A DNA stretch of 64,000 nt. Source: Eledone cirrhosa. Lineage: Eukaryota. This document shows, piece by piece, positions 1 through 64,000 of the stretch. The notes beneath the pieces were generated by a model, which searched no databases, had not been told where the DNA came from, and saw only the letters and a program-made list of their open reading frames with translations. How positions within the stretch are numbered: the first letter of the stretch is position 1; every line of letters begins with the position of its first letter. The position numbers and the translations under genes are program-made. The stretch lies in contig OZ024745.1 of assembly GCA_964016885.1 (NCBI GenBank), forward strand, positions 49,600,001 through 49,664,000, in the 5' to 3' direction.

Positions 1-1083
1 TCTTTTAAGGTGCGGCGATATTCAGAATACAAAATAAATATTGAAAAATAAAGGAAAGAGCGAAATTGTATTTAACAGATACATATTAAGACTCTTTTAA
101 TGAAACACAACCAGCTTCATCAAACCTATGAACCAGGAATTTGCTGAAATATTTAATGCCTAATTTTTACAGCACACCTTCAGACTTTTGATTAAGATTT
201 TAGATGGTGAAGTTACACCTTCTGTAAAGAGGTTTTGGCATGGATACTTTTGAAAAATGTGACAAAGGCATGGCAAAAATTGGAAACAGGCACACTTAAT
301 CTTGTCTGAATTAAAATCTATTCAGAGACTGCATTACATGTTTCCTGTGTATTTGAAAAGCTAATATACGTAAAATGTTTATCTGGAGATTGTTAGGCTG
401 ACACAGTAAGGTGGAGATATTTAAATAAATGAAATTGTAGTGGAGTTCCTTGAACAGACGGAGGAGAAATATCTGAAGATGGAACTAAAATTTATCTAGT
501 GTTTTCCAGCTTTTAGATATAGCTGTGGCCATTTCACCGAAAGGATTCTCAAAATAACAGCAGTTCAGAAGTAAACAGATTTAAAATAAGTGGAAAGAAC
601 TGCCGGAAGGAATTATACAAACAGTAGGAAATGCACAACAAACTACGAACATGATTTTAAAAGTAAATAATTATCTTGTTGGTTTCTTAAATGTATGCAT
701 GACACACATATATTCAAATGTTTAGTATCAAAAGGGTTTTTGGTCTTTATTTAGAAGTTTGTGACTCGGAATATACTGAAGGAATGCAATTTGTACCATT
801 TAATATATGGTATAATTAGTTTCGCTTTAAGTCATTTCACATAAAGTCGCATTTCCATGAACCTATAAACAAATTTAAGTGAGCACTAACAATATATATA
901 TATATATATAATATAGAATGGAAAACGAAAAGTCAGTGATGCATCGGAACTCAATTTATTGTGTGTTACAATTGCCCCGTCGACAAAATTACTGCTGTTT
1001 GTCAGCTCACACTCCCACTTGCACCCCCCCCCCCATACACACACAGACACACACACAAATAGTGACAGATACATACAGAGTAG

Positions 1084-1129
<46 letters not shown>

Positions 1130-1134
1130 AAAAA

Positions 1135-1330
1135 ACAGGAGACGAAAGAGGAATACTGCGTGGTTGCACATGTGTTATATATATTATAAAATTAGTCCCT
1201 CGTCAGTGATTTGCCAACCATCATTGGTATTTCATCGCATTAAAAAATCATATACCTCAGGTTGGTGCGAGCAATAACTAAAAAAAGCTATTGGGATAAG
1301 TGAGTCGCGTAAAGCGAGTGAGACAAGTAA
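1135..1330 (-). mobile_element. Short (TA)n-flanked repeat, probable PLE pLTR 3' end; family shared with 43490-43650 and 53530-54223
   Basis: Its reverse complement aligns by eye with 43494-43640. It abuts a (TA)n tract and carries a rearranged hammerhead motif. Boundaries are approximate. Confidence 0.65.
1195..1297 (-). ncRNA. Rearranged (non-circularly permuted) hammerhead-like motif, copy A
   Basis: Minus strand reads TCC-CAATAGCT..AGTTATTG-c-TCGC-a-CCAACC-tga-GGTA-TA-TGATTT-tttaat-GCGAt-GAAA-TACC-aatgat-GGTTGG-c-AAATCA-CTGACGA-gGGAc. Confidence 0.65.
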
Positions 1331-1377
1331 ACAACATAGAAGGATAAAAGCAAACCGAAGATAGGAAAAAAACAAAC

Positions 1378-1410
<33 letters not shown>

Positions 1411-1507
1411 GAAAGAGAGGGAGAGAGTGAGAGAAAAGAAAGAAAGAAAAAAAGAGAGAAGAGGAGGAGGAAAGGAAAGCATCAGATAGAGAGATCAAGA
1501 GAAATAG

Positions 1508-1572
<65 letters not shown>

Positions 1573-1961
1573 AGAGAGAGAGAGAGGGAGAGAGAGAGTG
1601 AGAAAGGGAGAGACGTAGAGAGAGCCGGATAGAGTCAGAAAAGAACGGGGCTGAGATAAATATAGATATATGCATTGATATATAAATATATGTATGGAGA
1701 AACGTGTAAAAGTGATTGTGCTCCAGGGTGTGTATGTTTGTAGATGTGTGTGTGTGTGTGTGTGTGTTTGTTAGGAGGAACACACACAAACATACAAATA
1801 TAGATATAGATATATATATATAAATGTATGTGTGCGTGTGTTTATCTGTATATGTATACACACACACACACATATATATATATATACTCGCATCCTCACT
1901 GTGAGTGAGCCGGATGAGGGGGGGGTGAGTAAATATAAGTAGGTACGTAGCTATATATATA

Positions 1962-2020
<59 letters not shown>

Positions 2021-2029
2021 GTACATGCA

Positions 2030-2556
2030 TATATGTATACAGACGTACAGTAGTATGTATATATATACATACATGAACACATATATATATATATATGTGT
2101 GTGTACGTATTGATTTACCGAACATTTATTATAATGTTCGGTTTGTTTGTAAACAAACAGCCCGAATTACGCCGTACAGTGTTCAGGCAACCATCGTCGC
2201 CTTTTTGTTCAACACTGACACAGGAACGCTGTACTAGTTTCAAGCTTATTACCTATCGTCAGCATCGTATACCTTCCTGCCAGATGATTGAACGTCTGAA
2301 AGTATATACTTTCCTTATGCATATTAACGGCTGAGCAGCCTAATTTGCATATCGAGTGAGTTTACAAACAAACCGAACATTACAATAAATGTTCGGTAAA
2401 CCCATACGTACATATATATATGTGTGTGCATGTATGTATATATATACATACTACTGTACGTCTGTATACATATATGTATGTACGTATATATACATACTTA
2501 CATTTAAGTATCAGCCGTACTAAGAGTGAGAAATGAAATTTCGTTTTATTCTTTTC

Positions 2557-2558
<2 letters not shown>
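2030..2558 (-). mobile_element. PLE pLTR-type fragment with inverted duplication, in (TA)n; same family as 52230-53240
   Basis: About 2116-2155 is inverted at about 2361-2400. It is highly similar to 52340-53240 and contains a type I hammerhead on the minus strand. Confidence 0.7.
2227..2267 (-). ncRNA. Minimal type I hammerhead ribozyme motif
   Basis: Minus strand: cgatg-CTGACGA-taggtaataagctt-GAAA-ctag-TA-cagcg. Stem III is the palindrome CTAG; stems I and II each have a mismatch. Confidence 0.65.
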
Positions 2559-2592
<34 letters not shown>

Positions 2593-2611
2593 CATATATA
2601 TATACATATAC

Positions 2612-2670
<59 letters not shown>

Positions 2671-3199
2671 ATATGCATATGTTAGACGTATAAAAATAAA
2701 ATTATTTACGTATACACACATACAAACACACAAAGACACACACACACACACACACACATACACACATACAAAGACACACACATACACACATACAAATACG
2801 CACACACACACACACACACACATACAAAGACGCACACACACACACATACAAAGACACACACACACATACACACATACAGACATATATGTAAGACATAACA
2901 TTCAATACACTCCTCTAATGACCTCTTAATTGTACAGTGAAGAGCTTTCTTTAATAAAATATAAAAATGCTTCTCCTGTTTCCTGTTGAAGAAATAGCAA
3001 TCATTCACTAGGAGAAAATAGTCAGAGTACAGTTAGTTCATTATGTTTCACTTGTTTAGCATAAAAAGTCTAAGTATGGTCATGTTAAGATCTATGTTTG
3101 CTTCGCATGTAGGAGTGTAACTGTGAATGTGTTTGTGGCGTACGTGTAGTATATGTGTATGTATGTATATATATATGTGTGTGTGTGTGTCTGTGTGTT

Positions 3200-3242
<43 letters not shown>

Positions 3243-3254
3243 GTGGTGTTATAT

Positions 3255-3438
3255 GTGGATTGGCAGTATCGGTAGAGGGTCGGACGCCATGCTTTCCAGC
3301 ATAGTTACGTCCCTTTACGATCTGAGTTCAAATCCCGCCGAGGTTGACTTTGCCTTTCATCCTTACGGGGTCGATAAAATAAAGTACCAGTAATGCACTG
3401 GGTAATTGCTGGCCTTGTGCCTAAAGTAGAAACAGTTA
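3255..3438 (+). mobile_element. tRNA-derived SINE (Deu/Nin-like core), short young subfamily
   Basis: A-box-like TGGCAGTATCGG, B-box GAGTTCAAATCCC, core CTTTGCCTTTCATCCTTACGGGGTCGATAAAATAAAGTACCAG. Nearly identical to 56305-56485. Confidence 0.85.
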
Positions 3439-3448
3439 TATATATATG

Positions 3449-3503
<55 letters not shown>

Positions 3504-3504
3504 G

Positions 3505-3541
<37 letters not shown>

Positions 3542-3619
3542 TGAGAGAGATACATGAACACATACATACATGCATACACATATACACACATATATATACA
3601 TATACACACACATACACAC

Positions 3620-3650
<31 letters not shown>

Positions 3651-4038
3651 CGCACATACACACACACATATATATACATATACATACGCACATACACACA
3701 CATACACACACACACCGATGTGTATATAAATATAGAATTCCATGTGTGTGTGTGCGTGCGTTTCAATAAATTCAGCCGTTTTAATTACGTGGAATATATT
3801 ATAATGGCAAGCTTATTTTAACTTTTGAACCTATTGATTCTATAACAGTCAGTCCTGTCTCACATCCTGAAACAGTCGCTCTCTTAACAGTACAAACAAA
3901 GTCCATCAAAAAATATCTTTGTTTATGTAACTATTTATAGTAATATTTTATATTCTAAGGATGTTGAGTTATTGTGAATATATTTGTACTACTGGCTATC
4001 GTTGTTGAACTATATTATAGACTGAACAAACAAACAAA

Positions 4039-4096
<58 letters not shown>

Positions 4097-4272
4097 ATAT
4101 ATATATATATATATAGTATTAAGGATACTATTTATGGTTATGTATATACTAAAACTTTTTATAGTTATATATATTTTAAACCCTAAACAGTGAAAGACAG
4201 TAATTTATTACTACCTTATTACCAGTAAGATAAATAGCTCAATGTAATAACATCAGTTGTTCTACAGAGCAG

Positions 4273-4330
<58 letters not shown>

Positions 4331-4397
4331 AGATAAATCTTAGTATATATGAGTTAATTCATGTGTGATAAACAAGCATTACATAATATTGTTTCGC

Positions 4398-4903
4398 TTA
4401 GGGGTCAACCGAATAAGACTGCGGCTCGGGCTCAGAAAATCCTGCCATTATGTCTAGAGAAGTCAGCGGACATTTCAAAGTGTAGCCTAGAGAATGGCTA
4501 ACAATGTGTCAAATACTGCCAGGTATTGCATAGAGGGTAACTGAAATTGACATTTTGTGGATGGAGATAACTCCACTTAACTGGAGATGAAAAATTGATC
4601 CATTATCACAATTTTAAGCGCTGTCTTCAGTGACTTAATCATGAGGATAGACCTATCCAGCAGACGAGAAGAGACTAACCTCCAGAGAAGATACTGTTAA
4701 GTGTGTGGTGGAATCCTAATAATACCCATCCTTATACTGCATGAATAACCAAATACCTCATTGAGAAAATAAACTGGAAAGATTTTTTCCAGGCTTGTTC
4801 TGATTGCTTAGGTGTTTACAAAATCATTTATATGGATTTGCACTTCAAACATCAAGAGAGGAGATCGAAAAAGAGCTAGTCCTCTATTTTACACCAACTC
4901 CTA
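4398..4903 (+). pseudogene. Degenerate, internally deleted mariner-type transposase relic
   Basis: Translated patches LTGDEKLIHYHN (~4577) and KILLSVWW (~4688) resemble mariner TGDEKW and KxMLxVWW motifs. Ends TTAGG...CCTAA. Confidence 0.55.
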
Positions 4904-5002
4904 AATAATTTTATAAACATAACATCTAAGAGCATGTTGACATTAGATTGTTAGAAAGCAATGAAGAATATATCACTAATTAAATACATCCATTGACATT
5001 AC

Positions 5003-5093
<91 letters not shown>

Positions 5094-5150
5094 CACATAC
5101 GTACCTACATACAAACACCCGCACGTACACACGTTCACACACACGCACAG

Positions 5151-5213
<63 letters not shown>

Positions 5214-5874
5214 TATATGTATGTGTGTGTGTGTTTGTGCGTGTGTGAACATTTATTTTTGTGTGTATGTATGCGTGTAACCCGTGAATGTTTTTATTCA
5301 TTCACGTTTCTAATAACTTCGACAAAATTCGGGAAGATGCTCTTCAATTCTCAAGTAGTGTGTTTTGTGCCCCTTTATCAGGAAGAAAGGTTTTATTTTG
5401 TGATTCATGTTTTCCTTGGTTGTAGAATTATAATCAAAACAGTATAGAGATTGTTAAGCATAATCTTACGTGTGAAACATTTCTAATCACTACACTTACT
5501 TAATGAGTTGTTTATTGCTTCAGTGTTTCCTTAAATAGATAGCCATTGAAATACTAAGTATTAGAGCATCTAATGGGAGTGATAAACTGAACTAGAAAAT
5601 CATTTTTTTAACAGCCACGCTATAGTTTCAAGGACGTAAAAGTGGGAACGGTTTGAAGTGGTAGAAAGTGATAATGTACCTAATTGATGATACACAATAG
5701 AGTTGTAACACTTCTCGTTTCCTTCGTTGTCCTTTTATAGACAACCAATGTTAACAAAGTACAGCGATTGTTCAATGAATGTTGAAATTTATATACATTC
5801 ATTATTATGTACCAGTAATACACTAGGATCATTGCTGGCCTTGTGCCAAAAATAAAAACAATTATTATTATTAT

Positions 5875-6093
5875 CGGTGGATTGGCAGTATAGGTAGAGC
5901 GTCTGACACCGTGATTTGCAGCATAGAGTTCCGGCCCTTTACGTTCTGAGTTCAAATCTCGCCGAGGTTAGCTTTGTCTTTCATCCTTACAGGGTTGATA
6001 AAATAAAGCACCAGTAATGTACTAGGGTCGATTTAATCGACTTTCCACTCCCCTTCAAATTGCTGGCCTTGTGCCTAAAGTAGAAACAATTAT
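5875..6093 (+). mobile_element. tRNA-derived SINE, long variant, preceded by a SINE tail fragment (5808-5870)
   Basis: Same head, core and GCTGGCCTTGTGCCTAAAGTAGAAAC tail as the other copies. Confidence 0.85.
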
Positions 6094-6104
6094 CATTGTT
6101 TGAC

Positions 6105-6156
6105 GTCGTCGTCGTCGTCGTTGTTGTTGTTGTTGTTGTTGCTGTTGCTGTTGTTG

Positions 6157-6201
<45 letters not shown>
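6105..6201 (+). repeat. Compound trinucleotide microsatellite (GTC)n-(GTT)n-(GCT)n
   Basis: Read directly. Confidence 0.95.
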
Positions 6202-6899
6202 AGGTCAACTAACACTAATAATCTAGAAAAGTATTGCAATGATAAACCTCCTTATCAGAGCACAAGTATGTAAACTCGAGAACAATCTGCAAATAACTAA
6301 TGTGATTTATAAATTTAACTGTAAAAGTGAAAGATGTAAACTTCATGACTCCAGCTTTTACGGTGGCCAAACAACACTCACTCGTTGGTTGACGGTGTAT
6401 TTAAAAGACCAATTACAACATACAACACTACTCACGATAAAAAGAAAGGTCAACGTTGGTGGACAATATTGGATAGAATTCCTCAGAAAAATAGTCCATT
6501 AATTATGGAAACATTATATTACACAATGCTAAAATAAACAAACAAACAATACGCACAACACCTGAAGAATGCTGTAGTCTATAAAATGCTACAAAAATAA
6601 ATTACCTCCGTTTGTCTGAAACACTGTGCAAAGCTGCACACTCCAATGATAGCTTCAAAGAAACAGCATCTGCTACATTTCACCGAGACTATCTTGCCAA
6701 CTTCACCTAAATCTACTGATACGAAAGAAAATACTGTATTTGCATAATTAAGAAAATGCAACACTCAAACTGCAACAATGCACCTCATACGATAAATGAA
6801 CGCATGACAGAATGTGCAATATGGTGTTTGACTCGTTAGAGGCACAATATATCAATAGATCATATGTATCACAGCTAGTCATTTTCCGACTACATTCGT

Positions 6900-8500
6900 A
6901 ACATACGTCTGTTTGATCATCTTATAACTGTTGCAGCCAGTCATTGGAGTTCCACTCTAAACATTCTGACAGTCAGCAATCGCCACTGATATCTGTATTT
7001 CATCATATGCAAAAGGACTGTAGTTTTGAAACCTTTCCAATCCTTGATATTGTCGGACCAGTATTTTCTTTGTCTTCCTTATATTTACCCTCCTTCAACT
7101 GTGACCATAAAAATGATTTTGACAGGGACTCGTAACGGGATGTCCGTACTATGTGAGCTTTTGTATTTTTACTGTTGCAAGGTGTGATTCCTTTCTGTCA
7201 GTATATTTGTTGACTTGCTGTCTGACAGCGTTGTTTTGTCTTGTTCACTGTGCATGAGATGCGTATATTGAAGTACTTATGTTCAAACGCCTGGATTCTC
7301 CATTCCAACTGTTTAACATTTGTAAACATACTTCTACAGTCTCGTTAACTAGACTCACTTTAAGATGCAATTGCGGTTGCTATAAATACTTCAGTTGAGT
7401 AAATTTCAATATAACATTTAAAAAATAAATGCAATCAGAAGTTCATCTCAGAAATACAAAAGATGTATTTAATCGTTGGAAAAACTATTTGAGATGCATA
7501 TTTAAACTTTGCAACTCCAGCTGTCACAGTTACAATACCGCATTTTAAAACATTTTTCACTCACTCAATAGTTGTATTAAAAGCTAATTATTGGCACATT
7601 TGCTATAAATTACATGGTTAACTATACTTTGGTTCGCTATTATGTTAGTCATATTGAATATTAAGAAAAGTCAATCCGCAAGCAGATGCTACATATTTGC
7701 TTGCAATTGCATTTGACCTCCATTACTGTGGAGTTTAGACAATGCCTAAATATAGAGGAAGAAGATGAAACAACATTTTCAAGTTATAGTCTGGTTAAAT
7801 GACGGTTACATTCCTTGCTTTTAACCTTTTTATTATATTCAGAGAGAATGGTAATTAAATCTGTTATTTTAAACAAACTTTACGTAAACTTTTACGAGAA
7901 TTAGGTGGACGATCAGTATTACACAAAAATACTTTACAATTCTTGTATTTTATTGCTGTGGCTGTTTGGGTGTTTGGCATTATTTTTTCGATAAAATATT
8001 TTCAAGATTTCATTGATACATTCTTTCCATAATCTCACTGGCTAAACCTTCAGAACTATTAAATACAGCTTACAAAGTTGACTTAATAACTTCCCAAAAT
8101 TAAATGTCAAATATATATGACGATTCAAAATATCTTTTTTAAATAATAACCAAAAACGATGAAATATATTCTTATGGTTTATCAGATAAGCATGGAGGAT
8201 TTTCTTTACAGCCTACCATACATGCAGACAAATGAGTAATAGATAATTGTCAATTGTTCCTGAACACCACGTGCATGTTTGAAGGTGCACGGCTTAGAAG
8301 TCAACTTCTTGAGCAACTTATTTTTTTTTTCATGCTGCTCTTAGTACAAACGGCAACAGAAGGGTTTGACCTTCCGAATGATTGACGTCTCGTCCAATAA
8401 ATGGTCTTGCACTCTCAATCGCCTGTACTATCTCCAGTCTATTGATTTTCTAGGCTCATGAAAGATGTCAACCTGTTTTTTTCCTGCACGACGAATCAGT
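6900..8500 (-). pseudogene. Possible highly decayed Mutator (MULE)-like transposase
   Basis: Only short minus-strand patches: RPFIGRDV near 8385-8410 (MULE RPxIxxDG-like) and EVKCNCKQ near 7697-7720 (SWIM-like). No open frame. Confidence 0.2.
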
Positions 8501-9002
8501 AACAACATTTATGTTCTTGGCATTAATATATTTATTAAGTGAAATATTCTACAAGAATCTTATATAAAGTTCATATTTTTCTGTTTGCCTAAAAGACTAG
8601 TATTTGATACAGCTAATGACGTATGTAAAATGATTATTTCTAATCCAGTCTTTGATGTTTTTGTGTTTGTGTGTACGTCGATAAGAATTTCTTTCAGAAT
8701 ATGTCTGTACGAAAGTATGAACGTGTGCCCAAGTGAGCATCTTGTGGGTGTGTTTAAATATGTGCCTGTGTGTGAGTTCATATGTATAAACTTGTGTGCG
8801 TGTGTGGGCGTGTCGGCTTTTGCATATAAAGTTCGCGAGATGTTTTCGATTAAAACTGAAAATGTTCGTATTGGCTAATTAATTAGTATGTTACTAAGTT
8901 ATCAAATTGATTAATTAGTTTGTATTATTTCAAATAAATGAATAAATCCTCAAATTGAAAATATTGAAAATATTTTACATGATATTCAAATATAGTTAAA
9001 AT

Positions 9003-9254
9003 CTCACAACCAACATTCTATAATTACTAGCTCAGAACATCACAACCAACATACTACAATTACTATCCCAGAACATCACAACCAGCATACTACAATGACT
9101 ATCCTAGAGAGACACAACTAGCATACTACAATGTCTCGCCCAGAAAAACACAACCAAAATGTTATAATGGCTAACTTAGAGCATCACAACCAGCATACTA
9201 CAATTATTAGGGCAGAGACACACACCTAACATGTTGTGATGACTAAGCCAGAGA
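9003..9254 (+). repeat. Degenerate 36-bp tandem repeat, about 7 units
   Basis: Consensus approximately CATCACAACCAGCATACTACAATKACTAKCCCAGAR. Confidence 0.85.
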
Positions 9255-11224
9255 GGCGCCGCTCTATCTCTTTGTCTAGTCTACTGCTACTACAACGGCT
9301 TTTGCTTTTCTGAATTATAGTCTATCCAGCACATGAGTCTCTCATCATCTTGTCACTCTTGTCCTACTGTGTCTCACCTTCCAGTCCTACTGTGTCAGAT
9401 CCAACTCTAAAGAGTTCGACTAAATATTCCTCCTTTAGAATTCTTTCTTTGCTATATTATGTTTCCTGCAGGCAGCAAATTTTGGGCCTTTCGGCTAAGC
9501 ATTAACTGCACTAAACCTATTGTTTAACCCTTTCGTTACCACATTTCAAATGGAAGACTACCTATGATTTTCAAATCATTTTGAAAATAACCAATAATTT
9601 GAAGTGATTTAGTAAAATAACTTTCTCATTATTAAGCTGAGGTTAAGAACACAGCTTAACAAAGATTCTTGCATAAAATTATGATGGAAGTTTTTTTGTT
9701 TTTTTGTTTTTTTGTTTTTACAGATTTGTATCATAGAACCAGGGGTGGTTTCAGGCGGATTGGTAAAGAAAGCAATAACAAAACAATCTTTGGATTAGAA
9801 GGACCATATTACCTGATGTTAATTTCCTTTGTTTTTTTTAAGACAGCAAAATGTGATTCAAGGGAGATTTCACATTATTTCTGAAAGAGCAAGCGACCAT
9901 ATAGATGCTCCGTAGTACGCCCGGTGTGATTCTGCTTATGTAGATGGAAACGTTTTACTCATCAAAATATTATTTACTTTAAATTAACAAGGTTTCTGCT
10001 AAACGTCATACTAAGATTTGGTTTTATATTTCCTTCAAATATTAACTGAAGAACTAATTATTTTTAATTTTACTCCAGTTATTTTTCTTTTTACCGTTAT
10101 AAGATGGTATTTTAAATAATTTCTTTTAAAATTGAAAGACATACATACCTCTGATATTTAAGATCGTTCAAGATTAGGAAAAAATTACTCTAATCATTTT
10201 AATTACAACAGAAAAATACATTTCTATTACAAAGCAAGCATTCTCTGAAACATGTTGGGACAAATAAAATGGTGTCATTTGCGATGTTAAACGTTAGCGG
10301 AAATGAAGAGCTGTTGTAGAGTGATTACATTGATCGTAACCGTGAGAATGTGTTTCACTTACTACATCTGATAGTATATATTAATTTTGATTTTAATTAA
10401 TTCTAATTATCTACATATTTTCCATGAGAGGAAAAGAATGTACCAGTTACTCTAATATGTCTCACCTATCCGTGTCTGTGATACATTTCTCAAGCATTTT
10501 CCTTAATCAAATAACATAATGTTTTTATTTGTATTGCTGTTTATTTTCGTTTAATTTGTTTATCAGTATCGTTGAAAACGTTTTTCTTTAGCTTTGACTC
10601 CTTTGTTAATTCGAGGTCACTGCCATTTTTCTGCTAAGAAAATTAAAAGACTCTACCCACAGTTAATGTTTGAACGTTTTATATATTATGGTATGTCAAA
10701 CACACATATAGAGGAACCGCGCTTGGGCACTTATGATTTCGAACAGATCCTTTTAACTATTCGGCCATGTGTATGCGCGTGTGCAATGAACTAAGGATTC
10801 ATATATTGTATATGGAGTTAATACAATATTATTAATAGTGACGGTTTACTTCGAGGTTTCACCGACGTTACTGGCTTATCAAATAATGAGATAAATCTTT
10901 CTCTATGTATAGCCTGAACTATCATTTAACAGAAATTCAATTTAACTTTCGTAATCCACCACACACAAGTTCACACAGAGGTCAAACGCAACCAAATTAT
11001 AGAAAACTCATTCATACAAGAGGTTCCCACATAGTTGCAATTAAAACAATAACACCTATCTCCTCTCAAAGGACAATGCCTAACGAAAGATCTGCTGAAC
11101 AATATACATTCAATAACATTGATTAGTGTTCTCGGTTGTATATATGTTTAAATGCGAACACTTGAAAAAATAAAAAAAATAAAAGCTACTGCCAGCATAA
11201 TTTTCCATTTAAAACACAATAATG

Positions 11225-11432
11225 TTGTCTAATTTAGGCGTAAAGCCAAATAATTTTGAGGGTAGGGGCAAGTCAATTAAATCGACCCCAGTACTTGACT
11301 GGTACTTTATTTTATATCTACCCTAGAAGAATAACAGGCACAGTTGACTTTGGTGGGGTTAGAAGTCAGCGCCCCAACTAAATGCTGTAAGGTGTTTTGT
11401 CCGACATTTTAATGATTCTGTCAATCCACTGA
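11225..11432 (-). mobile_element. Degenerate tRNA-derived SINE
   Basis: Reverse-complement core CTGGTACTTTATTTTAT...GGCACAGTTGAC. Confidence 0.7.
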
Positions 11433-12002
11433 CCTACTTAAACACAATAATAGAAAGTCTAGCAGCTCACTATTTCTATACGCCTGAGGCGTACTATTGC
11501 TTATTATTTAGATTAGAGTATTAAGAAATAAATGTTCTACGGTCACAAGACAATGGTAAGAATTAGTCACATTCTTGTTGCAAGCCGGAAATATTAAAAC
11601 CAAGTTGGAAACAATTGTTTCTGTGAAATAGAAAAATAGAAAGTATACACAACATCGCTATACATTGTTATGTTATACAAAGTGGTTACAAGGTGAAACT
11701 ATGTTAGTTGCTAAACATATTTGTTGATTCAGTCCGACCCCAAGAAAGCATATATTTATCAAAATAGTTTACTACTTGCTAGACAGCACTTCTTACGGTT
11801 TAGAACAAGGATCCACAAACCTTTTAAACCATCGATCCCTTCTTCGAATTTTTCACCACTCATCGATCCCAGGCATGTATAAAAATAGGTAAATAAATCA
11901 GTAAACAGAATATAAAATAAATATAAAATAAATATTAATTATATATAAATCAGAAATCTGTATAAGAAAGTTGTTTTTTATTGTATTATTCTATGTGCAG
12001 CA

Positions 12003-12180
12003 GTTTGGCAGTATCGGTAGAGCATCGGACAACATGCTTCGTGGCATAGAGTTATGGGGCTTCACGTTCTGTATTCAAATCCCGCCGAGGTTAGTTTTGC
12101 CTTTCATTCTTACGGGGTTTAATCGACTTTCCACGCTCCTTCAAATTGCTGGCCTTGTGCCTAAAGTAGAAACAATTATT
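12003..12180 (+). mobile_element. tRNA-derived SINE with internal deletion
   Basis: Head and tail match the family. Confidence 0.8.
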
Positions 12181-12269
12181 TTATGTATTATATTTTATGA
12201 AACACATGTCAGCTGTTTCTTTACTTCTCTGTCCATGTCTATCTATCTATCTATCTATCTATCTATTTA

Positions 12270-15200
12270 TAAGGATAAGGACTTTTTAAGTTGTCCAAAA
12301 ATGCGCATGGCTGGCTATTCAGACCACAAGTTAGTGACCTGCATGGTCAACCTTGACAGAACGCATAGACAGGGACCCGGTTACTGGAAGCTCAACTTGT
12401 CCTTACCGGCAAGTAAGGCTTACAGGGACCGGATTAGCACTTAAGTTAAGGAGCGGTTGACCGGCGCCATCGTCAACAGCAGGTGGTGGGGATCTCTCAA
12501 AAGTGAGATTAGAGTAGTCTCTATAGAATTTAGTAAGGAGTTAGCCTCAAATAGAAATAGGAAGGAAAGGGAGTTGGTAGATAGTGTAGAAGAGGCAATT
12601 AGAAGCGACGACGTGGCCAGAGTGCTAGCGTCGAGAACGGCCCTGGGCCAGTTCTTCGACGCGAAACACGAAGGCTGCATCGTCCGAAGCAATATACGTG
12701 CTCTGGGAAACGAGGGGACCAAAGCTGTTAGCTGGGCCCGCGTGACAGAAGCCAAAAGAGGGAGTAGATCCACTATCCGGTCTTTGCGAGACCAGGATGG
12801 ACGGGTGATCCTTGAACCTAAGCAGATGTGCGAGGCCTTTCAAAGGCACTTTGCCAGATTGTTCAGAATGGGCGGGGAGCCGGTTGGGGAAGTGGACTTC
12901 AGTCCATACCTCGACGGCCTGCCGCGTCTCTCGGACAGGGAGGCGAAGTCCTGCGAGGAGCCGATTTCAGCCGCTGAGATAGAGGACGTGCTGAGCCAAT
13001 GCGGCAAACGCAAATCCCCAGGTCTCGATGGTCTTCCATACGAACTATATCTAGCTATGCCGGACTTGTTCGCCGATCTCCTCGAGGCGTCTACTGTAAC
13101 TGGCAACAGAACGGGAGAATTCCCTGTGCTGTGATCAAGGTCGTAGTCACGCTAGTGAGGAAGGACGAGAACAAGGGGGACGGTATAAATAATTTCAGGC
13201 CCATAATTCTGCTAAATACAGAGTTACAGATTTTGGCCAAGGTGCTAGCAAAGAGGTTGGCGCTTACGTGGGCAACCTGGTGGGAGAGGCGAAGACATGT
13301 GCTATCCCGTCCAGATCCACCCACGACAACCTCCACCTCATGCGATACATCATAGAGAGGGTTGGGAACGAACCCGGCTTTGGTGGGGCCCTGATCAACT
13401 TGGATCAATCTAAGGCGTTCGATAGGGTCGACCGTGGTTACCTGGATGCGGTGCTAGCGGCGGCAGGCTTCGGACCCGTTTTCAGGGGCTGGATCAATGC
13501 CATGCACAGCAGCCGCATCTGCTCTAGGGTCAAGGTGAACGGCTACCTCTCGGAGCCGTTCGAAATCGCGCGGTCCATCCGACAAGGGAGCCCTCTCTCT
13601 CCCCTTCTGTATGTAATGACTCTAGAGCCACTGCTGCGGAAATTGGAGTTGTTGCAGGGCATCCCGTTGGAACCGGGATTGCGGAAAGCGGTGTCGGCCT
13701 ACGCCGATGACGTAACAGTAATGGTGTTGACGGCCTCGGAAATCGGGGCGATCGGCACCTTACTGGAGGAGTACGAAAGGTTTACAGGGGCTAAGCTGAA
13801 CCGGGACAAGTCGATCGGTCTGCAACTCGGCACGTGGAGGGGCAGATCGATGCCCTCCGATGGCGTCGTCGGGCGCTGGACGGAGGGCCCGGTGAAGTTG
13901 CTCGGGGTCAGGTTCGGACCAGACCTCCAGGTGGAGAAGAACTGGGGTGAGGTAACGAACAGTGTGTTTGCACTGACCCAGAAGTGGGCCGAGTGCAAAC
14001 TGTCCCTGAAAGGTCGGGCGGAGGTGGCGAACACTTATATAGCGTCCGTCATCTACTACCGCCTGAACGTTGTGCCTTGACCAAGGGAAACGCTCACCAA
14101 AATGGAGCGCGCACTCTTCCACTTCCTTTGGAAGAAGCGGGCTCCTATGGTGGGGAGATCCATCTGCTGTCAACACCCTTTGAAAGGAGGGCTGGGGATG
14201 CCGTGGCTAATTATACGTAAACACGCATTAAGGCTACGGCACCTCCAGGTGTGGGCCCCGTTTGTGAGGTGAGCCTTTCCCAGACTCGTCTCGCTCACCG
14301 AGATGCAATCCTGGGTCAAGCAAAGACCGAGAAAACTGGGCGCCTGGCACACCGAGTGTGCCCAGGCCCTGACGGCTCTCTGGCAGGCGGACCCGGCTGT
14401 CAGTGGAGAATCCACCTCGTCATTCTATAGAGGGCTGGTGGTTAGCAGGTGCGACGACGCCCTCGGAGAAGCCCTAGACATGGAGGAAGACGAACTGGCC
14501 AACCTGTTCGGTAGGACATTCAGCCCGGGACCCATGGATAACTTCCAGAGGTCCCTGGCCTGGCAGTGCTACCGAGGGGCTCTACCCGTTCGAGAAAGGC
14601 TCTACAGACACGGGCACCCGGGTAGGGACCCCTCGAAAAAGATCTGTCCTAGATGTGTGTGCGACGAGGAAACCGTTGCACACGCATTGGTACACTGCTC
14701 GGGCATTGCCGATCTGTGGGGCTATGTCGAACAACTGCTGTCAGGGGTGGGACCGATCCGGTTGACCACCGAGTCTATTGTAACGATCAAGCCGCCTCCC
14801 CTCTTCAAAAACGAAGGAGAGGCGGTGTTTCTGTGCGTAATAGCCATGGCGAAAGAGGTTGTATGGTGGACGCGTCTGAAAGGACTGAGGTCAGACACCT
14901 TTCTCTCTGGCCAACAACTGGTCCGTTTCTTCCGATATCATTTCGGAAGAAGGATCAGGATGGAGAGAGAGGTGCTGCACCCCAGCCGTTTTTATGAAAG
15001 ATGGGTAAAAGTGGCGAGAATGGCAGACTATAGGTGAGGAAGATAAAAGATCAAGTGAGCACCCCCTCTCTGTGCTCCTGAGGAGAAGGGTTGCACACTT
15101 TTTTTGGGGGGGGGGGGGCGACCCCCCAAGGCGCCTCCTCCTTATTGAGGATTTTGTTATTAAATTTATTTTTGTTATGTTGTATTTTATTTTTATATCT

Positions 15201-15299
15201 TCTTATTGCCTCCTCCTTATTGAGGACGCCTTTTCATGTAAACTCCCCCCATTGTACTTGTCCCACTTTTTGATGCCCTGGTGGCAAATAAAAAGAAAG
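12270..15299 (+). mobile_element. 5'-truncated Tx1/L1-clade non-LTR retrotransposon (ORF2 pseudogene)
   Basis: APE C-terminus YSDH plus YWKLN; KSPGLDG; RT motifs FRPIILLN, LDQSKAFDRV, IRQGSPLSPLLY and YADD; C-terminal CPRC...ETVAHALVHC. Frameshifts near 13090 and 13270, stops at 12442, 14078 and 14270. AATAAA at about 15287. GC-rich relative to its flanks. Confidence 0.93.
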
Positions 15300-15937
15300 T
15301 TATCTATCTCTATATATATGTGTATGTGTCCCTATCTACCTACCTACATTCCTCTCTCTCTCTATCTATCTGTTTGCCTGTCTAGATACCTTGTGTAATA
15401 TGAGAGTCATGGCATCAGGTGCCGATATTGTTCATGCAACAATAGACATCATTGCAGTAAGACCTGATCGACTGTAGCTAGTGTACATTTTATAGAGAAC
15501 TATTATTGCAGCAATGTGTTTACTATCTGTTTGTATTCTTGTAATATAGCACTTCGACAAATTGAGATCGATAAAATACGAAATTAATTTATTATGTTAT
15601 GTCCTGGGATCGAGATGATCAAATAAATATCCTTGAAGATGGTGCCCCAGCATTGGCCTTAGTCCAATGACGGAAGCCAGCAAAAGAATTTCATTTCATT
15701 TTTGTTAAAATTATATTTCAAAGTTGTACTGGTAAGTGACTTGATCTGAGACCGTGTGTTGAAACTAAAACAATTACAGTGCGAAGGGTCACTTTACTTT
15801 ACTTCATATATTTTTCATTTATTTCTTGGTGTCAACATTTTTATAGCATAAAATACATGATAAATGTACAATAAAGTGAACTTATCTGTCTTTGTGTGTT
15901 TTGAATGGCTGAAATGATTCTTATAAGATATCAATGT

Positions 15938-16230
<293 letters not shown>

Positions 16231-16714
16231 GAGAGAGAGCACAAATAAAATTAGATTTAGACAGAAAAAAAATCAGATAGCAAAATTACAAATACATTTC
16301 ATACATAAATTTCCTCCTCTTACATCTATTTGCATAGGGAATATCCATTAATGCTGTCTATTATTTTGTTTTTGCTCGCTTATTTGCTTGCCCTGGAAAC
16401 ATTTCCCAGCTAAATGTTCAAATAATGTGAAATCTGATCTGGTTTTCCTAATAATTATTGTAACCTACTTTAGACCTGTTGCTTGTTCGCTTTTGTTGAC
16501 CATCTCATTTAGCTAAAGGTTTTCAAAGACTTGAATCAATTTGTACGTGTAGTTAATTAAAGGGGGGAAAATGACAAATGCATCCGGCAAGTTCCTTTTC
16601 ACAATGCACATTGGGAAACAGAACCGTTTAACAGATGTCGGGTGGCTTTCCGTCTTACCTACTCTTATTTTCTGTCTCTTCCTTTCTCTCTGTCAGTCTA
16701 TCTATCTGTATCTT

Positions 16715-16784
<70 letters not shown>

Positions 16785-19149
16785 GGCAGTAGGTATGTAT
16801 GTATGTATGTATGTATCTTCCGTTCTGTGCTCTTGTAAGTCTATAAAGGAAATGCCAGTGTAACCTGATAATACTGGTTAGGGTGTCTTTACTGCAAATG
16901 ACCTTTGATCACATGTTGGATTTCAATGGGGTCCCAAACTAGTTCAAATCCCTACGGTAATGAATGGAAAGACATATAGTGTGAAAATAAAAGAAAAAAA
17001 TCGTCTACTCATATACTATATGAGAATCTACGCACAACCTCAAATGTAGTTTAAATCAGAGACGTGGCTGAGAGATTAAAAACTTCGCTTCACAATCCTA
17101 CGGTGCCGGGTTCGGTCCCACCACATGGCATCTTGGGCGAGTGGAAACCCATCAGATGGGTTGTACCAGTAATTCAAACAGTCGTAGTGTCACGCTTATG
17201 CTGCCTGGTATGTATCAATGGAATACTTAACCCCTTACACGTTAATTCACGAGTTCAGTTTTTCTAGCACCTGTACTCCCATAACCGAAATTGACGGAAA
17301 ATCAATCATCACCATATTCATTCAAACTAATTTTAAGATTAGTTAATTTGTGATTTAAATTGTTGTATGTCAGTCATGGGAGTTAACTACTGACCAAGAT
17401 ATATCTCCTTTTCACTGTATTGTAAATATTTGATAAATATATTTGATAAAATGTAAGATTGAATCATAGGGTATAACCACAATTCACATCTTTCGCTGTA
17501 TTGTAAGTACATATGAAAGGAAATAATATTCAATGGTTATTGAAATGATAATTATATAGCATGAAGCTTTTTGAATTCAAAATGGTGTTTTATATGCAAA
17601 TTAACTGGTAAAACTTTTACGTAGCTGCTATATTTACCATCTGATATTGTAATAATATTTATATTACCTGACAAAGTATTAAGTTTTTTCTTACTTATTC
17701 TATGTATATAATCATTACACGGAAATTCCACTTGCAATCATATGGTTTCGAGTTCTCATTGCGAGAAATTTTGGGCAAGTATCTTTTATAAGCCTCGCGC
17801 CTCACGCTGATGACCTTTTGAGTACAATCGGAAGATGGAAACTGTACAGATGACCATTGTGTATATATATATATGGGTATATATATATATGTGTGTGTAT
17901 GTTTGCTTGTGCCATTGCTTCACATTTATCACAGTAATTCGCCATGCGAAAATCGGTAACTTTCTTAAGACCGGGTGAGAATTGACATCAGGAAAGACTC
18001 GTTCAACTGATGCTAACATGGAAAGGCGTTTTTAAAAAAACAATGATATATATATATTTAAAAGCTTTGATATTTTTGTAAAATATTGTTTTAAAAAACT
18101 GATAACAAATCACAAATGAACAAATTGTCACGTTTTGAAATTTAACAATCCTTAAATGTGTATCATCTCATCACAAGCATCCTACAGCAATATTTTGTAA
18201 ATCATATTTTAAATCTGTCTGAAAATAATTATCACGCAGTGTTTTCTAAAAAAATATTTTGTCAGGTAGCTATAACTCTCATCTAATTGTGTTATAACAA
18301 ATAGCTATTTCTTTTTTAAAAAATCATTTTCCTTCCTCGCATTTGTAAATCAGTTTTCTGATTCGCTATTTTTACACTGAAATCCTAACCACATTAAAAC
18401 AATTTTAGCTAAATTCATGAATATGATATTTTGAAAAGGATTTTCGCGAAGATGAAAAACAATTTGAATATTATAAAATGAAACAAATACATGTACATAT
18501 TAGTTTTGTTTTCTAGAAAAAGATTATTTCCAAATGCCACAAAAGTCTTCAAATGTCACTTACTATCATCTGTCTCTAAATCTAGGAATCGATGGTCAGT
18601 TTTAAAGACCAACATCTCTAAAAGGTTGTGTCTAACAATATCATAAGAAGCTCATTTTACTGAAATTATGATAGCCAAAAAGAAAAGTGTAACCATTTTT
18701 AAAGAAAAAAAATTGTTATTGAAATATTATTTTGTGAAAGTTCGATATTTTAGTCATTACATAAATTCATCATTGAAACCCATTCAAGTGTCAAAAGGTC
18801 GAGAAAATATTTAGAAAACAAATGTCGAGTGGAATAAAATAACTTTTTAATTGGACTATTCTTAACTGAACCAAAGGTTCATTCATTTGTTATTCAGAAG
18901 AATAATCATTCTGTAATATTATACATGTTTGCTTACTTTAATGTTTCTTTTTTTTTTATAATTATTCATTTCACCGTTGTTATATAAATGAATCGTTTGT
19001 TTTAAAAGTATCATTTATTTCACAAGGCTCAAAGTTTAATATTTTTAAAGAATTGTAAATGGGTGGCTATGACATTGATGCCCTTTTAAGGTGATATGAA
19101 ACCAAACGAAAATAGAGTCATGGGTAGAACTAGGTGCTTTTCAAAAAAT

Positions 19150-19890
19150 ACATTGCTGTCTCCATTTTATGTCGAAAAAACTGACCCTGGATAGAACTAC
19201 TCTCTGAGAAATCGTGGGAGTACTGCCAAGAGGTGTAGTTTTGCTTTGTAGACCTCGAAAAGGCATATGATTGTTTTCCATGGGACCTGCTGTGGAAGGT
19301 TGATTCTGCAGCATATCTCTATACGAATGCAGAGTATTTGTGTTCGGATAAAAGCTTCTAAATAGAAACCATTCAATGTGGGAGTCGGACTCCGCCAAGG
19401 ATGTGTACTGTCAACTCTCCTATTCATTATTTTCTTGAACAGGATTGACATGCGCAGCCAGGTTGGAAGTGGTATCATGACTGGCAGATATAGGATCAGT
19501 TGGTTGGAATTTGCAGACGATATTATATTACTTAACCCAAAATAAGGTAATTTCCGACTTGGACTTGATAGGTTTGATGCTACGAAGACTGAGAAACTCG
19601 CCCTTCCAAAGATGCCTATGCAGTGCACTGTATGTGTGAATGGAGTTCCACTGAAGCAGGTGTAGTATTTCAAGTATCTCGGGTTGTGTTCACGAGTGAC
19701 GGAAGGCAGGAGGCTGAATTAAGTGCAATAATTGCAGGAACTGAGACAGTAATGCGCCGGCTTTAGCATTCAGTAATCAGAAGAAGGGAGGTAGGTGTAA
19801 AAGCCAAACTCACTATCTTGAATTTGGTATTTGTGCTAATCCTTACTTATAGTCATGAATCTTGGGTAATGACCGAAAGAATATGATCGA
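19150..19890 (+). pseudogene. Degenerate RTE-like LINE reverse transcriptase fragment
   Basis: PFNVGVGLRQGCVLSTLLFIIF, EFADDI, FKYLG and ILTYSHESW patches with stops and frameshifts. Confidence 0.8.
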
Positions 19891-20045
19891 AATTTTACTA
19901 ACAACCCATTCACTTGGAAATATATATCTCCGTGAATGTTATACACTTTTACAGAGAGAAATTAATAATATATCAATATTTCACACAAACTGTTATTTTA
20001 TTAATTATAGCTATCTATCAATTGATGACTAGGAGTATTTCTTCG

Positions 20046-20240
20046 CTAACCTGCCAACCTCTAAAAACACAAACGAGGAGTGCCATGAAAAAAAGTGTCT
20101 GAAAAGGGGGAGAAATGAGGCAAAATGGAGAGATTTTACATAATGAAATCTATACCCAATTTCACAAGAGAAGAGATCTCTCACCCACCCCAAAGTGGGT
20201 GGGAGATCTCCCCGTCGAACAGGGAGAGTTGACAGGTCTG
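20046..20240 (+). mobile_element. hAT-type MITE with 6-bp TSD (TCTTCG)
   Basis: Imperfect TIR ..ACCTGCCAAC / GTTGACAGGTCTG. TCTTCG at 20040-20045 and 20241-20246. Confidence 0.85.
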
Positions 20241-21828
20241 TCTTCGGCCGACACAAATTGGGAAATTTGACGCCCACGTTATTTCTAGCTGAATGTAACT
20301 GAAGTGAAATAACTACATGAATCGAAACTGATTTTCAGCTTTACGGTGTTTGCAAAAAGACCGGGTATAAATGTAATTAAGGGAGAATGAGATAAAAATC
20401 AAGGAGAAGGGTAATACACTTCAGTTTATATGCATTGTAGCGTAAAGCTATCCTTTGTTTTTTTTTCTTTTGTAAGCACATTTCAACAATAACAGAAAGT
20501 AGACTGTTTAATGAAATATAGTGAAGTAGCAGAACGCTTCTATGTAGGGTAGGGGGATATATAGATAAAATTATCAATAGTTAATCATTCGAATTTATTA
20601 TAGCATAAATGAGATGTCCCTTGCATCAATGGTTAATTGTAATGAATTGAACAGCTGTTCATTGAGTTTGGCAGCTGTACTAAGAAGAGATTGGGTGGCT
20701 TGATTAAATAGCTTATATTCTATATTACTTGCCATCTAAATGTTATAGCACATTAATATTGCTGATTATCTCAGCTGCCCAAATTCTTACGTCAGTGTAT
20801 TATCGATAAACCACAAACATAAAATAATAGGCTTTTGATTGTTGTTTTTTTTTTGGGGGGGGGGGGGGGGTCAAGTAGATTGTGTTAGAGCTTCAATGGC
20901 AGAACCATGTGGAAAATGGCACGTAAATTCATGGTAAAGTGAAGATACTTAAATAAAAGTGCAATGATGTTTTTGAATAATTAACCAAGTTTCTGTTTCG
21001 CGATTCGTGTGTTGATTGATCGGAAAATCTCCACATACAGAGCACAGAAATGGCTGTTTGGTAAAGAAGTTTCTTTTCGCAATCTCGTGGTTTTGGGTTC
21101 AATACCAGAGAGTGGCATCTTGTAGAAGTATCTCCTAACATGGCTATGGGTCAACCAACGTCTTTTAAGTAAAATTTGGTAGACGAAAAGTGTGTGGAAA
21201 CCCGTTCGGGAGACTACTATTTGAGGTCATAGATTTAAGTAGTCGCCAAGTTTAACGCCACCACCTGGCACACTGAAGGACCAAAATGTCAATAAGGACT
21301 ATAGGTAGAAGGCTGACTTCCTAGAAATAGCAGTCAAATCTCTTTCAAATCACGCTCTATCGTCCTTTAAAAATGGAATGACATGTCGGATAATGTTGTC
21401 TAAGATGAACTATGTCTATAAAAAAAAAACCCAGAAAAGTTATGGCTGGGTGGATTTTAATATAAGGTCTGATCTATCAGGACCCTCTTGTCTTGAGGTT
21501 AAACAACTCCATTTCGTAGGGAGAGGTATCACATTGTTCTGACCCTAAAACATATTTCGAATTAAACGTAGATTGCCAGTTATCTGCTCAAGAATGGTTT
21601 TAGGAAAATAAGCGGTAAGATAGGCTCACTGATTCCCAAAACAAGGAACGCCAGTCATCAGATTGGGCCGTTGTTTCCCGGCATAAAGAACAACCTGAAA
21701 TCAGTGTTTTGCTGAAGAACACAGCGCGCTGCCAGGTCCAGGAATCGAACCCATCACCTTATGACTGTGAGTCCAACACCTTAACCACTAGGTCATGTGT
21801 TTCCACTTTCCAAAAATTCTTGTATCGC

Positions 21829-22500
21829 CGGTGAGTTTCACTGAAAACGACACCCTTTGTTTCGGCTTTGAGTATGATTGTTTACTATATACACCTTCAG
21901 GGCGGTGAGTTTCACTGAAAACGACACCCTTTGTTTCGGCTTTGAGTATGATTGTTTACTATATACACCTTCAGGGCGGTGAGTTTCACTAAAAACGACA
22001 CCCTTTGTTTCGGCTTTGAGTATGATTGTTTACTATATACACCTTCAGGGCGGTGAGTTTCACTAAAAACGACACCCTTTGTTTCGGCTTTGAGTATGAT
22101 TGTTTACTATATACACCTTCAGGGCGGTGAGTTTCACTAAAAACGACACCCTTTGTTTCGGCTTTGAGTATGATTGTTTACTATATACACCTTCAGGGCG
22201 GTGAGTTTCACTAAAAACGACACCCTTTGTTTCGGCTTTGAGTATGATTGTTTACTATATACACCTTCAGGGCGGTGAGTTTCACTGAAAACGACACCCT
22301 TTGTTTCGGCTTTGTGTATGATTGTTTACTATATACACCTTCAGGGCGGTGAGTTTCACTGAAAACGACACCCTTTGTTTCGGCTTTGTGTATGATTGTT
22401 TACTATATACACCTTCAGGGCGGTGAGTTTCACTGAAAACGACACCCTTTGTTTCGGCTTTGAGTATGATTGTTTACTATATACACCTTCAGGGCGGTGA
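21829..22500 (+). repeat. Minisatellite, 9 x 74 bp, near-identical units
   Basis: Unit CGGTGAGTTTCACTRAAAACGACACCCTTTGTTTCGGCTTTGWGTATGATTGTTTACTATATACACCTTCAGGG, starting at 21829, 21903, 21977 ... 22421. Confidence 0.97.
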
Positions 22501-22692
22501 TTGGTAGAATAGTTGGACTGTCGGAGCTTTGCTGTCGTTCTTTACGTTCTGAGTTCAAATCGCGTCGATGTCAACTTTACCTTTCATCCTTTCGGGTCGA
22601 TAAAATAAAGTGCTAGTCAAGTACTGGAGTCGATATAAACGACTTTCCTCTCATCAATTTGCTGATCTTGTGCCTAAATTAGAAGCCATTAT
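22492..22692 (+). mobile_element. tRNA-derived SINE adjoining the minisatellite
   Basis: GGGCGGTGATTGG head, GAGTTCAAAT, core and tail. Confidence 0.8.
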
Positions 22693-23847
22693 ATAGACCT
22701 TCAATTAGGAAATCTGTTTTCAAACAGTAAATAGTAAAAATAGCAAGATTTTGAAAATTACTGGCTGTGGTTTGTAAGAAGTATATTCTCACTTATACCT
22801 CAAATTATTTTTCTCGGTGTGCAACAAATTGACTTGATAATAGATGGTTGCTAAGTCAAAGTATACTCACACAATAAGATATTAGAAATCTAACCTGCTG
22901 AACATTCTTCTTACTTCGTTGTCTGTGTATGTAATAAATGGAAAATAAATAGATATTTTTGATTATTGATTAACGATGATGCAGTTCGCACAGCTGGTTA
23001 GAATTTCCAATTCATCAACTTCATTTTTCCCTTCCTCTAAAAATTTCCTCCAGACATATTGAAATACATCAATCAACTATCAGAGGAAGGTGTGTTTATT
23101 GATTACAAACTCTACCCTTACTCAACTATGATTAAAACTACAGTTTGTTTTTGATAACATCGTTTTTTTCTATTACTGATTTGATTTTCGATGTGGTAAA
23201 AAAACCAACAACCTAATTTTAGTGATTTAAACTGAACAAAATGTGGAAGCCGAAAAATTTAAATGCAGCAGATCGTAAGCAAACTAGCATATTGATTATA
23301 CAGAACGAATTGAAATTCGATTAAAGCAGCCTTTTCTTTTAAAATGTAATTATTTTGTAAATATGTTTATTTTGTTTGGGTTGCTTCATTTCCAGGGAAA
23401 CTTTTAAAAAAAGTTAAAGATTTATACATTCTCAAGCCAGTGTCAATCTTAACTTGGATGGGATAAGATTGGAGAAGATCTATTCATTGAATATTGTTCG
23501 AAATTTTACTTTAGATATTTTACATGGGATTTAACAATAAAAAAAAACTTAACCAGTAAAGAATCTGATACAATAAGAAATGTGATTTCAAATAGGACAG
23601 AATGAGACTAAGATATTGGTGTCGATAGTTATTACATAATCAACGCCGTGTAGATTGTTAGAACGTCGGAGAAAATTCATACCGGTATGAGTTTCGGATC
23701 TTTATGTTTTGTGTTAAAATTTCGTCAAAATCAAATTTGCTTTCCATACTTCAGGGGATCGATGATAAAATAAAGTACCAGTCAAATACTGGGGGGGGGG
23801 TCAATTTAATGCACTTGCTCCTCTCACCCAAATTACTGGCCTTGTGT

Positions 23848-24006
23848 CAGACCTGAAAACGTTTAAAAACCCAAACGGGGAGTAGCATGAAAAAAAGTGC
23901 CCGAAAACGGGGAGAAATGGGGCAAAATGGTGAGATTTTACATCTCTCACCCACCCCAAAGTGGGTGGGAGATCTCCCCGTCGAACTGGGAGAGTTGACA
24001 GGCCTG
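23848..24006 (+). mobile_element. hAT-type MITE (deleted copy) inserted in a SINE tail, 6-bp TSD TTGTGT
   Basis: CAGACCTG...CAGGCCTG ends; TTGTGT at 23842-23847 and 24007-24012; degenerate SINE upstream from about 23640. Confidence 0.85.
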
Positions 24007-24745
24007 TTGTGTCCACGAAAGAAATCATACGAAGATAAAACGTTTTTATTCATATAATGTAAAAGCCTTAATGATTTGTTATTTTTTCATTGTCAAGTAA
24101 ATATGCCATAGTAAAAATATAAAACCTTTCTTAAGAAAATGGTAGATGTTGACCGGATTGGTTGTAATGTGATGCCGCGTGATAAGGTATATTTTAATAA
24201 CATTTGCTAAAAATTATTACACGTGTTCTTTTCTATTATGTGAATAAATTTTCTCTCTAAAACAATTTTTTGTTACAATCAATATCTAATTAAAATGTGT
24301 GTATGGGAGAGGAAGGAGAGAGAAGTAGGGTGAAGATAGTCTATAAAATATAGGTATGGCTTCCTCGATAAAATAAGTTTTAAAACCACAAGTTTTGAGG
24401 TTAAAGACTATTTCGAAAGTTGACAAAATTTGTTTTTCTCTCAGACGAACAGACAACCTCAAAATGTTAGTAAACTCTTTTCTGTATGAATTTATGCAAT
24501 TTTACTGTATAATCTTTATTCGGATTTTACTGTCTGATTTTTACCGACGCTGATTTTTCTTCAGGTTCTGTTTTATACTTACAAGTGACTATCGCTGATC
24601 CCTTAACTTCTAATAAATTGCAGGAGCCCTGTCGTGATCATTTTAAAATTTAGTGACCATCTCTCTTTTCTAGATTTGACCACAGACGATTTATTCCAGA
24701 AAGAATGAAAATAAGCTAGTGAGAGTGAATGTACAAGAGAGAGCG

Positions 24746-24780
<35 letters not shown>

Positions 24781-26222
24781 TATATATATAGAGAGAGAGA
24801 GAGAGGATCGACAACAGTACTGTTACTGACACTTTATTTATCGATTCGGAAAGCATGAAAGGCAGCGTTGGCTTCGGTACAATTTGAACTCAGAGCACAC
24901 CGAGCCGAAATTAGTGTCGCCAAGCAGTCTAACTGGCACCCTAACGACTCAACCAATTCGCTACTCTAAACTAAAGATATTTGATGTCTATTCGTAAAAG
25001 AAAATGAAATGACAGGCTGTCGGAGTTGTTAGAGTGTAGGGCAAAATGCATTGTAGTATTTGTTCTGGTTCAAATTCTGTTGTGGCCAGAGTTGCCTTTC
25101 ATTCTTTTGGACTCGTTAAAATATCATAGCAGGGAGGTGGATTGTCGGAATTGTTTAAGAATCGGACAAGATACCTTTGCGGTATTTGTTCCGGCTCATC
25201 ACTCTCTTATTATTCCGATGTGGCTTCCTGGGGTGATACACTTAATCTGTCATCCGGTTTAACCCCACCACTTAACCCCTGACACCTGGGTGACTTTAGC
25301 AGTATCCACTCTGCTGCAAGCATTCGAACCAGATCTCTGATATTGAGGATACCGTCATGCCCACCCCCCCCCAACCTATCTCGAAAGCCTTGGGAAGGGT
25401 CATTAACACTGCCCTTTCCTTTTCTGGTGAAATAGTAATTTAAAACAAAATAAAGCTTTGGAGTTTTCAAATTATTTCATCTGATTGCTTTAATAAATGT
25501 GTATGGAGAGAGAGATCAGGTGCATTGGTTCTCACTTGATTCTCACTTTTGACTCCGGGATATTTTTCCCACACACCTCGGTAACTGACCCTGTTGTGAG
25601 AGACAGGACGCTTGGGGTGGAGATGGGCACTGCCAAATATTTCCAATGCCCACTGAAATACCATCATGGGCACATAGTCAAACTAGCTGCTCCAATTGCA
25701 AGAAATTGATTGATTGAATAGAAGAATTTCATTGCGAAGTTGTTGATCATTGAAGTTTTGTAACAAATATGTGTGTAGTTATTATGTCAACGTTTATTTT
25801 TACAGTCTCTCACAAAGTTGATGTCTTGCTACGACAAACGATAGATCTCAAATTTCACGACATCGCTGAAATCTTCATATTAGACATATCAAACAATTTA
25901 TAAATATATTTATTTGGCGTTAATCCAAGAACATATTAAGGTTTATATATAACAACTTCTCGCGAAAGGTTTGTTTACACACACACATACACACATCCTT
26001 CTTTCTGCCTTCACTTTCTCTCTCCATCTTTCTGTCACCCCCCCCCCCCCCTTCTCTCTCTCTCTCTTTTCTCCTTCTTTCTGTCTCTTTCTACCTCCCA
26101 TTCCATCTTTCTCTCACTCTCTCCTTCTTTCTCCGCCCCCCTCTCTCTCTCCACAATTAAGATGTCTTAAGGTAAAGCATTTGTTTCTTCCATAAATGTT
26201 CAACTCTTTGTTTCACTGTACC

Positions 26223-26253
<31 letters not shown>

Positions 26254-26633
26254 ACATTGCTTTTCGCTATTCAACAATCGTAACCTTCGGAAGCTCGGGG
26301 GGTGAAGGGAACAGGAAGGAAATAGTTTTTAGAGGGTGTATAGTTCCGGTGAAGAAGAAGAAGAAGAAGAAGAAGAAGAAGCAGAAGAAGATAAATGCCG
26401 TGAGTTGAATATTTGCTCAAGACATTATATCATGTGAGAGTGAGAGAGGGAGGGAAGTAAGATTGGTGAAATGCCTGCGTCTAGTTGGAGGTACCACTAT
26501 ATAACACTTATAATAATTTCCGGTGTATATTTTTATATTTCGTGAAGGTGAGGGCGAAAGGGGTGGGGGGTGCACTCAAACCACGAACAGAAAATAAGTC
26601 ATTGGGTGGAACTTAAGAATTAAAATGAAAGAT

Positions 26634-26705
<72 letters not shown>

Positions 26706-26709
<4 letters not shown>

Positions 26710-26896
26710 TATAGATGAGATTCTACAGGACTAGAACTGTTTCATTCTTTAGAAATCATCAGGAATCCTGGTGATTTCTAAAGAATGAAACAGTTCTAGT
26801 CCTGTAGAATCTCATCTATATTAAAACTTTTATACTCTGCAATGTATTGAGTACCTTACTTACTGTGGTTACCTCCGATTCAACCCGGAATAACGT
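26706..26896 (+). mobile_element. PLE pLTR fragment with a near-perfect 58-bp-arm hairpin and opposite-facing hammerheads
   Basis: 26706-26763 is the reverse complement of 26767-26824 with one mismatch. Minus strand attc-CTGATGA-tttctaaagaat-GAAA-cagttctagtcctg-TA-gaat; the plus copy has CTGGTGA. (TA)n on both sides. Confidence 0.8.
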
Positions 26897-27181
26897 ATAT
26901 ATATATATATATATAAGCAAAGCTGATATTCAATTTGTTGGTAATTCAACAAATATAAATGTTTATAACTGATTCAAAGCACTCGACAGATTTTCTGGAG
27001 TATAATATTCAATGATATTAAATAAATGGAAACTATATTTATAGAATCATATTTATTCTATTATATATATTTCAAGGGTACCAAAACTTTGGTACGCACT
27101 CATCAGATAAAATACAAAGTTTGTTTTATAAATATTGACATAACCAGGAAAGAAGAACTTAACGGTTCAAGTTTTTCCTGG

Positions 27182-27923
27182 AAATTTATAAATTTCCGGT
27201 TGGTTAGTTGGTTCCACAACCGGAAGGTTGTTCATATATTGTATAGATAAGAAATGCATAATCTATAAACTAAGCCACCATATTAACTGTAAAACTAGAA
27301 ACATAGTATATAGTATAAGATGTACTGAAGGACAATGTAAAGATAAGAATATAATGTACATAGGTGAGACATTTCGTAGTATAGGAGAACGATTAAATGA
27401 ACACTGGCGAGAGCTTCAAGATAGAAAAGAGTCATCAGTACTCCACCAACATGCTAAAATAGAAGATAAGGGCAAATTAGAGAACATAGAAATAAAAATA
27501 AAATAAAATCTACACACAGAAAAGACGCAATGTTTAGACAAATCACAGAGGCAATAAACATAAATTAACTCCAACCAAAATTAAATAGAAAACATGAGTG
27601 GAACAGCAACATCACAACTTACAATTAAGGACAAAATGAAAACACACACACATAGAAAAAACAACCAACCAGTAACATGTAAATAAACAAATAAAGAAAT
27701 AAAAACACACACAGACACCCGGATGTAACACATGCGCAAACTAAGCACATAACACACACAAAAACAAGATGGCGTAGGACAGAACAAAGGAGAGGCACAA
27801 AAACAAAGAAAAGAATCCCCAGTCACTGAAGAGGTCACAAAATGTGTGACGAAAGAACTTTGACAATATATGAACAACCGTCCGGTTGTGGAACCAGCCA
27901 ACCAACGGGAAATTTATAAATTT
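27182..27923 (+). mobile_element. PLE fragment: GIY-YIG endonuclease relic, hammerhead and inverted terminal duplication
   Basis: INCKTRNIVYSIRC..C..MYIGETFRSIGERLNEH. Hammerhead at 27822-27864: gtca-CTGAAGA-ggtcaca..tgtgac-GAAA-gaac-TT-tgac. 27182-27224 is inverted at 27881-27923. Confidence 0.8.
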
Positions 27924-28259
27924 TTAAATTTATAATTTAATTTATAATAAATTGGAGTGAAAGTAACTGGTGCGTGTGTTTCTTATTGGCAACATGACCC
28001 CCCCAAAGTATAACAATATCGGTTTCAACACACGTTTTCAGATAAAGAATCTTGCTAAACAAATTCAGAAACGATATATATATATATATATATCACTCAT
28101 GCATACATACAAACAAGCACGTACAACTAAAACCCCTGTATATATATATGTATATATATATATATATAAGGCTAATCAGCCCATGTACATAGTACATAGG
28201 CGAAAACCTATATATTTTCGCCTGTACCAAATTCTGGCAGAGAGCAGGTTGGGTGAAGC

Positions 28260-28301
28260 ACTGTCTTGATGATGGCTGTATGCCAGAAACGTGTCGACAG
28301 T
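28260..28301 (+). ncRNA. Minimal type I hammerhead motif (core C>T) in a (TA)n-flanked fragment, 28170-28440
   Basis: actgtc-TTGATGA-tggctgtatgcca-GAAA-cgtg-TC-gacagt. Confidence 0.7.
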
Positions 28302-28604
28302 TATCCTCTATTGCTTCTGCTAGAATCTTTTAGATTTCAAAATTCATAGCTAAAGGGCTTTCAAAATGTTTATTCGTAAACATACCGTAGATCATTAGAT
28401 ATACAAAATTCACATACAGCTATGTCGGATCGAAAACATATATATACTGTATATATATATATATTATAAAGACCTCAGCCGTCGGGCACTAACACATTAC
28501 AATACTTACACGCTAGTTTCCTAAGTATCGAATACTTAGCTGTACAATGGTTTGACTAGTCTCAACTGGTAACTCTAATAAATGTGTGTATGTGTGTGTG
28601 TGTA

Positions 28605-29482
28605 TGAGGTGCGGGCGTTTCATAAAGTATATCTAGATGTATTCAGACGTATGAAAAGGAGCAAAAACTACACATTTACGCTGTGAGACCGACACGAACC
28701 CGTACCGACATATTTGATTTATGATATGCGTTCCTGCTCTCTAAGTTCAAATCTCGCCGGGGTCATCTTTAGCTTTCATCCTTTCAAGGTCGATAAAAAA
28801 AAGTACTAGTCTAGTACTGGGTCGATTCTTCCTCTATATCTCTCTCTTATTTCATCTCTCTCACTTTCTATCTTTTTCTGGAAGAAAACTGTTGCACTTA
28901 GGCCTGGAGAAGGATGGGCTCTGCTAGTGTTAAAATTCCCAAGAAACGTCAACACAGCGTCCCTACGGTTCCTACAGGAGTTACGGGACCATACATACTT
29001 GACAGTGTACCCTTGCTGTCAATAACAACAGAATATACATTTATCGGTCTTCAATATTGAATTAGATAAACCGAAACATCAAATAAGTCGGTTTAAGTCG
29101 GTACGCATGTAGGTTTACCCCTTTTTAATATAAGTGGTCCGCTACAAAATAACCTCCTAAAATCGAGGGTACAGAGTATTAGAGAGTGGACAAAATATTG
29201 TATTCGAAAGTCGGTACGGGTTCGAATCTCATTGGTGCCGCTTTTCTGTCTCTTTCAGTTGTGTCTCTGCTTATAATGTCAGACATTATTTCGGAAGTTG
29301 ATTGTATTACGTCGGAGTCACCTTTATTAAGAGAACACAGTTTGTTCTATAGCACCGAATATACCACAAAATCAAATATGTCGGTACGGGTTCGTGTCGG
29401 TCTCACAGCGTAAATGTGTAGTTTTTGTTCCTTTTCATACGTCTGAATACATCTAGATATACTTGACGAAACACCCGCACCT

Positions 29483-29484
<2 letters not shown>
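28605..29484. mobile_element. Element with ~115-bp inverted termini (Tc1/mariner-like MITE or inverted duplication)
   Basis: 28605-28720 is inverted at about 29369-29484; TA flanks both ends; the interior holds a SINE fragment and a B-box-like GGTTCGAATC at about 29219. Confidence 0.65.
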
Positions 29485-29552
<68 letters not shown>

Positions 29553-29588
29553 GTTAAAAGAATAGAGGTGTAACACACAAGTTATTAT

Positions 29589-30030
29589 ATATTGGTAAAC
29601 GGAATAGAAAATGCTGACAAATTGTTCACAGTTGAAAAATGGTTTAATTAGGAATAAAAGAGTATTAGTGATTGTATGGGTTAGTATTCAGTTGTGGTTT
29701 TAAGTTTTTAATACATTCACATGACCTCTACCGACCAATCAAAATTGTTTTGACCACAAGAATTTTTGCAACACCAAAGTAACGCTGGAGCCACTTTTTT
29801 TAACATAAAAACAGGTAGAATTCCCAAAACTAATCAGATCAGAGCAAACAGCACGGACACTCTATCTCAAAATTATTTTTGAAAAGCATTTAGAAATGCG
29901 CAACCGGTAAAAACTTAAAAACTTTAAACCACAACTGAATACTGACCCATACAATCACTAATACTCTTTTATTCCTAATTAAACCATTTTTCAACTGTGA
30001 ACAATTTGTCAGCATTTTCTATTCCGTTTA

Positions 30031-30036
<6 letters not shown>
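29589..30036. mobile_element. (TA)n-embedded fragment with ~120-bp inverted repeat (PLE-like architecture)
   Basis: 29589-29710 is the near reverse complement of about 29915-30036. No clear hammerhead. Confidence 0.55.
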
Positions 30037-30098
<62 letters not shown>

Positions 30099-30135
30099 TA
30101 TAATGTATATATATATAATGTATATATATATATAC

Positions 30136-30232
<97 letters not shown>

Positions 30233-30239
30233 TATAATG

Positions 30240-30271
<32 letters not shown>

Positions 30272-30278
30272 TATAATG

Positions 30279-30310
<32 letters not shown>

Positions 30311-30317
30311 TATAATG

Positions 30318-30349
<32 letters not shown>

Positions 30350-30395
30350 TATAATGTATATATATATATATATATATACATATATATAATGTATA

Positions 30396-30453
<58 letters not shown>

Positions 30454-30478
30454 TATAACGTATATATATGTATATATA
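30035..30478. repeat. Interrupted (TA)n tract with recurring CATATATATAATG unit
   Basis: Read directly. Confidence 0.9.
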
Positions 30479-31292
30479 CGTAAAGTTAAACTAGCATACT
30501 CCTGCGCTAAGAACATGAAGGCCCACATCACCAGCAGCCCTAGGAGCAACACCCCACCAGGGTGCTCTTGCTGTAAGCCTGAAGCTTGTCCCCTTCAACA
30601 GCAATGCAACACACCAGCTGTAATTTAGGAAGCTGTGGTCACTTCCAACCGACCAAACAAACCACAGGAGGTCAAATCCTATGTGGGCATGGCGGAGGGC
30701 CGATTTAAGGAACGTTTCCTGAACCACCAGTCTACCTTCAGGTACTCGGACAGACATTCATCTACGAAACTCGCGAGCCACGTATGGTCCCTCAAGGACT
30801 CAAGTATAGACTACTCCATTCAATGGAAAGCCATCACTAAGTCCAAGCCATACTCAAGGGGAAATCCGACGTGTGGCTTACGTATTGACGAACGAATAAC
30901 TATTCTAAAGAGATTACGCAATAGTGATTGCCTAAACACGAGAAATGAATTTTTCACACGTTGTCCACACGTCACCAAACACTTATTGCATAACTACAAG
31001 GCTCTGGACTGATTCTTTGTAATTTTAGTTTCAACCTAAAAACTTTTCTGACTTTCTCAGTTATCTCCCTTACACCTCTCGCACGCAGTCTAGTATTGCC
31101 TGTGTGAAGTGACCGGGTTTCTGCGCATGCGCATTCGTACGGTTGTCCTTCCTGTTCCTATAACCATGCCCATTCCGAGCTGAGGATCCGCTAAGGTGAA
31201 ACAATTGTTCTCGTGTAACCACTTCTACCTAACTCGTCCCATGGACTGAGTGCTCTACCCCTACGGATATTACCTTCCAGTGTTCCACCACT
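30479..31292 (+). mobile_element. 5'-truncated Penelope-like element: C-terminal GIY-YIG endonuclease, 3' pLTR with hammerhead
   Basis: [73 protein letters not shown], with one in-frame stop at 30626. Both ends in (TA)n. Confidence 0.88.
31176..31213 (+). ncRNA. Minimal type I hammerhead ribozyme motif
   Basis: cgag-CTGAGGA-tccgctaaggt-GAAA-caattg-TT-ctcg; palindromic stem III. Confidence 0.75.
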
Positions 31293-31761
31293 ATATATAT
31301 ATATATATACATTTCAAGAATACATATGTGCATACATGAGAATATACATCATATGCATGATTATGAAATATACTTTTAGAATGTCCATATAAATATATGC
31401 ATTTGTGTGCATGTATGTATACGTCTGTGTGGGTTTGTGAGTGTGTGTGTGTGTGTGTGCGTGTGTTTGTGAGTGTACTGGTGTAGACTAGATTTTAGAA
31501 GTATTGGATTGCTATATAAATAAACGTTCATATATATGTATGTAGAGATGCTCTTAAATATGTGTTTGTGTGTGCGAGTTTATTTCTCCGTATATGTATG
31601 TGAGATTCTCTATGTACACATATGTATATGTGTATGTATGTACGTATTTATGTATGTGTGCATACATGCATGAATGTACGTAAGTATTATATATGTATGT
31701 ATGTATGTTTGTATGTATGTATCTATCTATCTATATATATATATATATGTGTGTGTGTTGA

Positions 31762-31837
<76 letters not shown>

Positions 31838-32706
31838 ATGGATCCGCGTATGTGTGTATACGTGGAACAAACTGTTTGTATTAATGCTACGCTGATTCCC
31901 ACGTCATGAAATTATTTATATTCAGTCCTTCATCCATTCCCAATACAACTACATATAGATTTATATAGAGCGATAGTAGATATCAAACATATTCTGAGAC
32001 ATTCTTTCATCGTCTACTTGAATATAAGTGGAAAATAATAGCTTTGTCTTGCCTCGGAGAACAGCACAGTCTCACTCTAACTTTGTTCTATATTTACTCT
32101 GATTATTATTGTGAAAACAATAAAATGTTCCTTGTGTTCTTTGTGTATTTTACACTTTGCAGCTGACCATATGTATTTTAAGAGCAATCATGAAAGAACG
32201 GTCACATGATCATTTCCATCCTTGACATTTACTAATGCCCTTCCCGTTTTGTTGGCGGCCTCGTAATCTCCCTCAGCCGCCACTTCAAAACATCAGTACA
32301 GTCTCAGAGAAAAAAAAAAAAAAGGTCAAGCCGGTTTTAGTTACCAATGTTCTTTAGAAGGTATATTATATTAGACATTTGGTTGTAGTCGGTTATTCTT
32401 AGGGTTGACACAATAAAAGAATTATATTTGTATTTCTTTTGTAAATTGCAACTGTTAATCTTATCACGTGATTTTTGATATTCAAGGCTGGAAAATATAC
32501 CATGATTTTATTTTATTTATTCATTTATTTATTTATTCATTTAACCCTTTAGCATTTCAGAGAAATTTACTAGTGTTGCTAACAGCAGAACAAAATGCTA
32601 CACATAAAGCGTTAAATAACTGTATTTCAGCAGCCACTGGACAGATAATAGTATGTTAGTTTAGAATAAATAATAAAAGTATACAGTTAATATGATATAG
32701 TAAATA

Positions 32707-32900
32707 TCATCATCATCATCATCATCATCGTTTAACATCTATCTTCCACGCTAGCATGGGTTTAGACGCGAATTGTCCCACTTGAGGCAAGATTGGTTGT
32801 CTTGTCCGTATAGGACTGTCTGGCAGGTTTTCTACGGCTGGATGCCCTTCCTAACACCAACCACGTTTACAGTGTGGACAGGGAGGTTTTTACCGTGTTA
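32707..32900 (-). mobile_element. SINE/LINE 3' end with (GAT)n tail
   Basis: (CAT)n followed by CGTTTAAC...CTAGCATGGG and TTTCTACGGCTGGATGCCCTTCCTAAC, which I recall as a common mollusc repeat motif. Confidence 0.55.
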
Positions 32901-33117
32901 CCTACACGGCCACATTACAGCGTGGACTGTGTGTTTTTTTGTCGTGACACCTACACAACCTCATTTATTTAGGACTGGATGTTGTGATACCAACATAAAT
33001 TTACAGAGAAAGGGTGTAGATGGGGTGGGGGTCTATTTTTGGTTAAGAGGTGCCTACTGACTGTAGGTTTCGCTTTGTAGGCAAGACGGGTCTTCAGTAT
33101 TATATATATATATATAT

Positions 33118-33301
33118 AACAAAGGAATTGTGGTAAGGAACCAGATGGACCATAACGCACCAGAGTACTCAATACTTAGGGTAGTAGAGTGGGAAATAGG
33201 AAAAAGTATGACCCCGACGGCAGAGCTCAAGCCGTTTCGACGGCTATTTCAGAAATAGCCGTCGAAACAGCTTGAGCTCTGCCGTCGGGTCATACTTTTT
33301 G

Positions 33302-33302
<1 letters not shown>
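33118..33302 (-). mobile_element. PLE-type 3' fragment with a 100-bp fold-back (33201-33300)
   Basis: Hairpin centred on 33251. Each arm has the hammerhead 3' half GAAA-cggc..gccg-TC. (TA)n on both sides. Confidence 0.7.
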
Positions 33303-33343
<41 letters not shown>

Positions 33344-33344
33344 C

Positions 33345-33822
33345 AGGTCCAAACACAATGGAACCAAACTCCCACTGTCACTGCCTTAGCCTCTCCCGAT
33401 CTCCTCGGCTCTCACTATTGTGAGCAAATGGGAGCCACCCAGCTGGCCACCCCGCTGTCCCGGCGGACAGAATAGAGAAGGCATTTCCTCGGATGATGGT
33501 GAAGGAGACGCACTGGAAGATCCATTCCAGTTCGCGAGACTCACACCTGCGGGTAGCCAACTCTGTGCCGATGGTGGTAAATAAGGAGGTGGTCCTCGGG
33601 CCAAGGACACCAGAAGTCTCTACTCCTACGGGCTCGACCGCAAACCTGTCGGAGAGCGACCGATATTTGGAGAGTTTACTCTCCTCGGCCCGAAATGCAG
33701 CAGAGCTTGGGTTAGTCGCAGACTGCACCAGGTTACCGCTGAAGAATGTTTCGCTGCGTGTGGCATCGCAGATGAGAGGTTTATCACAGCGGAACGGGAA
33801 GATGATCATGCCGCCTGGCCTA
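33345..33822 (-). pseudogene. 3' fragment of a CRE-like non-LTR retrotransposon (restriction-like endonuclease domain)
   Basis: RPGG(RPDG-like)..CDAT..AAFRAEESKLSKY..PVGVETSGVLG..IFQCVSFTIIRGNAFSIL matches the typical CRE C-terminus. The 3' end abuts a (TG)/(TA) microsatellite. Confidence 0.75.
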
Positions 33823-35450
33823 TGTTAGTATTACTACTGTTTCCTACTTTTAATCTTTGTCAGAATTTGATCAATATTTTTCTGTTTATTCGTTATTCCA
33901 AGGAATGATACAATTGTGCAATATTGATAACTACTTTTAGACTGTAAGATACGGCTAACCGGGAAAATTTGCACTTTTATATAAAGGCTTTAACGTAGGC
34001 AAGTTTGAATAGTACGGGAGCGGGGGAAGCCAATTGAACATGTGAGCTGCGAGTCCACTGAATAGAGATATTAACATTAAGCAGAATATCTTATAGTCTG
34101 TGCAAATGGAAAATCCATTCATCAAAATTTTGTCAGATATTCATTATTTCTTTCTTGTATAGTAAATGTCTTCTACTGCGGAGTTGAATTTGTATTTGTT
34201 TTACTGTTTACTGTCTGTGAAACGTGTTTGTTTTAGTTCGATATTTTGGGGCTGAGAAATGGTCTCTGATGCTGTAGCTATTTTATTTGTTTTAGAGTAG
34301 CAAAAGAGGACATTTGGGTGGGGGAGTATGGTTTGGTTTGGCAGGAATCATGGGAACAGGTTGGTGTTCGGTTTAGAGTGTTTGCTGGGCTTTAGTAGAC
34401 TGATTGGAGCAATAACAATCTTAATTACGTATATTTCCATCTCTCTCTCTCTCTCTCTCTCTCTTATTCTCTCTCTCTCTCGATTTGTATGCCTCCATTG
34501 CTTCCTTTCTCTCTGACTCTTTCGTTCACCATTTCTACCTCTATCCCTCTCTCTGTTCTTTCTTTCCCTCTTTTTTATCTCTTTCGCTGATCCTCTCACT
34601 CCACCTCTTTCTATCCATTTCGTCCACTGTTTCTTTCCCGATTCCTCATTATCCCCCTCTCTCTCTCTATTCTTTCTCCCACTCTCTCTCCCTATTATCA
34701 CAAAAACAACAATACACCCCCCACCCCACCCCCAATACACTGATATAGTTACTACCTTCTCCTCACTTTTATCTTCACTGGTTAGTCTAGTCTAGTACCT
34801 GCTGATTTTCCAGCACTCTGATCCACCCAAAGTATTATTTCCTTTCTGTCTTCCATTTCCCGAAGAAGCAGACAACAGTTCCTCATATATTTTCTGTAAC
34901 CTTTTCAAGTACCGAGAAACAACTGTCATTTTACATGATGTAATTCAATATTTCATAAATGAAACTGCACCACGATAACAGACTAGTAGAAATATCAACT
35001 TAGGGATGTAGATGAAATGAATGGCAAAAGATGTACAACTTTCCCATTCACCTAAGCTCGTTCATTCATATGTCGTAATTAAAGTAAAAGTTATCTATTC
35101 CAGTAATATTATAGTAAAATCAGAGTAGCACCTTCTCTTCTCTTTCTTTCGTGTTTCCTTTCTTTTATTTTTTTTTTAGTCAGAGAAGGTAGAACTGTGG
35201 CCATGATCCATTACAGAACCCCGGGGCAGATGGACGGCGGGTAGGAAGAAGCAGTCTTCATACCGGAGACCTTGCTTCAATATTTGCTACAAAGTGGACT
35301 CCGCAAAAAAAGGAACTCAGGGTAGGTGTTGATATTAAATTGGGCAGCGGATTGAGTCTACCATCCAAGTAGATCCCAGCGGGGTTCGAATTCAGAACGC
35401 AAACAGTCGGAAGAAAATGCAGCAAGGCAACTCAACCGGTTCTCTAATAA

Positions 35451-37432
35451 CACCGTGTAACAAAAAAAATATTTTTCTCTGTTCCTGGGTTGTAATCACT
35501 TTTTTTTGTGTTGCTTAGGTCCCAAATAAATATAAAAAAAGTGCTATTAAGCAGTTAAAAAGTTTGGGTTTGTAAAAATTCTAAGCTATTCACTAGAATT
35601 ATTTTTATGCTGGATTTTACGTTTAATTTGCTTATGTTAAATGATTTTATTATATATGTTTCAGGTTAAATTAAAATTATAAAATAAAGAGTAATACCTA
35701 AAGAAAATTATAAAAGTGCAATAAAGTATAAAATTGTTAAAAAGTGGATTAAAGAGATTTATTGATACTGGATTTTCGCACCCTGAATAAAGGGTAAGTT
35801 GTGTTTTAAGCACGAATTTTCATTAGTATGATTAGTGTTCTTTTATATTATTTAAATATGTATTTCCCTTTCCAATATTTATTTTGTATTGCATATCAAA
35901 TTTATTTTCCAAGACAAGTATTCTGATGAAGAGGAGGAGATGGATGCTGAGGACTTGGATTACCTGCCTGAGGTACCAGAAAATGTTCCTCACTTCCCAA
36001 ACCAAAAAGAAGTCAATGACTTGGTCAGGGATATGGGTCTGACCAAGTCCAATGCAGAGCTATTCGTCTCCAGGATGAAGCAGGGGAACTTGGTCAAGGA
36101 GGAAGTGCAGGTGACAAGTCAGAGAAGTCGACACGAACCTTTCTCAGGCTTTTGCAATCTCAGGGATGGCCTCTGCTTCTGCCATGACGTGCCTGGACTG
36201 TTTGACGTTATTGGGGTGCCGTTTGTGCCCAAGGAGTGGCGGCTATTTATAGACAGCTCCACCACAAGTTTCAAGGCTGTCCTCCTCCACAATGGAAACA
36301 AGTTCCCGACACTGCCCCTAGCTCATTCAGTCTGCCTGAAGGAAGATTACTACAGTGTGAAAGTCCTCATGGAAGCTCTGCAATACAACCAGTACAATTG
36401 GGAAATCATTGGAGACTTCAAGATGGTGGCTTTCCTGCTTGGACTCCAAGGAGGCATTATCAAATTCCAATGCTTCCTCTGCCTTTGGGACAGCATAGCC
36501 ACCTCTGACCACTACAAAAGAAAGAACTGGGAGCAGCGAACAAAATTTGTAGTTGGGACCCGGAACGTCATGTGGGAGCCACTGGTTGATCCCAGGATTG
36601 TGCTCATGCCGCCACTGCACATTAAGTTGGGTTGATGAAGCAGTTTGTGAAGGCTCTCAACCAAGAATCAGCCGCTTTTAAGTACCTTCTTGAGTTCTTC
36701 CCCAAGTTATCTGAGGCCAAAATCAAAGGTGGAATTTTTGTTGGACCTCAGATAAAGAAGGTGTTTGAGTCTACCGAGTTCTCCAATAAGCTCAATAGGA
36801 TTGAGAGAACAGCATGGAACTGTTTCAAGGCAGTTGTTAAGGTCTTCCTGGGCAACTACAGAGCTGAAAACTACCAGCAACTGGTGCAGGATCTGATAAA
36901 GGCTTTTGGCACCATGGGATGCAGGATGTCGCTTAAACTCCATATGCTGGACGCTCACCTGGAAAACTTCAAGGACAATATGGGCGCCTACTCAGAAGAA
37001 CAAGGCGAACGATTCCACCAAGATGTGAAAGAGATAGAGCGGAGGTACCAGGGCCACTACAATGAAAGAATGATGGGGGACTATATCTGGGGGCTAGTGT
37101 GGGAATGCGACCTGGACTACAACGCAAATCCAGGAAATCCAGTCATGTCTGACGTGTATAAGTTGATTTATAAGTGTTATTTGTTTTTACTTGTTTGCTT
37201 TTGATAAGCTTGTGAAATAAAATAAATATATACTCTGTTGATTTAATTATATGAACTGATAAATTTTTTAAAAATGTGTTTTTTCTTGAAAAATATGAAA
37301 ATTTCGAAATATCAAACTCCTGACCACAAACCCAAACTTCTGATTAAATAATAGTGTTTTTTATAATAATGGGATATAACAAACCATGAAATGACACTTA
37401 GAACCGGGGAACAAAAAATATGTTACACGGTG
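35451..37432 (+). mobile_element. Chapaev3-type (CMC superfamily) DNA transposon, internally deleted
   Basis: TIRs CACCGTGTAACA / TGTTACACGGTG; TSD TAA at 35448-35450 and 37433-37435; internal transposase. Confidence 0.88.
35913..37160 (+). pseudogene. Chapaev-type transposase catalytic region, single frameshift near 36633
   Basis: WRLFIDSS..KAVLLHNGN, IIGDFKMV, CFLCLWDS, PPLHIKLG/[L]MKQFVKAL, GIFVGPQI, SEEQGERFHQD, MMGDYIW. The N-terminal zinc-finger region is absent. Confidence 0.85.
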
Positions 37433-37459
37433 TAATTCCGCCAGTCCACTGCATATGAA

Positions 37460-38225
37460 CTGATAATTTATCTTATCGACACCCGAAAGGATGGAAAACC
37501 AAGTTGCCCTGGGTAGAATTTGAATTCAGAGAACAGAGTGCCAGAATAAATACGGTAAGGTATTTTGTCGTACACTCCTACGACTTTGCCACTTCTTCAG
37601 TTTAAATTTAGTATTCACGGTATTTATTGAAATAACACTGGTTATATATATGAATCTCAGTTGATGGAATTTCAAGGTGAGAAAAATTACTCTTCTTCGT
37701 AGATTCACTGAATTGTTAGAACGTCAGACGATACGTTCTGAGTTCAAATCCCACTAAGGTCAACTTTTTCTTTCATCCTTTTTGGGGTCGATAAAATAAA
37801 GTCCTAGTAAAGTACTATGGTTGATATGAGTGACTCCGCTCTCCTCAAAAATGGTTGGCCTTGTGCCTAACTTAGAAACCATTATTATTATAAAAGTGAG
37901 GTCAACTTTGCCTTTCAATCATCTAAGATTGATCAAATAAAGTACCAGTCAAGTACTGGGGGTCAATATAATAAACTTATCTCTCCCCTCAAAATTGCAG
38001 CCTTTGTGTCTAGATTAGAAACCATTATAAAGGCTGTAAATTAGTGGAGTCGTTAGAATGTTGGATTAAAGCTTCGCATTATTTGTTCCGGTTCCCTGTG
38101 TACTACTGAGTTCAAATCCCGTTCAGATCAACTTTACCTTTCATCTTTCCAGGATCGATAAGATAAAGAAGCAGACAAGTATTCGGTTGAAATGACTGGC
38201 CTTGTACCTAAATTACAAATCATTA
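37460..38225. mobile_element. Cluster of about four SINE copies or fragments
   Basis: One minus-strand copy (37460-37590) and three tandem plus-strand copies (about 37705, 37898, 38030) with core and tail. Confidence 0.75.
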
Positions 38226-39528
38226 TTGTTCGAACTAGAAAGTACAAAGTACACTACAAACACGTTGTTATATGTCTGTAGTGTACCAGTTTCAATCTAA
38301 TGTATGTCAATAACCGATGTGTCAAACACCGACCTCTCAGCTCTTGTATAATAAATGATCATCCGGTTTCTACGTACGATGTCTTTGTGATAAGGACTAA
38401 AATCTTTTTACCTAAGTCTATCTAGCTGACCCACATTTCGTTCGTTCGGCAATGGAAATTGGTCGTCAGTTCACATTGTTATTGTTCAGACAACTGGTTA
38501 GACTTAAACCTATAAGCAAGGATATTCTAGTTTTGACCATCCTGTCGTGTTGCCCAGGGATATTCTAGTTTTGACCACCCTGTCATGTTGTATATCTAAG
38601 ACTACATTGTCCACTGAGCTTTTCCTGTTTTATGATGCTAGGGTGGGATTTGAAGAAATCTGACTGCTATTTATACTTGGTCAAAGGATCACATAGAGGA
38701 TCTTGCGTTTAATTATATAGTTTACAATTGCGGAATCAAATTCAATCAAGGTTTCCGAAACAAGTATAGTAAAACATCAGCTAATGAAAAAAGGTTCTAC
38801 ACAGTTGCTTAATCTGCTAAAAATAGTTTAAAATCTTCCTCAACTCATATGCATTGTCTTACAAAATGCAAGACATATTGAATGATGCAGCTCTAGGTAC
38901 AGTCTGTCTGAAAAAAACACGTGGTAGTTATGGGCGAGTATCTATATTCATATGTCTGCTTGATCAGATCTGTCCTGTAGCTAAATAATAACAACAGCAG
39001 CAGAAGCAACATAGAAAGACATGACAATAGCTAAACGAATGGTATTACGATTAAAGTGTCGGAAGTCCATATCGCATAAATGCTACAGGGTGTGTTCTAT
39101 GCAGGGTAGCAAAACAACCTCTGCCAAAATTAGCTGACACTGGGCTGCTAGAAAAATAGAAAGAACTCGGTGAAGCAACAAATTATGCATATACGAACAG
39201 TTTAGTAGCTCACGCCAGAGAAATAGTTAAAGGACTGAATATATTTCAGTGGTAACTGTAAGTGCCGAATTTGAATGAGTGATGTGGTTGATTTTTTTTA
39301 GAAAGAATGAATTATATAACATATTTTACAATGATGATTTTAAAAATAGTAACCAAAATCGTGAATAGGATGCCAAACACTGAATTCTTTTTAAAAACCA
39401 ATTCTCTAAGTATTTTGTTACCGTTTATTTAATTGGTAGACCGGAACATGTTCCTCGGTTAACTGTAACTCGAATTATTTTCTTTTGTTAGTAATATATT
39501 ACATTTTGAAATGAATCGAAGCTATTCG

Positions 39529-39723
39529 CAGACCTGTCAACTCTCTCCGTTCGACGGGGAGATCTCCCACCCACTTTGGAGTGAGTGAGAGATATCTTCT
39601 CTTGTGAAAATGGGTATAGTTTTCATTATGAAAAATCTCCCCATTTTGCCTCATTTCTCCCCGTTTTCAGGCACTTTTTTTCATGGTACTCCCCGTTTGG
39701 GTTCCTAGAGGTTGGCAGGTATG
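39529..39723 (-). mobile_element. hAT-type MITE, third copy
   Basis: CAGACCTGTCAAC...GTTGGCAGGTATG; flanks TATTCG / TAATCG (5 of 6 match). Confidence 0.85.
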
Positions 39724-40270
39724 TAATCGTAATTCGATGTACAAGTATATGTTCCCAGAGTTCGGCATAGAATCTTGTTGGTAGAAAGGTTAAATTAATT
39801 ATTCAATAAGAGAAATTTTCAAATTTTAACATTTTAAAATAATGATTTATAATATTGGCATGAAATTTTTGGGGAAGGGGTATAGTGATTTATATCGATC
39901 TCTGTACTTGACTGGTAAAAATAGCGGAGATCCTAAGTCAACCGATAAATTGTGTCATCTTCAGAAAGTGGGTGATTAGCTAAAAAGATGAAAGCAGAGA
40001 AACCGATGGTGAATAGCTTTGATGGAATTGAAGTAAAAGAAATTCAACGATATTTTTGGTCTGGTGTATTGGATACGTTGCCTTGGGAGAGAATATTTTA
40101 TCAGATTATTGTTCAAAGCCAGTGCACCAAAGTTTGACTTTATGTAGAAACCAAAAATGGTTTATTCCAAGCATCGTAAATTAAAATACATTTTATTTTC
40201 TTAATATGGCAGCAGTTGCGACTATATCAAAATTTCTTATTATTATTTCTTCTTATTATTGTTATTATAA

Positions 40271-40740
40271 GGGCGGTGGATTGGCAGTATCGGTAGAGGG
40301 TCGGACACCCTGCTTTGCAGCATAGAGTTACGGCCCTTCACGGTCTGAGTTTAAATCCCACCGTGGTTAACTTTGCCTTTCATCCTTACGGGGGCGATAA
40401 AATAAAGTACCAGTAACGTACTGGGGTTGATTTAATCGACTTTCCCCTCCCCCAAAAGTATTGGCCTTGTGCCTATACTAGAAATCATTATTATTGTTAT
40501 TATTAAGTGCGGTGGATTGGCAGTATCGGTAGCGGGTCAGACACCATGCTTTGACGCATAGAGTTACGGCCCTTGCCATTCTGAGTTCAAATCCCGCCGA
40601 GGTTAACTTTGCCTTTCATCCTTACGGGGTCGATAAAATAAAGTACCAGTAACGAACTGGGGTTGATTTAATCGACTTTCCCTCTCCCTCCCCCCTAAAT
40701 TGCTGGCCTTGTGTCTAAGTCTGAAACCATTATTATTATT
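40271..40740 (+). mobile_element. Two head-to-tail full-length SINEs with (ATT)n tails
   Basis: Copies at 40271-40500 and 40510-40740, each preceded and followed by (ATT)n. Confidence 0.9.
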
Positions 40741-41326
40741 CCTGAGAGGATCGTGGGGCAGAATCCTCATATCCGCCTTCCAGAGGGTCCTATTTAATCG
40801 CTCCAGCTTGATCCCCAAGCGAGATCAACTGAGCTCGTGGATGTTATCCAAACATCTTGCTCGTGGTCTACTTCTGAGTCTCCTGTCGGTTAGCTTTGTC
40901 TGTAAAATTAACAAAATAATATTGATTGATACCACTAAGTGAACTTTAAGTGTTTTTATTTACTTATTTGTTTGTCTTTATTTAGACGTTAAGATTGAGT
41001 GACGGAAAAGATAATTTTGAGTAGGATCGTGTTCGTTATATTTTTAATTCTTTTAGTTGACTCAGGTGATAAGCAAAGTTGTTGTTGCGGATAATCTGCT
41101 TAGAAATAGTGAAACGTTTGACAAGATTATGTTGATTTTGACGTTAGATTTTCCATAAATTGGGTTAACAAACAATATAAGGCAAAAATAACATACCTTC
41201 CTTTGGTTTTCCCTAATATTTTAATGGATTAGAGTCTTCTTGATATTAATAAAATATGCATTGATTCATACAGAAAGCAAGAACAAACATGGAAAAAGAA
41301 AGAACACAATACTGACAGTAAGTTCA

Positions 41327-41555
41327 AATTTAGAATGTTGGGTGTTAATTGAGCGGTGAACTTAATCCGTCGTCCAGTGTAACATTACTACTTGGCCATT
41401 GGAATTTAAAATGTTACATGTTAATTGAACGGTAGACTTAATCCATCGCTCAGTAAAACACCACCACCTGGTCCTTGGAATTTAGAATGTTGGGTGTTAA
41501 ATCACTGGTAGTCTTAATCAGTCGCTCTTTGTAACACCACCAACTGGTCCTTGGA
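41327..41555 (+). repeat. Three degenerate ~76-bp tandem units of a dispersed repeat
   Basis: AATTTAGAATGTTGGGTGTTAA...TTAATCCGTCG...AACACCACCACCTGGTCCTTGG. Single related copies near 21230, 56075 and 59320 (minus). Confidence 0.65.
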
Positions 41556-42926
41556 AGGCTTTGGCTGAGTCCACTCTGTTACAAGCATTCAGGCCAGGTC
41601 TCCGGTTTGAGGATATCGTGCTTCCTCCCTTCAATGAATCTTGGAGGCTCTGAAAGGGTCATAGGCACTGCCATTCCCTCCAGACTAAGCAATAAAAAAT
41701 ACTAAAGAAAACTGTTACATTGATAACAAAGAAAGGTAAATACTATTTCCTTCATAACAATGACTGATGGAATGATTTGTCTCGTTTACTTCTGTATTAA
41801 GTACATTTGATAGGGCTAATGCACATTGCTATAACTTTGACCACTTAAGCTGACAGGGATCATGAAACTTTGTCGTTTCGAATAGTAACCATCTCATTCT
41901 AATCGTAACCATCTGTTTCATTATAGGTTACACTAGAACTTAGGTTGGGAACTTACAGTTCTTTAGCCTATCCGAATGACTCATAGTCGCTCTGAAATTC
42001 GTTTTTTTTCTCAATATATTTTACTTTGTTTATTCATTTATTATAACCCAGACATTGAAGCATTCAAAACCGAAAATCTTATTAAATTATTAAGTTAAAA
42101 AATTAGTTAAATTCCTGTTTTCTTTTATGTATTTTTGTTTATGATGGGTTAAATGACTCCGCTTGGCAGAGTCGTTAGAGCATTGAACAATGCTTCGCAG
42201 TATTTTTTGCGCCACTGTACATTCTGAGTTCAAATCTCACCGTGGTCAACTTTGCCTTTTATGGTCGATAAAATAAAGTACTAGGGTCGACATAATCGAT
42301 TGTCCCCAACCCCAAAATTGCTAACCTTGTAGAGAAATCAATAACATATTTTTAGCTAAAACTAGCTTTTTATATTGAAAAGGATCCCGATGCCTGATCT
42401 AGTGTTTCGGTTATTGTACATTCCGTCTGAGAACCAATAATTAGTTACTACTCGGGTATATTTTTCTTATCCAGCAATATTTTACGGTCGTCCGAGACCC
42501 TGCCAGGAATGAAGTTTTACAGTTAAGATTATCTGATACCAGACTCAGAGAAATTGTAACTGCTCTTCTCGCATTTCAGATTTCTTTGTCTTATCAAAAT
42601 TAGTCATGTGTTGAGATTTAGAATATCTCCAGCCAAAAACAACCTCCATCCTAAACATATGCAGACTTTATTTATTTATTTATCTATCTCCTGCTCTCAC
42701 TCTATCCCTATTATCTTCCCCTTCTCTCTCTTTCTCTTTAGTGAAATTTAAAACCTCCCCATCCAAAAATAAAACCCTAAAGATACAGATAATTTATTTA
42801 TTTATTTTATTTCATCCTCTCTGAATCTTCCATTTTAACCATCCCTTCTATCTCTTCCTATCTACATGTGTGTGTGTTTGTGTGTGCCTTCGTTTATTTA
42901 ACGTTATGTTACATGCAATACACACG

Positions 42927-43014
<88 letters not shown>

Positions 43015-43493
43015 ATGGCTGCCCCCTCGTTATCGAGTATGACCATTGCACGTTATACCATTATTAATAATTATTATATATCGTGCAATGCCTGTGCGTG
43101 AAGATATTTTTTAAAGTGAGAAAAGACTGTGCACTGAGCCAATCCCACTGTCTGAGCGACAGTAGCTATAACCCGAAAAGAAGAAAAGATCAACATCATC
43201 GGTAACTACTGAGCCGCAGGTTTTATATCGGAGTTATCCCAGTTTCCTGAATTTTATTCGTAGATAGTCGATAGACCAATCGCCCTGTCTTGTGTCCATT
43301 TGTTACCGTCCTATGTGCTCTGGGGCTAGTGATACCGACGTAAATTCACAGAAATCAAAAGGATCTCCAGGGATCGACTGATGAGAAAGGTCTGTTCCAT
43401 GTTTCGTCCGTTTTTCCGTTGTCTTCGCCCACCTTTTTTTAAAATTGATTCCGCGAAGAACAGTCATTCAAATATACGTATATATATATATTT

Positions 43494-43591
43494 GTCCTAA
43501 TAACTTATTTTAGTTATCGCTCCAACGTGAGGTATATGATTTTTAATGCGATGAAATACCAATGATCGTTGGCAAATCACTGATGAGGGAC
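43494..43591 (+). ncRNA. Rearranged (non-circularly permuted) hammerhead-like motif, copy B
   Basis: GTCC-ta-ATAACT-tatttt-AGTTA-TCGC-t-CCAACG-tga-GGTA-TA-TGATTT-ttaat-GCGAt-GAAA-TACC-aatgat-CGTTGG-c-AAATCA-CTGATGA-g-GGAC. Lies in a ~155-bp insert between two (TA)n tracts. Confidence 0.7.
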
Positions 43592-43642
43592 TCATTTTAT
43601 AACATGTAAATCCATGTGCAACCATGCAGTATTCTTCTCCCC

Positions 43643-43685
<43 letters not shown>

Positions 43686-44306
43686 ATGATGATGATGATG
43701 ATCGCCAACAGCGTGAAACAGACTGTTAGCTTCTCTCCCTTCTTTCGCCGAAAAGAAGTAAGTGACATAGTCATTATTTTAAAACCGATAGCGTATGGTC
43801 TTCAAAATGTTATTAATTAAACATACGGTATATTGCCAAATATACTATACATACATCCATGTATATATATATATATATATATATCGGTCATTCTATATAT
43901 ATAGGTGGAAGGCGGTGCTGTAATTTTACCGCATTTATGGGAAGGGAGTGGTGTTGAGCCAACTTATGTAATATCAGTCATAGCAGGAACAAAGTCTATT
44001 ATAAGTGGTATTTTCACGACATAAATGTTGTTTGAATGTTTCCAATTAATCGCCAAAAATTGCTCGTTTCCAACACTAAATCAATGTCAACATCGCCTAT
44101 ATATAAAAAAAAAAAAAGTAATAGCATTAAAGACGTCGTCATCATTCTCTCTCTACCACCACCACAGCCGTCACCACAACCACCATCCCCACCACCACTC
44201 CACCACGATCATCATAACCACCAATAACACCAGTACTGCACCATCACCACTACCACTACCATCGCCACAATCACCCCCCCTCTCTCCGATCATTACCACC
44301 ACCACC

Positions 44307-44369
<63 letters not shown>

Positions 44370-44527
44370 GGTGAATCATCTAATATATAATAGTTGGTAC
44401 AATAAAGGCATACTTACATCAAATATTATTTTAACTTTGTAAATATACTCCAATTGTTTTCAAAATATTGCTTCATGTTTACATTCACCAACTATTGTTC
44501 TCTCTCCCTCTCTCTTTATATATACAC

Positions 44528-44614
<87 letters not shown>

Positions 44615-45061
44615 TATATCTGTGTGTGTGCGTATGTGTTGTTGGGGTGGTGGATAATGTGTGTGTGTGTATGTGTATTTATGTGTATGTGTATTATCCA
44701 GCCCACCAACAACACACATACGCACTCACATATCTATGAACCTTCACTTTGTGTCACTTCTGCTCTCTGAACCTTATATTTGATTTCTTGATGAAAGGCA
44801 GCAAATTGGCAGAAAAATTGTTACAACGTCGGATAGAATGCTTTGTGGTATTTCGGCTCTCCACTCCCTGAGTTCAAATTCTGCCAAAGTCAACTTTGCC
44901 TTTCATACATTCGAGATCGATAAAAAAAATACCAGTCTAGTACTGGGGTCGATTCTTCTTCTATACCTCTTTCTCCTTTCAAGACGGCGAATTGGCGGAG
45001 TCGTTAGAACGTCGGGTGGAATGCTTTGCGATATTCCTTTCGAGAGTAGTTAAAAAAAATT

Positions 45062-45278
45062 AGGGCGGTGGATTGGCAATATCGGTAGAGAGTCAGACAC
45101 GATGCTTTGTAGCATAGCGTTATGTCCCTTTATGATCTGAGTTTAAATCCCGCCGAGGTTAACTTTGCCTTTCATCTTTACGGGGTCGATAAAATAAAGC
45201 ACCAGTAATGTACTGGGTTCGATTTAATCGACTTTCCCCTCCCCCAAATTACTGGCCTTGTGCCTATACTAGAAATCA
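45062..45278 (+). mobile_element. Full-length SINE, preceded by two older SINE fragments from 44797
   Basis: Head, B-box, core and tail. Confidence 0.88.
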
Positions 45279-46121
45279 TATCTCTTTCTCTCTTCCCTTC
45301 TCTCACTCTCTGGAAGAAATCTGTTCTATTCAAATCTGGAGAAGAGATGGGATCCACCATGTTTTTTAAAAAAAACATAGAAAGGCCGTATTTCAATTCG
45401 GTGCCCCTATGGCTCCCCCCAGGAATTACGGGACCATGCATCTTGTAATGATTTGGAAAATATTAATATATCTAAAAATGGATTTGCTTATTCAAATGTT
45501 TATAATACACTGGCAGAAAAACCACCCTTCGGGTGGTTTTCTGCTAACATGTGTAGTGTGCATATTGATATTATACGCAAGTATATATACATGTAGATAT
45601 GATACATCAAATAAAATCGTAATTGACAATATACACAGAAATTGAACGAAGACTGTGTTACACTGTCTTATGTAATCAGTAACGTAATCCATGATACATT
45701 AAAAAAAAAACGATATTATATATAAACTGCATTAGGAGAAAATTAGTGACGGAAATATATGAATGTTTATTTAAGCGATCGCTAACCGGAAGTGTTGACA
45801 TTTGAAAATTTTAAAGAAGTGAATCTCAGAATAAGCAACAAGATTATATATATATTTAATCAAGATTATCGAAATTTAGTAGATAAATTATGTAATATTC
45901 ATTCATTATTTATTCAAAGTAATCCAACTTATTTTACAAACGGGATAAAAAAATATATTCTGGACGCAGTCACGCACTCCTTACTTTATTATAGTTTAGA
46001 TTTACAAGTGGATAGATCGTTGTGAAAATTTGCTGTATTAGCGTTAAAACTTTAATGTCTTATTAATGTGGTTTCATGTGGTACAGGACGTTAGGAGTTA
46101 ACTAGTTTGAAAATAGGATTA

Positions 46122-46551
46122 CAGTGTACCTCCATGTATTCGCGGTTCGACATTCGCGATTCCGGTTATCCGTGCAATGTTCCTTAGAACCTAATTAATA
46201 ATTGTTTCTACTTTAGGCACAAGGCCAGCAATTATCCAGTACATTACTGGTACTTTATTTTATCGACCCCGTAAGGATGAAAGGCAAAGTTAACCTCGGC
46301 GTTAAACAAAGTTAACAAAACAAATAGAACCTAATTAATAATTGTTCGTTGAAACCACCGCATATTCCGGAATCATAAATATCTTCCGCGATTTTTTATG
46401 GGTCTTTTCGTAGCAATATATATTTTTTTACAGTTTTTAACGCTAAATTTTTAATAACAATATACCTTGTTTGCCGACCTATATTTTACTCTTCGCTGAT
46501 GATCAAGGAACGTAACACCCGCAAATACCGGGGGGGGGGGGGGGGCAACTG
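46122..46551. mobile_element. Tigger/pogo-type MITE with a nested 5'-truncated SINE
   Basis: TA|CAGT...ACTG|TA ends. Minus-strand SINE at about 46200-46300 is flanked by the 22-bp duplication TAGAACCTAATTAATAATTGTT (46185, 46325). Confidence 0.75.
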
Positions 46552-46721
46552 TAAATAACAGCTGGTTTGTGTCTTATAATGAATGGGGTGAGAACAAATG
46601 TCGAGGTAGGAGTATATTCGATTTAATCCATATCCTTACATGGTCTAGTTCTTATTTTATTGATCTAAACAAAATCCAAATCATGTAACATCTTGTTATT
46701 ATCTCATGTTATAGATAGAGA

Positions 46722-46799
<78 letters not shown>

Positions 46800-46809
46800 A
46801 ATAATATAT

Positions 46810-46893
<84 letters not shown>

Positions 46894-48446
46894 GCAAGCA
46901 CGTATGTATGTATCTATGTATGTATGTATGTATGTATGTATGAATTAACGTTAGGATAGATGTTATGGTTATATAATCATATTTACTGCAAAATACGTAT
47001 TTCAGTGACACAAGTGTACGACCATTATGTAATCGTTACAATAGCAACTGGCATTGATGTGATCTCATCAAATGTTAACACAATTATGGGAAGAAATTTG
47101 GACAAAACAATTCTCACGGGTAAGCAACTCAATAAATACACACACACACACGTGTGTGTGTGTGTGTGTGTGCGTGTATGCAAGGGCCTTGTTTCAGGGG
47201 GTACCAGGGGACAAGCCCACCACCTCACTTTTTCAAACGTCTATATTTTATTTTTTGTTTATTTGACATAATAAATTCTTTTTAAGCTTATTTTTTTATA
47301 TCTGAACTTCATTTGAATATATAAAATTTAATTAGCGTAAAATTTTACTTATGTGATAGGGTCCGGGAAAGGCAGCATAAGCAATTTATGCACCTTTAAG
47401 AATCAACAAATGTGGGTTTGTATCCCTCACATTTTTAAGGGAAACGAGGCCCCGGCATGTATGTATGAGAAAGGTCAATAAGGATAATGTCTGTACAATG
47501 AAAGTATATATTAGTTTAGTGCTTTATATAGTAGGGAAAGATACTTAACTTTTCGAACAATCGGAACATGTCATATTCAACATAAAATAAAATTAAAATA
47601 ACATAATAGTAAAATATATATGGCTAAATATATATGAAAAATATTTGAATTTTACAAAATAAAAACATGGCGAAAATAAAATTTCGCGGCACACTTAGGA
47701 AGATCTCGCGGCACACTGGTTGAGAATCACTGCTCTAACACAACATATACAGTACAGTCAAGACACTGTATCATCAATGACAATGAATATAATAGAATAA
47801 GTTATCCGCTATACAAAATAACTGTATTGAGAAGTGAGAATATTTGTGAATGCATGTTTTTCTCTTTGTTGTTGTTGTGGTTCCGGCTATTGTTTTTGTT
47901 GTTATAGTTGCTGTTGATTTCTCAAACATTTGGATTAGTTATACCGTTAAATATTGCTTCAAGCTTTTCATCGCACAAGAGATCAAAACAAAATCAAACT
48001 AGCTAATATACAAACAAAAAAGGAAAACATGAGAAAGATAAAAGATCAAAGATGAGAACAGATTTCTGTTTTTATATAATTTTTTTCCTTGAACTAACAA
48101 ACGTTTCTTTTACACCGCCCCCAATCGATGAAAGTTCAAAGTTTCTTTTTCTTTTAACGTTTTAACTAATCTTATTAAGCGTCTTTTATTTACCTCAAAT
48201 CAACTTAAAATTTTCACCATCAAGCATTAATTATAGCATACGCCCAACATATGTACTTTAAAAAGATCCCGTGAATACATCATACATAAATGCTTGCAAG
48301 TTATTTTCCGATAAATCGATACATGACAAGAAATTATGTTCAATCGATAACACACTGAACTACATTATTGCGCTTATAAGAAAGACCTACATCATAGTTC
48401 ATAACCACACAATCGCGACTTCATATACTAAGGTTCATTTGATTTC

Positions 48447-48530
<84 letters not shown>

Positions 48531-48574
48531 GAAATTCCGTTATAACGGAATTTTACCTATATGTATATATATAG

Positions 48575-48626
<52 letters not shown>

Positions 48627-49380
48627 ATGGTTTCTAATTTAGCCTCAAGTCCAGCAGTTTGCGAGGAGAATGTCGCTTACTTGGCTGGTACTTTATTTTA
48701 TCGACACCGAAAGAGCGAAACACAAAGTTGACCACGACATGGTTTGAACTCGGTGCGGGAAGTGCCACAACATATACAGCATGGCATTTTGTACGACACT
48801 CTAGTGATCCTGTCAAACAAATATTTATTAAATAAAGTGTTTTCTCTAGTATTTGTCCGAAAGTATCAACAGCAAAATCAACTCGAGTGACAATTGAATT
48901 CAGACATGTGAGCACAGACATAGAAACCTGAAGCCCCTAGTAGATTCTAGAATATCAGTCCTAACACAGTGAGAGTAAATCTTTATTTACAAGATTGTGT
49001 ACAAAGGTATTTTCCTAGAGTATGGATTAATCCTAGTTTTGGTGTTTGTTGATTACGTATAATGGTATTTTAAGGGCTCCAATTGATCCTAAGTCAACTC
49101 AAATGGTATCAAATTTAATTGTAAGACAGCCAACATATACTCAATTGTCTATCTCTATCTGCTAAACTTCTGTCATTTGATAGCGTTTATATCAACCATG
49201 AGTATTTTCACACTAACATCATATAGCTACCATATTATATTATATTACATTAAACAGCATGTGAAAAACGATAATATATATAAGAGATGTAAACATGAAT
49301 GGACCTGTTATTTTTATCTAAAGACATTTTTTCCAATTCCATCCCGCCCGTCCCCTCAATCTATCTTATTTCTCATTCTT

Positions 49381-49416
49381 TCTTCTAATGAAGGACTAGC
49401 GTCCGAAACGTTAAGA
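49381..49416 (+). ncRNA. Degenerate minimal hammerhead in a PLE-type tail (about 49300-49500)
   Basis: tctt-CTAATGA-aggactagcgtcc-GAAA-cg-TT-aaga; core G>A. Related to 59509-59544. Confidence 0.6.
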
Positions 49417-49667
49417 CCCTCTTCCTGCTATATCAAGCGTTAACCTAATATATCCCTTCCATATACTGTACCGATTGTGTTGTTATTTCTGTTTACCTTT
49501 TACATATATATATATGTATGTGTATTAGAGTATGGGGTTAACAGAACAGGGATGTGCGGATCACATGGTATGTCGGCTGTGAAGCAAATAAAAAGAAGGG
49601 CTCAGCGACCTGTATAAATGGTACAAGACGGAGCATTATATACTAATAAAACATCGGAGGCCTTATT

Positions 49668-49912
49668 CAATTGATTCAGATTTATGTAAAACTATATACA
49701 CATTTTACTGAGCTCTTCAGACGGCAAAACCTAAAATAAACCTTTAAATTTGGAAAAATCTTTTTCGGGGAAATTATTGGACTTTTCCAAATTTAAAGGT
49801 TTATTAGGAATTTTCAATGTTTATTTTAGGTTAAGCCGTCGGAAGAGCTTAGGCTATTTTAACTCAGTGAAATTTGTATAACGGAGTTTTAAATAAACCT
49901 GAATCAATTGAT
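49668..49912. mobile_element. Fold-back PLE-type fragment with degenerate hammerheads; family shared with 62838-62997
   Basis: TCAATTGATTCAG...CTGAATCAATTGA outer arms; inner AAACCTTTAAATTTGGAAAA / TTTTCCAAATTTAAAGGTTT. Confidence 0.65.
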
Positions 49913-49921
49913 ACATATCTA

Positions 49922-49952
<31 letters not shown>

Positions 49953-49958
<6 letters not shown>

Positions 49959-52162
49959 GAAAACACAGGTAAGCATTAAGAAAATAATTTTATCCAGGTA
50001 TTTACGACCGTTTCATTGGTAAGTGCAACCTTATATTGCTATACTGCAAATAGCAACCACTCAATGATAATTGTTGTTCACGTCCAAATTTTCAAAATAG
50101 TGAGTAAGTTACTCTTAAAAAAGTTCTTAATATATAGAGAAAAACATTTTTTTAAAATTGTATTTACTAGTATAGAGAGAGGGGAAGAGGAATTAGAAAG
50201 TGGGGGACAAACGGGATAGTATAGAGAGACTCTTAACCTAAATACGGGACTTATAAGACCTTTTCACAAGATTAATGAAAACTTAGCATACATCAACTGT
50301 AACTCAAACCACCCACTATCCATATTTAAATCCATTCCACGCAGCATATCCTTTAGGATCTCCCGCCGACAAATCTTCGAGAAACATGCAGAATACTACA
50401 ATACCGCACTAGACAAGGCAGGCCACTTAGATAGAGTAGAATATATAGATGAGAGCCTCCGCAAAGCGCACACGAACACGCATAACACAAACTCCAGAAA
50501 CACACGCACACACGCACTTACGCATAGAACTACAAATTATACTGTAAATAGAAATACAACATCGAAATCAAACAAGTCACGCAGTAGAAAATATATTTGG
50601 TATAACCCCATATTTAACACCTCTATTAGTACTAACCTACCCTCTACCTTCTTTAGAATAATAAATAAGCACTTTCCAGATTCACATAGATACAGCAAAA
50701 TCCTTAACACTAAATCTATTAGACTATCTTACTCCACGGCACCAAACATAGAGGCACACATTAAGATGCTTAACGCTAAAAAGATACATAACAACACCAG
50801 AACACAAATTTATAACAATAACAATACAATCACCATTGAACACAACAGAATATCTAGTATACAACCACCCACTAATAGGCAAACAAAACGTAACACACTT
50901 GTACAGGCATCGCAGCCCACCAATAATGCCAAAGTTGCCCATGACAAGAATTGTAACTGCCACCTACCTGAAACGTATCCATTACATAATGAATGTATGC
51001 AGTCTAACCTGGTTTACCAATGCACAGTAGAATCAGACAACCAGAAATGGTATTACATCGGAGTGACTGGGAATACATTTAAAGCCCGTTGGTATACACA
51101 CCGTTACGCAATGAAACATTCCCAGCATCGTTATGTAACTACCCTTGCAAACAAGACCTGGCAACTGAGGGAAAGTAACCACCAATACACCCTGAAGTGG
51201 AAAAAATTATCGAACGCGCCCCCATATTATATTATGGTATGAAGCTGTCGATTATGTGATCTTGAGCTGTTCCACATTTTGAGTTCGAAGAATAAGTTAC
51301 TCAACAATAAAATCGAAAGATCAATTTATTGTAACCATAGACTCAAAGAAATGTTTTCGCACTACAAGTGCAAATCGAACCCTTAAACTCTTGCTAGCAC
51401 CTGACAAACTGCATATACTTACACTTTCTACCCTCTTATTGTATCTAACCCCTTTAATTACCCACAAAAACCAATACATATATCCCTCCCTTCTCCTTCA
51501 TTCCTTTTCTATTTCTTTTCGTTTTCTTCCTTTCTTCTCTCCCCTTTTTGGCTATTTTTTCTCTTATTCTTTCTCCCCCCCCCCCCTTCTTTATTTTTAT
51601 TTGTTTTATATATATATTTCTCTCTCTCTCTCTCTCTCCATCCCTCTCGCTATAAACAATTTAATTCTCTTTAACTCACTACAATCTAAATCGACATGAA
51701 GTCTACGTATCAAAACTGATCAAGGAATCCTTCCACTTCTACTCCTCCCTCCATCTTAGTTTGTCCCTCTACTTCCTAACTCTTCTCCCCTTTCCTCTCT
51801 CTCTATACTAGTAAATACAATTTTAAAAAATTGTTTTTCTCTATATATTAAGAACTTTTTTAAGAGTAACTTACTCACTATTTTGAAAATTTGGACGTGA
51901 ACAACAATTATCATTGAGTGGCTGCTATTTGCAGTATAGCAATATAAGGTTGCACTTACCAATGAAACGGTCGTAAATACCTGGATAAAATTCTTTTCTT
52001 AATGCTTACCTGTGTTTTCTCTTTTATACTTTATACTCCAAGATTGAACGGAATTCTTACAAACGTGTGGAGTTACTCCTAACCGTACGTTGAAACCGTC
52101 CATGAAACTGGCTTTCTTAACCACAAAGTGGATCACAATAAGCATTTTCCTGCTTCCCTAAC
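49953..52162 (+). mobile_element. 5'-truncated Penelope-like element with inverted 5' pLTR
   Basis: Thumb-like HINCNSNHPLSIFKSIP, KYIWYNPIFN..INKHFP..IRLSYS, CNCHLPETYPLHNECMQSNLVYQC..YYIGVTGNTFKARWYTH (GIY-YIG). 49953-50218 is the reverse complement of about 51755-52026. (TA)n on both sides. Confidence 0.88.
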
Positions 52163-52175
52163 TATATATATATAA

Positions 52176-52229
<54 letters not shown>

Positions 52230-52234
<5 letters not shown>

Positions 52235-52282
52235 AGTATGTGTATACGTACATACATATATGTATACAGAGGTACAGTAGCA

Positions 52283-52328
<46 letters not shown>

Positions 52329-52554
52329 TGCTACTGATATGCACGTATCAGTTTAGCGGACGCTTATTATAACGCCCGCTTTGTTCGTTTGTAAACAAAC
52401 TGAACAGCCTGAATTTATGCCGTACGGTGTTAAGGCAACCACGTCACCTTTTTGTTCAACACTGACACAGGCTGTTCAGTTTGTTTACAAACGAACAAAG
52501 CGGGCGTTATAATAAGCGTCCGCTAAACTGATACGTGCATATCTGTATGTGTAC

Positions 52555-52631
<77 letters not shown>

Positions 52632-53061
52632 TGCTACTGTACGTCTGTATACATATATGTATGTACGTATACATACATACTTACATTTAAGTAAGTGCCG
52701 TACTAAGAGTGAGAAATGAAATTTCGTTTTCATTTTATTACAACTTATCGTTTTCGGTACGCCTGGCCGTCTGAACTCACTCGATATGCAAATTAGGCTG
52801 CTCAGCCGTTAATTTTCATAAGGAAAGTATATACTTTCGAACGTTCAACCATCTGGCAGAAGGGTACACGGTGCTGATGATAGCTAACAAGCTTGAAACT
52901 AGTACATCGTTCCTGTGTCAGTGTTGAACAAAAAGGTGACGTGGTTGCCTTAACACCGTACGGCATAAATTCAGGCTGTTCAGTTTGTTTACAAACGAAC
53001 AAAGCGGGCGTTATAATAAGCGTCCGCTAAACTGATACGTGCATATATGTATGTGTACCTC

Positions 53062-53125
<64 letters not shown>

Positions 53126-53240
53126 TGCTACTGTACGTCTGTATACATATATGTATGTACGTATACATACATATTTACATTTAAGTAAGTGCCGTACTAA
53201 GAGTGAGAAATGAAATTTCGTTTTCATTTTATTACAACTT
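52230..53240 (+). mobile_element. PLE pLTR array: one inverted partial unit plus two tandem units
   Basis: 52230-52470 is inverted relative to the downstream units; 52470-52748 is repeated at 52974-53240. Confidence 0.75.
52869..52909 (+). ncRNA. Intact minimal type I hammerhead ribozyme motif
   Basis: cggtg-CTGATGA-t-agct-aaca-agct-t-GAAA-ctag-TA-catcg. Confidence 0.82.
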
Positions 53241-53248
53241 ATATATAC

Positions 53249-53291
<43 letters not shown>

Positions 53292-53343
53292 CATATATAT
53301 ATATGCTTGCACACCGCCAGAGATTCGATTTTACTAAGTAGCC

Positions 53344-53411
<68 letters not shown>

Positions 53412-53485
53412 TAAAATATATATATATATAGACTAAAATCCAAAATATATATATACTAAAATATATATATATATAGACTAAAATC

Positions 53486-53529
<44 letters not shown>

Positions 53530-53534
<5 letters not shown>

Positions 53535-54222
53535 AATAATGGAGCTGCGGCGCTGCAAATGGGTTACATATGAAAAAGTTTGTCCTCATCAGTGGCCATC
53601 CAACGTCGTAGGCATTTCGTCGCATTAAAGGCCATATACCTCACGTTGGTGCGAGCAACGGCTAAAAAAAAGTCGTTGGGACACGTAAATAAAGGGGACG
53701 CTAGGGTAAACAAACAAAATGGTTTAAGCAGCAGAAAGAGAGGAAGAAGGAAACAAGTCCCAGATTTCTATGAATATAAATTCGGTGGAATCGTGAACGA
53801 GAGAATAAAGACCATCAAACCTGGTTGAAATGTGAGCAAGGAAGGAATTTCGCACAGGTCTAACGGGAGGAAGAAGGGGTCTGGTCTGCGAATTCGGTAA
53901 ACATAAGTTCTGTGAAGTCGCAGACGAGAGAGAGAGTGAAAAAAAATTCATACCGGCTTGGCCAAGTGCCCGCGAGAAAAGGATTGTGGACAGGTCAAAC
54001 GGGAAGAAAGGGGAGGAGGAGAGGTAGTGACAGAGAGTGAGTGAGTGAAAGGTGAGGAAGAGGCTAACAGAGAGAGACTGCTAGAAAGGGTAAAGACACA
54101 AAGAACGAAACAGACTGGTGGCAGCGGAGGAAAAAATATATGTGTAAATATGATAATAATGGAGCTGCGGCGCTGCAAATGGGTTACATATGAAAAAGTT
54201 TGTCCTCATCAGTGGCCATCCA

Positions 54223-54223
<1 letters not shown>
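53530..54223 (-). mobile_element. Non-coding element with ~75-bp direct terminal repeats (pLTR-like) in (TA)n
   Basis: 53530-53604 is identical to about 54149-54223; purine-rich interior; carries rearranged hammerhead copy C. Confidence 0.7.
53581..53683 (-). ncRNA. Rearranged (non-circularly permuted) hammerhead-like motif, copy C
   Basis: Minus strand: TGTCC-CAACGaCT..AGcCGTTG-c-TCGC-a-CCAACGT-g-AGGTA-TA-TGGCC-tttaat-GCGAC-GAAA-TGCCT-acg-ACGTTGG-at-GGCCA-CTGATGA-GGACA. Confidence 0.72.
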
Positions 54224-54258
<35 letters not shown>

Positions 54259-54264
54259 GTATAT

Positions 54265-54400
54265 ATATTCTTTTTCACTTACCATTTCTCTTTTGGTCTC
54301 TAATTTTTCAATTAATCTCCTTTATGTTCTATTCAGTCTCTTTTCGCTTTCCTTTATCCTGACCAACCTTTTACTTGTAAAAGGTATACATATATATATG

Positions 54401-54471
<71 letters not shown>

Positions 54472-54552
54472 GTGTATTTATATATATATATATACATATA
54501 TATGTATATATGTATATATATATATATGTATATATATATATAGATATATATG

Positions 54553-54629
<77 letters not shown>

Positions 54630-54643
54630 ATATATATGTATAT

Positions 54644-54715
<72 letters not shown>

Positions 54716-54841
54716 GTGTGTGTGTATATATATTCTTTTTCACTTACCATTTCTCTTTTGGTCTCTAATTTTTCAATTTAACTCCTTTCTGTTCTATTCA
54801 GTCTCTTTTCGCTTTCCTTTATCCTCACCAACCTTTTACTT
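54265..54841 (+). repeat. ~110-bp direct duplication separated by a long (TA)/(TG) tract
   Basis: ATTCTTTTTCACTTACCATTTCTC...ACCAACCTTTTACT at about 54267 and 54732. Confidence 0.85.
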
Positions 54842-56304
54842 CTCTACTTTCTGTTTTCACTTTTCCACAACTCTGTTGATATTGTTTTAGTTGCTTTTTA
54901 AATGGCGGTGAATATTATTGTTTTCAATAAGTACAAACATAAACATTACACAGAATTGGTGAATTCAGTTAACATGGTTGTTTAGCTTCATACCCGTTTA
55001 ATCCACCATAACTATGGTGATCATACTTTCCATTGATCAATTCTTTTGATACTACACACCTAGTTCTATGATAAGTAAATGTTCCTTTTCAAATCTTTCT
55101 TTTTTTTTTTAAACCAATCATCATAATTTTATGTAAGAACCACCATTAATGTTTAGGCTAATGTTTAGGTTTTTATGAGAAATATGTGTTAAGACAGTAT
55201 GCTGCTTTTAAAGACTATATGTTGTGCTTTGAATGAGATTTCACAGATATTTCTAGCAGGTCAAATGACTGCGTAGAAAATCGTTTATTGTCTCAGCTGA
55301 GATCAGTGGTTTCCTCTAAATGCACCTACATCATTGTACTGAAGAGAAGGAAAGCGATGGAGCCAAGCAGATAAAATATACTGCAGCAATCTGTATATTT
55401 AAGTTCCAAGAATCTGCCAATGTAGCGGTTTATTTTCTATAAATAAAATAGAAAACTGATTCTAACGGAATCAAAACTAAAATTGACAATAAAATTCAAA
55501 GTTGAAAACAAAAGGAAAACATAAAAGAATAGCACTTTTGAATGACACATTTCTCTTGTCTACAATGAGAAAATATCATACCATATCTGGTAAAAAGAAC
55601 AGAGTGTATCTCTATCTAGACTGTAAGTCTTTGTATAGATAAATATACTTCTATATTTCTGGTTTTAAAACTATTCATCCGGTCATAGCCATAGTTTAAA
55701 ACAATGACATCGTTTTTCTTTTAATTCGAAAATTTGTGTTATTTTCTCTATATTCATAATTGTTGTTTGCCTGTTATGTAGTGGATTTATAACTTTTCAA
55801 TGATTTCGCAGACTCTCTACGTCATTCATTCGTCCTTCCAGAGCATAGGACTAAATAAATGCCTTGCTATATTTGTTCCGGCGCTCTGAGTTCAAATCCC
55901 TCAGAGATCAGCGTTGCTTTTCACTTTTTCACTGGGGTTGATAAAATAAAGTACCAGTTCAGAGAAGAGGAAAGGTGGTAAGGTGGAATCGTTGGAGCAT
56001 CGAACGAGATGTCTTGTAGTATTTGTTCCGACGTTTTGCATTCTGAATTCAAATCGTCTTATGGTCTTCTTGAGTGTTAGCTTGAATCCGTCGCCTAGTT
56101 TAACACCACCACCTGGGCCTTATATATCTTTAACAGAGAATACTTTGTTATAACCATTCGGACTAGGTCTCCGTTTGGGGATACATTCTTCAGAATCATT
56201 GAAAGAGGCATCGGCATTTCTCCTCTTCCCCCGAATAACACTAAAAAAAACGAAGAACAAAAAAAAATGCGAACTCAGACACGTTGGTCTAATATTATTT
56301 CCCT

Positions 56305-56485
56305 ATTGGCATTATCGGTAGAGGGTCGGACGCCATGCTTTCCAGCATAGTTACGTCCCTTTACGATCTGAGTTCAAATCCCGCCGAGGTTGACTTTGCC
56401 TTTCATCCTTACGGGGTCGATAAAATAAAGTACCAGTAATGCACTGGATAATTGCTGGCCTTGTGCCTAAAGTAGAAACAATTAT
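56305..56485 (+). mobile_element. SINE, short young subfamily
   Basis: About 2 differences from 3259-3434; flanks TATTTTCCCT / TATTTCCCT are TSD-like. Confidence 0.9.
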
Positions 56486-56982
56486 TTCCCTTTAATTCTC
56501 TGATAGGAATTGTTTCTGTTCCCAAGCCACTCATTAAGCAATAGCTCTAGATTATATTGGCAATCTGAAGTCACAAGAAAGAGGGTGGGTTGAACCAGCC
56601 CAAGTACTGGACTGGGTTTTTTTATTTATCGATCTTGAAAGGGTGAAAGGTAAAGTTGACCTCGATGGAATTTGATCTCAGAGCAGAGTAAGCCAGAACA
56701 AATGCCGACACCCTAACCACTCTTCTGCCTCAGAGACACAAAGACATACTTAGAATTTGTTTCAACCAAACAATTAATAGAACTTCTACCTTAAAAATTA
56801 GCTCTTTGCTCTTCTTTAACTCTCCTTATATGCCACAAAATAATTTGCTAATACTTTATATTATTCTTTGTCGTTTATGACATTTTGTTTGATTTTAATT
56901 AACATGAAGATTTTATCGGTGAAAATCGATAAGATCAAGTTAGGTCTTGATAGGAAAAGTCTGTATAATCTACTCCCTCTCT

Positions 56983-57034
<52 letters not shown>

Positions 57035-57537
57035 TTCTCTTTCTCTCTCTCTCTCTCTTCTCGTTCTTTTTTTCTTCTCCCTCTCTCTCCTATGTATTTC
57101 AAATATATTCACTTATAAAGGCTACATCGTGAAATCAGTTGCTTTGAAAGGAATTAAAAAATATTAACTACATTAGCTAAAATAGAGTACAATAAAATGT
57201 TACAAATATTCTATAGTTAATATCGAAAAGGCTTTGAAAATATAAAATATTTAACAAAATAAATTATTGATATAAAAGTTTATGAGAATTTATTTTTACA
57301 TTAGCTTAAATGATTTGTGAGATGCTCATGATAATTTTTTTTATTCTTTTGATTTAACTATATTCTATTGCCTTTATCGTTGTTTGTTTGTGTGTGTGTG
57401 TGTGTGTGACCACGCGTGTGTGCATGTGCGTGTGTGTGTGTGTGTGAATATGCAGCGCAATGCATGTAGATAAACCATTACGTATTACTCATAAACAACT
57501 CAAACTTTCATATATATATATATATATATGGTGGGGG

Positions 57538-57708
57538 TGGGGAGCCCCTACAAGTACACACTAGAAGAGGGACATCGAGGTTGACATATGTTGATGCCCT
57601 AAGGACACACACAGGTCTCTTGGAGACGCAGGACATGGCAGCGATGATGAGGGACAGAAACCGCTGGAGACAATTCGTCCATAGATCTCGGGAATTTTAC
57701 CCGCCCTA
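57538..57708 (+). pseudogene. 3' end of an RTE-like LINE ORF
   Basis: [46 protein letters not shown]...stop, followed by (TAGA)n. Confidence 0.65.
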
Positions 57709-57719
57709 GATAGATAGAG

Positions 57720-58365
<646 letters not shown>

Positions 58366-59508
58366 GGTGGGGGTGAGGAGGAGAGAATGAGAGAGAGAGA
58401 GAGAAACATATATACAGACACTAATATCACTAATATGATGTTCTTGCAATAACAATACTTCCTTTTGAGCTTGAGCATGCGCATTAGTATTTACTCTTAA
58501 ACTAACATTCAAGATCAAAGTGGATGCCGATTGAAAAAGGATAAATGTGAATAGTAAAATAAATATATATCGTAAGGAACTAAAAAAAAGAGAGTTACAG
58601 AAAGAAAGCAAAGAGAGAGGGAGAGAGAGGGAGAGAGAGAGTAAACTCATTTATTATTTCTTTCATGGTACTAGTTGTAAGATATAAACCATTTCCGTTA
58701 AAAGAAATGCAGCTTTTAGTCTAATTAGAACTAATAAATGTTCTTACTCGCTCAAATATTGCTTTAAAATAAAAATACAAATATCACATTCTAATGATAT
58801 TAGTATTGGAAGAAAGGGATTTAATTGGAGTAAATTGTTTTTATTGATTTATACTAAAGTAATAATATATCGTGTACTTACACTGACTTCGATCTATTCA
58901 CATGGCATTTTACATTCTTGGTTTTTTTTTATTATCATTTTTATTTATTTTTTGTTCGATAACACTTTTTGTCGTGATACATTTATACATTTGCCTCTAT
59001 ATACTGTAGAATATGAAACAGATTTTCTCAACTATAAATGTTAGTACCGGAATTTTTTAGAATTCACTGTTATTGGAATGCTTCTTCGTTACACAGATAG
59101 CGAGAAAATGGGGGGTAGATGGATAGAAAAGCAAAGAAAGACGGTGATACATACGCATATGTAGATTGTTTTCTTCGCTGTTTAGTCAGAAAGGAAAAGG
59201 GCAGAGGCCATGACCACCCTTGAGGCCCCAGGGACTAGTGGAAGGGACAAAGAAATCCTCAAACCGGCAAGCTGACTCAAATGTTTGCAACAGATTGTAC
59301 TCCGTTAAAGGCACTCTTGAGCCAGGCGGTGGTGTTAAGCAAGGCGACAAATTAAAGTCTGCCACCTAAGTAGGTGTCTTTCTCTCTCTCACCCACCCAC
59401 CCCTATTATTATTATTTTATAATCATTTTTTTAAATTATATTTTTTAAATAGGTTTTTCTAGCTTCTCTAACTACTCTTTCGTGAATCTGTTCTCTCCCT
59501 ATCCAAAC

Positions 59509-59544
59509 TTTCCTGAAGGAAGACTTCTGTCCGAAACGTCGAAA
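59509..59544 (+). ncRNA. Degenerate minimal hammerhead in a PLE-type tail
   Basis: tttc-CTGAAGG-aagacttctgtcc-GAAA-cg-TC-gaaa. Confidence 0.55.
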
Positions 59545-60054
59545 CCTCCTCCACTTACACCAAGTGTGACCCTTAATATGTAAAAATTGCCACCTATGTT
59601 TTATTTCATTTATTAACTATATATATATGATGTGTAAATTTAACGACCAAACTTCAAGATTCCAACTTCCGGTAAAAAAAAGCTATATAATGTTGGTGAC
59701 GAAAGACAAACGGCATACAATAAAATGGACAGTGAAAATATGCCAACAAGATTTCTGATGATAAAACTGTGAAAGTCTAGAAACATTATGGATTTATGAA
59801 CTTATGTTCCAAAAGGAAGTGCAAAATACTTTCAATGAAATATGAGAATAATCTAATTTTAAAAAAAGTTAAAATTTGAACATAGCCATGTCTTTAAGCT
59901 CAGGGGTATAAAAGAAAGGTTCTTAACCATATGTACGAATATATTTAGAAATCTGTGTATTTTCGTGTTTATGCTTATTGATCACCTGTACAGGCAATAT
60001 TTATTAGAATGCTGTTGAAGTGTGTATACGTTTTTGGGGACACCCTCTATATAT

Positions 60055-60265
60055 ATCGACAGTTGATCGACTTTTCGTCAAATCGAACCGAGGAAACAAT
60101 GTTTCCATTGGTCTTTCCAATTGCTAATACTCTCTATCGGTCGCAACTCCAGGTAGAAGGAGCAACGGGAAATAAGTGCCTTGCCCTAGGGCGTAAAGCA
60201 CCGCCAGGTTCGAACTCACAACCTCAATTGCGAATCCAATTCTCTAACCATTCAGCCACGCACCT
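60055..60265 (-). mobile_element. Second tRNA-derived SINE family, minus copy
   Basis: Reverse complement of 61904-62117. Confidence 0.8.
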
Positions 60266-60644
60266 TAACATGTGTGTGCGCGCGTGTGCATATGTGTGTG
60301 TGTTTGTGTGTGTGTGTTTCTGTGTGTACATGTACATATCCATATATGAACCTGTACGTAAGGCTTCTTCACAATTTCCATTTGTCAAATTTCATTCACA
60401 ATGTATAAGTCAATATGTCTCTTTGCTACATGTTTTGGAAGCGAACTTCTTAATTACACAGTCATACCTGCACCCACTTAGATTTCTTTCATATGACTGT
60501 CATAACTTCCTATTTCAGCAGCTTTTTAAAGTATTAGGTTGTGTCTAGTAAAACAATAACATTTTGTCGTGTACTAGTATCTAGTAAAACAGCAATCTTT
60601 TGTCATGTACTAGTATTGTGCTTTGCTAGTTAATCATTTAATAT

Positions 60645-60808
60645 AATTGTTTCTACTTTTGGCACAAGGCCAGCAATTACCCAGTACATTATTGGTACTT
60701 TATTTTATAGACCCCGTAAGGATGAAAGGCAAAGTTAACCTCGACGGGATTTGAACTCAGACCGTAAAAGGAGGTAACTATGCTGGAAAGCATGGCGTCC
60801 GACCCTCT
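60645..60808 (-). mobile_element. SINE, short subfamily
   Basis: Reverse complement of the 3255 type. Confidence 0.85.
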
Positions 60809-61821
60809 AATATAACCATTTAATATAATGTTACGTATATTAAACTAAAGCTGTTTGCACCTGGAAAATACTTCTCTGATGTGGAATATCAACAGTCGCT
60901 TAACCATACAACACTTTCCTCGCCTTGTCACAGATATTGTCCAAGAAAAAGGCAAAAACCGGCATATTTTGGAAACGGTGACGACCCAGAACTCTGATTG
61001 CAAAAGGCCGAAAAAGTTATCGCAAGGCTTCGTGTCTAATGCTCTAACATTTCCGCAAACATAGTGCTCTAGGCTGGTATTTATTTTGTCAATATCAAAA
61101 GGACGAAACACAAAGTTGACCTCTGCGTGATTTTGAAGTCAGAGAGCCGGAACAAAACGCTCAGGGAGGTTGCGAGTGCCATGAGAGGGCTTTCGAAATA
61201 ATTGAAAATAGTATAATCCACTGCATAAAAAGCAAGCAATACATTTAAAAAAAAGATGTCATTCTAAGGGGTTTTAAATCATGACATATACTTTAGGTAT
61301 TGTGCAGAGGAATCTAACCGTGAACTGGGTGGTTGCGAAACGAACCTCTTAACCATACAGCTAATCTTTTCATATGACTCTCGTAATTTCCTAGTTCATC
61401 TGCCCGTAAATATATCAGGTTTTGTGCCTCGTAAAGCAGCGCCATTAGTCATGTACTAATCACGGCTTTGCTTATCATTTCTCATTACCGTTTTAATGTT
61501 CCATGTATTAAATACGTTAAGACAATCTTTCTTACCAATTGACTTTCATACCGATGGTGCCTACATTTGTTTAACCTGTAAACTATTCTCCTGGGCCAAC
61601 AAATGAACAACCTTTTACATCAATATGATTCATTCATCAGTATTTTCATAATTAACTTCAAGGTTACGTTTCACTGAAGTCGTCCCCCATCCCTGTCCCA
61701 TTCTTCTGCGACCCTAGAGCCCTTACCCTTCCCTTCCTTTTCCGTTTTCATAACCACAAAAGACGCATTTTTTTACAATAAAACCTTCTATTACGCACAC
61801 ACACATATATATATAGAGAGA

Positions 61822-61875
61822 GAGATTCCTGATGATTTCTAAAGAATGAAACAGTTCTAGTCCTGTATAATCTCA
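61822..61875 (+). ncRNA. Isolated type I hammerhead motif, same family as 26706-26896
   Basis: gagattc-CTGATGA-tttctaaagaat-GAAA-cagttctagtcctg-TA-taatctc. Confidence 0.7.
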
Positions 61876-61903
61876 TCTCTCTCTCTATATATATATATAT
61901 ATA

Positions 61904-62117
61904 GGCGTGTGGCTGAGTGGTTAGAGAATTGGATTCGCAATCGTAAGGTTGTGAGTTCGATTCCTGGACCAGGCGATGCGTTATGTCCTTGAGCAAGACA
62001 CTTTATTTCACGTTGCTCCTTCTACCTGGAGTTGCGACCGATAGATAGTATTAACAATTGGAAAGACCAACGGAAACATTGTTCCCTCGGTCCGATTTGA
62101 CGAAAGTCGATCGACTT
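61904..62117 (+). mobile_element. Second tRNA-derived SINE family (Meta-like core)
   Basis: A box TGGCTGAGTGG, B box GAGTTCGATTCC, core TGTCCTTGAGCAAGACACTT. Confidence 0.82.
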
Positions 62118-62191
62118 CTATATATATATATATACGTATATATATATATATATACGTATATATATATATATATATATATACGAATATATAC

Positions 62192-62227
<36 letters not shown>

Positions 62228-62579
62228 GAAAGGTATAGAAAACACTGCAGCGAAAAGCGAACAGCATTTCATAATATATAAGTGACTATAGCGTCAAAAT
62301 GGGAAAAATAGTTAACGTAAGATGTGGGAAAAAATAATTCAAACTCATCTCAAAGAGAATCAGGATATAAATTCATCCACAGAATTTAGTGAAATCCAGG
62401 GAAAAATCAATCGAGCCTTAACTCATGATAAAATAAAGTCTAAAATACTTATCCTTCAATTTGGAAAAACTTCAAATGCTCTGTATAGTCTTAAAGACTA
62501 TTTCGTGAAAACTTTCAGTGGAGATGGTCACGGTTGAAGTTCATCATCAGCAGAGCTCAACTCGATAACCAGGACTCTC

Positions 62580-62779
62580 ACAGATTAATATGCCAAAAAG
62601 GGAATTTTAAAGCTGGCCAGTTCCATACCGAGAACAAATGTTTCACTTTATGCGGATCTTCGCATAAGGTGAAACATTTGTTCTCAGTATGGTGAACTAA
62701 CTGTTGTGGAACTACTTCTACCAAACTCGTCCCATGGACTGAGTGCTCTACTACTACGGATATACCCTCCAATGTTCTA

Positions 62780-62782
<3 letters not shown>
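62580..62782 (+). mobile_element. PLE pLTR 3' fragment related to 31190-31292
   Basis: TAAGGTGAAACATTTGTTCTC and ACTCGTCCCATGGACTGAGTGCTCTAC..TACGGATAT are shared; ends in (TA)n. Confidence 0.7.
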
Positions 62783-62840
<58 letters not shown>

Positions 62841-62906
62841 AAATTATTAGATTTTTCCAAATTTTAAAGGTTTCTTACGAACTTTCAATGTTTATTTTAG
62901 GTTTTG

Positions 62907-62964
62907 CCGTCTGAAGAGCTCAGGCTGTCATAATTGATAGTCCTCAGTGAAATATGTATAACAG
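62907..62964 (+). ncRNA. Type I hammerhead motif with extended stem II
   Basis: ccgt-CTGAAGA-gctcagg..cctcagt-GAAA-tatgta-TA-acag; the 49837-49883 copy ends in acgg. Confidence 0.6.
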
Positions 62965-62999
62965 ACTTCTAAATAAACAGAATATGGCCTCCGATCTTA

Positions 63000-63104
<105 letters not shown>

Positions 63105-63177
63105 CTGTATGTCTGTCTGTATATATATATATATATATATATACATATATACGTATATGCATATATATATATATATA

Positions 63178-63361
63178 ACTGTTTCTACTTTAGGCACAAG
63201 GCCAGCAATTATCCCAGTGTATTACTGGTACTTTATTTTATCTACCCCATAAGGATGAAAGGCAAAGTTAACCTCGGCGGGATTTGAACTCAGACTGTAA
63301 AGGGACGTAACTATGCTAGAAAGCATGGCGTCCAACCCTCTACCGATACTGCCAATTCACC
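63178..63361 (-). mobile_element. SINE, short subfamily
   Basis: Reverse complement of the 3255 type. Confidence 0.88.
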
Positions 63362-63687
63362 ATATATATATATAACGGCGATGAATTAGTTTTGCGAGGT
63401 TTTTGATGGCGTAAGCATACAATTCAACGGGAGGAAACATAATAGCACCACTCACGATGTTGCAGATATGCAACGAAAGAACTTTGTTAGACTATATATA
63501 TGTGTTTGTGTCTATATTGTATCTGTATTTTTGACCGTTGGTCAGTCAATGGTAACATTGAGGACCAAATAAATTAAATTAACCGATATAAAAGACACAG
63601 AAGCGAAAAATTACCAAACAGTGAGTGTGTTCTGTTATTAATTCTGGCAATATTATTACACAAATATGACCCTCCCCAAGTATAACA

Positions 63688-63772
<85 letters not shown>

Positions 63773-64000
63773 AAAGTATATCCTGAGCTATCTACTATAT
63801 CAGCAAGAAAACTGAAAATAATATTCATTTCTAACAATTCTACAAGGCCCCATATTTTTGGAGAGAATATTGACGATTAAATAGGCCCTAGAACGTATTC
63901 CAATTTCATCTGCCTTAAGAGATATAGTATAAACTCACCCTGGACACGACGCCAGTTAATCGCAAGATTAACCTTCCTGTTGCTGTAGTTGGGTTCAGGA

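Follow-up and report, generated by a model that had tools for sequence, protein, structure and literature searches.

Hammerhead ribozymes of types I, II and III carry their three core strands, namely the CUGANGA strand (C), the GAAA strand (G) and the cleavage strand (S), in the circular order C-G-S, and match Rfam models. A different arrangement was described by Eckert et al (2023; PMC10085705), who report 583 sequences of type SGC and two of type CSG. Cleavage of SGC RNAs at the predicted site was demonstrated in vitro, including tests that disrupted and restored stems, and according to the parts of that paper available to us these RNAs come from metatranscriptomes only, with none in the genomes of known organisms. 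In type SGC (HRIMA-1 and variants) a helix flanking block C joins stems I and II, and block C was assumed to carry the whole strand of stem II. Kink-turns, octopus and nematodes go without mention in the available portions of its text and supplement.

Two groups of mobile elements are relevant for comparison. Naiads, a clade of Penelope-like elements (PLEs), were described by Craig et al (2021; PMC8557442) as lacking canonical hammerheads and inserting into (TA)n; the accessible part of that study flags 10 of them as 'HHR_core' and 8 as 'HHR_half_core', an octopus and a squid element being among the latter. Non-LTR retrozymes are non-coding tandem monomers with one hammerhead each, are present in thousands of copies and have been proposed to be non-autonomous PLE derivatives (PMC7229834; bioRxiv 10.64898/2026.07.22.740005). 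They are defined by type I hammerheads, and their RNAs are about 170–400 nt long (Cervera and de la Pena, 2020; PMC7229834). We found no permuted form and no octopus or cephalopod in the accessible portions of PMC7229834 and of Li et al (2026). Finally, a standard kink-turn lies between two helices and has G.A and A.G pairs after a 3-nt bulge (PMC4382518), and McPhee, Huang and Lilley (2014; PMC4382518) showed that turns with 3n=G or 3b=C fold in metal ions and that box C/D turns need protein.

Our literature search, which covered few subscription journals, returned nothing on permuted hammerheads from Naiads or the genomes of animals, nor on a kink-turn in a natural hammerhead. An earlier sequence-only reading of the locus studied here had implied that its strand order was new and had mentioned rearranged hammerheads in Xenopus. 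Neither point was supported: type SGC had already been described and found to cleave, and Xenopus is mentioned nowhere in the available part of PMC10085705 or in any other such paper that we could find.

Results

The window, that is, the whole 64,000-nt stretch of Eledone cirrhosa DNA analysed here, contains the hammerhead core in S-G-C order at three sites, designated copies A (minus strand), B (plus strand) and C (minus strand). A descriptor that required NUH, GAAA and CUGANGA to follow one another as S-G-C, together with a stem III of 4 bp and a stem I of 5 bp, gave exactly three matches in the window and none across 40 Markov-1 control windows. These are the sites at which the sequence-only reading had proposed a non-circular strand order; all the coordinates it gave for the three copies were correct on re-reading, and its predicted cuts, 3′ of 43536, 1251 and 53635, were confirmed as positions. 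Its expectation that Rfam would miss the motif was also borne out, since no hammerhead matched over 43440–43660 up to E=10; three of the five weak matches in this interval were to C/D snoRNAs. No hammerhead was found among the Rfam matches listed for the whole window (150 of 183), and a tRNA gene search of the window called none.

Copy B belongs to a 5′-truncated subfamily-B insertion (43492–43662, plus strand) that shares 93% identity with a natural B monomer and has (TA)n on either side. Read on the plus strand, its motif opens with the 5′ strand of helix X (43494–43497), which pairs with 43588–43591 and closes the whole motif. Then come hairpin Y (43498–43516), shortened in this copy by a 3-nt deletion, the 5′ strand of helix Z, or distal stem II (43517–43521, pairing with 43547–43551, the fifth pair being mismatched in copy B), and the 5′ strand of helix IIIb (43522–43527, pairing with 43567–43572). 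The non-bulged strand of a kink-turn-like motif (U3n, G2n and A1n; 43528–43530) leads into block S (43531–43536), which comprises the 5′ strand of stem III (GGTA, 43531–43534) followed by U16.1 and N17 (UA, 43535–43536), with the predicted cut 3′ of 43536. The 5′ strand of stem I (43537–43542) pairs with 43574–43579 to form a pseudoknot, and a UUAA linker (43543–43546) joins it to helix Z. Block G (43547–43560) holds the 3′ strand of helix Z, Y11.1 (43552), GAAA (43553–43556) and the 3′ strand of stem III (TACC, 43557–43560). The bulged strand of the kink-turn-like motif follows (43561–43566; a 3-nt bulge, then G1b, A2b and U3b), and after it the 3′ strand of helix IIIb, a 1-nt link and the 3′ strand of stem I (43567–43579). 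Block C (43580–43591) ends the motif with CUGAUGA (CTGATGA, 43580–43586), R10.1 (43587), which pairs with 43552, and the 3′ strand of helix X.

The other two copies lie on the minus strand. Copy A, with a C at the free core position 7, is part of a 5′-truncated element (1119–1374) whose ribozyme motif spans 1189–1300, with its predicted cut 3′ of 1251. The element containing copy C (53516–54224; motif 53575–53685, predicted cut 3′ of 53635) consists of one monomer plus tail, is 98% identical to a natural C monomer and has its 5′ end 31 nt to the 3′ side of the predicted cut upstream. The extra helix of copy C had been taken as a third covarying form, which we could not sustain: it is private to this copy, with one base deleted and one substituted relative to its subfamily. 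A fourth, decayed copy (43291–43395, plus strand), about 100 nt upstream of copy B, was matched by covariance model R1, built from 18 genomic copies (51.5 bits, E=2e-9). It resembles the old subfamily F described below (alignment A4), has several core pairs broken and is probably inactive.

Other repeats occur in the same window. A dispersed SINE-like repeat with at least 15 copies (family D20), which we take to be a cephalopod SINE family, is found between 3305 and 56406. Broken LINE-type reverse transcriptase frames are present at 12445–15037 (plus strand), a tandem array with a 74-nt period at 21681–22646, fragments resembling PLE C-terminal GIY-YIG regions at 30629–31012 and 50220–51242 (both plus strand), and two neighbouring transposon-protein-like ORFs of 259 and 192 aa at 35856–37204 (plus strand).

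Across the 3.0-Gb genome, the core pattern, which had the kink-turn G.A positions built in, gave 9,397 exact matches (4,720 + 4,677), compared with none (0 + 0) for the reversed control pattern. DNA searches, in which the G.A positions were not preset (nor are they in the published Naiad consensus ends), retrieved 1,665 candidates with copy B and 2,476 with copy C; the 40 scored in each case showed 96–99% identity. At least five young subfamilies (A–E) could be distinguished. An old and divergent subfamily, F, with about 80% pairwise identity, was represented by 77 matches to a pattern that again included the G.A positions, against 0 in the control, and its stems all pair although they were absent from the search pattern.

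The 22 distinct complete head-to-tail monomers that we recovered are 531–806 nt long, about two-thirds pyrimidine, and carry one motif each; one array contains nine units. Their longest ATG ORF encodes 32–105 aa in A–D monomers and 119–195 aa in the simple-repeat-rich E units. The 3′ ends of the elements are fixed, about 70 or 120 nt past the predicted cut, and run into (TA)n: (TA)5+ was found within 130 nt of the core at 53 of 59 loci, and the other six enter the next monomer. The 5′ ends are variable and several adjoin an inverted copy (e.g., L039, L139 and L144). As expected of a Naiad-derived PLE, the elements sit in (TA)n, keep a constant 3′ end, are truncated at the 5′ end and occur as partial tandems and inverted copies, and the available part of Craig et al (2021; PMC8557442) describes such an insertion organisation for PLEs. 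The attribution of the motif to a PLE family is supported as far as the Penelope-like link goes, more precisely one that probably leads to the Naiad clade, but not for a coding PLE, since the element is a non-coding, non-autonomous tandem repeat.

To assess structural conservation, we used two alignments. Alignment A2 contains 18 sequences, namely 12 A–E copies and 6 of 30 F loci hand-picked for completeness, and covers 23 pairs. Of its cells, 93.5% are paired, and its covariation score of 0.676 drops to 0.157 or less once the structure is slid; the subfamilies are related and cells overcount events, so that this covariation represents about six lineages. Both the percentage paired and the covariation score exceeded all 500 shuffles. 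Double changes were seen at 16 of the 23 pairs, mostly from the split between A–E and F, and their number did not beat the shuffles (55/500). Alignment A1, with 15 A–E copies and 34 pairs including X and Y, is 95.3% paired with 11 double-changed pairs, helices X and Z being nearly constant.

Stem III is 99% paired in alignment A2, with four of five pairs double-changed; the corresponding values are 95% and four of six for stem I, 94% and five of six for helix IIIb, and 83% and two of five for helix Z. Hairpin Y, which subfamily F lacks, has four of seven pairs double-changed in alignment A1. The weak covariation of helix X is due to its varying little within A–E. Core letters (CUGANGA, GAAA and NUH) are kept while stems I, II (10.1–11.1) and III covary. 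The UUAA linker is nearly invariant in alignment A2, and read by eye it also appears in three coral Naiad consensus ends. The G and A of both kink-turn strands are invariant in the two alignments, and the letters of the bulge vary. With gaps counted, identity between A/B and C/D/E is 0.68–0.73 in the motif and 0.28–0.40 in the rest of the monomer. Sequence comparison thus shows all core nucleotides, stems I and III and the 10.1–11.1 pair, with X, Y, Z and IIIb as four further helices.

The purine following CUGAUGA pairs with the pyrimidine preceding GAAA (10.1–11.1) in 18 of 18 sequences of alignment A2 (UA 7, CG 7, UG 4) and in 15 of 15 of alignment A1. A simple stem II helix immediately after CUGAUGA was ruled out, as just one pair forms there. 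Stem II instead amounts to this single pair, which helices X, Y and Z join in a four-way junction, or in a three-way junction in subfamily F. Stem III passes an internal loop and then goes on as helix IIIb. In this loop, which lies between two helices, a variable 3-nt bulge is followed by G and A, which face G and A. With its bulge and tandem G.A/A.G the loop matches a kink-turn at the sequence level, here within a hammerhead stem, unlike standard kink-turns. The core and stems I and III named by the sequence-only reading were retained; that reading had named no stem II, and the branched junction there and the kink-turn-like loop had escaped it.

Helices Z and IIIb are separated by 0 nt, helix IIIb and stem I by 1 nt, and stem I and helix Z by 4 nt, from which it follows that stems I, II and III should meet at their far ends. 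In the fold that we propose, stem III would extend 4 bp from the core, be folded back by the kink-turn and resume as IIIb, and the distal ends of the three stems would form a second junction, yielding a closed cage. Such a cage would stand in for the usual contact between loop I and loop II, and a sharp bend in stem III is what it would need. In ViennaRNA folds, which cannot include pseudoknots such as stems I and Z, helices X, Y, IIIa and IIIb all reached p>0.5 in window copies A and B and in genomic copies A1 and D1; for window copy C, genomic copy C1 and subfamily F, other folds were returned and the nested scaffold was not recovered.

The turn comes in two forms. At the 3b.3n pair, subfamilies C and E and most of D have 3b=C or 3n=G, and subfamilies A1, A2, B and F have U.U. 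A U.U after the G.A pairs is a trait of box C/D kink-turns. The U.U of these subfamilies, and of the octopus Naiads, resembles the box C/D form, and gating by the 15.5K protein is a possibility. By the rule of McPhee et al (2014), subfamilies C and E and most of D would kink-fold in ions alone.

Compared with type SGC (PMC10085705, as far as available), the motif shares the S-G-C order, all core nucleotides, two pseudoknots and a short link between stems I and II, and standard models miss both. The two differ in what surrounds the core. In place of a helix flanking block C that joins stems I and II, helices X, Y, Z and IIIb are found here, and block C contributes one pair or none to stem II rather than its whole strand, the rest being helix Z from the 5′ strand.

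We then inspected by eye the last 330–400 nt of 52 Naiad consensus sequences from the supplement of PMC8557442. Nine of these 3′ ends could be read as S-G-C motifs in which stems I and III are accompanied by helix IIIb: Bfor from a ctenophore, 3_Chem, Amil, Aacu, Anas and 2_Movir from cnidarians, Obim and Ovul from octopus, and Esco from squid. By eye, helix Z is clear in all of them but Esco. Naiad_Obim and Naiad_Ovul appear to have X, Y, the same T-rich hairpin loop and the same kink-turn, each helix being of different sequence, and three coral Naiads show X, Y and Z with a plain bulge in place of the kink-turn. In Obim, Ovul and the corals, nucleotide 10.1 is apparently supplied by the 5′ strand, a branch-migration shift of one base pair relative to subfamilies A–F, in which it follows A9. 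Six nematode Naiads (1, 2 and 3_Nbra, Hcon, Hpol and Asuum) were read as C-S-G with a long extra helix. The other 37 ends had neither order in the part inspected. Judged by eye, these published Naiad ends seem to have the fold of the young subfamilies, with helix sequences that are wholly different. Further likenesses to the Naiads, as far as that source describes them, are the (TA)n targets, partial tandems, inverted 5′-truncated copies and a short tail; the absence of an ORF sets the present element apart.

A separate observation concerns bivalve, hemichordate and some hydrozoan Naiads, whose ends have no CUGANGA in the part inspected and carry another conserved motif just past the ORF, which could be a different ribozyme or structured RNA.

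In a search for a coding partner, none of 45 GIY-YIG loci (30 best and 15 stretches) had the S-G-C motif attached to an ORF. These loci are PLEs with a C-terminal endonuclease, and three S-G-C profile matches in them are separate insertions. The 20-nt motif of the published octopus Naiad is absent from the genome, the two matches obtained being at chance level. A reverse transcriptase (RT) motif pattern gave 22 matches against 25 in the control, which is chance overall; five of them are Naiad-like remnants. A narrow genome search for the Naiad ORF (N-terminal GIY-YIG and RT) found decayed remnants only. The Naiad-type RT remnants are about 70% identical to one another, with a weak upstream GIY-YIG signal in two. 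Ten such remnants share a heavily decayed 3′ region that reads S-G-C, with U3/A8 replacing C3/G8 and a hairpin in the S-G linker (alignment A3; e.g., L213, L217, L218, L223 and L236). This region is 79.8% paired, compared with 23–53% when slid. Covariation among the ten did not go beyond shuffles (217/500), and model R1 found no match in the Naiad-type remnants of this genome.

The PLEs of the genome offered two further observations. Minimal type I hammerhead motifs with a stem III of 1–2 bp occur in PLE-associated repeats (L090:1035, L117:6139 and L123:3490, and in L114, L121 and L123 about 400 nt past the ORF); they are probably dimer-type ribozymes. Two long open PLE ORFs, L111:2009-4822 (minus strand) and L113:1775-5062 (plus strand), with 938 and 1096 codons stop to stop, encode an RT, a CxxC linker and, at the C-terminal end, GIY-YIG and are candidate young autonomous elements.

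Two genomic signs bear on cleavage. In 16 copies, 1–12 additional bases stand immediately 3′ of N17: seven of these copies have non-templated inserts of 2–7 nt, and the other nine have duplications, TA slippage or single bases. At the single control site, before GAAA, 8 copies have extra bases, 7 duplication-like and one a single base, with no non-templated insert of 2–7 nt. With classes sorted by eye, the statistics are p=0.016 (binomial, 7:0), p=0.07 (7:1), p=0.054 (Fisher, 7/16 vs 0/8) and p=0.15 for the totals (16 vs 8). Inserts at the predicted bond are expected if cut ends rejoin by ligation or template jumping, so that these scars, few as they are, point indirectly to the predicted cut.

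The second sign is the distribution of 5′ ends among 86 elements, namely those reaching >60 nt above the last site, with loci chosen for insertions and the array excluded. Fifteen of them have their 5′ end no more than 60 nt to the 3′ side of the predicted cut upstream, and the preceding four bins hold 4, 4, 4 and 6 (p about 0.001–0.004 after 17 bins). Eighteen of the 86 begin at or beyond the upstream predicted cut and 17 extend beyond it. Exactly at the predicted bond we counted 2 of 121 ends, two more being reference-edge artefacts. Reverse transcriptase stalling at the fold would explain the pile-up equally well.

Discussion

Taken together, our results make it highly probable that the motif is an S-G-C hammerhead in a high-copy, non-coding tandem retroelement, likely self-cleaving 3′ of 43536 as a single unit, and that the element is likely a non-autonomous derivative of a Naiad-type PLE. 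In the life cycle that we envisage, read-through transcripts of tandem copies would be cut into unit-length RNAs, and a host ligase might close these into circles, as it does with type I retrozymes. The reverse transcriptase/GIY-YIG nuclease of a PLE would then copy the units into (TA)n sites from the fixed 3′ end, a step that could produce the 5′-truncated, partly tandem and inverted insertions. This organisation resembles that of non-LTR retrozymes, from which the element differs by its S-G-C order and by its monomers of 531–806 nt.

Other explanations were weighed against this one. The same core might assemble only as a dimer or as domain-swapped tandem units, like minimal PLE hammerheads, and the sequence-only reading had suggested that the motif could work as a dimer. 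The units are in tandem, the links between the distal helices measure 0, 1 and 4 nt, minimal type I motifs in which stem III is very short occur in other PLEs of this genome, and cleavage as a dimer is known for vertebrate retrozymes (PMC7229834, in its available part). We nevertheless regard an obligate dimer as unlikely: stem III is not a hairpin of the short palindromic kind, the second junction and the kink-turn-like loop would offer an intramolecular path and thus a monomer fold, and coral Naiads with a longer IIIa also seem by eye to have a longer IIIb, as the fold-back predicts. A real but non-catalytic structure that binds protein or recruits the RT, for instance a snoRNA-derived box C/D-like RNP element, would fit the weak Rfam C/D snoRNA matches (E 0.035–3.7, far under gathering), the U.U after G.A in A, B and F, reminiscent of box C/D, and the state of copy B, with its deletion in Y and its upstream part missing. 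It is hard to reconcile with the lack of a 5′ box C, where a box C/D snoRNA has box C near its 5′ end, box D near its 3′ end and a score at Rfam gathering, and with the insertion scars at the predicted bond. Moreover, core letters and NUH are kept in A–F and in ctenophore, cnidarian and cephalopod Naiads while the helices turn over, and we consider a non-catalytic role very improbable.

A canonical, circularly permuted hammerhead assembled from blocks of neighbouring units (G of one, S and C of the next) was given the least credence and seems scarcely credible to us. Tandem repeats do offer the G-S-C and S-C-G orders across about 530–800 nt, but the local helices IIIa and IIIb are strong and would form first, helices Z, X and IIIb make sense only inside one unit, and the published Naiad ends, as inspected by eye, have one motif in the same local order. 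Local folding of a single unit remains the reading that we favour.

Thus, the motif is likely a real, conserved, non-circularly permuted hammerhead variant within a retrozyme-like repeat, probably of Naiad origin. Its strand order is already known; what we did not find in print are its host, the number of copies, a stem II that branches, the kink-turn and a link to Naiads. The architecture of branched stem II, stem III kink-turn and closed cage, as proposed here, would be new and is invisible to type I–III descriptors and to Rfam, and censuses of animal ribozymes and retrozymes are therefore likely incomplete. More speculatively, the S-G-C cage and its CSG counterpart could be the standard ribozyme of a major Naiad branch spanning ctenophores, cnidarians, nematodes and cephalopods, with the octopod U.U kink-turn forms acting as hammerheads gated by host 15.5K/Snu13 in thousands of copies, an idea that we put forward tentatively and with some doubt. 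If true, a natural kink-turn hammerhead would provide a ready scaffold for protein-controlled cleavage. With the present element, non-circular hammerheads would no longer be confined to anonymous contigs of metatranscriptomes but would have a place in the genome of an animal, in about 10^4 copies, and the likely Naiad link offers a testable answer to why Naiads appeared hammerhead-free.

What the first reader, a model, noticed from the sequence alone, without database searches (positions are those of the whole stretch)
53581..53683. 5' splint strand plus hairpin appears to rebuild the split stem II of the rearranged hammerhead
Seen: the two stem II strands (GCGAY before GAAA; G(G)GAC after CTGAYGA) pair with each other only at the core-proximal position (G-C in C, G-U in A and B). 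Upstream, all three copies have a segment whose left part (TCC, GTCC, TGTC) complements the strand after CUGAUGA and whose right part (TCGC) complements GCGA. A hairpin lies between them and keeps pairing despite sequence change: CAATAGCT/AGTTATTG, ATAACT/AGTTAT, CAACGaCT/AGcCGTTG, with a U-rich loop. Inference: stem II is replaced by a multiway junction clamped by the 5' strand. The helices are only 3-5 bp and there are three copies, so support is modest.
Basis: inference. Interest (0 to 1): 0.75.

Follow-up and report, generated by a model that had tools for sequence, protein, structure and literature searches.

The report
Splinted four-way junction hammerhead ribozyme
In thousands of small jumping repeats of this animal genome, a likely self-cutting 'hammerhead' RNA lacks its usual second stem, and matching base changes across many families indicate that an upstream strand likely pairs with both loose halves to rebuild it as a branched junction, a layout I did not find in print; cutting itself is untested.

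Summary
The 103 bases are a hammerhead in the scrambled S-G-C order (Eckert 2023), in a ~620-base repeat; its core pattern has 11,917 matches in the genome (control 0). The two stem-II strands pair directly by 0-1 bp in 90 of 120 wired copies. A 5' strand pairs with both, with a hairpin between. Both helices covary across 29 sequence clusters: own partners beat swapped ones in all 20,000 shuffles. Held-out test: in 12 metagenome homologues the splint pairs 60 of 60 positions, against 26 of 65 in other hits. By eye the same junction ends seven published Naiad consensus records. Corrections: the direct 10.1-11.1 pair is optional (17 of 29 clusters; 0 of 12 metagenome hits); the oldest families seem to lack the hairpin; in copy B hairpin and splint share a base. 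Cleavage, expression and need for the splint are untested. Not found in 8 literature searches. This scan noted the same fold before, in this and other genomes.

The parts
53679..53683 (-). Splint, left arm (P2a 5' strand); pairs with the tail after CUGAUGA
   Evidence: covariation
53656..53678 (-). Junction hairpin with U-rich loop
   Evidence: 97% of cells paired, 5 of 7 pairs with two-sided change
53650..53655 (-). Splint, right arm (P2b 5' strand, UCGC at 53651-53654) with one flanking base each side; pairs with the strand before GAAA
53644..53649 (-). P4 5' strand (stem I-II interaction helix of type SGC)
   Evidence: 99% paired, 4 of 5 pairs two-sided
53641..53643 (-). 5' side of a kink-turn-like loop (GA) between P4 and stem III; copy C differs here from most copies
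53635..53640 (-). Stem III 3' strand and AUA triplet; predicted cut between 53635 and 53634
   Evidence: A15.1-U16.1 invariant in 22 of 22; cut site is inference from hammerhead consensus
53630..53634 (-). Stem I 5' strand
   Evidence: 98% paired, 5 of 5 pairs two-sided
53611..53623 (-). G block: P2b 3' strand GCGA, position 11.1 (53619), GAAA, stem III 5' strand
53600..53610 (-). 3-base bulge + GA of the kink-turn-like loop, and P4 3' strand
53586..53597 (-). C block: stem I 3' strand and CUGAUGA core
53581..53585 (-). Tail (position 10.1 at 53585; P2a 3' strand)
53530..54224 (-). Host repeat: about 1.1 units of a 620-base monomer between TA runs; 54150-54224 repeats 53530-53604 and holds only the C block
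1195..1298 (-). Copy A of the ribozyme
43494..43591 (+). Copy B of the ribozyme (shortened hairpin)
43305..43395 (+). Decayed copy of an older, hairpin-less family
   Evidence: seen by eye

Best explanation
This is a hammerhead-type RNA in S-G-C strand order whose helix II is opened: its two halves lie on separate strands that barely pair with each other, and a 5' strand likely pairs with both, forming a predicted four-way junction (core side, left-arm/tail helix, hairpin, right-arm/GCGA helix) that would hold the catalytic core for self-cleavage. Shown: sequence order, absence of a normal stem II, covariation of both splint helices and the hairpin. Inferred: the right-arm helix stacks on the core as the outer part of helix II; one base later the same strand forms the helix that ties stems I and II together, and a kink-turn-like loop bends it back to stem III. 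It is the type-SGC fold with its ends joined and reopened inside the stem-II strand, the new ends being stapled by the left-arm/tail helix. Inferred function: cut after AUA (53635/53634) to release ~500-670-base monomers from tandem transcripts of a non-coding retroelement, probably moved by Naiad Penelope-like elements.
For: Direct stem II 0-1 bp in 90 of 120 wired copies, never over 3. Right arm: 72% paired in 29 cluster medoids vs 59% after swapping partners, 0 of 20,000 swaps as good; pair types U-A/A-U/G-C and C-G/U-A/U-G. Genome-wide for one pair: C-G 7,868, U-A 1,875, U-G 169, C-A 134. Left arm: -5.38 vs -4.01 kcal/mol swapped, 0 of 20,000, 24 medoids; shifted controls -2.0 to -3.1 and -0.1 to -0.3. 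Tool count on 22 rows: left 78%, hairpin 97%, right 88% paired. Held-out: 12 of 25 metagenome hits are wired; right arm 60 of 60 cells vs 26 of 65; left arm 7-10 bp in 9 of 12; hairpin flush in 10 of 12. Seven Naiad records show it by eye. Precedents: SGC needs stem II and the I-II helix for cleavage (PMC10085705); the pseudoknot hammerhead works with one 10.1-11.1 pair plus an outside helix (PMC11300833).
Against: No cleavage, probing or RNA data. Splint helices are the least well kept helices in this genome (78% and 88% vs 97-99%); the sample includes decayed copies and copies picked for a change at that site. One subfamily has a U-U mismatch at the core-proximal pair (3 of 7 copies with UC-type arm and GCGU, cluster 21). 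GC repeats let slid registers reach 53-65%; the left arm is pyrimidine-rich and the tail purine-rich, so swapped pairs still give -4.0. Copies count many times one event: U-A is probably one lineage; the 12 metagenome hits are about 3 families. Left arm weak in 3 of 12 of them. Nested folds offer competing pairings of the right arm. Homology end points do not cluster at the predicted cut (3 of 56).
Confidence: 0.8

Rival explanations
1. Only the right arm matters: UCGC/GCGA replaces outer helix II, while the hairpin and the left-arm/tail helix are accessory (they tidy the junction or close the body of a circular monomer) and cleavage proceeds without them.
For: Hairpin apparently absent in old clusters 1-7; left arm only 3 bp or unclear in 3 of 12 metagenome hits and 3 bp plus a mismatch in the two Octopus Naiad records; window-type families keep a 10.1-11.1 pair in 73 of 73 copies.
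Against: Where 10.1 and 11.1 cannot pair (12 of 29 clusters, 12 of 12 metagenome hits) the left arm is the only partner for 10.1; it reaches 7-10 bp with changed sequence; hairpin-less families still keep GUCCC/GGGAC (-9.8 kcal/mol in L113, L192).
Confidence: 0.25
2. The fold is real but no longer, or never, catalytic: it is a structural signal (protein binding at the kink-turn, recognition by the reverse transcriptase) built on a hammerhead scaffold.
For: Homology end points are not enriched at the cut (3 of 56). Minimal Penelope hammerheads cleave poorly in vitro (PMC4209133 passages).
Against: Core letters and the UH site are kept across all families: U16.1 invariant in 22 of 22, H never G by selection in 120 wired copies and A, U in 12 of 12 unselected metagenome hits; all tested intact SGC examples cleaved.
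Confidence: 0.1
3. The splint complementarity is chance in short GC-rich and purine/pyrimidine-biased motifs, and the ribozyme works with a 1-bp stem II.
For: Helices of 3-5 bp in the window; slid and swapped controls are not zero.
Against: 0 of 20,000 swaps match either helix; 60 of 60 cells in held-out loci with unrelated letters, against 42-56% for cross-set pairing; even the 1-bp stem is missing in many families.
Confidence: 0.03
4. The splint acts mainly at long range or in trans: the tail and GCGA strand pair with the splint of the next repeat unit, about 520 bases downstream, or of a second molecule.
For: Elements are tandem (periods 500-670) and copy C's element has a second tail upstream; many animal hammerheads act as dimers (PMC7229834, PMC4209133 passages).
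Against: The right arm is one base from P4, which runs into stem III and the cut site, so it is tied to its own ribozyme; local pairing needs no partner. For the left arm in a circular monomer the two readings are the same.
Confidence: 0.07

Closest known systems
Type-SGC hammerhead (HRIMA-1 and variants; Eckert et al. 2023, PMC10085705; read parts 1-6 of 8 of the main text, supplement part 1 and the search descriptors)
   Same: S-G-C order, short link from stem I to the stem-II strand, a helix tying stems I and II reached one base after the stem-II strand (my reading of construct SGC-1).
   Different: There stem II is an ordinary duplex between the G and C blocks and the [stem-II strand, interaction strand] module lies 3'; here it lies 5', stem II is opened into a junction, a kink-turn-like loop joins the interaction helix to stem III. 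Theirs were found only in metatranscriptomes; this is a high-copy animal repeat. The paper assumes block C cannot be interrupted.
Pseudoknot hammerhead, pistol-like (Zhan et al. 2024, PMC11300833; passages only)
   Same: Helix II reduced to A9-G12 plus one 10.1-11.1 pair, with a helix made from an outside strand taking its place.
   Different: There 10.1 and 11.1 are joined by a loop that pairs with another stem-loop; here they are on separate strands, both paired by one 5' strand, and the direct pair is optional.
Non-LTR retrozymes (Cervera and de la Pena 2020, PMC7229834; passages; Li et al. 2026 bioRxiv 10.64898/2026.07.22.740005; abstract and passages)
   Same: Non-coding tandem or dispersed repeats with one hammerhead per unit, tied to Penelope-like elements.
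   Different: Known ones carry type I hammerheads and are 170-400 nt; these are 500-670 nt with the split SGC form.
Naiad Penelope-like elements (Craig et al. 2021, PMC8557442; passages and supplement passages)
   Same: TA-repeat targets, partial tandems and inverted copies; by eye the same junction at the 3' end of seven consensus records.
   Different: Reported to lack canonical hammerheads (core or half-core only). Other Naiad records in the same passages are wired differently. No link by sequence to an autonomous Naiad in this genome was shown here.

Membership tests
Hammerhead ribozyme | CUGAnGA, GAAA and UH core | tested here: met
   (CUGA-GA and GAAA were fixed by the search patterns; the UH site was not)
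Hammerhead ribozyme | Stems I and III with covariation | tested here: met
   98% and 97% paired; 5 of 5 and 4 of 5 pairs with two-sided change
Hammerhead ribozyme | Stem II as one duplex between the strands flanking CUGAnGA and GAAA | tested here: not met
   0 bp in 17, 1 in 73, 2 in 23, 3 in 7 of 120
Hammerhead ribozyme | Self-cleavage after UH | not testable with these tools
   no assay; no RNA run listed
Type-SGC hammerhead | Block order S, G, C with linkers within the published descriptor (0-8 and 0-15 nt) | tested here: met
   6 and 14 nt in most copies (descriptor)
Type-SGC hammerhead | Stem II of C-G plus at least 2 pairs between G and C blocks | tested here: not met
Type-SGC hammerhead | Helix tying stems I and II | tested here: met
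   P4 99% paired (also a selection criterion), but its second strand comes from the 5' side
Pseudoknot hammerhead | Loop joining 10.1 to 11.1 that pairs with a separate stem-loop | tested here: not met
   10.1 and 11.1 lie on separate strands
Kink-turn | 3-base bulge followed by tandem G-A/A-G between two helices | tested here: inconclusive
   5' GA in 86 of 120 genome copies (GA had a bonus in anchoring) and 12 of 12 wired metagenome hits (no bonus); UA or UC in most others; 3' GA fixed by pattern; geometry untested
Non-LTR retrozyme | Non-coding tandem repeat, one ribozyme per unit | tested here: met
   same-strand spacings mostly 500-670; tandem arrays
Non-LTR retrozyme | Type I hammerhead, 170-400 nt unit | tested here: not met
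Non-LTR retrozyme | Expressed as linear and circular RNA | not testable with these tools
   no RNA run listed
Naiad-dependent element | TA-repeat insertion, partial tandems, inverted copies | tested here: met
   described for Naiads
Naiad-dependent element | Sequence continuity with an autonomous Naiad in the same genome | tested here: inconclusive
   motif scan of up to 1.5 kb upstream in fetched loci gave only 6 unconvincing hits; no protein search of the genome was run

The most novel reading that the evidence does not exclude
A natural, active hammerhead class in which helix II is replaced by a perfect four-way junction closed by a 5' splint, the seventh wiring of the hammerhead core and one that breaks the three-block rule. 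It is shared by Naiad elements, their non-coding parasites and a second retrotransposon type across animal phyla, and because the splint leaves with the 5' product, four helices would hold the two ends of a cut monomer together and favour circle formation.
Probability: 0.55. Interest if true: 0.85.

Novelty: new variant of a known kind. Interest (0 to 1): 0.74.

Why it matters
Hammerhead searches assume a stem II between CUGAnGA and GAAA strands, so this form is invisible to them (Rfam listed none among the 150 rows shown; both published descriptors would miss it). If it cleaves, Naiads do carry a hammerhead after all, the statement that these very abundant elements spread without one needs revising, and over ten thousand candidate ribozymes per genome have been overlooked. 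It also shows that the best-studied ribozyme core tolerates a strand break and even the loss of the 10.1-11.1 pair, gives a 100-base construct that can be tested in a week, and offers a natural splint-dependent design for RNA switches.

Tried and rejected
Rfam scan of the window: only microsatellite-driven noise in the 150 of 261 rows shown. No RNA holder listed; the DNA contigs laid showed only that copy C differs from most copies at 53644 and 53603, and the second organism's cover was too thin to use. Test for element ends at the predicted cut: 56 of 153 copies lose homology near the ribozyme, 3 exactly at the cut, many at TA microhomologies, and some are reference mismatches; uninformative. 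Selecting copies changed at the base before 11.1 (224 matches) gave mostly single decayed or truncated copies, not new families. Viral contigs: 0 matches. Motif scan for a reverse transcriptase upstream of fetched copies: nothing convincing. Pfam on the ORF ends beside two metagenome hits: nothing significant. MAFFT misplaced the core-proximal splint column and cannot show the two tail registers, so understates those pairs; it also left out 10 of 29 clusters (1-8, 10, 20: no clear hairpin or decayed) and used a second copy for clusters 11 and 22. Canonical types I-III and a shifted canonical stem II were rejected. Window copy C itself fell outside the 120 because of its 1-base deletion; it is in alignment A1.

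Full report
What is there. The finding lies on the minus strand. Read 5' to 3' it has: left arm UGUCC, a hairpin, right arm UCGC, one base, CCAAC(G), GA, stem III strand and AUA, stem I strand, a 6-base link, GCGA-C-GAAA and stem III strand, a 3-base bulge and GA, (C)GUUGG, stem I strand, CUGAUGA, tail GGACA. Two more full copies lie at 1195-1298 (minus) and 43494-43591 (plus). The order cut site, GAAA, CUGAUGA is the non-circular type SGC of Eckert et al. 2023 (PMC10085705). Copy C sits in about 1.1 units of a 620-base non-coding repeat between TA runs. The core pattern matches 11,917 places in the genome, its reversed control none; patterns that exclude this family found 1,278, 219, 357 and 1,766 further matches (controls 88, 3, 4, 5).

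How the splint was tested. From all fetched loci I took 247 distinct cores and kept the 120 in which stems I, III and the CCAAC-type helix (P4) each had at least 4 of 5 pairs and a UH site; the splint played no part in this choice. They fall into 29 clusters on core positions. The right arm was then defined by position alone and the left arm as the bases before the folded hairpin. A normal stem II is absent: 0-1 bp in 90 of 120, at most 3. The right arm pairs with the strand before GAAA at 86% of positions in all 120 copies (slid registers 11-65%, the high ones due to GC repeats) and 72% in the 29 medoids against 59% after swapping partners, with none of 20,000 swaps as good; the core-proximal pair is U-A, A-U or G-C by family and the next C-G, U-A or U-G. 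For that second pair the genome holds C-G 7,868, U-A 1,875, U-G 169 and C-A 134 times (the C-G pattern was slightly narrower; U-A is probably one amplified lineage). The left arm binds its own tail at -5.38 kcal/mol on average in 24 medoids against -4.01 swapped (0 of 20,000), -2.0 to -3.1 for upstream windows and about -0.2 for downstream ones; types include GUCC/GGAC, UUAUCC/GGAUAA, GUUUUCC/GGAAAAC and UUUCCCU/AGGGAAA. The pair-count tool on 22 rows gave left 78%, hairpin 97%, right 88%, other helices 97-99%. These controls do not remove relatedness, and the splint helices are the least tidy ones in this genome.

Held-out evidence. A metagenome scan with a pattern that fixes only the link, the core and two letters of the GAAA-side strand gave 25 hits, 12 of them wired by the same rule. 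In these the right arm plus the base facing 11.1 pairs at 60 of 60 positions (26 of 65 in the other 13), with unrelated letters (GCUCC/GGAGC, GACCC/GGGUC, GCCCC/GGGGC); the hairpin is flush in 10 of 12; the left arm forms 7-10 bp in 9 of 12 and is short or unclear in 3; 10.1 and 11.1 mismatch in all 12. They are about three families. In the supplement of Craig et al. 2021 I read by eye the same junction near the 3' end of seven Naiad records: Naiad_Aacu, Naiad_Anas and the record before them, Naiad_Obim, Naiad_Ovul, and the unnamed records before Naiad_Dcar and Naiad_Ppla. The right arm is 6 bp (one mismatch in Naiad_Aacu), the left arm 3-8 bp, and 10.1/11.1 are A-C, U-C or C-C. Other Naiad records in those passages are wired otherwise. 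That paper reports no canonical hammerhead in Naiads.

The direct 10.1-11.1 pair is a feature of the window's own large families (73 of 73 copies in clusters 15, 16, 18, 19) but of only 17 of 29 medoids. The widespread form seems to be a junction with no unpaired bases in which the splint pairs with both 10.1 and 11.1. In copy C position 10.1 can pair either way. Old, decayed clusters show GUCCC, 2-3 bases, then the right arm, with no convincing hairpin, so the hairpin may be optional. In copy B hairpin and right arm overlap by a base.

How it likely works. In construct SGC-1 the stem-II strand is followed after one base by the strand of the I-II interaction helix (my reading), and both helices are needed for cleavage. 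Here the same module, UCGC-A-CCAAC, has moved to the 5' side and runs on into stem III through a kink-turn-like loop. The fold is therefore SGC with its ends joined and reopened just after 10.1, the new ends stapled by the left-arm/tail helix. The right-arm helix would stack on the core as outer helix II; left-arm helix and hairpin would stack on each other. The pseudoknot hammerhead shows that one pair plus an outside helix can replace helix II. The likely job is cutting tandem transcripts into 500-670-base monomers, as in retrozymes, copied by Naiad enzymes into TA repeats. After two cuts the monomer's 3' end carries the whole splint and could re-pair with its 5' end through four helices. 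All of this paragraph is inference; element ends give no support for the cut (3 of 56) and no RNA data were available.

Novelty. Eight searches showed no paper describing a natural hammerhead with a splinted helix II; I saw listings for most, and the library lacks many subscription papers. It fails the stem-II feature of both hammerhead types I-III and type SGC, so I file it as a new variant that works like type SGC. Earlier notes of this scan reported the same fold, its Naiad link and the extra strand; they gave me the Naiad, kink-turn and second-family leads, which I checked as described.

Noticed in passing
window 43305-43395 (+): Decayed copy of an older, hairpin-less family of the same ribozyme, about 200 bases upstream of copy B.
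   Followed up: partly
window 53603 and 53644: Copy C differs from most copies by a 1-base deletion and a substitution that lengthen P4 by one pair and shorten the kink-turn-like loop.
   Followed up: partly
G000:C1:81.55-81.64 Mb (L128-L150): Long tandem array of a ~515-base unit of this family; many units carry a mismatch in stem I next to the core.
   Followed up: no
   Followed up: partly
Craig 2021 supplement, record before Naiad-1_Dst: By eye an S-G-C hammerhead in which the tail pairs with a strand inside the S-G link and the GAAA-side strand forms a local hairpin: a second way of opening stem II.
   Followed up: no
window 30629-31012 and 50220-51242 (+): ORF fragments that look like C-terminal GIY-YIG endonucleases of Penelope-like elements (recalled; no Pfam hit).
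   Followed up: partly
window 12445-15037 (+): Broken non-LTR retrotransposon; RVT_1 hit at 13193-14077, E 1.3e-17.
   Followed up: partly
window 33378-33824 (-): ORF fragment resembling the endonuclease end of a non-LTR retrotransposon (recalled motif).
   Followed up: no
window 35856-37204 (+): Two adjacent ORFs of a DNA transposase-like gene, Chapaev-like by recall; no Pfam hit for the first.
   Followed up: no
window 21829-22500: Near-perfect tandem repeat with a 74-base period.
   Followed up: no
window 33040-33097 (-): CUGAAGA followed by CGAAAC and a small hairpin after a TA run, but no UH site; probably not a hammerhead.
   Followed up: no
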